Below are positions 1 to 64,000 of a DNA stretch of 64,000 nucleotides, one piece after another (position 1 is the stretch's first letter; the number at the start of each line of letters is the position of its first letter). Below the pieces are notes generated by a model. That model was given only the letters and a program-made list of their open reading frames with translations, had not been told where the DNA came from and ran no database searches. The DNA comes from Leucoraja ocellata (lineage: Eukaryota): positions 248,001 through 312,000 of the forward strand of contig JAWMAR010000578.1 in the NCBI GenBank assembly GCA_036785375.1. Reading direction: 5' to 3'. The translations under genes and the position numbers were made by a program.

Positions 1-191
1 TCTACTCATGTGCCGTGACTGTGACCTTATTGCAGCCATTATATTAGAAGTAATTTGTCGGTAAATGGAAATCTTCATTCAGTGCTAACCGAATACAATG
101 ACCACTCTGTTGTGTCTGTAGATAGTTATATTCCTCTGCAATATTAAACCCAGTTAATGGATAACACAGTTATTTTTGTTTTCTGTCATAG

Positions 192-400
192 ATCCATTAT
201 ACGTTCTGTGGTTATCCATCGTAGTATTAGCCTGGAATTGGAATGTTTGGCTAATCCCTGTGCGTTGCACCTTTCCCTATCAAACACCTGATAACATCTA
301 TATATGGCTTTCGATCGATTATTTTTGTGATTTCATTTACGTGATGGACATGCTTGTTTTCCAGTCCCGCCTCCAGTATGTAAAAGGAGGAGACATTATA
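192..400 (+). CDS. CNGB1: CNGB1 internal exon (S1-S2; [25 protein letters not shown]...VKGGDII)
   Basis: AG at 190-191 and GTAAGT at 401. The 209-bp translation matches the CNG beta-subunit motif [21 protein letters not shown]. Confidence 0.95.
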
Positions 401-599
401 GTAAGTGATCATTTCAATTTCTTTCGTGATTAATAAAACATACTTTTGTAGTCTCCTATGCCAGCAATATGTGCCCTTTATAGATCTTAACAGCGTCAGT
501 GCAGAAAATACTGGAGCACATTTTTTGGATCTTCACACCTTTTGTCAAAGTCTGCAAATTAACAAAGGTAGCAGGGACAAATAAAAATCCCTCCATGTA

Positions 600-2890
600 G
601 AGACATAGAAAAATAGATGCAGGAGTAGCCATTCAGCCTCTTCGAGCCTGCAGTGCCATTCAATATGACCATGGCTGATCATCTAAAATCAGTATCCCGT
701 TCCTACGTTTTTCCCATATCCCTGGATTCCTTTAGCCCTAAGAACTAAATCTAACACTCTCTTGAAAACATCCAGTGAATTGGCCTTCACAGACTCACAT
801 CTTTCTGGGTGATGAAGTTTTTCCTCATCTCAGTCCTAAATGGCCAACCCCTTTTCATAAACTGTGACCCATGGTTTTGCACACCCCCAACATCTGGAAC
901 ATTTTTCTTGCATCTAACCTGTCCAATCTTTTAAGAATTTTATGTTTCTATAAAATCCCCTCTCACCCTTCTAAATGCCAGTTAATACAAGCCCAGTTGA
1001 GCCATTCTTTCATCATATGTCAGTCCTGCCATCCCGGGGACTAATCTGGTCAACCCATGCTGCACTCCCTCAATAGTAATAATGTCCTTCCTCAAATAAG
1101 GAGACTAAAATTGCCCGCAATACTCCAGGTGCGGTCTCACCAGGGCCCTGTACAACTGCAGTAGGACCTCCGTGCTCCTAAACTCAAATCCTCTCACAAT
1201 GCTCCTCAAGCATCTCCCCCACTACCGATGCAAGGCTAACTGGTCTATAATTCCTTGTTTTCTCTCTCCCCCCTTTCTTAAAAAGTGGAGTTACATTGGA
1301 TCAGTTCACGTGGACTGGAGGGTAGTCAGAGTCGAGAGAACATTGGAAAATTATCACCAATGCATCCACGATTTCTAGAGTCACCTCCTTGAGTACTCTG
1401 GGATACAGACCATCAGGCCCTGGGGATTTATCTGCCTTCAGTCCCAACTGTTTACCTAACGCCATTTCCTGACTAATGTGGATTCTCTTCAGTTCCTCCC
1501 TACCACTAGATCCTCGGTCCCCTATTATTTCTGACCTTAAACGTGACCTTTCCTACACGCTCTTTCCCATTAACTGCACGTATACGCTTCCATGTTGTTG
1601 ACTCTACCCCCCACTCTTTAGTTTAAACCCACCCGTGTAGCACTACCAAACCTGCCTGCCAGAATGTCGGCCCTCCTCCGATTAAGGTGCAACCCGTCCC
1701 TTTTGTACAGGTCACCCATGCCCCAGAAGAGATCCCAGTGTTCTAGAAATCTAAATCCCTACCCCTGTGCCAACTCCTCAGCCACACATTCAGATCCCCC
1801 ATCTCCTTGTTCCTACCCTCACTAGTGCAAGGTACTGGAAGCAACCCAGAGATAACCACCCTAGAAGTCCTGATTTTCAGCCTCCTACCTAGTTCTCTAT
1901 AGTCACATTGCAGAACCTCCTTCCTCTTCTTACCCACATCATTTGTGCCTACATGCACAACTACTTCCAGCTGTTCACCTTCCCTCACGAGGATGTTATT
2001 AAGTTGGTCTGAGACATCTTGGGCCCTGGCACCAGGAAGGCAACACACCTTCCTCGAGTCTCACTTGTCGCCACAGAATCTCCTGTCCGCACCTCTGACA
2101 ATGGAGTGACGTCTGTCGAGCCTCAGCGGCAGGTTTCGAATCACAGACCTGTCCGTCGCTCGGACTGGAAGCGTCATCTGCCCTGACAGCTCCCAAAAGG
2201 GTGTACCTGTTTTCAAGAGGTACTTCCACCGAGGTCTCCAGTACTAGTTTCATCCCCTTCCTTGCCACCTATAACCGTCACACCTCGTGTTTTCTTGGAG
2301 TGACGACCTGACTGTAGGTCCTGTCCATGAAGCTTTCGTCTTCCCGAATGGACCACAGGTCATCCAGCTGCTGCTCCAGTTCTCTAACTCGATCCTTGAG
2401 GAGCTGCATCTAGACACAGTTCCCACAGGTGTAGTGGTCAGTGACACCAGCGGTGCCCCTGGCTTCCCACATCTTGCAACAAAGGCACTGCAGTAATATT
2501 CCTGCCATTGTTTAAATATTTTATTAAATAGCCTCCTCACTGAAGACTCTTGAGCCAAAGACTCACACTTTACCTCAACATGCTCACTAGACCGTGTACT
2601 ACTTTTATTTGCTAATCAATGAACTACTTTACTAATTAACTAACTTACCAATTAACTAATATAGATTTGGCAGCCATTGCCCGCACTCGCTCCTTCAACT
2701 GCCGCTCCTTTGCGGACCTTGAAGTTAAGTGTTGCAAGACCCTGACTGACAAAACCCTGACTGGTTTATAAATGTCCCGCACTGAGGACAGTGAAAAAAC
2801 TCGCCAAAGGTTCACCTTTCTGCAGCCAGTCCCTGCGCTCGCTCCTTCAACTGCTGCTCTTCTGCCGACCTTGACATTAAGATTCCTGTT
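600..2890 (-). mobile_element. Internally deleted CR1-clade LINE with 5' UTR, degenerate ORF1 (zinc-finger/zipper plus SGNH esterase), ORF2 remnants and 3' tail
   Basis: Minus ORF 1743-2048 has the CLPGAR and VVHVGTND esterase blocks. Cys-rich ORF1 start near 2508. The 3' tail is shared with 16585-17065 and 26686-27075. Confidence 0.85.
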
Positions 2891-3261
2891 ACACAATTGA
2901 TATGTTTATGGATCACATATCAGAGGATTTCATTGGGATTTATAGGTGTGCATGGATTTTTACTTCAACATCACGAGGATAACAGTGTTTCAGATCATTT
3001 TTGCTTCATTTCGCTTGCCCTTGTAAAAAAGATGATTGGGCAATGGTTAATATCAGAAGGAAAAAAGGAAAGTTTAGTTCAATGTGCTAAATTGAAGGAT
3101 GGAATAGATGACAGTGGGAATGGAACAGGGATCCTGCTTATAAATGTATTTGCAGACTGCTCCTTAAGTGCCTAGGCAATGCTTGACTCCATGCAACCAA
3201 CAAGATTTACTCACTAAAATGCTTCTAGATGTTGAATAAACTTTGTTCTTCCCTATTTCAG

Positions 3262-3312
3262 ACAGCAAGGAAACTTATGAGAGAAAATTACATAAAAACC
3301 CCAAAATTTAAG
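3262..3312 (+). CDS. CNGB1: CNGB1 exon (TARKLMRENYIKTPKFK)
   Basis: tttcAG acceptor and GTGAGT donor, 51 bp. Similar to human TDKKDMRNNYLKSRRFK. Confidence 0.9.
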
Positions 3313-3559
3313 GTGAGTCATTACACTGGTGAACATGAATAAGGTTCACTGCGCTGTCCTTCAATAATCACCATGAACAATTAATATGAGTGCATTGATG
3401 AATAGCTCTTGCCTGGAGTGGCATTGATGAGCTCTGAAAATAGAGTTTAATGAAAACTGGATAAATACATGAGAGAGAGAAAGGAATAGAAGATCATGCC
3501 AAGGTTGTTAAAGGAAGGGAGATGGAAAGCAGCTCATGTGGACCAAATATCGCATGATC

Positions 3560-4215
3560 AACTACGGCCAAGCCCTACTGAATCTCCAGGTTGCTAACCA
3601 TTTTACCTTCCCTTCCCATTCCACACTTCCCCTTTCTGTCCTGAGCCTTCTCCATTGCTAGAGTGGGCCGCATACAAACCGGAGGAATCGCACCTCATAT
3701 TCCGCTTGGGTAGCTTACAGCCCAATGGTATGAACATTGAGTTCCCCAATTTTAGGCAACCTCTCACTAACCTTCCCCGACCGCACCCCCCCCCCCCTTC
3801 CCTTTCCCAGACTCACACCCCTTTATTCCCCCTCCCTCTCTCCCCCAACCTCTTTCCTCTCCTGTGCCCAACTGGACTCCCACCTATTTCTCCCCTCCAA
3901 CCCCCTCCCCCCCCCCCCCCCCCGCCCCCACTGGTACATTTTTCCCTCTGACTCAATAATACACAATGCTTCAAACCTGTCTCACACCTTCTGTTCTGTT
4001 GTTGTTCCAACATTCTGCCTATCATAAACCCCTCTCGACGATGTCTACCCATTACCTACCATGCTTTGTCCTGCTGCTGCTCCCTTTTCCATCTTTCATC
4101 TCCCCTCACCCCACAATCAGTTTGAAGAAGGGGCTCAACCCAAAACGATATCCATCTATGTTCTCCAGAGATGCCGCCTAATCTGCTGAGTTACTCCAGC
4201 ACATAGTGTCCTTTT
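3560..4215 (+). mobile_element. Penelope-like element 3' fragment (GIY-YIG C-terminus plus pLTR-like tail)
   Basis: EESHLIFRLGSLQPNGMNIEF, followed by a C-rich UTR and the gaagaagggg...cccaaaacg tail. Confidence 0.8.
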
Positions 4216-5403
4216 GTTTACCACGTGATCCAGTGTAAAATCTAAGTAACTCCAACAGCTGCTGCAGCTACTCATGCACTATGATCACATGGAGAACCCC
4301 CGAGCAGTTTAACGGTCATAGTAGCATAGTCACACAGAAAGTGTTGCGGTGGCTCATTCACCCATGCAGCCTGGCCATTTCCACCGACTGTATCTTGCAC
4401 TGTTAGTTCTGTAGGGGATGAGATCTGTGCTCTGCTCCATTATTCCATATCATCCAAGTAAGGATATTTATGGGGACATTTAAATAAACAGCGGCAATGG
4501 ACCAATATACTCAGCTATACTGTAACCTCAGTAAAATGTCACTCGGCGCACCAGTATTTAACATGTGTAAATTGTTATTAGGCAAAAACAATTCGCAAAA
4601 TCAATGGGATAACTTAATGAGAAAGTTATAGCTCAAATTGTCCCCACTGCCCAGCCCTGTAGCTGTTATTGTAGTAGCCAAATCCCACCCTGCCCCACAG
4701 CATTGCTTACACCTTCGTCATTCATCCCTACTCCAATATCAGCTTTCCTTATCAGAGATGTGTTGATGAGGGTAGGGCCAGGCATACTGACACTTTCAAT
4801 GATGCAGGACATTCATCAGTGGTTATGCCAGCTCTAAAGGTTTGTACAGGACCTGATTTTCCCATGTTTTTTAATGGTGTAATTGCTTTGTTGCTTTGTG
4901 TATGTTTCCTTTAGTTTAGAGTAAAAAGCTCCTTTCCTGAAGGATGATTGCCATTACTGTACCAAAGTGGCCAATCTCTTCAGGCAGCAGTGTCACATTC
5001 AGACCCTATTCCTGCTCAATGTCCAGTTGAGCACCCAGTTTGTTAATAGCGTCCCTTCAATCTATTCTGGAACTGGTTCTTAGAGAGAAAAGTATTTGTA
5101 AAACGTTTGATGTCTACTTGGCCCTTTTCTCTTTCATTGTAATCCAGTTTCCAAAGATATTACAGCGTAGTCACTTCTAATATTCCTCATCAGATCAAGA
5201 GAGTTGAATCATTCATCAAAACAACACTCTCCCACAGTCAACAAATTGAATTGGTCCTCTGCTCCGTAGTTGGTGAATAAGCTTACATTCTAGAATTGTT
5301 AGCCGAGTGGTCAAACTACATTGAACAATGACTTTTCTAATGCATGAAAGAGAGGGAAATCTTCAAAAAAATATATATATAACCACTTTGATTCTGTTTC
5401 CAG

Positions 5404-5490
5404 ATGGATTTGGTGTCTCTTTTGCCTTTGGATATATTGTATTTTAAACTAGGCTTCAAAGTGTTGTTGAGAGTTCCACGCCTCTTGAAG
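5404..5490 (+). CDS. CNGB1: CNGB1 exon (S3-S4; MDLVSLLPLDILYFKLGFKVLLRVPRLLK)
   Basis: ttccAG / GTAAGT, 87 bp, in frame with neighbouring exons, conserved S3/S4. Confidence 0.95.
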
Positions 5491-7328
5491 GTAAGTTTGG
5501 TTGAGGTTTTCTTTCCTTGGTGAAGCTGTATCCAAAGCTTATAGCTTCTGGATCCAATGTCACCATAGGTTCTGATTTTAAAAGTAAGTAACTCATAGTA
5601 AAAAATGACACATATCAACTGCTTAGATACAACCAGAAATCAATTGAAAATAAATTGCTAGGAGAAAAGAACTTGCATTATGTAAAACTTTTCAGAACCT
5701 CAAAGCAATTTACAGCAAAGTAACTACTTTTCGAATGTAGCCAGTATTGTAATGTAGGAACTTTGACATTCCTTTTGAGAACAGTTGGATGCTATAGCAA
5801 TGTGGTAACGAGCATGTAGTATGTTTTATTGCTGGTAGTTGAGGGTAACAGATAGTCAGGACAAACTGTCACTACACCTGGTTCCCTGGTGCAAGTACAA
5901 ATCATTCTGTGGGCTAGCACAATTATGACCTTTGAAGCATAGGCAGTTATGGTGGTGCTTGGAGTGTCTGGGTTTTAGCTCTGGTGAGCTAATACTGCAA
6001 AATGCAGACAGAGAAACTAAGTACTCATGAAACTGAGAACGTTGTCTCCTGTATTGTCTGAGAACAAAAGACTTCCTTCACCTGTACCAGTTGTGGGTCT
6101 TTATTACACATGTTCAATATGCGCAACATGCTTCATTCTTCATGCCCACGTTGTTGCCTCAGGAAAAGTCAGAATATATATTGTATAGATAAAGAAGTAG
6201 GTACTTCATCTGTTGTGTCTGTTTTTTGATTCCAAAATTCCCCATTTCTTTACCCACCATGGCTCCAACCACAGGTCCTGGCCTGGCCCCACTGACCCCC
6301 ATCTCTGAACACCTTCCCATTCACAATCACTTGGACCACAAAGCTCCTTCCATGGCTCCATGGTGCAAACTCTCAAAGCCTTATTGAACCTAAGCTATTG
6401 CTCAAGATCAGAACTTGCTCCATTCCCTCATCTACGCAGTCCAAACACCAGATCTCACCCTTCACGAACCAACGCTGTCCAAAGATAAAATACCATCTCA
6501 AGACTTCATTTATGCCAATAACGCCAAAGTTAATGAACCCTCCATGATCCTATAATAAAAATACCAAACACCTTGACTACCCTCCCTTAATCGCACAACT
6601 ATCCAAAGATTCTGATTCCACGTGTAACATGTCCAAACATTTCATTCTTCACCACCTCTTTAACCTGAGCTCTTGCAGGCTGCATAACAATGGCCAATAG
6701 TCGTATCTTCCCCATCCTCATAATAAAACTTTCAAGGACCCTGGTCTCACATCACATCCAAACATTTACGAACTTGGAGCAATTACCTGCTGCAACTTCC
6801 TCCTGCAGCAATATATTCCATATGATAATATCGGAGGCTAATATCTTCAGCTGCTTAGACTTCCCAATTTCATAACCCTGCATTGGGTGGATCAAATGTA
6901 TGGTACATAAATTTTCTCTCATAGAATATTCCAGCAGAGTACGTGGCCAGTGAAATAATCTGTCTGATTAGTTCCACACTGATCTTTCTCTGTAGCCCCA
7001 CAATATTTTATTTTACAAGAATATATCCAATTTCCTTTTGATACCTAAGGACAATACAAAGCACTCTTTCAAATTGTTCTTTAAAGTTCATAACAAATCA
7101 ATTAGATTGGGAAAAACTAGTGCTGGTCAAATTGATCATATGTCTGCTTTTGAAAGATTCTGGATTGCATCTATCATTCATTTGGCATTATGATTGGAAT
7201 GCCAATTAAATGGTACTTTCTCTGTTAGCATTATAAGTGTGATTTAAAGAAATATTTAATCCCACGTTTTTTTTTAGTAAGGTATATTGTGATGTTACTG
7301 AACATCTTTCAAAAATCTTTTGTAACAG

Positions 7329-7393
7329 TACACAACCTTTCTTGAATTTAATGACCGACTGGAAGCAATAATGAGCAAAGCTTATATTTACAG
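7329..7393 (+). CDS. CNGB1: CNGB1 exon (YTTFLEFNDRLEAIMSKAYIYR)
   Basis: aacAG / GTGCGT, 65 bp, FxEFNxRLE motif. Confidence 0.93.
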
Positions 7394-8121
7394 GTGCGTA
7401 ACACTGTTTTATTTCTCAGATAGACTTGTAATCACACCTTGAATTTCCACCATGTACCACACACAAACACTCAGAAATTGTTGTGAGTTATTCAGAAGTA
7501 CCTTATAATATCTTCTGTAAAACAGTGTTGCATTGGTAAAACATTGGTCTGACATTTTAAACATAGTGAGAATCGGATATTTAAGCCTTTAAACATAATT
7601 GAAACCCTTGAAACACAGTGATACACAGGCGCTGTCCCCTTTCAATACAGTAATGTTCACGTATTATTCCCTTTAAACACTGCAATAATTAGGTACTGTT
7701 CCTTTAAATAGAGATACTCAAGATTGTCCTTTCCTTTTAAAATAAAGTACCAAGGTATCACTCAGCTGCATGTGATAATATCAGGATATATTTTTGATAC
7801 CTGGGGTAATACCAATGAGCTTGTGCAACACATACAGATAAAGCCCCTTCATATTGCTAACCAGAGATGCGATGATGGGTTCCTTTCAATAAAAACTAGG
7901 TAGATCAGAAATAGTCACATCATTCAATTGTGGCAGCAGCTTAAAATGAAACAGAGCTTGCTCATGTTAAGGAATAGTAAATTGCAAAAATACAGCTCCT
8001 GACCCTTCATTCTGAGAGTCAGGATGTCCAGGAAGGGGAATGCACCTACTCATGAATGGTGAGTGAATTGTTAAAGATACATACATCAATCCTCATCTCT
8101 CAAATGCTTTGTGCCTTACAG

Positions 8122-8244
8122 AGTGATAAGGACCACAATATATTTACTGTACAGCCTCCACATAAACAGTTGTTTATACTATTGGGCATCTGACTACGAG
8201 GGCATTGGAGCCACAAAGTGGGTTTATGATGGTGAGGGGAACAG
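8122..8244 (+). CDS. CNGB1: CNGB1 exon (S5; [41 protein letters not shown])
   Basis: ttacAG / GTAGGT, 123 bp, phase 2 to phase 2. Confidence 0.95.
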
Positions 8245-8654
8245 GTAGGTTTCATTGTTAGATCTGATATATTGCTTTTTCTGAGATTTTTATTTGCTAT
8301 TTTCCTAAAAGATGTATTTGTAATAATATGTGCCAGACTGTCCATCCAAATGACACCAGTAATCAATAGTTTGAAATAGATATTCTGTACAAAACTGCTA
8401 AAATTTGAAAATGTAAGATAAAATGCTGAAAATACTCAGTGGGTCAGACAGCATCTGTAGAGAGAGTAAATGTTGACATTTCAAGCCTATAATTGTTCAT
8501 TAGAACTAGTGGAATGGGGCCAAAGAGACAAATTGGTGCCCCATAGGAGGGAGGAGCAGAGCTTCTTCAGGGTGCGAATTCAACAATAACCCAAAAGCAA
8601 ACGGCAGTAGATGCTAGAAATCTGAAGAAAAAAGGCAAATGCTGTTTCTAAAAC

Positions 8655-8930
8655 TATAGGTTTATATTGAGAAGGGAAAGATTTAAAAGAGGCTGAGGAA
8701 GCAGCTTTTCACCCATTGTGTGGTGCATATGTAGCATGAGCTAACGGAGGAGGGGGTAAAGGTGCTTACAATTTCAATGTTTAAGACATCTGAACAGGTA
8801 GATGGGTTGGAAAGGTTTGAAGGAATATGGGCCAGGCTCAGACACGAGAGACTAGCTTATTTAGACAATTTGATTGGCATGGACAAGCTGGGCTAGAGGG
8901 CCTATTTCCGTGCTGTATAGCTCTATGAGT
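8655..8930 (+). mobile_element. Degraded CR1 3' end
   Basis: Tail similar to other CR1 copies (ggcatggacaag...gggcct...gtgctgtat). Confidence 0.6.
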
Positions 8931-9559
8931 CAATAACTCTAAATGAAGAGCAGTAGTCTTGGAGCATTTACAGAGTGGGAAACAAGTCAACATTTCAGAT
9001 CAATGGTCTTTCATTGGAATTGATTCTTTAAGCGTTTTAATTTCTTCACCTTTTCCTGCAATATCCTGTAAGAAATCATAACCCTTTCTTCCTGTCTGGC
9101 ATACAACTTGTTGATTCAATAAAAGTTGTCCTGAGTTATATGTGCTAAGCACACAACACGATACATCTCTAAAATTTGAATCAATTGATTTCATTGAAAT
9201 TTAACTCTGGAAGCAAGAATTGAAAGGCAATATGTTAGCGTTTTATCTGATTAGCTCCCATACATGAGTATCCTTTTCACTCCAAAACATCGTTCCTGCA
9301 GCTTATGCATGGAGCAGCTGACACATCTGTTATGTCAGCTGTGTCTCAGTGATAGTACACTTGGCTCTGACTCAGTGTAAGGTTGCATGTCCTTTTTTAA
9401 ATTTCTCTACCAGTTTTGGAACTGGCTTTGCACAAATTGACAATTACAGTTCATACATTCCAACCATCAGTGCACTTCAAAAGTATTTCAATAAATCCAA
9501 AGTGTTTTTGGGTACCTTAAAGATGTGAAAATGCATTATCAAATTAGCGTAAAATTAGG

Positions 9560-11640
9560 GGGGGGGCGGGAAGAAGAAAGGAAGAGGAGGAGCCAGCGGG
9601 CTGAGGGAGAGCTGAGATGAGGAGGGGATAGTAAGAACTACCTGAAATTAGAGAAGTCAATGTTCATACCACTGGGATGCAAACTGCCCAAGCGAAATAT
9701 GAGGTGCTGCTCTTCTAATTTACGGTGATCCTCACCCTGGCCATGGAGGAGGCTGAGGACACAAAGGTCGGATTCGGAATGGGAGGGGGAGTCGAAGTGC
9801 TGAGCCACCGGGAGATCAGGTTGGTTATTGTGAACTGAGTGGAGGTGTTCGGCGAAGCGATCGCCAAGCCTACGCATTGTCTCACCGATGTAGAGCAGCT
9901 GATGCAATAGATGAGGTTGGAGCAGGTGCAGGTGAACCTCTGCCGCAGCTGGAAAGACTGCTTGGATCCTTGAATGGAGTCAAGGAGGGAGGTAAAGCGA
10001 CAAGTGTAGCATTTCTTGCGGTTGCAAGGGAAAGTGCCCGGAGAGGGGGTGGTTCGGGTGGGAAGGGACAAATTGACCAGGGAGTTACGGAGGGAGCCGT
10101 CTCTGCGGAAAGCAGACGGGAGGAGATGGGTAGATGTGGCGAGTGGTGGGGTCACGTGGAGGTGGCGAAAATGACGGAGGATTATTTGTTGTACGTGACG
10201 GCTGGTAGGGTGGAAGGTGAGGACAAGGGGGACTCTGCCCTTGTTACGAATGGGGGGGATGGGGAGTGGGAGTAGTGTCACGGGGTATAGAAGAGACCCT
10301 GGTGAAAGCCTCATCTATGGTGGAAGAGGGGAACCACCGTTCCCTGAAGAATGAGGACATCTCCAATGCCCTGGGGTGGAACACCTCATCCTGGGTGCAG
10401 ATGCTGCGTAGACAGAGGAATTGGGAGTAGGGGATAGTCCTTACAGGAAGCAGGGTGGGAAGAGGTGTAGTCCAGATAGCCATTGGAGTCAGTGGGTTTA
10501 TAGTGGATGACGGTCAGGAGTCTATCACCTGCGATGGAGATAGTGAGGCCAAGAAATGGTAGGGAAATGTCGGAAATGGTCCAGGTGTATTTGAGTGCTG
10601 GATGGAAGTTACTGGTGAAGTGGATGAAGTCAGTGAGTTGTGCGTGGATACAGGAGGTAGCATCAATGCAGTCGTCGATGTAGCAGAGGTAGAGTTCGGG
10701 GATAGGGCCAGGGTACATCTCGAACATGGATTGTTCGATGTACCCTACAAAGAGGCAAGCATAGCTAGGGCCCATGCGCGTGCCCATAGCTACGCCTTGT
10801 ATTTGGAGGAAATGGGTGGAGTCAAACGAAAAGTTATTACGGGTAAGGACCAGCTCCGCTAGGCAGAGGAGAGTATCAGTAGATGGGGATTGGTTGGTTC
10901 TCCAATCAAGGAAGAAACGGAGGGCTTTGAGACCCTCCTGGTGGGGGTGGAGGTGTAGAGTGATTGGACATCCATGGTGCAGATGAGGGAATGGGGGCCT
11001 AGAAAATGGAAGTCCTGCAGTTCACGAAGAGCATGTGAGGTGTGTTGAACATAGGTAGGGAGAGATTTAACCAGGGGGCATAGGATGGAATTGAGGTATG
11101 TGGAAATAGGCTTGGTAGGACACGAACAGTCAGAAACAATGGGTCTGCCAGGGCAGTCAGGTTTGTGGATTTTGGGGAGAAGGTAAAATCGGGCCGTGCG
11201 GGGCTGGGGAGCAATGAGGTTGGAGGCTTGGGCGGGCAGGGAGCCGGAGTTGATGAAGTCAATGATGGTGCTTGAGATAGTGGCCTGGTGCTCGTCTGTG
11301 GGGTCATGGTCCATGGATGAGTAGGAGGAGGTGTCTGATAGTTGGCGCATGGCCTCAGCCTTGTAGAGGTCAGCGCGCCAGACTACCACGGCACCTCCCT
11401 TGGCGGCAGGTTAGGAGGACTAGCACTAGGACTCAGCGCAGTCAAACCCCATGGAGTTGGAGTCTGCAGCGTGAAGGCTTCAGGCCCGGTGCTGAGCCTA
11501 GGTCTCAGGTAAGGCGATGGCTGCGATGTGTTGGAGAGCGATGGAGTGGCGAGGGTTGGAGGAGTCAATGGTGGAGGCCCGCGGTCAGCGGGCGGAGCGT
11601 GGGATGGTCATTGATGGTCATTGAGTGAACGTCAGGATTG
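9560..11640 (-). mobile_element. Penelope-like retroelement (frameshifted RT plus GIY-YIG endonuclease)
   Basis: ORF pieces FYLLPKIHKPDCPGRPIVS, TMDVQSLYTS, MGTRMGPSYA, YIDD, and LLYIGETMRRLGDRFAEH. Confidence 0.93.
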
Positions 11641-11956
11641 GCAGCATCATAGAACCACATCTCAGTTAACATTCACACCTTCAGGATAAATATCCAACAA
11701 GGGAATAGTGATGCAGGAACAGGAGACACCCAGATGTTTTCTATTCTTTGTCTTGAGTGCTTCCTGAACACTCTATCTTGACTTTTGTTTTGCCCTCATT
11801 CTGGATTTCTCTTTCTGAAGTTGTAGTTTCTGTTTTTACTTCATTTAATCATCTTAAACACCACAAGTAGATTAGTGCTCAAACTTAAATATTCAATTAA
11901 AATAATTTTGTACTTGAAACCTGAGATTTTATGCACTGCTTCTCCTTCCCTTGCAG

Positions 11957-12098
11957 TTATATGAGGTGCTATTACTGGGCTGTGAAGACTCTGATTACAA
12001 TTGGAGGGCTACCTGAGCCAGAGACTGTGTTCGAAATTTTTTTTCAACTTGTCAACTATTTCATGGGAGTCCTCATCTTCTCCATCATGATTGGTCAG
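11957..12098 (+). CDS. CNGB1: CNGB1 exon (pore helix, filter TIGGLPEP, S6)
   Basis: ttgcAG / GTACAG, 142 bp. TIGG filter is diagnostic of beta subunits (alpha subunits have TIGE). Confidence 0.96.
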
Positions 12099-12973
12099 GT
12101 ACAGAACGTACTATTGAAGGAAAAAGAAATGGCCAATATAAATCTAAATGCAATTGATAAGTGAGAAGATTAGCTCATAGGTTAGGTCTTCCCTGCATTA
12201 AAATTGAAATGTACCATCTTTGTTTCAAAACCGATTTGCCTTGATTGCGAAATTCCATATTACTTTTGGTCATAGATCACCCATGTTAGAGAACAAAAGT
12301 GCTATGGCTTAATGGATACAATTGCCTAAAGGCAATGGATAAAGAGTCTTTGTGTACAAAATCCTGTCTTCTGACAGCCAGGTGATGCGGCTAGATTTCT
12401 AACGAATTGGAGAAAAAGCATTTGAACAAACAAGTTAAACCCCACCCCACAATTGACATTGCATCAGCAGAGGTCAAAAAGAAAGTCATTTTACCTACTT
12501 TGGCACTGGATGTTATAAATGAAGATCCTTTATAAGAATTAAAATAACAATATAAAGAAATGCTTTTTATTTAAAAGCATTAACTTTCATTTCTGGCTAA
12601 TCAGTTTGATTACACCTCTCTGAGAGGTGATGGGTTTTTATTTCCCTCTTTTAGAAAATCTCTTGATCAGAAGACTGCACTGTTACGGGTGTGAACAACA
12701 CCCATTGTGAATGAAGACTGAATTTGTTGAGTCTTTTCAGAATTACTCCTTTGTAACCCAAACATTTTGCAGAGTGTAATATGTTGGCCCTCCCCACTAT
12801 TGTATCTGTTATTCTCTTAGCACACTTGCATGCTTGTTTTATATACTTTCTGTTTCAACTTCATGCCACATTCAAAATTGAGTATTAACATCTGTATTTG
12901 CGGTTTTGGCTTCTACTGGCTGATATCCACAATTGAGTAAAGGCAAAAATTCACTGTTTCTATTGTTTTTAAG

Positions 12974-13133
12974 ATGAGAGAAGTGGTGGGGGCAGCTACT
13001 GCTCGACAGACATATTATCGAAACTGTATGGATAACACAGTGAGGTATATGAATCTGAACACAATTCCCAGAGGAGTCCAGAGCCGAGTGCGGAAGTGGT
13101 ACGAATTTACCTGGGAGTCACAAGGAATGCTCG
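12974..13133 (+). CDS. CNGB1: CNGB1 exon (C-linker; [16 protein letters not shown]...WESQGML)
   Basis: ttaAG / GTATGG, 160 bp. Confidence 0.95.
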
Positions 13134-13602
13134 GTATGGTTAAGTTACAATCTCATGATCAGCTTTTGTGAATGAACATGAAATATAGTTTATGTTTGGG
13201 AAATCATAAAAATGCTGTTATGAGAGGACATTTCTCTTATGTGGTACAGTTCCTCGTCCTAACAATCATTTAAAAAAAAAATCATGTACTATGATTTTGA
13301 AAGATGATGAGAAATTTCCTGTTGTAACGACATGGATCCTGAGAGCTTCCCGGAGACCAAAACAACTCCCTAAAAAGCAGCAGAGGCAAGTTTACTTCAT
13401 ATTGGGACTGGGTCCAGGAGTTTCTTAACATCCAACAGAGAAGAAAATTTCTGTCCACCCTTAGAAAGCAAATGACCATTCAGAGGTATAAATAATGGGG
13501 AGGGTAAGAAGCTGACCACTGGAGATTCTGGGTGGTCAGGAATCCACCAAAGGCACGCTGAAAGAGAATGTAGCTGATGCACATTTTATACATTGGCGCG
13601 AT

Positions 13603-13720
13603 CTCAAGTCAAGAGTGTATTATTGTCATATGTCCCAGATAGAACAATGACATTCTTACTTGCGGCAGCACAACCGAATATGTAAACATTGTAATCTGTA
13701 AACAATCTAATAAATGAGAA
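13603..13720 (-). mobile_element. Rex1-like LINE 3' tail with (CTTGA)n end; same family at 32228-32332 (+) and 51938-52072 (-)
   Basis: Shared core attctgttgtgctgcagcaagtaagaatttcattgt plus a microsatellite tail. Family assignment is inferred. Confidence 0.6.
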
Positions 13721-14285
13721 CATCGAGAAAATGAAATAAACGAGTATTATGAGATGTATGAAATTCAAATAACTATCAAAATCTAGAATTGAAAATAAAT
13801 GTTAAACTCTGTAATGATAAAAAATAAAACAACTGGATTATTGTAAGATCCAATCTAAGGAAACCTGCCATCCTCAGCTTGTCCAATCTTTGTCTAACTC
13901 CAGACCAAGTAACTACTTTAACTCTTGTCTCTCTCCTCAGTTTATGGGTAGTTGGGAAAAACAAAAATGCCGGCATTGCAGGTAATGGCTCTACCTGGTT
14001 AATGGGGAAAAAAAAATCTTTAAGTTGGTTTATTTTTATTCTTGCACGAATAGTCATTGAAAATTCTGCAAAATATCTTTAAATATTTATTGTTAAAATG
14101 GAGAGTCCATGGTCTCAGCTTTCTGTCTCAAATTTATTCCATGAATTTGTCCTTCAAACTACGTGTAAATTAGGCTTACCCAGTCTGTGTCAATGGTAAC
14201 TCTTCCATGACCATTGGATAATTTGTGTTATTCATGCCGCTATTTTTTTTTATACATGTCCAACTCTATAATTGGTGTTAGGAGA

Positions 14286-14549
14286 GTCTAGGGTCCTCCC
14301 GCTGCTGGACATGGTGGGCACGGTATGGTGGAGACGCCCCTCAAAATAAGGGAAGGTATCCCACGCCAGGGGGCCACATGAGTGGCACGGGTGGGGAACA
14401 GATTTGTGAAATTTGAGAAATGTATATAGACTGCATTGAACAATTTGTATAGCTTCCGAAAATGTTGGATGAATTTTTCGCACGGTTCATGTATTCTATA
14501 TATTTATTACCTGAATAAAGTCTATTTTGAACTAAAAAATTTTTTTTAA
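14286..14549 (+). mobile_element. Tx1/L1-like 3' fragment with 12-bp TSD GGTGTTAGGAGA
   Basis: Direct repeats at 14274-14285 and 14550-14561, with AATAAA and an A-rich end inside. Confidence 0.65.
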
Positions 14550-15023
14550 GGTGTTAGGAGATACGATTACTAATCCAGTCAATACTTTATGCTGTTTGTT
14601 CTTTCTTAGATTTATCCACACTAATTCTTTGTCCTAATCTTCTGGCCTAAGATCCTTTCTTTCTACTTACGTAATTTTATCCTTTACTGTCTTTTTGTTT
14701 TTGCCTTTCTAAAAGTCAATTAATTAAAAGTCAATATTTTGTTTCCAACTTTTGTTACCCTACTAACAGTAGTCTCATAAATAACTACGTCACACCCACT
14801 TATATTCATTTGTACTGCTAATTGTTTTTCTTTTTTTTAATTATGATGAACATTCAGAAACAGCACCAATCATTTTAATTTATAATGGTTGGCATTGGAA
14901 TGAGTTTTAGAGCCAGAGTACAAGGCACTATTGAAAGTATTTTAATTTCAATGCCAAGTACATCAAGGTCTCATCTTTCAGGTTGAAACCCAATTCTATC
15001 TCTCTTCCCCATTGTTTCTCCAG

Positions 15024-15121
15024 ATGAATCCGAGCTGTTGGAACAACTTCCTGATAAAATGAGGCTGGACATTGCCATTGACGTCAACTTCAGCATCATC
15101 AGTAAAGTTGCACTCTTTCAG
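15024..15121 (+). CDS. CNGB1: CNGB1 exon ([33 protein letters not shown])
   Basis: ctccAG / GTACTG, 98 bp. Confidence 0.95.
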
Positions 15122-15204
15122 GTACTGAGTTAGCCAATAGGAGAAGGCTAAAGGGACAGAAAGTGGGATGGTTTGCTGTAGGTGAGGAAAACTAGCTGGA
15201 ACAC

Positions 15205-15790
15205 AGTCATAGAGCTATACAGCACAGAAACAGGCCCTTCAGCCCACTTTGCCCATGCTAACCAAATTTGCATATTAGACTGGTCCCATTTCTCTGCATT
15301 TGGCATGTAACTCTCGAAACTATTCCTATCCAAATGCCAAAAGTCATATTTGTATCCGCTTCTATAGCTTCCTTTGGCAGCTCATTCCCAAGGTCTGTGT
15401 AAAATCTCTTCATTTTCACCCTATCCCCTGTAGTTTTTGAATCCTCTACCTTGGGAAAGGGACTGAACATTCACTTTATTCATATTCCTTATATCTCGTA
15501 TACCTCAATAAGGTAATTCATCAGATTTCTACGCTCCAAAGGAAAATAATCCACCATGGGAACCATGCACCTATACCCCAGATTTCTTTGTTCTATAATA
15601 CTCTCCAGGGATCTCCCATTTACAGTTTAAATCCTGCCCTGGTTTGACATATCACACTTGCCAGAGTGAAATTCCATTGGCCATTCCTTGGCTTACCTTC
15701 ACAACTAATCTAGATCCTGTTGTAAACTTAGATACTTCCTCACTGTCCACTATACCATCAATTTTGGTGTCATCTGCTAATTATCTGCAG
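15205..15790 (-). mobile_element. Degraded CR1 RT / 3' fragment
   Basis: catagagctatacagcacagaaacaggcccttc tail and RT remnants. Confidence 0.65.
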
Positions 15791-15844
15791 ACTATGCAGG
15801 AGCTGAAGCTCAAATCTCATTCTATTTGTTTGACCTCTTTACAG

Positions 15845-15928
15845 GGCTGTGACAGACAGATGGTTTTCGACATGCTGAAGCGACTCAAATCAGTTGTATA
15901 TTTACCAGGAGACCACGTATGTAAAAAG
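15845..15928 (+). CDS. CNGB1: CNGB1 exon ([28 protein letters not shown])
   Basis: ttacAG / GTAACC, 84 bp, start of the CNBD. Confidence 0.95.
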
Positions 15929-16287
15929 GTAACCACAAAATGCTTAAACGGGTTTAATAAAATAAAGGTTTGCATATGTGCAGCATATTTAGCAAACTCC
16001 TACTGACGTATCTAGATATTTCTGGCACAGTACCAAGTCATTTGACCAATGTGTCCATATTGGCATCTGTGCTCCCCTCCCACTTCTTCCTGTCTATTCC
16101 TCTCAATCTATTTGTGGAAAAAACCCACACATGGCAGTACCGCATTCCATCAGTAAGGCAGTGGTGGATCAGCTCAAATCTTATACTTGCCTCAAGGGGA
16201 ATTTACACTATATTCTAACTCCGAGGCAAATGTGTTAGCACTGAGCCAACTTTGAACCAATAAACATTTGCTGAATGAGACAAATAG

Positions 16288-16540
16288 CTAGTCTAAAGAA
16301 GGGTCTTGACCCGAAACGTCACCTATTTTGTAGGGAGCAACTGCAGATGTTGGTTTACATGGAAGATAGACAAAAAATGCTGGAGTAACTCAGCGGGATA
16401 GACAGCATCTCTGGATAGAAGGAATGGGTGACGTTTCAAGTTCAGACCCTTCTTCAGACTGTCAGAGGTGCTGAGAACATCACCTATTCCTTTTGGCCAG
16501 AGATGCTGCCTTAATTACTCCAGCAGTTTGTGTCTGTATT
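16288..16540. mobile_element. Penelope-derived short element with head-to-head tail copies
   Basis: Tail motif on + at 16291-16326 and on - at about 16330-16461, then + again at 16480-16540. Confidence 0.7.
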
Positions 16541-16584
16541 CTCTGAATAACCATCCAGCTAGGTTGCCTAAACAGCAGGCAATT

Positions 16585-17065
16585 TTAAGCACAGCGTAGG
16601 TTCACCAGGTTAATTCCCGAGATAGCGGAACTGACATATGATGAAAGAATGGGTTGACTGAGTTTACATTCACTGGAATTTAGGATGAGAAGGGATTTTA
16701 TAGAAACATATAAAATTCTTAAAGGATTGGATGCAAGAAAAATGTTCCTGATGTTGGAGGAGTCCTGAACCAGGGGTCACAGCTTAAGAATAAGGGATAG
16801 GCCATTTAGGACTGAGATGAGGAAAAACGTTTTCACCCAGACAGTTGTGAATCAGTGAAATTCTCTGCCACAGAAGGCAGTGGAGGCCAATCCACTGGAT
16901 GCTTTCAAGAGAGAGTTAGATATAGCTCTTAGGGCTAACGGAATAAGGGATATGGAGAAAAAGCAGGAACGGAGTACTGATTTTGCATGATCAGCATATT
17001 GAATGGCGGTGTTTGCTCGAAGTGCCGAATGGCCTACTCCTGCACCGGTTTTCTATGTTTCTATA
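16585..17065 (+). mobile_element. CR1 LINE 3' fragment
   Basis: RT C-terminal nucleotide pattern and ...gaatggcctactcctgcacc...ctatgtttctat tail. Confidence 0.85.
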
Positions 17066-17345
17066 CATCGAAGCGGGTCAATTTTAACCAATTGAATGGT
17101 TGCATCCAATCCAATTTTCATGCCAACTGATTTCACTCGCCATTGACAGATTAAAATTAGGTGTAAAGTAGCGATGGGAAAAATAGAATGGGTGAGATAT
17201 GTATCTTTGTTCGTGTACTAATCTTCACATTAATATAAATGTACTCGACACACATTAGCTATGTTATCATTTAAGAAAATTGGCAGTTTTGTTTATGACA
17301 ATGTTTCAAACTATCTGCTTAATAGAAGCTATTTGTCTGTTTAAG

Positions 17346-17464
17346 GGAGAGATTGGAAGAGAAATGTACATAATTAAAGCTGGCGAGGTCCAGGTTGTTG
17401 GTGGCCCCGATGATAAGACCGTGTTTGTGACTCTGCGAGCAGGCTCTGTTTTTGGTGAGATCAG
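17346..17464 (+). CDS. CNGB1: CNGB1 exon (CNBD; [40 protein letters not shown])
   Basis: ttaAG / GTGAGG, 119 bp, FGEI phosphate-binding cassette. Confidence 0.96.
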
Positions 17465-18150
17465 GTGAGGCTCTACTTAGACCAATTTATAATCAAAGTT
17501 TATTTTCTTTTTAAAAAATTGTAAAAATAAAATCCTGGAAAATGTAGTTAAATGAAATCAGTAAAGTTTTGCAGGAACTATGCCCTTGACAAATATTCGA
17601 GCAAGCTCTTGTTTTTTTTCCAGGGACAGAGTACTTGAGCATCAGGTTAAACACTAGGTCAGATGGATTTGATACTTCAACTAAGACAGCAAGAATTAGC
17701 AGTTTGCTCACGTATCAGGAATCATTATAGCCAGCCCTGATCCCAAGTACATTTTGTTCCATATATTAGTTGTCCGACTGCACTTGAGTGTTATTAGATT
17801 GCAATCAGTGACAAATGGATAACAGTTGAAAAACTGAAGATTAAATTTAGGAAAAGACAGCGTCCGATTTCTCCTTTTATGAACTTTGATGGTGAGGCCA
17901 TGTTCCTACTGTGTCACACTTCAACACTGATCAGTCACTGTATTGTCCCTATCTGTTGGGCTAAATTATTTGTGTACTATAATTATTGAGGCCTCACATA
18001 AATGTGCAATATTCTCTAGTTATATCTACACTATTGTGTTTTTAATTTAAAAAGTAATCTTTTTTTGAGTGATAGAAGCATCAGATGATTTTCTTTTCCT
18101 ATTCTCCTCATCTTATCCATCCTCCTCTCTCACCTTTGTTAATATAATAG

Positions 18151-18297
18151 TTTGCTGTCAGTGGGAGGTGGAAATCGCCGGACTGCCAACGTCGTTGCTC
18201 ATGGATTTGCAAACCTTTTCATCCTCAACAAGAGAGACTTGAGTGACATTCTGATCCACTACCCGGATTCTCAGAAACTTCTCCGAAAGAAAGCTAA
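18151..18297 (+). CDS. CNGB1: CNGB1 exon ([49 protein letters not shown])
   Basis: aatAG acceptor and weak GTCTGT donor, 147 bp. RRTA motif present; phase 2 fits the next exon. Confidence 0.93.
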
Positions 18298-18989
18298 GTC
18301 TGTGCAAACTGTTTTCATAATTATTGTTTTCATTCATGTACATGCATGTAATAGGGGTACTCTTTTTGATATGAGTAATTTTATGCAATTAAGCAATTAA
18401 ATATAGTTCAGGATAAGTGATTCTAAATCCCAATTTTGGTACTAGCTGCTTCTTGTGCAGTCGGGTCAGGAAAAGCAACCAGTTTGCCTTTGATTCACCT
18501 CTGCCAGGCAATGGCCTGGTCCCAATACCGAGACTTTACTCTCTGGCAACCCTGCTGCTGTAAACAGGGTGGAGTGGGAATTCCAACTTCCTGTCGATCG
18601 CATCACTAATGTAAGAAATATTCAAGTGACTTTCCCGCAGGTTTCCTGGCAATTAGCCTGCTTTTCTTAAGGAGCTCACCATGGGAAGGAAACAGAAATT
18701 CTAATCTAGTGCAGGATTTGATTCAAAAACAGAAATGCTGGTTTGCTTGACTGGCTGAGCTCTTCCAGCATTTCTGGTTTTGTTTAAGATTCCATTACAG
18801 CAGGATTTTATTCACTGCTGTGATGTTTGAATTCCAAATGTGAAGTTCTAATGCAAACATCGATGTTAGCTGTTTCTTTTGTATGAATGACTTAATTGTA
18901 GGCAGAAGTGGAATAGTTGTGAAGTTAGGTAGGAAAGTAATTCATAACGATATAACATTATACATTTTATATAGGAAGCTACATAGGGA

Positions 18990-19630
18990 TATAAATAATG
19001 AGAGGTCAAAGAACTGGCAAATATCGTATTATGTTGGGAGAAAAGTGAAATTAACCATTTTGGCAGGAGAAAAAAAAGCATATGGTGAAAGACTGCAGAG
19101 TGTGAAATGTAGAGGGATCTGTATATTCTAGTACCTATTGCAAAAGGCTAAAATGCAAGTTTGGTGATCTTTAAGGAAGTTAATGGAATGTTATTATTTA
19201 TTACTAGAGGGGTTGTGTACAAATTAGTTATGCTTCAGTTGCATAAGAAATTTCTGAAACCAATTTTAGTACCATTTAGAATACTGATCGTCTTATTCAA
19301 GGGAAGTTGTTAATTTATTAGAAGCAGTTCAGAGATAGTTTACTAGACTAATACATGGACAAGTTGAGTTATATTTGACCCTTTAGAAGTAAGGGGTTAA
19401 CATTTAGGACAGTGTGAAATGATTTTTTTCTCTTGTGTACCTTTGACATTTTCCTCGTCAAAAGATAATGGAAGCAGAGTCTGAATACATTTAAGGCTGA
19501 GGTAGATTGATCGTTGAGAAGCAAGTGGGTGAAGGGAATATAGAGTTGGATTACAATCAGATCAACTACCATTTAATTAAATGTCAGAGAAAGCATGAAT
19601 GCTCAAATGACCTTGGCTTGCTCCTAATGC
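18990..19630 (+). mobile_element. Old degraded CR1 fragment
   Basis: Residual similarity to the CR1 RT C-terminus and tail. Confidence 0.5.
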
Positions 19631-20501
19631 ATTCCACTATTAAAGGTGAGAGATCTAAATACTAATGTATCGTGATATTTGTACTGAACTGTATACAAAA
19701 ATGAATTTCACTGTACCTCGGTACATGTGACAAATAAAGTACCATTGAACCACTGAACACACACAATTATAGCAAAATTATCCTACAATCTGCTATCGAG
19801 AAATTAGAACGATCTGTCATTTGGGACAGAACAACTAAACACATAGAAAGTACTCATCTGCTCCGGTAGAACAGGGATGCAGTTGCAAAGATATTTGGGC
19901 CTTGACAGTTGTCAGAATAATACTAGAACTCCAATGGTTCATTTATTTTGAGACGTTACACAAACTAGGGTTGGATTTTAGAGTATTAAAGAGGATATTT
20001 TATTAATGTATTTAAGACAAAGGTAAGAATAGATAGCGTGTCTATAATCAGAAGTCTTTGTCTAAAAATAGAGATACGCCCTTTAGGAATGAAGTTGAAA
20101 ACCATTTTTACATGCAGACAGTAGCAGTTTGAAATACATTATGCAAACCACAACTGATGCCTGGTCACTTGTTACTTTCAAATCTAAGTTATACATTTTA
20201 AATCCTGGCTATAAATTGTCCCTAAACTGGATAATGCCGCTGGTGAGTGTTGGTCTATACACTGTCCCTAAATTGAGCTGCACCACTAATGAATGTCAAT
20301 CTATTATATGGCCACAAACTGAATAACAAGACTGTTGAATGTTGACCTAGACTTTACCCCTGCAACCAGGAGCACGATTGGTTAATTTTGGTGTAATCAC
20401 TGCATCTTTAATCTAAATGAACACAGTCGGCATCATTTTTCTAGATTACCGTGGAAACTGATAAGATTATATCAAATAATTGCTTTTCAATTTACTTGCA
20501 G

Positions 20502-20688
20502 GAAACTTCTTTCTAAAGATGGTGGAAAATCAGTAAAGCCAGAAGGAAAAGGATTCCAGCATATCATTCCACCCAGACCAGAGACTCCTAAATTATTCCA
20601 TGCAGTCCTCTCAGTAGTGGGTAAATATGGAATCAAAGGAACATTCTCTCTTATTAAAAGGAAACTTGGAGAATCTGCCAGCATGCAG
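20502..20688 (+). CDS. CNGB1: CNGB1 exon (KLLSKDGGKSVKPEGKGFQHIIPPRPETPKLFHAVL...ESASMQ)
   Basis: ttgcAG / GTAGAA, 187 bp, PPRxxTPKLF motif. Confidence 0.9.
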
Positions 20689-21164
20689 GTAGAATTAATG
20701 GGAAGATTTTCTTGGAACAAATGTTAATGTTTTAAACTGTTATTAATAGATATTAGTAAAATTGGGCAGAAAATTAAAGTTCATTCCTGTTTTGGGTAAT
20801 TCTACAAGTTGACAGCATAAACCAGATGAATAGAGAAGTGTGGAAGGGTGTTTTAAATTCATTCAAGGACAATGGTAACAATCAGTGTAATAATGGACTT
20901 AGTTAGGGTTTTTGCTTCCAGTCTGTGCTGGGTTAGTTGCAGTCAGATTGGGAAACGTCAGTGCTATCCAGCACATGAATGCTGTAACAAAAAGCCAAGA
21001 AATTTAGCTATGCAAAGAATCAGGCTCATTTTATAACCCCACCCACAGTTGAATAGCATTTCTTAATGACAAGATTTGTATTGGTGTTTTAAGGGTGCAC
21101 AACAAAAAACTTGTGGCTGGCTGATATCCAGCATTTAGATGTTTCTAATATTTCTAATGGTGCT

Positions 21165-22285
21165 CCCTCCTGCACCCACACACAACCCACTGACTTCATC
21201 CACTTCACACTAACTTCCACTCAGCACTCAAATACACCTGGACCATTTCCGACACTTCCTTAACATTTCTTGACCTCACTATCTCCATCGCAGGTGATAG
21301 ACTTCTGACCGACATCCACTATAAATCCACTGACTCCCATGGCTATCTGGACTACCCTTCTTCCCACCCTGCTTCCTGTAAGGACTCCATCCCCTACTCC
21401 CAATCCCTCCGTCTACGCCGCATCTGCTCCCAGGATGAGGTGTTCCACACCAGGGCATCAGAGATGTCCTAATTCTTCAGGGAACGGGGGTTCCCCTGTT
21501 CAACCATAGATGAGGCTCTCACCAGGGTTTCTTCGATACCCCGTAATACTGCTCTCTCCCCCCACCCCCGCACTCGTAATAAGGGCAGAGTCCCCCTAGT
21601 CCTCACCTTCCACTCTACCAGCCGTCACATACAACAAATTATCCTCCGTCATCTTCGCCACCTCCAACGTGACCCCACCACTTGCCACATCTTCCCATCT
21701 ACTCCCCTGTCTGTTTTCCACAGAGACGGCTCCCTCCGTAACTCCCTGGTCAATTCGTCCCTTCCCACCTGTACCACCCCTTCCCCGGGCACTTTCCCTT
21801 GCAACTGCAAGAAATGCTGCACTTGTCGCTTTACCTCCCCCCTTGACTCCATTCAAGGACACAAGCAGTAGTTCCAAGTGTGACAGAGGTTCACCTGTAC
21901 CTCCTCCAACCTCATCTATTGCATCCGCTGCTCTAGATGTCAGCTGATCTACATCGGTGAGACCAAGCGTAGGCTTGGCGATCACTTCGCCATACACATC
22001 CGCTCGGTCCGCAATAACCAACCTGATCTCCTTGTGGCTCAGCACTCCAACTCCCCCCTCCCATTCCGAATTCGACCTTTCTGTCCTGGGCCTCCTCCAT
22101 GGCCAGAGTGAGGACCACCGGAAATTGGAGGAGCAGCACCTCACATTTCGCTTGGGCAGTTTATACCCCAGCGGCTTGAACATTGACTTCTCTAATTTCA
22201 GGTATCCCTTACTGTCTCCTCCCTTCTCAGCTCTACCTCAGCCCACTGGCTCCTCCTCTTCCTTTCTTCTTTCTGCCTTTTGCCT
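21165..22285 (+). mobile_element. Penelope-like element fragment (RT C-terminus plus GIY-YIG)
   Basis: Closely similar to the reverse complement of 9570-10660. Encodes EEQHLTFRLGSLYPSGLNIDFSNFR. Confidence 0.92.
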
Positions 22286-23125
22286 CCAATAGTAGTGTGA
22301 AATGGGCTCCCAATTAATTGCTACCTGTGACACAGCCAGTTCACTCTGAACCTGCTTCACGTTATAGCTGTAGGCCATTTCATTCCACCCCCTCCCCCAG
22401 GTGTAACAATCACCCAGTGTCAAGGTCTTGCAAGGAAATGGTGGAGTTCTGTGGTTGCCATAATGGAGAAAATAATATGACTACATTGTGATATAAAATG
22501 TATTTAGTAATGGAGATAAACTCGAGTCAAGTGTTTCTTTGCATCAACAAGATGTTAATAACGCAGGGGAACGTGTTAATAGAACCAAATAAATTATTCT
22601 GCCTGATATGGTATTGTACTGGTTATGTTACTGTAATGCAGGGACAATGAGTTCCAGTCCTGCCAAAATAATATGAGGATTGGAACTCGAGTTTTCAAAT
22701 TATGTAAACAAAAGTGGCACAATTACCAGTAACTAAGGAACAGTTGGATTGTTATGTTAACGTTGTCAGTGATGCTCTTTAAGGAAGAGAAACTATTTAT
22801 TCACAATCAATCTGGTAGATATCTTTCAGCCCCAGCCCAACATATTTGGAGCTGGCAAGTCACTCAATTGTTGCAAACTGCCACCAAATGTGATATTGTT
22901 TCCACTCCTTGTCCCACATAGCCTCCTTTAACTATTTTCCAGTTGTGGGCATCACTAGCAAGGAAGGCTTCATTGCCCATCTCCAATTACTTTTGAGGGG
23001 TGGCGATGAGCCACCTTCTCTACCCCGGCAGTCCGTTTGGTGAAGATACTTTCACAAGACAGATGCCTCACTGTATTCTTATTTTCTTAGTATGGAGCCT
23101 TTATCGAAAAAGCTAGTGTCAAATA

Positions 23126-23430
23126 GGGCAGTAGACGGGTACAGCTGTAGAGTTGCTGCCTTATAGCGCCAGAGATCCGGGTTCGCTCTAGACTACAGGT
23201 ACTGTTTGTATGGAGTTTGCACCTTCTCCTTCTGCCCACGTGGGTTTTTTTCTGGGTGACTCAGATTCCTCCCACATCCCAAGGACATTGCGGGTTTGTA
23301 GGTTAATTGGCTTCTGTAAATTACCCCTAGTGTTTAGGATGCGAAACTGGGATAACATAGATTTTGAGCAGTCACGGTGGCGCAGCGGTAAAGTTGCTGC
23401 CTTACAGCGAATGCATGGCCAGAGACCCGG
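23126..23430 (+). mobile_element. tRNA-derived V-SINE (HE1-like) plus a second 5' head
   Basis: A/B-box-like head (gttgctgcctta..gccagagatccgggttc) and V-domain-like core tgtatggagtttgcaccttctcc. Also at 30455-30660(-), 36808-37115(-), 51340-51565(-), 51714-51880(+). Confidence 0.75.
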
Positions 23431-23486
23431 CATTGTTTCATTGTTTTCTTTCTTTTTCTTGCAACCCTTCTCTCTCCACTGTCTAG

Positions 23487-23702
23487 CCAAGACTGCAGCC
23501 TCCTCCCTCCCCTTACCATCGGCGGTCACCTTTTACAGCAAAAAAGCTGGATGAAACTGATGATGAAGATGATGATGATGTTATTTCAGAAATGATAGAT
23601 TCCTCTGTCTTGATCAGGATGTCTCCTGCTCACGGTGGGAGAAGGGAACAAATTCTGTCCGTGGAAGTTCCCGATGAGGAAAAAGAGAAGTCGGAAAAGT
23701 GA
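23487..23702 (+). CDS. CNGB1: CNGB1 terminal coding exon (PRLQPPPSPYHRRSPF...SVLIRMSPAHGGRREQILSVEVPDEEKEKSEK*)
   Basis: Long pyrimidine tract with ctAG at 23485-86 (in-frame alternative cAG at 23497-98) and TGA at 23700-02. The SVxIxMSP...EQILSV tail resembles CNGB1 rather than CNGB3. Confidence 0.88.
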   Translation, partial: PRLQPPPSPYHRRSPFTAKKLDETDDEDDDDVISEMIDSSVLIRMSPAHGGRREQILSVEVPDEEKEKSEK

Positions 23703-25325
23703 TACTGCTTTGGATTTGCATTTTGTTTTGTTAAAAGTAGCAATTTAAAAAGTGAGCGCAGTAAATTGTTAAGAATTAGGCTCGCTGTGATGTTGCATTG
23801 TAATGAAAATTTTGCACTTATTCAGCATATTTCACATCTCAGGATGACTCAAACTGCTCTATAGCTGATTATGTAACTTTGAAGTCCAGTCACTGTTACA
23901 ATTTAGAAACATGCAGCACAATCTGTTTCAGGTGTTGGTTAGGGCTAAATCTGTTAGGGAAATCCAGCACAACTGTCTTCTGCAGTTGCTAAAATTATAA
24001 TATATTATTTTAGGAAGGAAACTATAGTTGTGCTTGTGCATAGGAGAATACTTACAAAACCACAGTGTCACAGACAATCAACACAATTAAACATACACTG
24101 CACAATTTACCTTTAAGGCTCATATAGAACCATCCTAAATATAATTCACATATGGATGTACTCTTATATAGAACATATATACATGGTCATGTCACCTCGT
24201 ATACATGTACTCACATTTAAACTTCATACATATTGCACATCAGATATGCAAGACACAAATACACGCTGTTAAAAGAGATTCAGGAGTAAATCTTTTCCAT
24301 GGTGGTAGCAGTTAAAAAGTACAGAATGTAATTACCTACAAAGGTCTTTACAAATATGGCTTGCATATATTAAGTAGCCACATATAAATCAACTTACCAC
24401 ACTGGACATTAACAAATGTCCACAGAATCAGCTGCACCACCACACACAATCTCTACACCGACATTATTGTTGATAATGCAGATATAATGCTAAATGTGTA
24501 CCATAATCATACAATAATTATCACTCAATATAACTCAATTGTTTGTCATTAATTAATTTTTTTAAATGGTGTTTCAAATCTACTGTAGATGTTCTTCGCT
24601 TTTCCAGAGGTTCCATCTTTGCTTTTCCTTTTAGGAGCAAAACAATAGCACTCACTGTAAACTGGAACTTTATGATGTATCTCCTAGTACATTCCCAATA
24701 ACCAAGTAGCTCAGTGAGGAAGGAAGGATAATCTTGCCCTCTTTCCTTAATGAATATTAATCCTCCAAGATCATATTTTTATTATCCTTGGTGTTGGGAT
24801 CCTTCCACCATAAATTAATCTGAAGGGGGAATTAAATGAATCCCATTGTGTTCTCTTCTCACAACCCCACTCACCATCCAAAATAGCTCTGGGTAAGTGG
24901 ATCTTGGATAGATTACAGCAGTTCCTAATGTTCCTCCTATCTTGCCCTACAGTCCGCAAAACAGTTCAGTAGATAATCAGTCACATCTACAAGAAGTGAA
25001 TCTTTATGATAAAGGAAATAATTGCCAATTTTAACAGACAGGAAAGCAAATCATGTTTTCATACAATTTCACAAACTCACATGTACCTGCATGCACTCAC
25101 AACTGATCCAAAATACGTCATTAGCAATGTTTGGAAGAAGTCTGCTAAATAAGCCTGTTGTGTTTGGAATGCTCCAATTGTTCTTAGTCTAGTTCGTCAA
25201 TTTTTTTTACAGTTAATGCTTTAAGATGAAACTGAAAGATTTGTTAAGTGGGCAGCTAGAATTGAACTGACTGTAGTTACATAACACTCTGTAGATTCAA
25301 GAAACTTAATTTAACACCAATGAAC

Positions 25326-25331
25326 AATAAA
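25326..25331 (+). terminator. Candidate CNGB1 polyadenylation signal AATAAA
   Basis: Canonical AATAAA about 1.6 kb after the stop, followed by a T-rich stretch. Not verified. Confidence 0.3.
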
Positions 25332-26180
25332 TGGAATTTGAGATAAATGGCCTCCACCTTTTTACTTTAAGGGCAAAGCAAGTTCTTGTGCAAGTTTTTA
25401 TCATTCTTCATAGTACCATATGGGAACTGTGCAATTTACAATACCATTATATGAGCTAAAATCAAGATGAATTTTGATAATTAGTGTTGGAAATTTGCCA
25501 TTTTTTTGTAAAAGCTGCGTTATTTCAATGTTGTTGGTTGTGAATCAGAGATGAGACTGCTCAGAAAATTGGAGTTAGACCACAGTTCTTACATCCTGTC
25601 ATCACGTTCAGTATTGGACATATACCTAGAAGAAAAGCATCCGCTGGTTCACAGGAATAAGCAAAGACAAAATCCATCATTCCTTTGAAAGCTGACCAGC
25701 TAAGGCTTATACAGAAAACTGAGAAAAATCTTCAGGTCAGCTCCTGCAGAACCCTTACTTATCTCTCAATAACTACAATGACGCAGAACGAGAGGAAGAT
25801 ATTTAGCAGCACTTTCCTTTTCCTCTCGTGTCCACTGGCACTGGATACTTATATGATAATATTTGAGACTCCACAAGATAATGCACACATTGTATTTATA
25901 GAATGGGCAGTAGAGGTTTCCAAACTATGTCTGATTCAGGTCAAATCCCCACTTCACTTCAAATAACTGATCATCTTCCTGGCAAGCCTCACAACTGCCA
26001 TTTTTTGTTTAGCAAAAACACGAGGTATTACTTGAAGCCCATATTGATGTTAGAACAAAATGCAGACCTGAATGACCTCAAATTGCTAACATCGGTCATT
26101 CACTTTTTCAGATTTAAAATGTAATTTGAAAGAGGTCCAAGACAAGAAATGAATTATCAGTGTTGCTATCATGGCAGAGA

Positions 26181-26350
26181 CTGCGACCTAAGACTTTTGC
26201 CTCCATCACAGTGAGGAGATGCTGGGTGGACTCACTGTGGTGGATGTTAATGTGTGTTTATTGTTGTTTTATTGTATGGTATTATATGTATGACTGCTGC
26301 AATTTCGTTCAGACTTCAGTCTGAATGACAATAAAAGGCTATCTATCTAT
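26181..26350 (+). mobile_element. Non-LTR retroelement 3' end with two stem-loops, AATAAA and (TATC)n tail
   Basis: Hairpins tccatcacagtgag/ctcactgtggtgga and ttcagac/gtctgaa, then aataaa and ctatctatctat. Confidence 0.6.
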
Positions 26351-26685
26351 GGGAGTAAATGAGCAGGAGAAGGAGACAGTGATTAAGAATACTGGGACAA
26401 GATGACATGTACTATATTTCCCTAAAAGGCGCAAGAGAAAAAAAAATCACCTTTTTCTTTACCCACTTCTCAGCTCCCTGCAATGCCTCATCCTTGCAAT
26501 TTCATGTCAAGTGTTTGTGCATGTTTTTCATCATTCTTCCCAGTACCACATGGAAACAGTGCAATTTGCAAACCATTATACAAGCTTCTAAAATCAAATA
26601 GATTTTGCTAAATGTTTTGGGGAATTCGCTAATTTAATGTTCTCTTTTTTCAATGTCTCATCACGTTATGGACATGGATTACTTC

Positions 26686-27075
26686 ATAGAAACATTAAAA
26701 AAAAATAGGTGCAGGAGTAGGCCATTCGGCCCTTCGAGCCAGCACCACCATTCAATATGATCATGGCTGATCATCTAAAATCAGTATCCTGTTCCTGCTT
26801 TTCCCCCCCATATCCCTTGATCCCTTGAGCCCTAAGAGCTACATCTAACTCTCTCTTAAAAACAACCAATGAATTGGCCTCCACTGCCTTCTGTGGCAGA
26901 GAATTCCACTGATTCATAACTCTCTGGGTGAAAATATTTTTCATCTCAGTCGTAAATGGCCGGCTGCTTATTCTTAAACTGTGACCGCTGGTTCTGGACA
27001 CGCCCAACATCGGGAACATTTTTTCTGCATCTACCCTGTCCAATCCTTTAAGAATTGTATATGTTTCTATATGAA
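26686..27075 (-). mobile_element. CR1 LINE 3' fragment
   Basis: Minus ORF with FTQRVMNQWNSLPQKAVEA and the CR1 tail. Confidence 0.88.
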
Positions 27076-27099
27076 TTTTATTTGTTTCTACTTCGGTTC

Positions 27100-28120
27100 A
27101 TAAATCGTGACATCTTGGTTTAGACCTCGTGATGGATTGATATTACTTCTTTGCTAGGCCACAGGTCTATCCTGTGCCTTTCTACTTGTTAAACACCCCT
27201 CCGTTGCCTTATTTTCGATGTAACTGTCACTTGTTTCCCTTCGTTCACATTGCGCCCTTTACTTGCTTTCTGTCCTTTACCACTGTATTTCCCTCGTACT
27301 CGTGATTTCCCCCCTGCATTTACCCAATGTTTGTCTATCGTCCGTGTTTTACCCTTGTATTTACTCTTCCATTCCCAAATATGTCGTGGTTTTAATTTCT
27401 GACCCATGAAACTTTTTCCTCTTGTTCTCAAAGCCCTGCTCCCACCCCCTCGACGCCGGTTGGTGGGTGCCCTGCGAGTTGCTGGATGTGAATGGTGGAG
27501 GGTGGCTGTCAATCGGCGGGTTGGTCGGGTCTGTGCGGGGAGGGTGTGTGAGCGCTGCAGTGGGTGGACGGGCTGTGGCTGTGATCTCGGTAAGTAAGAG
27601 CTTATGCCGAGACTGGAGGTAGAGAGGCTTGGAAAATACTGGCGGGGGTTATTGCACTTTCTCCCGTCTCTCCCACCGGGCCCTGCCCCTTGCCTCTCAC
27701 AGATGCCTTCACAGACTGAGTGTCGGCATTGGAAACACGAGACCGCCGTGTGGCTCTTTAGGAGCCGGGAGAATTTTTATTTGTGTGTTCAGTAGCCCTG
27801 CAGTGGTATCCAGGTGCCAAAATGACAAAGCGCCAGTAAAACCGGCGAGAACATTGTTGAAGGAAAGCGAAATCGGTTCCACCTCAGCTGGGGTTTTGAA
27901 AGTCTAGAATTCCACACGTATTTTTTGTCGGAGGGTGTGTGAGGATGTGTCACTGTCCCATTTCAACACCCCGTCTACCTAACTTGAAATATTTTCTGTC
28001 GGGATCGAACACGGGGCAGGGAAAGTGGGGAGAAGACTCGTCTGCACAATTACAAGACAAGGCAACAGTGAACCTGCGGGAGACTGCGGCATTATATTTA
28101 AAATACGTGCCGCCATATCC
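27100..28120 (+). promoter_or_regulatory. CpG-rich putative KIFC3 promoter with non-coding first exon ending at 27589
   Basis: Locally high CpG/GC content in a CpG-depleted window, and a consensus donor TCG|GTAAGT at 27590. Confidence 0.55.
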
Positions 28121-28689
28121 ATGGGAAACCTATTTGCAAATTCATTTCCACCTGGCATTCCATCTCTGGTGTGACGGTATTTGATCTGTTTCTTGTGTTT
28201 AACGTGTGCGACAGCTGCTCGCTTAGCCTTTCTCCAGACTACATGCGTGCCTTTTTGTTACACTTCAATGTTGCAGTTCAGCCGTTTCCCTGGCAACAGC
28301 ATCTCTAGTGTCAATCTACACACCTGTATAATACCAGTGCACTCACTCGCCCGATGTGACCCTTTCAAAAGGTAAGAAGCCTATGGGTAGCTTGACACTG
28401 CAGTGCTGGGTTTCCGGGTCAGTTGTAATCACTGATGCTTGGAGTTCCCATTTTTCTTTGTGATAAACTGCTGCAGAAAAGGGATATCTTGCCTTGTAGA
28501 GAGAGGAATGTGAATGTGTACTTCTGGTTTGAAGTCTGTTGGATTGGGAATGGGAGTGGCCTCTACCACTGGTGGTCTTGTTTGTCAGGGTCATTGTGTC
28601 TGACTGTGTGGGATAGATGCTCTCCTGTGCTGAAGCAGAAAGTCCTTTGTGTCTGCAAACGAGCCGTTCAGCAGCAGTTACTGTCAGAT

Positions 28690-30330
28690 TGTCATAGAGC
28701 CCTGCAGCACAGAACCTGGCCCTTTGGCCCAACCTGTCAATGTCAAATATGCCGTATCAGCTAGTCCCGTTTTCCTGTGTTTGGCCAATATCCCTCAACT
28801 TTTCCTATTCATGTACCTGTCCAAATGTATTTTAAACGTAATTGAGAAAAGACGGTGTATTCACCCAATCTATTCTCTTCATGATTTTATAGCTTAGCCT
28901 CTCGAGTCCTGGCCACACCTTTGTAAATCATTTCTGTGCACTTTTTCTTTACAAGGTGACCTAAACTGAACACAATGCTCCATGTGTGGGCTTGCCAACA
29001 TCCTGTACAGGTGTAACATAACTTCCCAACATCTAAATATTGAATTCTGAAATGTTATATGTCTAACCCATGAACACCCCCTTCTTCCCCCATCCCACCC
29101 ATCTGCCCCCCTCCTCTCTTCCCTGTGCCTCATCTGGATATGCACCCATCTCTCCTTTCACCTCTGCTCTACAACACTCCCCAGGGACCTACGGTTCACT
29201 GGTTTGACTTCCCAAAATTCACACCTCACATTTATCCAAGTTATTTTTCCATTCCATGGCCCTCTTACCCAGCTGATCAAGATCTTGCTGTAATTTTTAA
29301 TAACCATCTTCACTGTCCACATTACCACTTATTTGGGTGTCATTTGCAAACTTACTAAACATGCCTTACTAAAAACTTACTAATTTGTGCACGCCAGGTT
29401 GCACGTGAAGGTTGCAATTCTTCTTAAATAGAGGCACAACAAACATCAGCCACCTTCCAGTCATCCGGCACCTCACTGTGTCTAACAATGATTCGTATAT
29501 ATCAGCCAGGGCTCCTGCACTATTTTTCTTGTCGCTTCCCACGGTATTCTTGGAAATATCCGATCAGGCCTGGGAGATTTATCCATCCTCAAACATCTTA
29601 AGATGACTAACATGGGATGCCCTTGATACCTCCATTAACTTTCCCAAGTTCCTTGGCCAATTGTTAGTCTTCATATTGTTCTCCGAGGTAAAAACAGTCA
29701 CTGAGTACCTTAGCAATCTCCTGCGGCTCCAGAGTAGATGACCGTTTTGTTTTTTGAGGGGTCCTATTTTCTCTATAGCTACCCTTTTTCACAGTGTACA
29801 TTAAATCTCTTTGGATTCGCCTTAATCTTATCTGCCAGTGCTATCTCATGACACCTTATTGCCCGCCTGTTTTCATACTTAAATATGCTCTTCTATCCCT
29901 TATACTCCTCCAGGGATGCCCTTGATTCCAGCTGCCTGTATCTGACCCAAATCTCCTTTTCCCCATCCAGAACTGTAATTTATTTTGCCATCCAGCGTTC
30001 CATACTCCTACCTGCCTTGCTCTTCATTTAACAGGAACATGCGTACCTCAAACCTTTACTATCTCACTTTTAAAAGCATCTGACTTTCAGACGTCAATTT
30101 TCCCGCAAACAATCTACTCAAATCAACACTTGTGAGTTCCTAATATCACTTAAGTTGGCCATGCCCCAATTTAGAACTTTAACCTGCCCTGTCCCCTTTT
30201 TATGTCTCATTCCCATCCATAATGGTTTCGCTGAACAAACCATCAGTAGGGTCACGTCAAATTACTAGCGTGATGTACTACTTAATTTATAAAACAACTC
30301 CCCTTCCTCTTTTACCCTCACCTTATCTCA
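28690..30330 (-). mobile_element. Fragmented CR1 ORF2
   Basis: WEVMLHLYRMLASPHMEHCVQFRSP RT remnant plus upstream ORF2 pieces. Confidence 0.7.
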
Positions 30331-31019
30331 CCAGTAGCCTGGAACATTAAGGTGACAATTTAGTCCCTACCTTATTGATCAACTACTCATTTGTACTAAT
30401 CCTACATTGATCTGATTTTTTATTCTTTCCACATTCTCATAAATTCACTCTGGTTCTACCACACACCTACACACCGGGGAAATTTACCGTGGCCAATTAA
30501 CCTCTCAACCCACAAATCTGTGATTATGGGAGGGGAAACTGGAGCAGCAGGAGACAACCCACATGTCCATGGGGAATCTGTAAACGCCATGCAGACAGCA
30601 CTAGAGGTCAGGATGGAATCAAGGTTTATAGCACGGAAAGGGAGTGGCTCTAGTAGTTGATCCACATGGTGGACTCGATCAAAGGCTCTTAGAGAAGGTG
30701 TCACTTATAGAGGATGGATTCAACCCAATGTTGCCATGGGTGCTGATTGTCCTAATTTCCTGTTCAATCCTCCCTGGTTGTTGTTCATCATTCTTCCTCT
30801 CTACATCTTCACTCTGAGCTTTATCACAGTCCTTTTTACAGGGGCTTCAGGTGAGGCTTCCTTTACCCTGTGTGCACATGGTTCATAGGACCACTGATCT
30901 CCAAGCACACCAGTGGATGGTAACATTTCGCCTTCTCACCACAGGTCTGACTTGTTCTGTGTCATTCCCAGAGCCTGTACAGGGAATGTTCGGATGGTTT
31001 GTGGAGTAAGTTGGGATTC

Positions 31020-31782
31020 CTTCACTTTCCGATTCAGATTCACATTTATTGTCATGTGCACCATTAGGTACAGTGATATTTGAGTTACCATGCAGCCATA
31101 CAATTAAAAGAACACAACACAATTAAAAGAACAATAAAGCTTAACATAAACATCCACCATGGAGATCACCGTGATGGAAGGCAATAAAGTTCAGTCAGTC
31201 TTCCTCCTTTTGTTCACCCGTGTTTGGGGCTTTGACCCTAAGGATGGCCCGATGTGCAGGCCCTCTCGTCGGGATGATCAAAACTCTGACGTCGGGACGG
31301 ATGGAACACACTTGGAGTGCCCGAATAGGAGACCGCGGCTTCGCGATGTTATAGGCCTCAGGCCAGCGGTCGGAGCTCTTCTCTGGTGATCCCCGGCAAG
31401 GGATCCCTGGCTCCGTGATGGTAAAGTCCGCTCCATGCCTGCTGCTAGAAGCTTCACAATGTTAAAGTCAGCAGGCCGGCGGTCGGAGCCTTTCTTCTGG
31501 CTCTGCGATGAAAGTCCCGCCGTGCCTGCTGCTGAAGCTCTGGGCCGTCTCCGGGAAAGGCCGCACCAATCCAAGTTGTTAGGCCGCAAGGGAGGGCGAG
31601 GAGAAAAGTCGATTCTCCGCCAAGGTAGGTGACTGTAAACGGTCTCCCCCTATTTCCTGCCACCCCCCAAATAAAAACATAAGGAAAGACGTTAACACAT
31701 ACAGTTAGACCTACTAAAAAAACAGAAAAAGTCGAAATGACAGACCCACTGCTGGTGAGGCTACCGCTCGCAGCGCCACCTG
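31020..31782 (-). mobile_element. CpG-rich non-autonomous Rex1-like retroelement
   Basis: On minus strand: GGTGGCGCTG 5' end, aataaatgt and (GAATCT)n tail, no long ORF. Confidence 0.55.
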
Positions 31783-34700
31783 ATGACGTAATTCACCCGA
31801 TGATGTAACTTTGCCTTCCCAAACCAAAATAACTGGATTGAACCAAGTACCCCATCATGTGAAATATCATTCCAAGTTCAGTAGAGGGAAAGAATCTTGG
31901 TTGTTGTAGAAAATGAAATTTCAATTACAGTCAACATTTTATGGTCCAAATTTGTTTATTTGTGAAATCTGATTTCCTCCTGGGTAGATAATCCCACACA
32001 CTCAAACAACTTGCTGCTCGTAATGCATTAGCTAGATATTCCTAAACCTTTGACTTTTCTTCCTGCCGACCAGTCATCCTCGTACAAATGTGATGACCTT
32101 GTTTCCTCGACCCTTCCTTCAGTGTAATGCTGCAATGGGTGAGGTGCGCAGAGAGTGATTGTGCTGTCGGAATGATCCCGGCATCACCTGGTGCTGCATT
32201 CGTGGGAGAGCTGGAGATGAATGCGGCGGTACATATTCGCATATTCTGTTGTGCTGCAGCAAGTAAGAATTTCATTGTCCCATCCGGGACGTGTGACATT
32301 AAATCACTTTTGACTCTTGACTTGACTCTTGATCTGCAGCAGCATTGTTGTGGTTGCATGACTGACAGAGTCGGCGATCAGCCTGGGCAGCAGCAGCCTG
32401 CTACCTGACTGAAGAAATGTGGAGGCAGACATCACAGCTGTGACTGGACGGACTGCGTCGTTGCTGCTTAACAACTGGGTGAGGAGGAACAGGAGCAGAC
32501 GTTTCTGCTGTGTACCCAGGGTCCTAGTTGACAACCTCTGCTGTCAGTTACTAAATCTGCTCCAGACACCCCTTGCTGTGTGTGCTGGCAATTGCAGGCT
32601 GCCTGGTGAACCTTAGTGGCTGGTATCAATCATATGAATTGTATTGTCTAGAAACCAAATGTACAGACAATGAGAATTTCTGATAATAACCAGCCCGCAC
32701 ATTTACCTGTTCTTGCTTTTCTCCTGCCTTTCTCCTTTTACTTCCCGTTAGATCCTTTTAATGTAAAATGGCTGAGAAGCATCTGTTACAGAATGGAGGT
32801 GCCTTGCACACCATCTGACACTAATCCAGTGTCAGATTATCTAAATGAGCTAATGATTAAGGCTGCTGGTACATGCAGTGAAAGAGGGAGAACAAGATAA
32901 TGAAGGCATAAATTCTATGGATACCTGGCTATGGTCCCTGAGTTTTTCTTCAAACTGTTGGAAGGTGAAGGGATATGTTCTGCCTCATAGTGTGGAGGTA
33001 AGGGATGCTTCTCTGCAGTTTGGATGCAGATACCCAGTCACTTAATTGTAATCAACACTAAGCGCAGAGAGCACGCCCATTGTCAATGTTTGTTCTTCCT
33101 TTGTGCATGTTGTGAAGGTGAGATTCTTTGGAAAATATGTTTTAATTGTAAGGAAGTCCCTTTGCCCTTGAATCAAGTGGCTTCAAGCTTGTGTTCTGGA
33201 CTTTTCCCTCACATCTGGGAATCCAGTTACTCAAAGTGAGTTGATCGAGTTTGTTTTTACAGATTGGGTTTCATAGTGGTGGGGTGAAATAACTGCTGTT
33301 ATTGTTTGGATATTTGGAGTTGAGAGTGGATGGGTTAGATTATCAGGGGTGGCGACTAGTGGCTGGATTGGCAGGGGTTAGATGCTAGGCAACGGTAGAT
33401 GTGGTTGGTGTTGTGTGAGGCTGCTCCTCAAGGTACTGAAACGCGGAACTGCCCTGGAAGTTCCTTGAGTTTATAAAGGGCTTTTGCCAATGTGTTAATA
33501 ATTCACCGAGCTGTGGTATTAGCAGCTGGGAGGTACAGTTATTGGTTCACCAAGATGAAAAGTATACAGGCTTGGCTTGGTGACTACTTGCTTGGTTAGT
33601 CAGTTATCCCTGGGTTCACCACAGAGATGTTTATTGGTGGTTGTGATGTTGAGCACTTTCACTGAGGCTCGAGGTTGTTCACTCGGCTGCCTAAGCAGAT
33701 AATTAAGGAAATGTCGGTTTCCTTTCTATCATTTCCATTGTGCAGCTTGCATGGATGGCGAAAGGGGATATGGAAAGCACTGTGCTCTGTGACTTGTATT
33801 GAAGCCTGCCAGAAATTTCATGGAATCGTAGAACTATACAGCATGAAACTGGCCATTTGGGTCAACTCATCCACACTGACCAGTGGGCTCCCTTCCATAT
33901 TCATCCCATTGTCCAGCAATAGGTCTTTCAGTTGCTAAGCATTTGTTTGTGTGTGATTTTATTTTATTTAATCTGAAGTTTCAAGAAAAATATTGGTTCC
34001 TGAACCGAGGGGTTTGATCAGCAATGTTTGACCAACCTGTTATTGGAAGCAACACTTGCAGTAAAGGCTTTCAAACTATTTGCTGTACCTTTGTGTATCA
34101 TACCCTCGGATGCCCAGCTCCTTTTTACCACAGTATTTTGTAATCTCACTCCATTACAGTAATTTTATTTTTCTTGCTTCAAAACTGGATAACCTCACAT
34201 TTTCTCACAATAGGTCTGTTAAATTCTTACCCATTCACCTAATCTATATCCATTTTACAGTCTCTGCATCCCTCGCAACCCACCAAACATTCAATCATCA
34301 GAAAATTTGGCTGCAGTCAACTTTATCCATTCATCCATGTTAGTAATATAGATTACGAATAAATATCCATCCCACCATCTCAGTCAGCTGATATGGGAGT
34401 AACCCCCCTATTTTCACAAAAAAAATCCCCTTCCCCGTGTCAACAGCACATGCCCCTGGTATCTTTCTCTCCAATTAGAGCCCTGGTGAGACTGTACCTA
34501 GAATATTGTGTGTAGGGTTAGTCTCCCTCCTGGCCAGAGAAAGGGTGCAGCAAAAGGTCTCTGGATTATGTCCTGAAACGAGATAATTTACTTAGAGGTG
34601 AGGTTAAGCAATTGTGTTGAAACTGTCTTAAATCTGGTGGAATATGAAGGGATTTTGGTATTTGTTGGTGTTTCACCTGGATGGGAAGTACAGAACAGTC

Positions 34701-36807
34701 TGACAAAGGGCAGCCATTCGCACAGCAATGAGGTGAACCCTCAGATTGTAATGAACATTGACCTCTGGATATTCTGACTTTCCCTGCTATCACAAACACA
34801 ATGTCAAGACTGACACTGGGGTGGTACTTTTATAATACATAATTGTGCAACAACTCTTGGGCTTCATGCCTTGCTACCAACTGACTGCTGTAGTTGGAAG
34901 GACGGTGGGCTAATTTTCCAGTGAGTTTTGGATGCATCACGTAAAAAAGCTGTTAGACCTGCATGGAAGAGGTTAAGGTATTGCACAACAAAAGGTTAAA
35001 AGATTTGTCAAGCGAGGGTGCTGTTGTCTCCGCCACGAGTGGCGATCTAGTATCTTTGGGATGATCTGAGTATCGACTTACGGGTTAGTAGCTGACACAT
35101 TCACCTGGAAGGCTGTAGCTTCAAGCTGCATGGCAACAATATAAACCGACTGCTGTAGCAGTGGCAAGAAGCCGCTCCCAATCGCTGATTTCAGTGGAAG
35201 AGGTAAATCACTTGGAAATTAGCTTCATTCTAATTCCCCCGGGATACGCGAGGCTTTATCCTCTAGCTTTAAATTCTAGGCCAGAGGCACGCAGTTCCAC
35301 CGCTTTCCCAGACTCACCTTTTTAATCTGCCGAATGCAAACCTTTTCAATGGGATCAAAATCTGCCAAATCATTTTAATTTTGAATTTTCAAACTTTCTG
35401 CCCCCTTTTCCCCAACTATTTTCCTTTAAAAGCTAGAGTTTTGTTATGCATTCTTACCAGATTGCATTTTACAATTCCTTGGCTAATATTTAAACCTCGC
35501 TTCATGATTCAGTCCATCCTGTTGTTATCTTTTCCTTGGAACCACATCGGTTGACCTTGAGATGCAAGCAGTTTAATCTTATTTTTTAAGGAAAGTTTTG
35601 CTTTAGTGTTTTATCCTTTGGTGACCTCTGCCCTTCTGTGGTTTGGCATGCAGTTCATTGCAATTTGTATTTGGTGCTGCAAACAGAAATGAGTGAAAGT
35701 TATTTGAAAGGGGGATTTTTTTTTAGAGCACTGGAGAGGCTCACAGTCATGTGAACACTGCCTGCACATTTCACCACATAGGTGTCGAAATCTACAGCAC
35801 AGAGGCACGGCATTTAATCTATTGCCCCCACTTTGGCTAAAATTAATTTATTGGGCTGATCCTAAATCTTGAATCTCTGGATTGTGAAATTTAAGGCAAA
35901 ACTTCAAATGCTAATTTCAGTGTTTTAAAAAAAAAAAAATACTTGCATTTCTACTTCTACTATCCTTTCAACAAGTCTTGGAATAGCTCCAATCTTTGTG
36001 TGAGCAGCCAGCATCCCTCCAATGTTCTATCAATTGGCCCTAGTCTTTGGTGACACACATGTACCAGTTATTGACTTCTCTGCAAAGGGAAACTGCTCCT
36101 TTCTGTTCACCCTGCTTCAGCCCATCATTTGTGCAGGCAGATTAAATCTCCCCTCAATCTCCAAAGAAAATAATCCTAGGTGAGGCACCCCTCAGAACTA
36201 ATGTTCTCCAGCCCTTGAATGTCCTCAATTCTCTGTATTGCCATCGCCTTTCCGTTGGTTGTGACACTTCATGGGTGTGACGGGGTGGGAAGGTTCTGGT
36301 GATGAGGATGTCTGGTCAATGGAGTAGGGATCTTTCTCTGATTTTATTACCTTGGCAAACCTGGAGATCTGTGTCCCCTCCTCTTGGGAAAGAAGGATAC
36401 AACTACTTAGCTAGAAGAAGAGTCCGGACCCGAAACGTCACCTATCCATGTTCACCATGGATGCTGTCTGATCTGTGGAGTTACTCCAACACTTTGTCTC
36501 TTTTTTTGTAAACCCGCATCTGCAACTCGTTTCAACTCCAGAGCTCATGGCAGCCTGCTCTGTAGTGTGATGAATACAGCAATTTTTTGGTTTCTGCTCT
36601 TCTCATGAATATTAGGCACCTGCCTCACCCCACCACTTATCTGCTTATTGTCAGACTGCTTGATCAACTTCCATACTGAATGATCAGATGCTTCCCTAAA
36701 CATTAGGAAAACTGTAGCCATCATCTCTGAGATGATCATTCTTGGGCCATGGAATCCACCCCAATCCCCAGCATGGAGATGTTACGGAGCACAAGGTGCA
36801 GTGCCAC

Positions 36808-37115
36808 TTTAGTTTTAGTTTACTTTAGCAATACAGCGTGAAAACAGGCCCAATGACCCACCGAGTCCGTGCCGACTAGTGATCTCCGTACACTAGCACT
36901 ATCCTACGCTAGGGCCAATTTAACTTTCCGAAGCCAATTAACCTACAGACCTCGACATCTTTGGAGTGTGGGAGGAAACTGGAGCACCCGGAGAAAACCC
37001 ACACAGTCACTGGGAGAATGTACAAACTCTGTACAGACAGCACACATAGTCAGGATCGAACCCGGGCCTCTGGCGCTATAATGCAGCAACTGCACTGCTG
37101 CGCCACCATGCCGCC
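36808..37115 (-). mobile_element. tRNA-derived V-SINE (HE1-like), near full length
   Basis: Minus-strand head GGGGCGGCATGGTGGCGCAGC...GGTTCGATCC, core, and CR1-like tail with (CTAAA)n. Confidence 0.8.
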
Positions 37116-40100
37116 CCAAACCACTGGATAGTTCTTGGCTCTCACCACCCCTTCTTAGAATTCCTGACAACTTTTCTCAATAAATGTGACTTTTTAAATA
37201 CACTCCTGGCTGACCTCCTCCATTCTTCTCACTCCATAAACGTGAGATTATCCAAATCTCTGCTGTTTGTTCACTAACGTACCATGCCCCTCACTACTAC
37301 CCTTGTAAGTACTGACCTTTATAACCTCATCTGTTAAAAATGATTGTAGAAATATTTTCATCACTGTTTCTCACCACTGCATGTCTCTCATCTCAATCTC
37401 TTTGACCCTTTGTATTTTCTGCACTTCTACATTTCTGGCACTTTGGTCATTCCAAATGCCCACCTGTTGGTGTATCAGAACTCTCATCTTCGGGACCACC
37501 TCTATCGCTTGTATTGCTTTCGATAGAGGGACCGACCTCTATCGCTTTCATTTCTCAGGAACCGTCTTCAGAGCATCCACCTTTGACCAAGCTTTAATTA
37601 TCTGCCTTAATCCCTTTGATGGCTCGATGCCAGACATTTGTTGAAAAACACTCCTCTGAACTGGCTGGGACATTGCAATATTAAAAACATTCTACAAATA
37701 AACTGCTATTCTTTGACTTCCAGGTTTTGCTTGTGTACTGTACCAAAGTGATGCAGTTAGACGAGCTTATTTTAAATATATATAAATTCTGCTGTTTTAT
37801 TTTGTTTTAGACTTTCCTGGGTTGTCCCCCTTCATCTGATTCATCCTTAATCTGTGGTCCCTTGAGTGTTCTTGTAGCTTTAAGGCAATGCCACTGATTG
37901 CAACTGGAGCAAATGTAGGGTACAAGGATGGAGGGATGGGACGATGCCTTTAATGGACTTGGCACAAGATGGAAGGGAACCTTGCAGCATTGTGTGGCCT
38001 GGGGGTGGGGGGTGATTTGATGCAACTGGAGCGGAAAGAGTTGGCTCTGGATGTTCCACCGGTTCAATGCTGTGACCTGGGTTGTGTGAATATAGTTGAG
38101 ATCTATTGGTGGTCAGTGGCTGCCTGAATTTGAAATGTTCTGTGAGGGAAGAAGCTGCAGTAGGGTCTGAAGAAGGGTCTCGACCCAAAATGTCACCCAA
38201 TCCTTCTCTCTAGAGATGCTGCCTGTCCTGCTGAGTTACTCCAGCATTTTGTGTCTCGCTTTGAAATGTTCCCCTCCACGGTCCTACTTTGTAAGTAGAT
38301 ACTTGTCCTTGATCAACAGTGGTTTAAACTTTTGGAGCATTCTAATGGCCCTTGACATAGACCACCCTAACCACCATCTCCAGTCTATTGGAGTGACCAA
38401 TAAATACAGCTGTGCCAACGTCTGGTGTCTGATTATTTAACAAGTAAAGTGACTTGGGAAGATGGCAAATTACTGGCTTGGGGTGGGCTTGGATTTCTTT
38501 GTGAATAACAGTAGGGGGAAATGTTGTGCAATGGATGCGGAGACAAAGCTGTCTGTTGCAAATTACTGTAGGTGTGGAAACAGTGAACAGCAATGAGGGC
38601 TTTATCTAAATGGTTCATCACTTACTCCATGTTCGCCAACATCTCACCTCAGCTCCATCTCACCTCAGCTTTGTCAAACTAACGTCCTGTGGGACGATGA
38701 AAAGTTTCCTTCATGTAAACCTTGGGAAGAACAAACCTTTGTTGTTCATATCACAAATTACATTCTCTCACTGCCTACTCCATCCTTCTCCTGGACCATC
38801 GCCCTGACCTGAACCAGACCACTTGCAAGCTAGCTACCCCCATTGATCCTGTGCTGAGTCTCTTGTCGTCAAAACCGCCACCTGTGAGATATGATCTGCC
38901 ACCTCCTGTCCTGACTTAATCTGCTGTTGAAACCCTCATCCCTTCGTTTGTTACTTACCATTAGCCTTGACTGTTCCAATGGTGTCCTAGCTGGGATTCC
39001 ACCCAGCCCCTCTCCCAAAATTCCCAAACAACTCCTAATGTACAATGTGGGCCCAGGTGAAGTCATGGGTAGTTTGTGAATTGGCACAGGAGAAGTGGTG
39101 ACTGACCCATAACTACTGAACCTCGTCTTTCCTTTCAATTTCAGGGCACAGGCTGAAGCTCTAGCTGGCGATCGTTTCTTGCCAAAGCAGGAATCAAAGC
39201 TCCACCTCATTCCTTCAGGCATTGGGAAAGCAAGAGCATTCATTGGAAAACGAGCATCCAGATAAGTGGAAGAAACCGGTGGAGCTGCATTTTTGAGATG
39301 GTTTACTCTATTGGGCGTGTCGAGGAGACTTTATTTTGAATGAGGAAGAGTTATTGTTTCGCCAGTTGATCAGAGCGTGGTGTGGAAGTGCTGGCTGATA
39401 CATTTGGATTTATCAATGCTTAAACAGGAACGGAGAGATTGAGAGGTAAAATTCTTGAGGTCTGACCTTATTTGAGGGTACAGTATGTTTATTTTACGCT
39501 CCTTCCTATTTTGTAATCTGCCTACACCTCTCATGGGATCAGGGATTTTGTATTGAATTGAGCCACGGGTTAGAGTGTGCATGAAAAATGCTTTGGGATA
39601 GAAATTATGCTCGGTGGTTAAACGTTCCCAGGGCAGTTATTTATTTACATTATCACCTTGTGGTTTGCTATCTCCTGATATGTAACAAAGGCCATTATGA
39701 ATTTACCACAAATTTTTGATTTGTTTTTAATCCCTCCTCTCAGAGCCCATGTTTGCACTCGGCAAGGAGATTTAAATGGATGGCAGAATTCACCACTCTG
39801 CTTGGGTCCGATCCTGGGTTTGCAGAATTTGTATTTCTCTCACTATAGACAGAACGAGGTGTGGGAAAGGGGAGTCTCTACACTAGTCAAACAATAACTC
39901 TTTTTGATACGAGTTGTACCAGTCCGTGAGAGATCTGAGTATTTTGGATCACTAGACCCTGTAGGAAGATAAGAAGCACAAGGAAAGGTTGTTACTTAAA
40001 TGTCAAATTATACAATTGCAAGCCCTTAATTTTTAAGCTGGTGCAACGCTTTGAAGGAACAGTCCTGACTGCAAGTCAGTGCTCAGAATAAGGTTCTTGT

Positions 40101-41768
40101 CCAGGATAAGGGTTGGACTATGGTATGACCTGGCCCCACCTTTTATCCATCATCAGACTCCCACCACAGTTTAGTTTATTGTCACGAGTATTGAGGTACA
40201 ATGAAAAGTGTGGTAAGCAGGACCTTTAGATCATTTGGAGAGGCGATAAGGGGCTATCTGGTTACTAGGAAATGGTAGATGGCTTAGACTGGCCAATGGC
40301 AAATCAATCTATAGTTATTGCATTGGGTTCTTTAACATTATAAATTCGAACTTTCAAAAGATGTTAGAGGAAGTAACGTAACAGATTTGTTAGCAAAATT
40401 AAAGCCATGAGATAAATGGGAGCTTGAAAAATGCTCAAGTGAAGAACGCAGATAATAATGAATAGTTGTTTTTTAAATGTAGGGGGAAAAACTGGTGTCC
40501 TCAACTGTGGTTTTGAATCACTTTTCTTTTTGATGCGTATTAATGACCTGGAGTACGGTACTGATTGCTCGATCAAAGTTTACTATTGAAGCAAAACCTG
40601 AATGGGGTAAAGGTTGAGTAGATAATACACAAAATACTGGAGTAACGCAGCGGGTCAAGCAGCATCTCTGGAGAAAAGCAATGGGTGATGTTTTAGGTTG
40701 AAACCTTTCTTCTGAGGTTGAGGAGGACAGTCGCAGGAGGAGGGTGTGCAGTGGGGTATAGTGCATGGGTGCTGAAATTTAATGCAGAAGAACTCTAAGG
40801 TATTGACAGGAAGAAGTGGGAAATGTTACAATTTTAGAGATTGAACGGCTGGAATCTGTGGGTATATATTGGCAAATTTTAGAGGGTGGTGGGACAGGTT
40901 TAGAAGTGTGTTTTGGGGTTGAATGGGCCACAACATCCTTGTTTTTTTAACAGAAGAATATAAACAAAAGTTAGGAAATTCTGCCATATCTTCATAACAC
41001 TTGTTAAAGCACTAAAGTGTTAAATCATTCTGGACACCACCTGAAAGCAGAATATTGAGGTTTTAGAACGGGTTCAGCAGTATTTGACAAGGGAGGGATT
41101 TCAGCTGCCTGAATAAACTGGGCTTTCTCTTTTGGAGCAGATTTAATATTTGATTTATCATTTGATAGAAGTGCTCAAAATCATGTATGATTTTGGTAGG
41201 GGAGAAATTATAAGGCAAAAAGGTCAGGGGCATGGGTTTAGAAAACAAGAAGTAGTGCTGTGATTTTTATTATGCGGCAGGTTATGTGACGTAAAGAAAA
41301 ATAACGAGAAAGAGTAGAAGAATGTAGCTGATCACATCGTTCTTTCAGAGTGCCACAGGTGATGGCTGACAACCCTCCTCTTGTTCCTCTTGATTGGAAT
41401 ACTTGGAAACAGCATAAAGATTGATCGGGTTACTGGCCTGACTCCAGTTGCAGGGAGAGGCAGTTCATTATGCTACTAGTTTGAATCTGAGGGAACTAGT
41501 TGCCTTGTTAGTGATCTGCTAATGGTCCCAGGGTGTGACGTATGCTACTATACGTTGCGTGCAACTAGCCATGGCTTTTAGTCTGATGCCTATTCTATTT
41601 CTGGTGAATGCAAAGTTCTTGCCACAACTCGCTGTTTACAAGAGGTTAACATCCAGCAGCAGGTGACCAGGGCATGGATGCCACAGGCTAAAGCACTGGC
41701 AGGTTGAGAACTGTCTGGTTTTAGTTTGGAGACTTTGGGTGAATCAGAGGGACTGGTGTGAAGCTTAA

Positions 41769-41940
41769 TGGGCCTGTCTCACTTAGGCGATTTTTTGGGC
41801 AACTGCTGCAAAATTTTCAACATGTTGAATCATTTTCAGCGACAGTGGTGCCAATTTTTGCTGTCGTAGGTTTTGTAGTAGGTGAGTTAAAACTAGTCCC
41901 TGGCAGTCGCCTAAAGAGTCGCCTAAGTGGAACAGGCCTT
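41769..41940. mobile_element. PIF/Harbinger-type MITE, 172 bp
   Basis: About 22-bp TIRs (tgggcctgtctcacttaggcga / tcgcctaagtggaacaggcctt) with TAA on both sides. Confidence 0.8.
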
Positions 41941-43814
41941 TAAGAAATGGGTTTCCTTCAATGACTTTGGGGATTGTAATTCCTGTTGCTACATGGATGA
42001 GAAACAACGTTACCTCAAGTGGTAACACTTCCATCCAATGTGGCTTGAGAACTCTGAAGTGGGTCTGACACAGATGTCAAATAGTGCCTCCAGGTGTTTA
42101 AAACAGCCTGTAGTACAGTTATAACTGAACAATAAAGGTCAGGTTGCACTGACAGTTTATGCTTGTCAACTGAAAGCTCTGTGGACGATAGGTGTAACAA
42201 AGAACTGCAGATTCTGGTTTAGATCGAAGGTAGACACACAATGCTGGAGTAACTCAGTGGGTGAGGCAGCATCTGTGGAGAAAAGGAATGGGCGGTGAGT
42301 TACTCCAGCATTTTGTGTCTACCTCCGTGGATGATATATTCTCCAATACCTCTCCATGAACCTTTGACTGTAGGTGTATATCTATTGATGGAGTACACAG
42401 GTTGCTCTGTGTGATGTCATTGCTCCTTCCTGAATGACTGATTGCACCTGACCAGGTCAGAGTGCAGGAATAAATTTACAATCAGTTTAATATTGGCAAT
42501 TGATATCCAATGGTTGTCATTGCTTTACAGAGAGTAGAACTACATGGTGCAAAATCCGGATGCTCATGTGACTTTTGATGGACAGAAGGTGGCACCACAG
42601 GCCAAGCTCCATCCATTTTATCGTGCATTCAAACCCACATTATGGGGTAGTTGTGTTCCTAGAAATGGATCCGTATCACAGTTTTCCATAACACAAAGCT
42701 TCATCATCTGTGCAGGCATAGAGAAGCACAAGTTTGAAAAAGTACATATTTTATTTATTTACTTTTTTCACGTATATTCCACGACAGAGAATTTATTCTG
42801 AAGGTCAAATTTCTGTTTAGTGTTTTGTGAATGCGGTAAAAGCGAATTTCCATTATGTCAATGACTGTAATGGAATGATCACCAGTAAATCACATGTGTG
42901 ATCCCAGTATTGAATATAATTTGGTTTGTTGTGGGATCCTGTTGGAAAGGATGGTTGTTGCTAAAATAAAATTAACTTGCCTCGTGCATGCCTGCTAAAA
43001 ATCGAATCCAGCCCCCCCTTCCAGGCACCAGTCTCATTCTATGTTGTTAAGGTGCCTTCATCTCACAGAATGTCAGTGGCAGAGGATAATTCCGTTATTT
43101 GGTTTGTGGAGCCACCCTCCAATGCAATGTAGTGATCGCACGGGATACTTGTAACCAGTTGTATTCTGCAAAAGGAAAGGCTATCTATCAGTGATGTGTT
43201 TTCATTAAAATGTGGCCGTGGAAGCAATGCACTTGGTCTCTATTGAACCAGCATTGCTATTAGAAGCAGCCAGAGATGGTTGTTACATGTTTATACCTGG
43301 ATTTGTTCCATTATCAGCACCAGGAAGAGGTGGGGAAATGGATGAGAGGGTTCAAAATTGATCAGGGCAACGATAAAGAAGAGCAAAAATGAGCAGGCAA
43401 AATGAGCAATGATGAAATAATGATAGGAATGGATGAGTGAAATAAAACGGAGGGTAGTGCATTGGAGCACGCAAAGGAGAACATAGTCAAATCCAATTGT
43501 TAAGATGAAATCTTCCTATCTTTGTGCTTAAAATATAACAAGACACAGCTGAAAATTAGCAGAAACTCTTCAAGCATTTTGCTGTTCTGCTGAATTACTG
43601 CTTTGTTGAATAGGATCTTCCAAATACATCCTTTTTACCAAATGAAAATTTGGTAAGAATCTTTATGATTTTTAACCTTCTCTGTTCGTCCTCCTCAAAG
43701 GCAACTCTATTGATCAGTACCCTTCTAATTTAACAGGGTGCTGAGGGGTCCAGGCTTTTGTGTTCTGCTAACTTCGGTCACACCTATTCATTCCCTAAAA
43801 GTGGAAGAGTGGTG

Positions 43815-44350
43815 AATGTAGAACAGTACAGCACAGGACCAGGCCCTTTGACTCACAATGTCTATGCCAAGTTAAACTAATCTCATTTACCTCCATGTAA
43901 TCCATATCTCTACATTCACTGCATATCCATGTACCTATCTAAAAGCCGCATAAATGCCCCTGTTGTATCTACGTCCACCACCATCCCTGGTGTTCCAAGC
44001 ACCCACCACTGTCTGTGTAAACAAAAAGTTGCCCCTTTAAAACTACATCTTTAAATTTTCCCCTCTAACTTTAAAGCTATGCCCTCATGATATTTCCACT
44101 CTGGGACAAAGGTTCTGACTATCTACCGTATCTATGTCTCTCATAATTGTATATGCTACTCTCAATCACTGACACTCCAGAGAAGACAATCCAGGTTTGT
44201 CCAACCTTTCCTTATAGCTACATCTCTCTAATCCAGGCAGTGTTATATTGAGCCTCGCCCTCTCCAAAACCTCCTTGTAATCGTGCAATTAGAACTGCAC
44301 ATAACACTCCGAATGTGATCTAACCAAAGTCCTATAAAGCTGCAACATGA
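43815..44350 (-). mobile_element. CR1 3' fragment
   Basis: tagaacagtacagcacagg...ggccc tail and RT remnant. Confidence 0.7.
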
Positions 44351-46846
44351 CTCGGTGGACCATATCTAAAGTCTAAAGTTTATTGAATATCGAAGCAGGC
44401 ACAAGGAAGTGCTTCTGTTTCCTTTGATTGCAAATTATTGAACTGACAGCCCAAAGAGGGTTTTGTTTTTGTCCTTGACAAATCTTATTTACATGAATTA
44501 CATGTACTTTTGCTTCCCATGGGAATGTTATCAGTCAGATTTGGAACCTAGACGCATTAGTAGTATTCCGTCAGAGGACCAAATACATGGTCAAATCTGG
44601 CAATTTTAAAGCAGCATTTGTAGGATTAGATGGAAGTAGATTTAGAGAACCTCTGCCTGTGGCATAGACAACTTGACATGCAGCACGGTGTGTGTGAAGT
44701 GAAAATTGGAAGGATGGAGAGTTCTTGAACTCTGTAGGGTTGGAAGAGAATGCAGGTATGGGGAAGGATGAGACCATGCAAGTGTTTGGATGCAAGGATG
44801 AGAATTATAAATGGAGGTAATTGCAGACTGTGGCTGGTGCACCATAAGCATACAGATGAACAATGGAATTCGGAGACCTGAAGTTGGGAAACATGCACCA
44901 TTGTTCTGAAGCAATGTTCCACCCAGATGTTGTGCTCAATACTGCACAGTATTTATAATGGGTCAGGAGCAAGTTTCATATATCTACTTTGCGCACACTA
45001 CATGCTTTAAACCTACTAAGAGTTTGGCAGGTGCAGCAACAAATTCAAAGATGCTTCTGGCAAAGATTTGTGAAAGGTGGAAAGGGCGGCACTGGGAACT
45101 CCTGCAAGGAGTTATGCTTGAGCAATAATATAGGTGGGCCAGTTCCCACCAATGTATCACTGACAGCATCACTGCACAATCCTGATCTTTGCCAATGGGG
45201 TACATTTGGCAAGTGGAATGCTAATATTTAGGGAAAAAGTGTTGGAATTCTCAGTTGCATTACAGCCAATGACACTGGTGAGGTTTTAGTTTAGATACAG
45301 CATGGAAAATGGTCCTTTGGCCCACCGAGTCCATGCCATCTGTTGATTACCTGTTTATACTAGTTCCATGTTATCCCACTTTCCCATCCACTTCCTACAC
45401 ATTGGGGGCATTTTACAGAGGCTAATTAAATGTGGGAGAGGAAAAAAGAGTTGGGGGTTGTGGAAGCATTTTGAGGGGTAGAAATATTGGGTGATTTTGT
45501 TTTTACTATAGATAGGAATAAAGTTAGTACATTTGTTTAAAGTAAAACACCTTTTTCTAAAATGCATCCTTAACTGCCCAGATCATTCTTTCTTGACCCT
45601 TGAAGAAACTTTGCATGGTTTAGTTCTGGGAAATGTAGCGGAGCAACTAACTGTGAGAATAGTATGGGAGATGGTGATTGTAATTTAACTTCAGGTTACA
45701 CTAGAAAACCCTAATGTTAAAAGTGGGAATGGTGGGATGAGCCACAATTGACAAAGTGAGTAGGGCTCTGACACCATTAAACATTCAACAAGCAGATCAA
45801 GAGGCCAGCAATTGGCATGATGGTATGAAGGATGGTATGTTAGATGATCATTTTCCGATGAGGCAAAATATCAAAGGATAAAATTAATTATTAAATTAAA
45901 TTAAAGATTAAAATGCAAATTGATATTTCAACAGGACTCGTATCATATAAAATTAGGCCAGATGTAAATGTAGTTGAGAGGCATGTGCAAAACAAAAATT
46001 AACAAAGTAACATTTAAAATCAAGTTTTCTTTTTTTTAAAAGATGTAAAATAATTTTGTGCGCTTATTTGTGGATTGACAAATTGAACTGAGTATTTATT
46101 TTGAAGAAACAAATGGTTTAGCAGGTGAGATGGGTGGTTCGGAGGTGGGGTTGGCAGTTGTTGATTATGAAGAGATGTTCACTAAGATGTTTTCATCGCA
46201 TTTGTTCAAACATGTTCAGAGGAAATTCTTGTAGTGCAAGTTGTTGAAAGACATGGGAGTAATAACTGGTAAATGGGTATCATTTTTGGCAAGGAATTAA
46301 ATTGATGAGCTTTCAGTACAGGGTACTAGTTTTTCTCCACCCAACCTCTTCCCATGATGTGCAAGTACGAAACACCTGAGTTTGCTGACAGCTCAAAGTA
46401 GATGATTCAGCACACCGTGGGAAGGTCTGCAACAGATGTTAAGAAAATAATACAACGTGATTTAATGTGGATTAAGTTTGAGGTAATAGCATGCAAAAAG
46501 GGTGTGGATACTCTGAGAGCCCAAGGGCTTTGGATGCACAAATCTCTGCAAGTGCAAATACTGACAACATTTCTGATTGCAGTCTCATCATTTTTGGTTT
46601 GCTGTTTTGTGTGTGTGTGATGGCTGTATGTACTTTCAATTTATTCATTATTGCTTAGAAGTCACTGTCTGCAGGATTCTCTAACTTAAGGGGGTTCTTG
46701 GAAATCCAAGGCCATATTTAGTCTCAACATTTGGACTTGACCACCTCACTCCAAACAAACCTGCCATCTGTCTCTCACCAGGTTGGGGGCTCCCAGCTTT
46801 TCTAGTCTGTTGGAGGAATCCCATCAAGGCACTCAAACTCATCAAG

Positions 46847-46945
46847 ATGATCAGCTGTCTGCAGGAGGACAAAGTGAAGCTGCAGGAGGAACTGAACACG
46901 GCTGAGTCTAAACAACAGTGCCTGGGCAGCACTCCACCATCTCAG
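46847..46945 (+). CDS. KIFC3: Probable KIFC3 N-terminal coiled-coil exon (MISCLQEDKVKLQEELNTAESKQQCLGSTPPSQ); 5' boundary uncertain
   Basis: Heptad-like E/Q/K/L peptide with CAG|GTAACC phase-0 donor matching the next exon. Candidate acceptors at 46781, 46805 and 46846. Confidence 0.55.
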
Positions 46946-47624
46946 GTAACCAATCTGGCACTGCATGTAAACATTGAAAGGACTTGAATTATTTTATGGG
47001 CATGGAAACGGGGTTTAGTACTCATCCTTAATTGCCTTTGAATGTCGTTGAGATGCCTCCCTGGACCTTTCAGGGAGGCATCTCAATGTACCCCAATGGT
47101 GCTCTTGGGTAGAGTCCCCTGGAGATAATGGTGGTAGATTTGCTAGTCTTGTCAGGCCTGGTCAAATCAGCATCATTAATCAACGATGCTGTTTTATTGT
47201 CCCTTCTGTGGGGATAGTGGCACGTGGACTATCACGTGGCCCTTGCACTTCGGACAGATCAGCTTTCAGCTTTGGACAGTGTTCCCATTGCACTGCACTT
47301 GTCCCGGTGCCAGGTGATGATGCTGGGAGGTCCTGTGCCTCTGCTTGCTGCCTTGAATCCCAGCCACCAGACTCTACTAACTTGCTTGTCTTGCCTCTTG
47401 TAAGGAAGAGGCAATGGGTGAAAGGCTGAGATGGGGTGCACGGATAATTCCTGGGCTCATCTCTGCAGCTCGGGGGAGCAGAATTGAAGCAGACTCACCA
47501 CTTGCAGGAACGGAGGAAGTTGCTCAAAATTGAAAAGAATTCCATCTGATTAACCAAGTGGAGACGTGCTTGAATCTTGTGCTGTTTTGGTGCTCGTAGT
47601 AACTGTCCCTACTCTGTTCGACAG

Positions 47625-47765
47625 GGCACCACGGACCTGGAGAAACACTTAGCGATCCTGGTCCTGGAGAATGATCGACTGAAGCAGGAACTGAACAGCA
47701 GCCAGCTCCGGTTCCAGCAGCTCCGGGCCTCCGTCCCCACCTGCACAGACTGTGAGCACAGCAAG
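47625..47765 (+). CDS. KIFC3: KIFC3 exon (GTTDLEKHLAILVLENDRLKQEL...CTDCEHSK)
   Basis: gacAG / GTAAGA, 141 bp. Matches human GGTDLEKHRDLLMVENERLRQE...CPGCEHSQ. Confidence 0.92.
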
Positions 47766-49519
47766 GTAAGAGCACATCTGGATCACTACAGCAGGGCATG
47801 TCACTTCACACAGCACCTCCCAGCCATGGAGCACGAGGCCAGTGGTGTAACGGGGAATTTGGCAGCAAGTTTGCACACACAGAGGACCCAGAACCACACC
47901 GATATCGACCTGAAGAATGTCAGCTTTAATATGTTGGTTCAGGGAGAATTCTTGGCCAGGACGCTGGGAGAGAAAACTCTAGATCCCCTCATTAATTGTA
48001 TGAGGTGGTTTTCACCGAGCTGAGAGAAGGTGGGACTGAAAGACAACCTTGGAGAGCACAGCACTCCCGTGGTAGTTAGTGCCTGGAATGGTGCTTAAAC
48101 ACATAACCACTGAACTCAACGTGCAGGTGCCATTTACTAAGCCACAGCTAATGAATTGGGAGTCGGGGAAAATGCTAGCTTTCTCTTTAGGTTTAGCTTA
48201 CAGTGTCCGGTGCAGAAACTATGTTTGTAGCTGAAGTGTGTAAGTGGAGCTACTGTATGTAACGGGATTATCTGTTGTCATTTATCCTGGGTGCTGGCCT
48301 GACCAGTATTAGTGCTCAATAAAAATAAAGAATGCTAGTTACAAAAGAAAACACGAAGGGCCTTGAGTAACTCAACATGTCCAGCAGCATCTCCAGAGAA
48401 CATACATAGGTGATGTTCGGGTTGGTTCCATTTTCTCCAGAGATGCTGCCTTTCCCGTTGAGTTATTCCAGCCCTTTGTGTTTTCGTTGGTGCTCTGTGC
48501 TTGTCCTAGACGTAAGGGAGGTGAGCTGTCGTTGTCCGGCTCTGTGGCTATGATGCAGGGTCTGCCCCGATGCTGTCAGGGTGTGGCAAGGGAGCCGGAA
48601 AAACCTCGCGTGTTTGGGGATCCATTCAGTGTATCAGCCCACGGCTCAGCTTCACCACCGTGGAGAAGCACGTTGGCTTTGTCCTGGGAGGAGGAAGAGG
48701 AGGTGGGAGAGTTGCACAAGAGCCCGGGTTGTGTTGTCAGGGGCACTCCTCCTTGGAAAGGTCTCTGTCTCTGATCAGTGCTGGAGAAAGGCATGAGCTG
48801 ATGAGGTGCATGGCAGGTTGATATTGTTGTGGCTGAATCTCTGTATCGACTCTACCACCTCCCCCCTCCCCCGCTACCTTTTATCCAAAATTCCGTGGTG
48901 ACCTTGAACTACTGCAAGTCCACAGACCTCGGAGTCAGCTAATTCAAGAAATTAAGAACAAATTTGTCTTCGCCTCATTCTCAAATGGCTTGCTGCTACT
49001 GTAACCCCTCGCCAATATCAGGGACACACCCTCATCATCTACTAACAAGCCTTCGCGAGAATCTCCTTAAATGGACAAAAGAGGCCGTGAACCCTTTGAG
49101 TAAAGGCTTTTTTTGTAAACGGACTTAATCAACTTTGTGATGATTAGTTAAATATAACTACAAAAGCATAAATAAAAATGTGGGATGTGGGCAGAGAATA
49201 GTAAAACATTAATGCAAGACTTGGCATGCACCCAGGTAAAATATGCCAAATATTCTCCCACGCTCATCCATTCAATGAGCTGAGTCCGGACAAGCTATTG
49301 CTTCTGCCCCAATCATTCTGGTTGTCAATAACTATTGGGACTATTGGGGAGGTGCAGTGTGTGTGGCTGATGTTTTAAACATACACACCCTCAGAATATG
49401 TCCTATTTTTATCAGAACCCGAGGAGTTTAGGAATCGAACCTACATATTAGAGAGGTTAATCAGGTTACCAATTGTCTGTGGTGCTGCGTTTTAAATGTG
49501 TTCTCATTCCCTGTCGCAG

Positions 49520-49711
49520 GAAAATTCTCGGTTACGAGAACAAACGTCCGTCTTGCGGTTGGAGCTGGAGGAAAAGACAAGACTGCTATCGGAGCTGGAA
49601 CTGCACCTCAAAGATGTCCATCAGGACAGAACTGAGAGGGAAGAGAGGCTGAATAAACGCATCAGGGACTGTCATCTCGCCCTGGCCAAACACCCCACAC
49701 CTGGAATGAAG
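49520..49711 (+). CDS. KIFC3: KIFC3 exon (ENSRLREQ...EERLNKRIRDCHLALAKHPTPGMK)
   Basis: cgcAG / GTAAAA, 192 bp, coiled coil homologous to EERLSRRLRDSH. Confidence 0.88.
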
Positions 49712-49849
49712 GTAAAAGGGTGGCATTTCTGACCAGCACATCAGTGATGCACAGATACTGGGTGGGGAGGGCCTTACTTCACACGTCTGGATATAGAATG
49801 GTTAAAATTATATATTGTAGATTATTATAAGAAAACAACAATGTACAGG

Positions 49850-50240
49850 TATGCCTCAACTCGCATTCACCCTGCGTATTCCTCATGATTTTATACAACT
49901 CGATAAGATCACCCTTTGCCTCCTGCACTCCAAGGAATAAAGTTCTAGACTACCCAACCTCTCCCTCTAGCTTAGGCCCTTGAGTTCTGCTAACATCCTC
50001 GTAAATCTGTTCTGCTCTCTTTCCAGCTAGACGACATCCTTCCTATAGCAGAGTGACCGAAACTGAACCCATATGCCAAATTCGGCCTTGCCAACGTGTT
50101 TTACAACTGTAACATAACATCCCAACTTCTGTTCTCAATAGTCTGACTGATGTCGGCCAATGTACCAAAAGCCTTCTTGACCACCCTATTTTCCTGTGGT
50201 GCCCCTTCCAGGGAATGATGTCCTTGCACTCCTAGATCCC
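49850..50240 (-). mobile_element. CR1 RT fragment
   Basis: RVVKKAFGTLADISQTIENRSWDVMLQL. Confidence 0.75.
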
Positions 50241-50939
50241 TATGCAGGGCAGGATTTAGATGAAGAGAGGCCCTAGGCTGTTCCACTTGTGAGGCCCCTC
50301 CCAATCCCCCACGACTAGAGGAAGATGGTCCACCAGATTGACGCCGATTTGCAGCCAAGCGTGGCCAATGCGATAAGGGGCTGGAAAGCTGCACTTTTTA
50401 TTTATTTATTTATTTATTGCCAGTGCTAGTGTCGAGTTATCGGCTTAAAACACTATTATTCTGAAATAGAGGGCAAGGAAAATTACTGAAGGGTAGTTTG
50501 GAGACTACATTGCGTTGTGACAGGATATGTAAGAAAGGCCTATGGCAGTCAAAAATATTATACACCTTGCAGGGCTCTCACTTAACTTTTTTTCTCTGTC
50601 AGCCGGGCAACCTTGGCAGCTTTTTAGGTTGCCAAATGACAGTTTAAGTGGTCAGTTATGACGGCTTGCATGATGCGTGCGATAATGTGCTCGGACGAAA
50701 TGCGTAGTTACCAGTCGGAATTATGCTCAATGAAGCATTCACATATTATTTCTGCTTCAAATAAAGTCACAAACTAAACATATTCACCTATCAAGACATG
50801 ATATATACCACAATGACATGCAGCAAAATTATAATACAGTATCTCAACTCTTTTTACACGTTGCAATAAATGCAATTTCTATTATTTCTTTCCACTTCCA
50901 AACAAAAATGTGGTTGGATTATTCAGCGTATGATCAACC

Positions 50940-51340
50940 TCGGTGAGACTAAGCGCAGGCTTGGCGATCGCTTCGCACAACACCTCCACTCAGTTCGCAA
51001 TAACCAACCTGATCTCCCGGTAGCTCAAAACTTCAACTCCCCCTTCCATTCCGAATAAGGCCCACCGTAAATTGGAGGAGCAGCACCTCATATTTCGCTT
51101 GGGCAGTTTACACCCCAGCGGCATGAACATTAACTTCTCCAATTTCAGGTAATCCCTGCTTTCTCCTCCCCTTCCCAGCTCTCCCTCAGCCCCACTGTCT
51201 CCGCTTCTTCCTTTCTTCTTCCCGTCCCCCCCCACCCTCACATCAGTCTGAAAAAGGGTATCGACACCAAACGTTGCCTATTTCCTTCGCTCCATAGATG
51301 CTGCCTCACCCGCTGAGTTTCTCCAGCATTTTTGTCTACC
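50940..51340 (+). mobile_element. Penelope-like 3' fragment (GIY-YIG plus tail)
   Basis: GETKRRLGDRFAQHL and EEQHLIFRLGSL, followed by the tail. Confidence 0.88.
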
Positions 51341-52072
51341 CATTCACACAAGTTCTGTTATCCCACTTTCCTCACCCACTCCCTACACATTAGGGGCAAT
51401 TTTACAGATACAAGTTAACCTACAAAGCCAATGCGTCTTTGGGATGTGGGAGGAAACCCACACGTTTGCAGGGGGAATGTGCAAATTCAACACAGACAGT
51501 GCCAGAGGACAGGATCGAACGCAGATCTCTGGCATGTGAGGCAGCAAGTCTACCAGCTGTGCCACTATATTTTGTTTTCCAACACACAAAAAATTATACA
51601 TTGATAACTTTGGTTACTAATAAAATGAAAATATCCATTTTTAGTCTCAAATCTCCAAGTGAAGCTATGTCCCTCTTTACAGCTACTGTATGCTTTAATT
51701 CAGTTCAAGACTATGGGGCAGTACATTGGCCATAAAGTTGCTGCCTAAAAGTGTCAGAGACCCGGAATTGATCCTGAATATGGATGCTGTCTGTATTGAG
51801 TTTGCTCCTTTTCCCTTTGATCGCATGGGTTTTCTCCGGGTTCTCTTGTTTCCTTCCACATTCCAAAGGTGTGCAGGAAGCTATTTCAGACCCAACCCAA
51901 AACGTAATACTAGTTCTATCCCACACATTCGCGATGCAAGTCAAGAGTCAAGAGTGTTTTATTCTCTTTTGTCCCAGTTAGAACAATGAAATCCTTACTT
52001 GCAGCAGCACAACAGAATATGTAAACATAGTACTCTGTAAACAATGTTATAAAAGAGAAAACAAAATGGTGT

Positions 52073-52229
52073 NNNNNNNNNNNNNNNNNNNNNNNNNNNN
52101 NNNNNNNNNNNNNNNNNNNNNNNNNNNNNNNNNNNNNNNNNNNNNNNNNNNNNNNNNNNNNNNNNNNNNNNNNNNNNNNNNNNNNNNNNNNNNNNNNNNN
52201 NNNNNNNNNNNNNNNNNNNNNNNNNNNNN
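52073..52229. other. Assembly gap (157 N)
   Basis: Run of n. Confidence 1.
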
Positions 52230-52937
52230 AAGTTCTATCGTATAGTATCTTGTGTGTAGGAAGGAACTGCAGATGCTGGTTTAAACTGAAGATAGACACA
52301 AAAATCTGGAGTAACTCAACAGGTCAATCAGAATCTCTGGACAAAAGGAAAATATTACGTTTTGGGTTGGGTCTGAAATAGGTTCCTGCACACCTTTGGA
52401 ATGTGGAAGGAAACAAGAGGACCCGGAGAAAACCCATGCGATCAAAGGGAAAAGGAGCAAACTCCATACAGACAGCATCCATATTCTCTTCTACTATCCA
52501 TCCCCAATTTCATTTGTGTAACCTTTTGAAAGTGGTTGTTGGGTTTATTCAACTGGGTCATTGTAGTATGGAGCAATTTGGTCAGTGTAAACAAGCCAAG
52601 CTCTGAGTAAATCAAGGATACATTTCTATAAGAAAATACTTCTTCCATAATTTCGCTCTTCTCTTCCAACTCATTAATCCCAACAATTTTCCCTTTTTGC
52701 CAAGTAAGAAGGGTTGTTGGATTATGCTATTTTAAATGTCTTAATTTCAATGGCATGTGAGTTTATTTGTGGCTCACATCTCTAAGCAGTCATCCATACC
52801 TTGATGCTTTTGTTCTCTTGACATTGATGTATGGATTTGGGTTGGGTGGGCAGGGTGGGGAGACATACCATAATTGTTTTGGAACTGCTCCTGATTATAG
52901 GTTTGATGAATGCACCTTGTTGTTAAACCATTCATAG

Positions 52938-53111
52938 TTCATAAGCAAGAAAATGGAAGTTGAGTCATTGAGGATGAAGCAGGATTTAGAAGAAGCCCAG
53001 TCCAGGAATCACTATCTTCAGGAGCAGATTGGTATCCAGAGGCAACTGTTGACAGAGCAGGAACAACAGCTTCAGGGCTCTTGGCATACATCAGCCCAGC
53101 TTCAAGCTCAG
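52938..53111 (+). CDS. KIFC3: KIFC3 exon (FISKKMEVESLRMKQDLEEAQSRNHYLQEQ...QLQAQ)
   Basis: catAG / GTAAGT, 174 bp. Confidence 0.92.
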
Positions 53112-53449
53112 GTAAGTCCAAGCTCTTCTCTCTGATGTTAATAACATTGCAGGAGTCATTAATCTCCACTTGGAGCCAACCAATGTACAATGCCACATTG
53201 TTAATATTTACTATCTTAAGAAGATTAACATGGTTACATTATATCTATTAACTTGGGAACCACTTGTGATTCATATTGTCTGAGAAGTTCCAGGCCAACT
53301 CAGACAGCAATAACACTTAGTCTGAAGAAGGATTTTGGCCCAAAACGTTGCCTATCTCCTTCGCTCCATAGATGCTGCTGCACCTGCACCTGCTGAGTTT
53401 CTCCAGCATTTTTGTGTACCAGCAATAACACTTGCTCCGTAAACTGCAG

Positions 53450-53597
53450 ATCATGATGTACGAGGCGGAACTTGAGCAAGCACGAGGGGAGATGATCGTG
53501 GCTCTTCAGGCAATAGAAGATGAGAAGAACCAGACCATTGAAGAGGTCTTCCAGCACGCCCGCTCTGAAATGAAGACTGTACACGATAACCTGAATG
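53450..53597 (+). CDS. KIFC3: KIFC3 exon (IMMYEAELEQARGEM...EMKTVHDNLN)
   Basis: ctgcAG / GTAGGT, 148 bp. Confidence 0.93.
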
Positions 53598-53896
53598 GTA
53601 GGTGATGAGGAAGAAGCAATGAACTTCCTTGGACTAAGGAACTTGCATTTTAAAGGGATCTGTGCAATGAGGAGATGGTAATGCATATAATGTACCTTAA
53701 CCTGACATTTGCTGCCTTGTGACAATTTGGGGCAAAGTGGGTGGAACTGGTGTGATTGAACATGAAGAGAGTGGACGCAGCACGTTGGAGAAGCAGAGTC
53801 GACGACTATTGAGGACAGTCTGACATGCAGCACTTCTAACCTCTGGGAAGCCAAGGGTCTTGTCACCGTGCTGACCTTTAAATCCTTTTCCTGCAG

Positions 53897-54027
53897 GTGT
53901 TCGAATGAATCTCCTCTCCATCCAACCAGCCCTAAAGACACTTACGAGTGATTACAACTGTCTGAAGAATCACGTTCGGGATTTTCCATGTCTCCTACAA
54001 GATGCTGTCAGCCAGACAAAGAAGGAT
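53897..54027 (+). CDS. KIFC3: KIFC3 exon (GVRMNLLSIQPALKTLTSDYNCLKNHVRDFP...KKD)
   Basis: ctgcAG / GTGAGT, 131 bp. Confidence 0.95.
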
Positions 54028-54199
54028 GTGAGTAGTAACATGTTGTTAAGGAGTATGGGGTATATAACTAGAGCCCCACGATGCAAGGACACATGAAGTT
54101 GAGTCAATACTCTGTGCTCATGACCATTTTTATGCTGTGCCTGCAGCGCTGCTGATGTTTAGTGGATCCAGTATAGCACATGCACGTCTTCCTTTCCAG

Positions 54200-54311
54200 A
54201 TTTACCAGGCAGTGGAGGAGGCAAAAGGAATCAACCAGGATCTTCTGCGCAAGTACAAGAGGGAGATGCAGCTCCGCAAGAAGTGCCACAATGAGCTGGT
54301 GCGACTTCGAG
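54200..54311 (+). CDS. KIFC3: KIFC3 exon (kinesin-14 neck; LLRKYKREMQLRKKCHNELVRLR)
   Basis: ttccAG / GTGAGT, 112 bp, neck motif RKKCHNELVRLxGN. Confidence 0.96.
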
Positions 54312-54515
54312 GTGAGTGGGATAATGTATGCGGTGAGAGTTTTGATCCTACACTACGGGGAGGTGCCCCTGATCCAAAATCAGCTGCTTAACATCTCCCC
54401 TGAGAGCAGATGATTATCAGCTGATCATTTAATGGCTGAAGCAAAAATAAAGCAAAAATTGCCTAAGCTTTCTAGAGTTCATTTCACAAGTGCCTCTTTG
54501 GTATTATTTCTTCAG

Positions 54516-54697
54516 GGAACATCCGTGTCTTCTGCAGAGTTCGCCCTATAACCAGGGAGGATGGCGCAGGGCCCGACAACAGGAATGTTGTTTCCTTCGA
54601 TCAGGATGATGATGCGGTTTTGTGCATCTCGCATCGTGGAAAAACCTCTTTGTTTGAGATGGATAAGGTTTTTCAACCATGTGCACTGCAGGTGGAT
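54516..54697 (+). CDS. KIFC3: KIFC3 exon (motor start; GNIRVFCRVRP...FEMDKVFQPCALQVD)
   Basis: ttcAG / GTAAGT, 182 bp. Confidence 0.96.
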
Positions 54698-56906
54698 GTA
54701 AGTGGACTTAATGTTACAACCAGATGATCACTGGGATGTGTGCGAGTCAGTCAGCACAGTTGCTGGATAAAGATCAGAGATGTTGGGCAGGTATATGGGA
54801 AGTCATAGACCAGGCTCTATCCAGTTTGCCTTCTATCACACGCGTGCCGTACTGAAGCTGTTGACAACTGTATCAGTCTCTTACAAATATCTCCTGTTTC
54901 TTCTCTCCACAATAGCAATAGAATGGGGATTACACTCTTTTATCTGATATGGAGCATTGTGTGCCCATGTGCAGTAAGACCTGGACAATGTGCATGCATG
55001 GGGTCAAAGACAAGGAAACGGGCTACTGTTGAATTATGTGTCAAATGTCAAGGAAGACTCTTATTCTCACCTTTGACATTCAGTTGTATTAGGTTCTGCA
55101 TGAATCCTCCACCATTGATCACTTAATCAATGGTGGGAAGTTGGTCACCATTAGTCAAAAACTTAACCATGCCAACTATGGAATTGCATGACTACAATGG
55201 CGGGTCAACTGCTGGAGATGCTATGGTAGTGACTGACTTCTTGACCACCTAATATCCAAGAAGGCATTGGGGATGTGGTGGCACATTTTCCATTTTAATC
55301 TTTCAGCCACACTGGAGAATGACCATCCAGAATAAGCAACCACCTTGACTGGTGCCTTCTCCATTGCCTTAACTGTCACTGTCCAACAGCAAGTTGGCTA
55401 CATTCTGCACCAACCATAAAATGCAATGTTGCAGCTTCCCCAACAGCTCATCCTGAAACAATATGCTCCAAGCATCCAAGGGGATGTACGCATGGGAATG
55501 TTTCTCATGTAAATCCCCCTCTGGGTCACATGGTGTCTCTTACAGTCACGGGATCTGTATCTTGCAACTTCTCACGCATCCTGCTGTGTATCACTACAAG
55601 AGCTGCAGTGTTTTAAGGCAGCTGCTCACTACCACCACCACTTCAAACAGGGGAAGCAGGGATGATGATGATGAATGGCAACCCATGCCAGAGGTGCTCT
55701 TGTCCCATGAGTATTCTCACCCAAAAGGCCCTGAAATTTTGCAATGTAAACACCTGTTTAAAAAAAAACTCACCCAATATATTAGGTTCTTCTGTTAAGA
55801 TCCAGTATACATGTGAATTCATTTGTTCCCTATTGTATTAGAATCTGGGGCACATTTTATGATAACCTGCACATTGTGACTGTTTCCATTCCTCTACTCC
55901 TTTGAGTCTCTTTTGGATTCCTATTTTGTCCATACAAGTATACTCCCTCCACTGGCGTGTATTTTCTGGGCAGTGTCCCACACATGTTAGCTACTTATCT
56001 CCTGCCAGTGTGTGGGATCTTGCAAAATAGCTGCTTCATTTGTTTACATGATGGTGATTGTACTTCAAAGTAATTCACAATTTGAAGGTCTTCTGATATT
56101 TCTGTCAGCTGGAGGCACCAGTCAAAAATAACTTTTTATCTCCAGTTCTGCTGGCCTCTCATGGATAGTTTGTGAATCAGCATGGTTTTATGGAGGACTA
56201 GCTCATCCTCTCCCGGTGAGCTGATATCTAACTCCACTCTTGTGGTTCGTATACAATATCGGTTTTACTAAACTGATACCTAGGATGGTCACAAGATGCT
56301 GGGGTAACTCAGCGGACAGGCTGAGAAGGAATGGGTGAAGTTTTGGGTCGAGACCCTTCTTTAGCTGTCCTGCTGCCCCAGCATTTTGTGACTGTCTTTG
56401 ATTTAAACCAGCATCTACAGTTCCTTCCTACACCTGATACCTAGGATGGGTGGGTTGTCTTATGAGGAAATGTTGGATAGATTACATCTCTACAGGAGTT
56501 GAGAGAGAGTGGTCTTGATTGAAATATAAGATTTTGATCGGGTAGATGTGGGGAGGATATTACCTCTTGAGAGAATCTAGTGCTTGGTGTTGTACATTAA
56601 AAATAAACAGTTGTCTGTTTAAATCCTGTTTTTGAGGGTCATGAGTCTTCATGATTATCTTTGAACGACGATTGAAGCAGAGTAAATGTCCTCGGGCCAG
56701 CAGTGGATAGGTTCTTGGTCAACAAAGGGATGAACGGTTGCTGCAAATGGATGGGATTGTGGGGCTGAGGTTTCAGTTCCTTCACTCAAACTGGGAACCT
56801 GGGCTTTCCTATGGAGAAGATGCGCATAAAACATTGAAGGTTGTGTGTCTTGTCAAAACTCAACAGCATCAATCTCTGAAATAATTTATCCTGTTATTTA
56901 CCACAG

Positions 56907-57011
56907 ATATTCCGGGAGGTTCAAGCTCTGATCACATCCTGCATTGATGGCTACAATGTCTGCATTTTTGCCTATGGACAAACGGGCTCTGGGAAGACAT
57001 ATACTATGGAG
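56907..57011 (+). CDS. KIFC3: KIFC3 exon (P-loop; [16 protein letters not shown])
   Basis: cacAG / GTAGGG, 105 bp, Walker A GQTGSGKT. Confidence 0.97.
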
Positions 57012-57601
57012 GTAGGGATTTTCATGGGATCCTTACAAATCTCTTAAATACGAATTAGCCATTGCAATATCAACAAATGCATCTTTTTGGATCTTTTGCA
57101 AGGAAAGCAGTTTGTAGGATGTAAGGGACAAATACTATATAAACTGTTCACACAACAGTTTGAGTTCGTATTAACTCTAAAATGTTCAATTATTTGGGTA
57201 AGAAGGAAAACTAAGGAATCCCACTAATCCACAACAAATCTGCTGCTCACCAGCACAATGTGAAAATGGTCTCACCAGCATGGGATCCCAATAATTATGA
57301 ACATTTAAGGGGAAAAAAACTACAGGTGCTGGAAAAATAAAATAAAAACAGAAAATGCTCATCAGGTCAGACTGTATCTGTGGGAACAGAAATACAGTTA
57401 ACATTTCAGGTTGGAGACTCTTTATTAAAACTGGGAAGGAGAAAAAAGAAGCTCATTATGCTGCAGGATGTCTCTGAGGTAAACCATTTTCTCCCACTTT
57501 TCTGTTTTGCCTGTAATTGCCTCACAGTCTCTGGAGAGCAAAGCGCTCCTTATTTTTCTCAGCCAAGTCACTGACCTTGGCCCACGTCCCTTTCCCTCCA
57601 G

Positions 57602-57732
57602 GGATTGCCAGACGACCCAGGGATAAACCAGCGCGCTCTCCAGCACCTGTTTGGGGAAGTGGCGGAGCGCTCAACGGACTGGGACCTGTCCATTACCGTC
57701 AGCATGGCCGAGATCTACAACGAAACGCTCAG
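57602..57732 (+). CDS. KIFC3: KIFC3 exon (GLPDDPGINQRALQHLF...SMAEIYNETLR)
   Basis: tccAG / GTACGA, 131 bp, EIYNE motif. Confidence 0.96.
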
Positions 57733-57840
57733 GTACGAGACTGGCCCGAGTAACAGAGGGCTGTGCTCCACGTGTCGCCGTGTTTACGGGTGGGGATAAT
57801 CTGTGGACGTGGTTGCTAATAGTATTTTCTCTTTTTATAG

Positions 57841-57888
57841 AGACCTGCTGGGGTCTGACCCCCAGAAGACTGAGGATCTAACTATGAG
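57841..57888 (+). pseudogene. Truncated, decayed duplicate of the KIFC3 'DLL' motor exon (RDLLGSDPQK...)
   Basis: Strong acceptor ttttctctttttatAG in the correct phase. Encodes DLLGSDPQ, then similarity continues only after a frameshift (LRI*L*). Confidence 0.7.
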
Positions 57889-58984
57889 GTTACTAATACT
57901 TGCACTCTTATGGGAGCTGCATGATTGGTGATTGGTGCAATGCTTTGGCATGGCTGTGGAGCTGAATTCTGTTTTCATTTTTTATTTTTTTAAGTAATCT
58001 GTGGCCTATTCAGAATTTCCAAGTGCTTTGTGCATCAGTCTTTGCAGTCCTTGGGAGGTTGACTGTAACTTCTGTATTCGTGATGTTATTAGGACACACA
58101 CTCTTGCTTCAGTCCTGTTTGGCAGGATAATGGGCTTTCTGTATCCTCTCTCCTGGTCATATCCCTTCCAGTCATGTGAAAGATTTGATGCAGTCACATG
58201 TGATACAGTGTAATCACTAGTCATTCTGATGTTGAATCTTGGGCATTCCAGCCTGACCAAAGCCATTGAGAGACACGAAGAGAGATTCTCCTCTGTTGTC
58301 TTTTCTCCCACCCCCCTCCCCACGGGAGGTTAAACAACATTTCTTCTTGTGGGATTGAAGAAAATTGGTGTGAGATTCTTTCATCATGGGAAGTCCATGC
58401 ATGAATCCCTTTCCAGTAGGTAACAACAGAATAAATGGAAGGGCAGAATATGTTTACAAGGTGTGAGTATTTATGTGATACAAATTATTTGTGCTCAGAG
58501 GGACCTGGATGTCTTTGTATGCAATTTACTGAATATTCATGTGCTGTTATAGTAAACAATTAGAAAGGAAGTGGTATATTGGCCTTTGTTGCAAGATAAT
58601 TTAAGAATGTTGATGTCATTGCAATTACATAGCGAGCTGGTAAGACAACCCCTGGAATACTATCTATAGGACTGAATGCCTTACGGGACGAAGAATATAA
58701 TTCTCACTGATGGAATGCAGCTGAAACTCTCTGGATTGATACCACGAATAGAAACATAGAAACATAGAATGGCAGGATTGTGTGATGAGATATTAAGCAG
58801 ACTGGCCCTTTACTCTCCAGTTTACATGTATGTGAGCTGATCTCATTGAAATTTGTATTTGCACTAGGCAGGGTACCTACAGAGATGACATATTCCTTGA
58901 TTGAGGTATATGGAACCAGGTCTCAAAGTATGTAGTAAACTATTCAGGGAAAGGACAGGAAGAAAAAATTATATATGTCTTAAG

Positions 58985-59974
58985 GTTATAACCATATAAC
59001 CACATAACAATTACAGCACGGAAACAGGCCATCTCGACCCTTCTAGTCTGTGCCGAACACATAATCTCCCCTAGTCCCATATACCTGCGCTCAGACCATA
59101 ACCCTCCATTCCCTTCCCATCCATATAACTATCCAATTTATTTTTAAATGATAAAAACGAACCTGCCACCACCACCTTCACTGGAAGCTCATTCCACACA
59201 GCTACCACTCTCTGAGTAAAGAAGTTCCCCCCATGTTACCCCTAAACTTCAGTCCCTTAATTCTCAAGTCATGTCCCCTTGTTTGAATCTTCCCTACTCT
59301 CAGTGGGAAAAGCTTTTCCACGTCAACTCTGTCTATCCCTCTCATCATTTTAAAAACCTTTATCAAGTCCCCCCTTAACCTTCTGCGCTCCAAAGAATAA
59401 AGCCCTAACTTGTTCAACCTTTCTCTGTAACTTAGTTGCTGAAACCCAGGCAACATTCTAGTAAATCTCCTCTGTACTCTCTCTATTTTGTTGACATCCT
59501 TCCTATAATTAGGCAACCAAAATTGTACCCCATACTCCAGAATTGGCCTCATCAATGCCTTGTACAATTTTAACATTACATCCCAACTTCTATACTCAAT
59601 GCTCTGATTTATAAAGGCCAGCACACCAAAAGCTTTCTTTACCACCATATCTACATGAGATTCCACTTTCAGGGAACTGTACACAGTTATTCCCAGATCC
59701 CTCTGTTCACCTACATTCTTCAATTCCCTACCATTTACCATGTACGTCCTATTTTGATTTGTCCTGCCAAGATGAAGCACCTCACACTTATCAGCATTAA
59801 ACTCCATCTGCCATCTTTCAGCCCACTCTTCCAACTGGCATAAATCTCTCTGTAGACTTTGAAACTCTACTTCATTACCCGCAACCCCACCTATCTTAGT
59901 ATCATCTGCATACTTACTAATCCAATTTACCACACCATCATCCAGATCATTGATGTACATGACAAACAACAGTG
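58985..59974 (-). mobile_element. Young 5'-truncated CR1 LINE (RT C-terminal ORF, 255 aa) inside an older + strand CR1
   Basis: YINDLDDG, KYADDTK, QRDLGI, YGVQFW motifs and (GGTTATAT)n tail at about 58985-59010. Confidence 0.95.
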
Positions 59975-60057
59975 ATTTTTTTGAAATTCTCTATCCATGG
60001 AAGCTGTGAAGACCTGAAGGTGGGTACATTCGGTACACTAAGGGAATCAAATGAGTT

Positions 60058-60151
60058 GGATACTGAGTTGGATGATCAGCCATGATCATATTGAATGGCG
60101 GTGCAGGCTCGAAGGGCCGAATGGCCTACTCCTGTACCTATTTTCTATGTT
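60058..60151 (+). mobile_element. 94-bp CR1 3' tail insertion with 11-bp TSD TCAAATGAGTT
   Basis: Direct repeats at 60047-60057 and 60152-60162. Confidence 0.85.
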
Positions 60152-62209
60152 TCAAATGAGTTAGCACAGGAAATTGTACGGAGGTAAAGGATTAGCCACA
60201 ATTTTACTGAATTGGAGAACAGGTGTTGTAGTGGTTGTGGGGGTCAGGGGACAATTGGCTAGTCGTATATATCTGTGAGGAGCAGCGTGGTTGGTGCCTA
60301 GGGTGCGCTTCATGGCAGCCGCAGCACCCTGAAACCAAGTCGGACAAACCGCCGAAAGATCAAGCCAAAATTGGAACTACCTGACATCTTTGGCTTTGCA
60401 TCTTCCCTATTCCCCTCCAAAGGAATCTCGGTCCAAACTTTACTCTGCGCTCTAATGGGGCCCGACCTCGAGCTGTGCAAACGCCCTATTTTTCCGCTTA
60501 CTCTTTACACTTAACCTCTGGTGCCGGTTCCTGCTGTTGTGTTATTTTAATCTTTGTGTTTCAGCTAATGTATTCGCTGTTACTTGAGGATGATTAATCA
60601 TGAGAGCGGATCAGTTGTGGGGCTTTGTCATGGGTCTTGTCTGGTCTGGGTTTATCCAATTCCCCTTGCTGCTCACGCATCCATTACACATGGAAAAAAA
60701 TGTTCTGCCACACAGAACTAGTTGATTCCACCTATTTCAATATCAACCTCATTGGGTGACCTTGTGAGTCAATATCATTAAGAATATGTTCTTACTGGAA
60801 TGGGTAGAACATGTGAATGCCTAAATGACAAAAGTCTTTGATATCAATAATTGGGCAACCAACAAATTGCGTCAGTAAAATAAATGCCTCCAGATACAAT
60901 GCAGGGCAGGTGCAGAATTAAACACTTCATTATTTCATCTAAACTGTTCAACAAGCATCGACATGAAGTGCTAGACTGTTTCTGCCGAAATAGGGATGGG
61001 CTGATATTCTGGGTTCTATTTAAGCATGATTGACAATCAAGGAGAATGTGTTGTCGTAATGAGCTCAATTGTTATTGCCAAAGAGAGTAAATCAAACGGG
61101 TTCATCAGAATTGGGCTGTACAACAATTTCTTAAGGAGTTGTAATTTTGAATTTTAGTACAAAACAAATATCTCAGAGGAATCTTTGTGCAGAGTGTGGA
61201 GCAGCTAAAGCCAAAATGATTGATTAATGTTGCCTGACGTTTGAGAAGAAAATTGAATGATGTCTTCGAGAATATAACCTCACTGAAGTTAGTACTGGAG
61301 TACTGTTGAAATTGCTGATGTTTTTGTGATGCCATGTCCTTGATCTCTATTAGCCCTAAGTTCCGGGGCAATTCATGGGCAGGTCATCTTCCCTTCCCAT
61401 ATCAATACCAAAATTGCTTGCATTAGAATCTTCAAACTACAGTTGCAAAAGTTAAAGCCACAACATTGAAAATCTCACCCCATATCCACCTACCTTACAT
61501 TCCTGGTCTTTTTTCGTCTAAATAAGTTTATACTTGTTTCTCATTACTTTCTAATCTGCTGTCCACAGATCCACACACTTACAAGGTCGACCCCAAACTC
61601 CACCTCTTTTTGTTTGACCAAGTACATCTGCATGAATGTACGCATTGGGCAGCCACTCATTATCCCTGGTGATCAGTTTCCAGGTCACTTGTGCCAAGAG
61701 TCTCCCCACTGTTCTCAGTTGCTAATAGAGAGCGACCTTTGTTTTTTACACAGTGATTTCAAAGCTTGTAAATCTCAAACATATCTTAGATGTTGTTTGT
61801 TAGCTAATATTTACTTTTCAGCATTTAGATGTTTTATTATGTTTATTAATGGTGCATTAATGCTTTCAGTGTTATAGGACATATCTATGTGTATTTTTAA
61901 ATAGACTCCTTTAGCAGTGTCCATATTTTATTATCCATGGGGAAATCCATACCCCTATCCCTCAAGTATGAGGATTGGGTGTATTGTTGTGACCATTTGC
62001 AAATTTTCTGTTTACAATTCCACTTCTATGAGCACATAATGTACCCAGGCCCCTCGCTCCCTCTTGTCCAGTGCTTCCTGCTGCTCTGTGTCTGGTGTGG
62101 TCTTTTCCTCATTGTGGTTGTCTGTCTGATGGTGAGGCAATCCCTCTATGGGCATTGGTAACTGCTAAGCTTTTGTTGAGGCCACTAGAATCAACTTATT
62201 TATTTGCAG

Positions 62210-62333
62210 GAACTTGTTGGCCAAAGACCCCAGCGAGAAGCTTGAAATAAAACTGAGTCCTGATGGCAGTGGGCAGCTCTATGTCCCGGGTCTGATTCAG
62301 ATCAGAGTACAGAGTGTGGACGACATCAACAAG
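62210..62333 (+). CDS. KIFC3: KIFC3 exon (NLLAKDPSEKLEIKLSPDGSGQLYVPGLIQIRVQSVDDINK)
   Basis: ttgcAG / GTGAGA, 124 bp. Confidence 0.96.
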
Positions 62334-62461
62334 GTGAGAGCCGTCTCTCGTTGTTTGCTTTGTGATGTGATGGAAGGAAAATAGAGACAGGACAGGCTTG
62401 CAGTGTTAAAGTGGAATGAGGATAGTGAATCTAAACGATAGCAGGCAGCCTTGGAAGCCTT

Positions 62462-62546
62462 ACCCCATTACTCAAACCTCACGTCAAAAACCTTGGCGTG
62501 ATATTTGACTCTGCATTGAAATTTGACAAACAAGTCAATGCCGTGG
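62462..62546 (+). mobile_element. L2 LINE RT fragment
   Basis: Translates KNLGVIFDSALKFDKQVNAV. Confidence 0.7.
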
Positions 62547-62660
62547 GATCGCAAGTAGAGCCAATGTCTCACACCATCAAAGACCACTTTCAGTCCTGTG
62601 ACTATGTGAGTTTGCATGTTCTCATGATGATTTGAATTCCCCCTGTAACCTCCTCCCCTC

Positions 62661-62661
<1 letters not shown>

Positions 62662-62700
<39 letters not shown>
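62662..62700. repeat. Poly-C homopolymer (39 nt)
   Basis: Direct read. Confidence 0.95.
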
Positions 62701-63248
62701 ACCCCCACCTTCCCTGCTACCCCGGAGTTCTCCAGCTTTCCTTCCCCCATCCCAAATGTGCAGTTTGGACCACTGCAAATAGTCCCTGTTGTGTTGCTGA
62801 GTGGTAGAATCTGGCTGGGGTAAATTTCTGAGAATATTGAGAGAATAAAAAGTAGGATTAACGGAGGTGGTTCTCGGCAGCATTGAGAAAATAACCAGAT
62901 CATCCACTTTTAGTTGCCTTGTTTGATGTATAACTGTCAGCTAAGACTCTAAGTGGAACGCCCTTCAAAGTAATGCAGTGTGCTTTGTGTGATCCATCTG
63001 AGCACGAAGATGAGGCTGTGGTCTGTATCACAACACCTGGGAACTGCTCCATGTATCTTGGCCTTAATACAGTGGGTAATTCTGCCAGTTTGAGCTGACA
63101 GCTGCGTCATGAACTTGTTATTATTCTAATGGTGAAAGCCATGTGTCTTCTAAAATTAGAGGAACACAGTAGGCACATTCCCGATAACCTTCATCCTGAA
63201 ATTTGACCTTGAGAAATACCATTCATTGAGAGACTGCTGTTCCCACAG

Positions 63249-63378
63249 GTTTTCGAACTCGGGCGCGTGAATCGGGCGACGGATTTCACAAATGTGAATG
63301 AGCACAGCTCGCGGTCCCACGCTCTGCTGATCGTCTCTGTGACAGGGATCAACCTCACCTCTGGAGCTCGCACAGTAG
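63249..63378 (+). CDS. KIFC3: KIFC3 exon (switch I; VFELGRVNRATDFTNVNEHSSRSHALLIV...); gene continues beyond the window
   Basis: cacAG / GTACGA, 130 bp, NxxSSRSH motif. Confidence 0.96.
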
Positions 63379-64000
63379 GTACGATCTGAGCGCAACGAGG
63401 ATGAGGCTTGGTAAATTAATAGCTTGGATGTCTCCATTGCATTAAAAGGAAGATTTACAGTCATCCAATGATATTAAAGAGCAAACATCTGGTGGCAATC
63501 TCCCGTGTATCGAAATTAGGTCATTTTAAAATAATTCTCAAAATGATGGGTCTTATTGAATATGCAGGAATTAATGGATGATTAAAATAGTCAAAGATTG
63601 TCCTGATTTGCACTGTTAAGGAAGTCACCAATTACAAGATTATTAAACTCTGTCAAAGAGGGCTTTCAATCTCCAGACAGTAAAAGCTCATGGGTGCCTC
63701 AGCTCTAAGCTAAATATCCCTCCCATACATGCTGTAGTCCTCATGATGTCTCTACACCCATGCCACAGACTGAAGTAGTTTATGCTGGAGATTTCTAATT
63801 TGTGTTTGAATGTATTGGCTTTTAGATATGTGGTGGAGTGCTCCAGTGGGGATGGGGATTTCTCCATTTACAATGTGACCTGGTTGAGCTTTCCCTTGGT
63901 GCCTGGTTTTAATGTGTTTGTGAAGTGCCCAAATTCTGCACTCAGGGCCCAGGATTGCCATGACTCTCCACAAAGCAGGTGGAAGATTGTGGGATGTGAC

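Follow-up and report, generated by a model that had tools for sequence, protein, structure and literature searches.

A 48-nt in-frame cassette exon in the KIFC3 motor domain of cartilaginous fishes, probably a partial tandem exon copy, is predicted to lengthen loop 8

Is the short stretch of sequence that precedes one of the motor-domain exons of skate KIFC3 the decayed remnant of a duplicated exon, or an exon that is still in use? The window analysed here, a 64,000-nt stretch of Leucoraja ocellata DNA, carries the kinesin-14 gene KIFC3 on the plus strand, with exons that a tblastn map places from about 46847 to past 64000; its features are collected in Table 1. The initial annotation saw in this stretch a duplicate exon, decayed after a 2-nt loss and left over from tandem or mutually exclusive exons, which might have been reused as a cassette or poison exon. 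We find that the exon at 57841-57888 is real, spliced and in frame, and we have next to no doubt that it is a functional cassette exon. A second KIFC3 locus, at C485:1376000-1387500, is 97.8-99.1% identical to the first, introns included, over the roughly 11.5 kb compared, and its cassette and flanks are 100% identical over 197 nt. It is likely the other haplotype and, read in this way, lends the cassette no independent support. A run of 157 N occupies positions 52073-52229 of the window, distant from the cassette.

Table 1. KIFC3 features around the cassette exon, in window coordinates.
Feature	Position	Strand	Evidence
Upstream KIFC3 exon, ending EIYNETL-R (phase 2)	57602..57732	+	Transcript-contig joints 57011-57602 and 57732-57841; tblastn map; translation
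108-nt GT-AG intron	57733..57840	+	Transcript-contig joint; 57780-57840 invariant in two relatives
48-nt cassette exon, phase 2-2, adding 16 residues (DLLGSDPQKTEDLTMR)	57841..57888	+	Both junctions in relatives' contigs; isoforms in 20 species
Weak donor GAG/GTTACT (57889) and conserved downstream intron flank	57889..57976	+	Identical over 88 nt in two relatives; motif positions
Distal 124-nt exon, in both isoforms (NLLAKDPSEKLEIKL...)	62210..62333	+	Joints; translation; alignment to cassette

Splicing of this exon is seen in Logan contigs from related skates, and all of the splice joints reported here come from these relatives rather than from the window's own species. The phase-2 acceptor, where TTTTTATAG immediately precedes position 57841 as read from the sequence, lies 108 nt after the EIYNETLR exon as the initial annotation had stated, and the joint 57732-57841 (GT..AG) is present in three of three contig runs, in each of which the upstream exon runs on into the cassette. 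The weak donor that it had proposed is used in two of the three (joint 57888-62210), leading to the complete exon that it had placed at 62210. Between these sites lie 48 stop-free nucleotides that read (R)DLLGSDPQKTEDLTM(R), while retention of the upstream intron brings in an in-frame stop. The three runs (X1, X5 and X6) are presumed to be RNA; X6 was flagged as probably DNA, and GT..AG joints occur in all three. Contig depth is 169 over the upstream exon, 130 from the cassette to the distal exon and 16-27 in the intron in X5, and 58, 40 and 4-9, respectively, in X6, which hints at inclusion as the prevailing form in these samples, although contig depth is no measure of inclusion because rarer paths are dropped from contigs. 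A raw poly(A) run (X24) contributed 46 reads with no joints and an exon depth of 0-3, its read filter being one that depletes conserved exons, so that this result speaks neither for nor against splicing.

Two of the three junctions by which the cassette was to be judged were thus recovered, and the third, the skip joint 57732-62210, is absent among the 15 joints listed of 40 in the relatives' contigs. The evidence for skipping is instead provided by database isoforms, which are mostly automatic models. When the window's exons are joined with the cassette, the product is identical to the inclusion isoform of Leucoraja erinacea at 179 of 179 residues, and when they are joined without it, 163 of 163 residues are identical to the skip isoform of the same species.

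How widely is the exon shared? Our protein survey took the best 120 of 1028 and the best 120 of 1325 matches, with at most 15 members per cluster; it yielded 447 proteins, 444 of them scorable and three not. Among the proteins listed, 20 of 22 cartilaginous fish species have forms both with and without the 16 residues, namely three skates, three other rays, 13 sharks (galeomorph and squalomorph) and the chimaera Callorhinchus milii, whereas Narcine and Hypanus are each represented by one short model that lacks the insert. Exactly 16 additional residues occur at this junction in 51 of the 83 chondrichthyan proteins scored, and the remaining 32 are short. No insert was found at this junction in any of the 361 other vertebrate-type KIFC3 proteins scored, which derive from sturgeons, paddlefish, gar, bowfin, many teleosts, coelacanth, birds and mammals and include teleost-like Logan proteins; amphibians, bichirs, lungfishes and lampreys are not among the proteins listed. 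In one 30-member cluster of Logan proteins, the nine listed comprise five with the insert, three without and one partial. Within the proteins retrieved, the cassette is therefore confined to cartilaginous fishes. Since both forms occur in elasmobranchs and in Callorhinchus, the cassette predates the split between chimaeras and elasmobranchs, which took place about 400 million years ago. One high-scoring protein, P0030 of Acipenser sinensis, was set aside, as it is an unverified model in which the whole motor is repeated, probably an assembly artefact.

The peptide has been kept with a fixed length of 16 residues and a nearly fixed sequence in the 20 species. Mean pairwise identity among 19 elasmobranchs is 89.5% for the cassette, compared with 88.6% for the motor before it, 85.5% for the stalk and 70.5% for the tail, and is exceeded by the 96.3% of the motor after it. 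Between skate and chimaera the conservation of the cassette does not exceed that of the stalk (10 of 15 residues, 67%, vs 65%). At the DNA level, comparison with DNA contigs of two related skates shows a single synonymous difference in the cassette, in one of the two. The same two skates differ at 0 of 120 nt in the fixed 60-nt intron flanks vs 17 of 298 nt of other intronic sequence (Fisher P 0.005). The upstream intron contains CTAAT at 57816, which we take to be a possible branch point, and the downstream flank contains ACTAAT at 57892, TGCATG at 57918 and GCATG at 57948; we regard the first of these as a candidate QKI-type site and the other two as candidate RBFOX-type sites. With 32 occurrences of TGCATG across the window, the chance of finding one within 100 nt is about 5%, and the RBFOX-type motif is suggestive only. 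From the weak donor and these conserved candidate motifs, we think it probable that inclusion of the cassette is regulated by tissue.

The long intron downstream of the cassette holds several other features. On the minus strand, 58990-59977 is a LINE-like fragment with a 262-residue open frame, which to our eye resembles reverse transcriptase; in a contig of organism B precisely these 986 nt are skipped, indicating a lineage-specific insertion. A short, very high-copy repeat at 60030-60153, probably a SINE, draws thousands of reads. In the poly(A) run X24, one-strand reads cover about 57790-58300 at a depth of 9-16; coverage tails off around 58430, where the first sense AATAAA lies, and almost vanishes over 60216-62085. 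Intronic polyadenylation may thus yield a truncated motor ending at a stop at 57929, a reading drawn from a few dozen reads in 6% of one run with exons filtered.

What kind of exon, then, is the cassette? It has GT-AG splice sites, a length that is a multiple of three, no stop, inclusion junctions in relatives and short isoforms in 20 species, and so behaves as an in-frame cassette. As the initial annotation foresaw, it is a stop-free 48-nt phase 2-2 exon that adds 16 residues, and of its two suggested uses the cassette holds and the poison exon does not, inclusion being in frame and creating no premature stop. The cassette and the distal exon do not form a mutually exclusive pair either, because they are spliced in together, as the joint 57888-62210 and the 51 proteins that carry both attest; they also differ in length and end phase (48 nt, phase 2-2, vs 124 nt, phase 2-0). 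Neural microexons of the SRRM3/4 type are at most 27 nt long and are included specifically in neurons, a size that the 48-nt cassette exceeds. Could the exon still be a neutral insert that the motor tolerates, or else a relic in decay or a poison exon? The weak donor, the tolerance of loop 8 for variation in length and the two rays without an inclusion model would be in keeping with this. However, the frame is open and free of stops, three contig runs join the upstream exon to the cassette, and the fixed length and 89.5% mean identity are not those of a decayed pseudoexon. With the poison and decay readings already contradicted, we consider this explanation extremely improbable.

The origin of the cassette is best approached through its likeness to the distal exon. 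Aligned to the first 48 nt of that exon, it is identical at 25 of 48 positions without a gap, and both sequences end on AG. Among 3919 AG-anchored positions in the window, for which the mean is 12.2, none scores higher; the match is in register with the adjacent exon and exceeds that of the next best site, which scores 24, by one base. The peptide-level match is likewise the best of 3918 positions, with a score of 22 where the next best reach 20-21, and six of the last eight cassette codons, in frame, differ from the distal exon by at most one base. As the alignment is ungapped, the 2-nt loss invoked for decay is unnecessary: the CTG AGG ATC TAA reading is present but out of frame, and it is the in-frame reading that is conserved. 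A by-eye match between the read-through frame and the distal exon was rejected, since its score of 12 falls below the null mean of 16.6. Over the first eight residues, the cassette has five or six matches to tetrapods and coelacanth and the distal exon three to five, whereas over 15 residues the distal exon is generally closer. We read this as a copy whose front may have kept the ancestral motif and whose back half would have changed and then frozen. In bony vertebrates (proteins P0028, P0032, P0250, P0321 and P0056) the single exon starts with a cassette-like DLLGK[DE]xQ in lobe-finned lineages; in sturgeon, gar and otophysans it starts with NLLGDNP, like the distal exon, and in acanthomorphs with DLL. 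The ancestor may have had two copies, which were then lost reciprocally.

On this evidence the cassette very probably has a duplicate origin, and it is likely a tandem copy of the 16 codons that open the distal exon. The proposed duplicate therefore stands for the start of the exon, while a counterpart to the rest is undetectable: the copy spans 48 of 124 nt, and the remainder of the distal exon, sought after the donor, reaches a local alignment score of 29, equalled by 781 of 1206 random windows, and an anchored score of 21, equalled by 383 of 834. An upstream remnant of the distal exon scores 34, vs 15-45 at other acceptors. These scores bear directly on a different history, in which duplication took in the entire exon, perhaps giving a mutually exclusive pair, after which a new donor cut the upstream copy down to 48 nt and the remainder eroded. 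The shared acceptor phase and the 5' match would fit such an event, a gapped alignment, though a loose one, spans the exon, and some 400 million years would erase a neutral remnant. No remnant rises above chance on either side, however, and none of the 444 scorable proteins contains an alternative full copy, nor is there among them an orthologue with the two intact copies that the initial annotation had hoped to find. We hold this truncation to be the less probable course of events, though one worth keeping in mind; it is in any case a different origin with an identical present-day function. It is more doubtful still that intron sequence gave rise to the cassette, which would then have converged on a DLL start because an insert at this junction has to supply beta5 residues. 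The concentration of the peptide match in the first seven or eight codons, and a nucleotide match just one base ahead of the best random site, would suit an intronic origin. Against it, codons 9 and 12-16 are close to those of the distal exon (AAG/GAG, GAT/GAA, CTA/ATA, ACT/AAA, ATG/CTG and AG/AG), beyond anything that beta5 needs, and six of the first eight residues match the exons of tetrapods and coelacanth.

What would a partial copy of the distal exon do to the motor? Aligned to the human KIFC3 motor (5WDE), the insert opens a 16-residue gap directly after the DLL motif, in agreement with the loop-8 placement first suggested for it, and at the same site the loop of Kar3 is longer by eight residues. 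We take the cassette site to be the boundary of beta5 and loop 8 of the kinesin motor. The exon junction falls between R and xLL, so an insert at this point has to open with a beta5 motif of its own, as the cassette does. In the long form, the cassette's DLL would fill beta5 and the distal exon's NLLAKDP would be pushed into a longer loop; in the short form, the distal exon's own NLL would fill beta5. As the copy brings a DLL of its own, we infer that the motor fold would survive either splice choice. AlphaFold models of both isoforms have a mean pLDDT of about 58, falling below 50 over the insert region, and were set aside as too poor to bear on this. The net charge of the insert is -2 in skate and -1 in chimaera. 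A review describes loop 8 as dividing beta5 and facing the microtubule lattice (PMC8232732), and the loop-8 insert of Cin8 alters binding stoichiometry and affinity (PMC5582858). A slightly acidic insert on a lattice-facing loop could weaken or re-tune microtubule binding, and given a net charge of -2 a weaker or altered grip would be the most likely effect. On balance, and judging from sequence, we lean slightly towards a measurable change in microtubule binding or motility. Taken as a whole, a spliced in-frame 48-nt KIFC3 cassette, likely a tandem partial copy and predicted to lengthen loop 8 by 16 residues, is a description in which we have considerable confidence. A bolder proposal is that the cassette forms a splice switch older than the divergence of chimaeras and sharks and retained ever since. 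Through the register swap, this switch would convert KIFC3 in certain tissues, and in mixed complexes, from a minus-end motor that walks to a brake that binds weakly or a static cross-linker; this we regard as speculative and rather unlikely.

Several known systems resemble the cassette in part. The loop-2 inserts A2 and B2 of nonmuscle myosin II are brain-specific and abolish motor activity, as stated in the section of PMC10480317 available to us. Like the KIFC3 cassette, they are optional in-frame exons that add a short peptide to a filament-facing loop of a motor (PMC10480317, same section). In contrast, nonmuscle myosin II is an actin motor, the KIFC3 insert copies a neighbouring exon and its effect is a predicted one. 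Cin8, a kinesin-5, also has its insert in loop 8, where it alters microtubule binding and direction bias (excerpts of PMC5582858 and PMC8232732), but this insert is one of 99 residues, constitutive, disordered and from yeast, whereas that of KIFC3 has 16 residues, is optional and belongs to a kinesin-14. Tandem mutually exclusive exons such as SNAP25 exon 5 share with the cassette a homologous exon beside its parent and the same acceptor phase; unlike them, the KIFC3 copy is partial (48 vs 124 nt) and is included along with its parent. For such co-inclusion, exon H2 of COE/EBF is the nearer model, being a lineage-specific tandem exon duplicate that is included together with its parent and repeats a structural motif, although in vertebrate COE the inclusion of H2 is mandatory whereas KIFC3 keeps both forms (PMC2394523, available in part). 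A retina-enriched microexon in the motor of myosin VI offers a further parallel (PMC9303857, in excerpt).

We found no paper describing the KIFC3 cassette in the literature searched, which omits most subscription journals. The human KIFC3 splice event in the accessible text of PMC8903011 is a 29-nt exon, and a cichlid KIFC3 splice event is given at gene level, with no position, in the supplement rows available from PMC13646608. The cassette isoforms are already present in RefSeq automatic models and so are not unseen, and splice inserts in motor loops are already known as a kind. Our reading of the sequence is nevertheless of a real, ancient and lineage-restricted cassette exon with a probable duplicate origin and an inferred function.

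What is probably a partial copy of an exon has thus persisted as an optional part of a highly conserved motor domain. In centrosome cohesion, microtubules are cross-linked by human KIFC3 (PMC9597181, in the part available), so a change in grip could matter. Were the splice-switch reading true, the cassette would act in mixed motor complexes, like A2 in myosin IIA, and the register swap, if true, would provide a natural 16-residue probe of loop 8. The two isoforms of cartilaginous fish KIFC3 offer a ready test of the role of loop 8 in a vertebrate kinesin-14.
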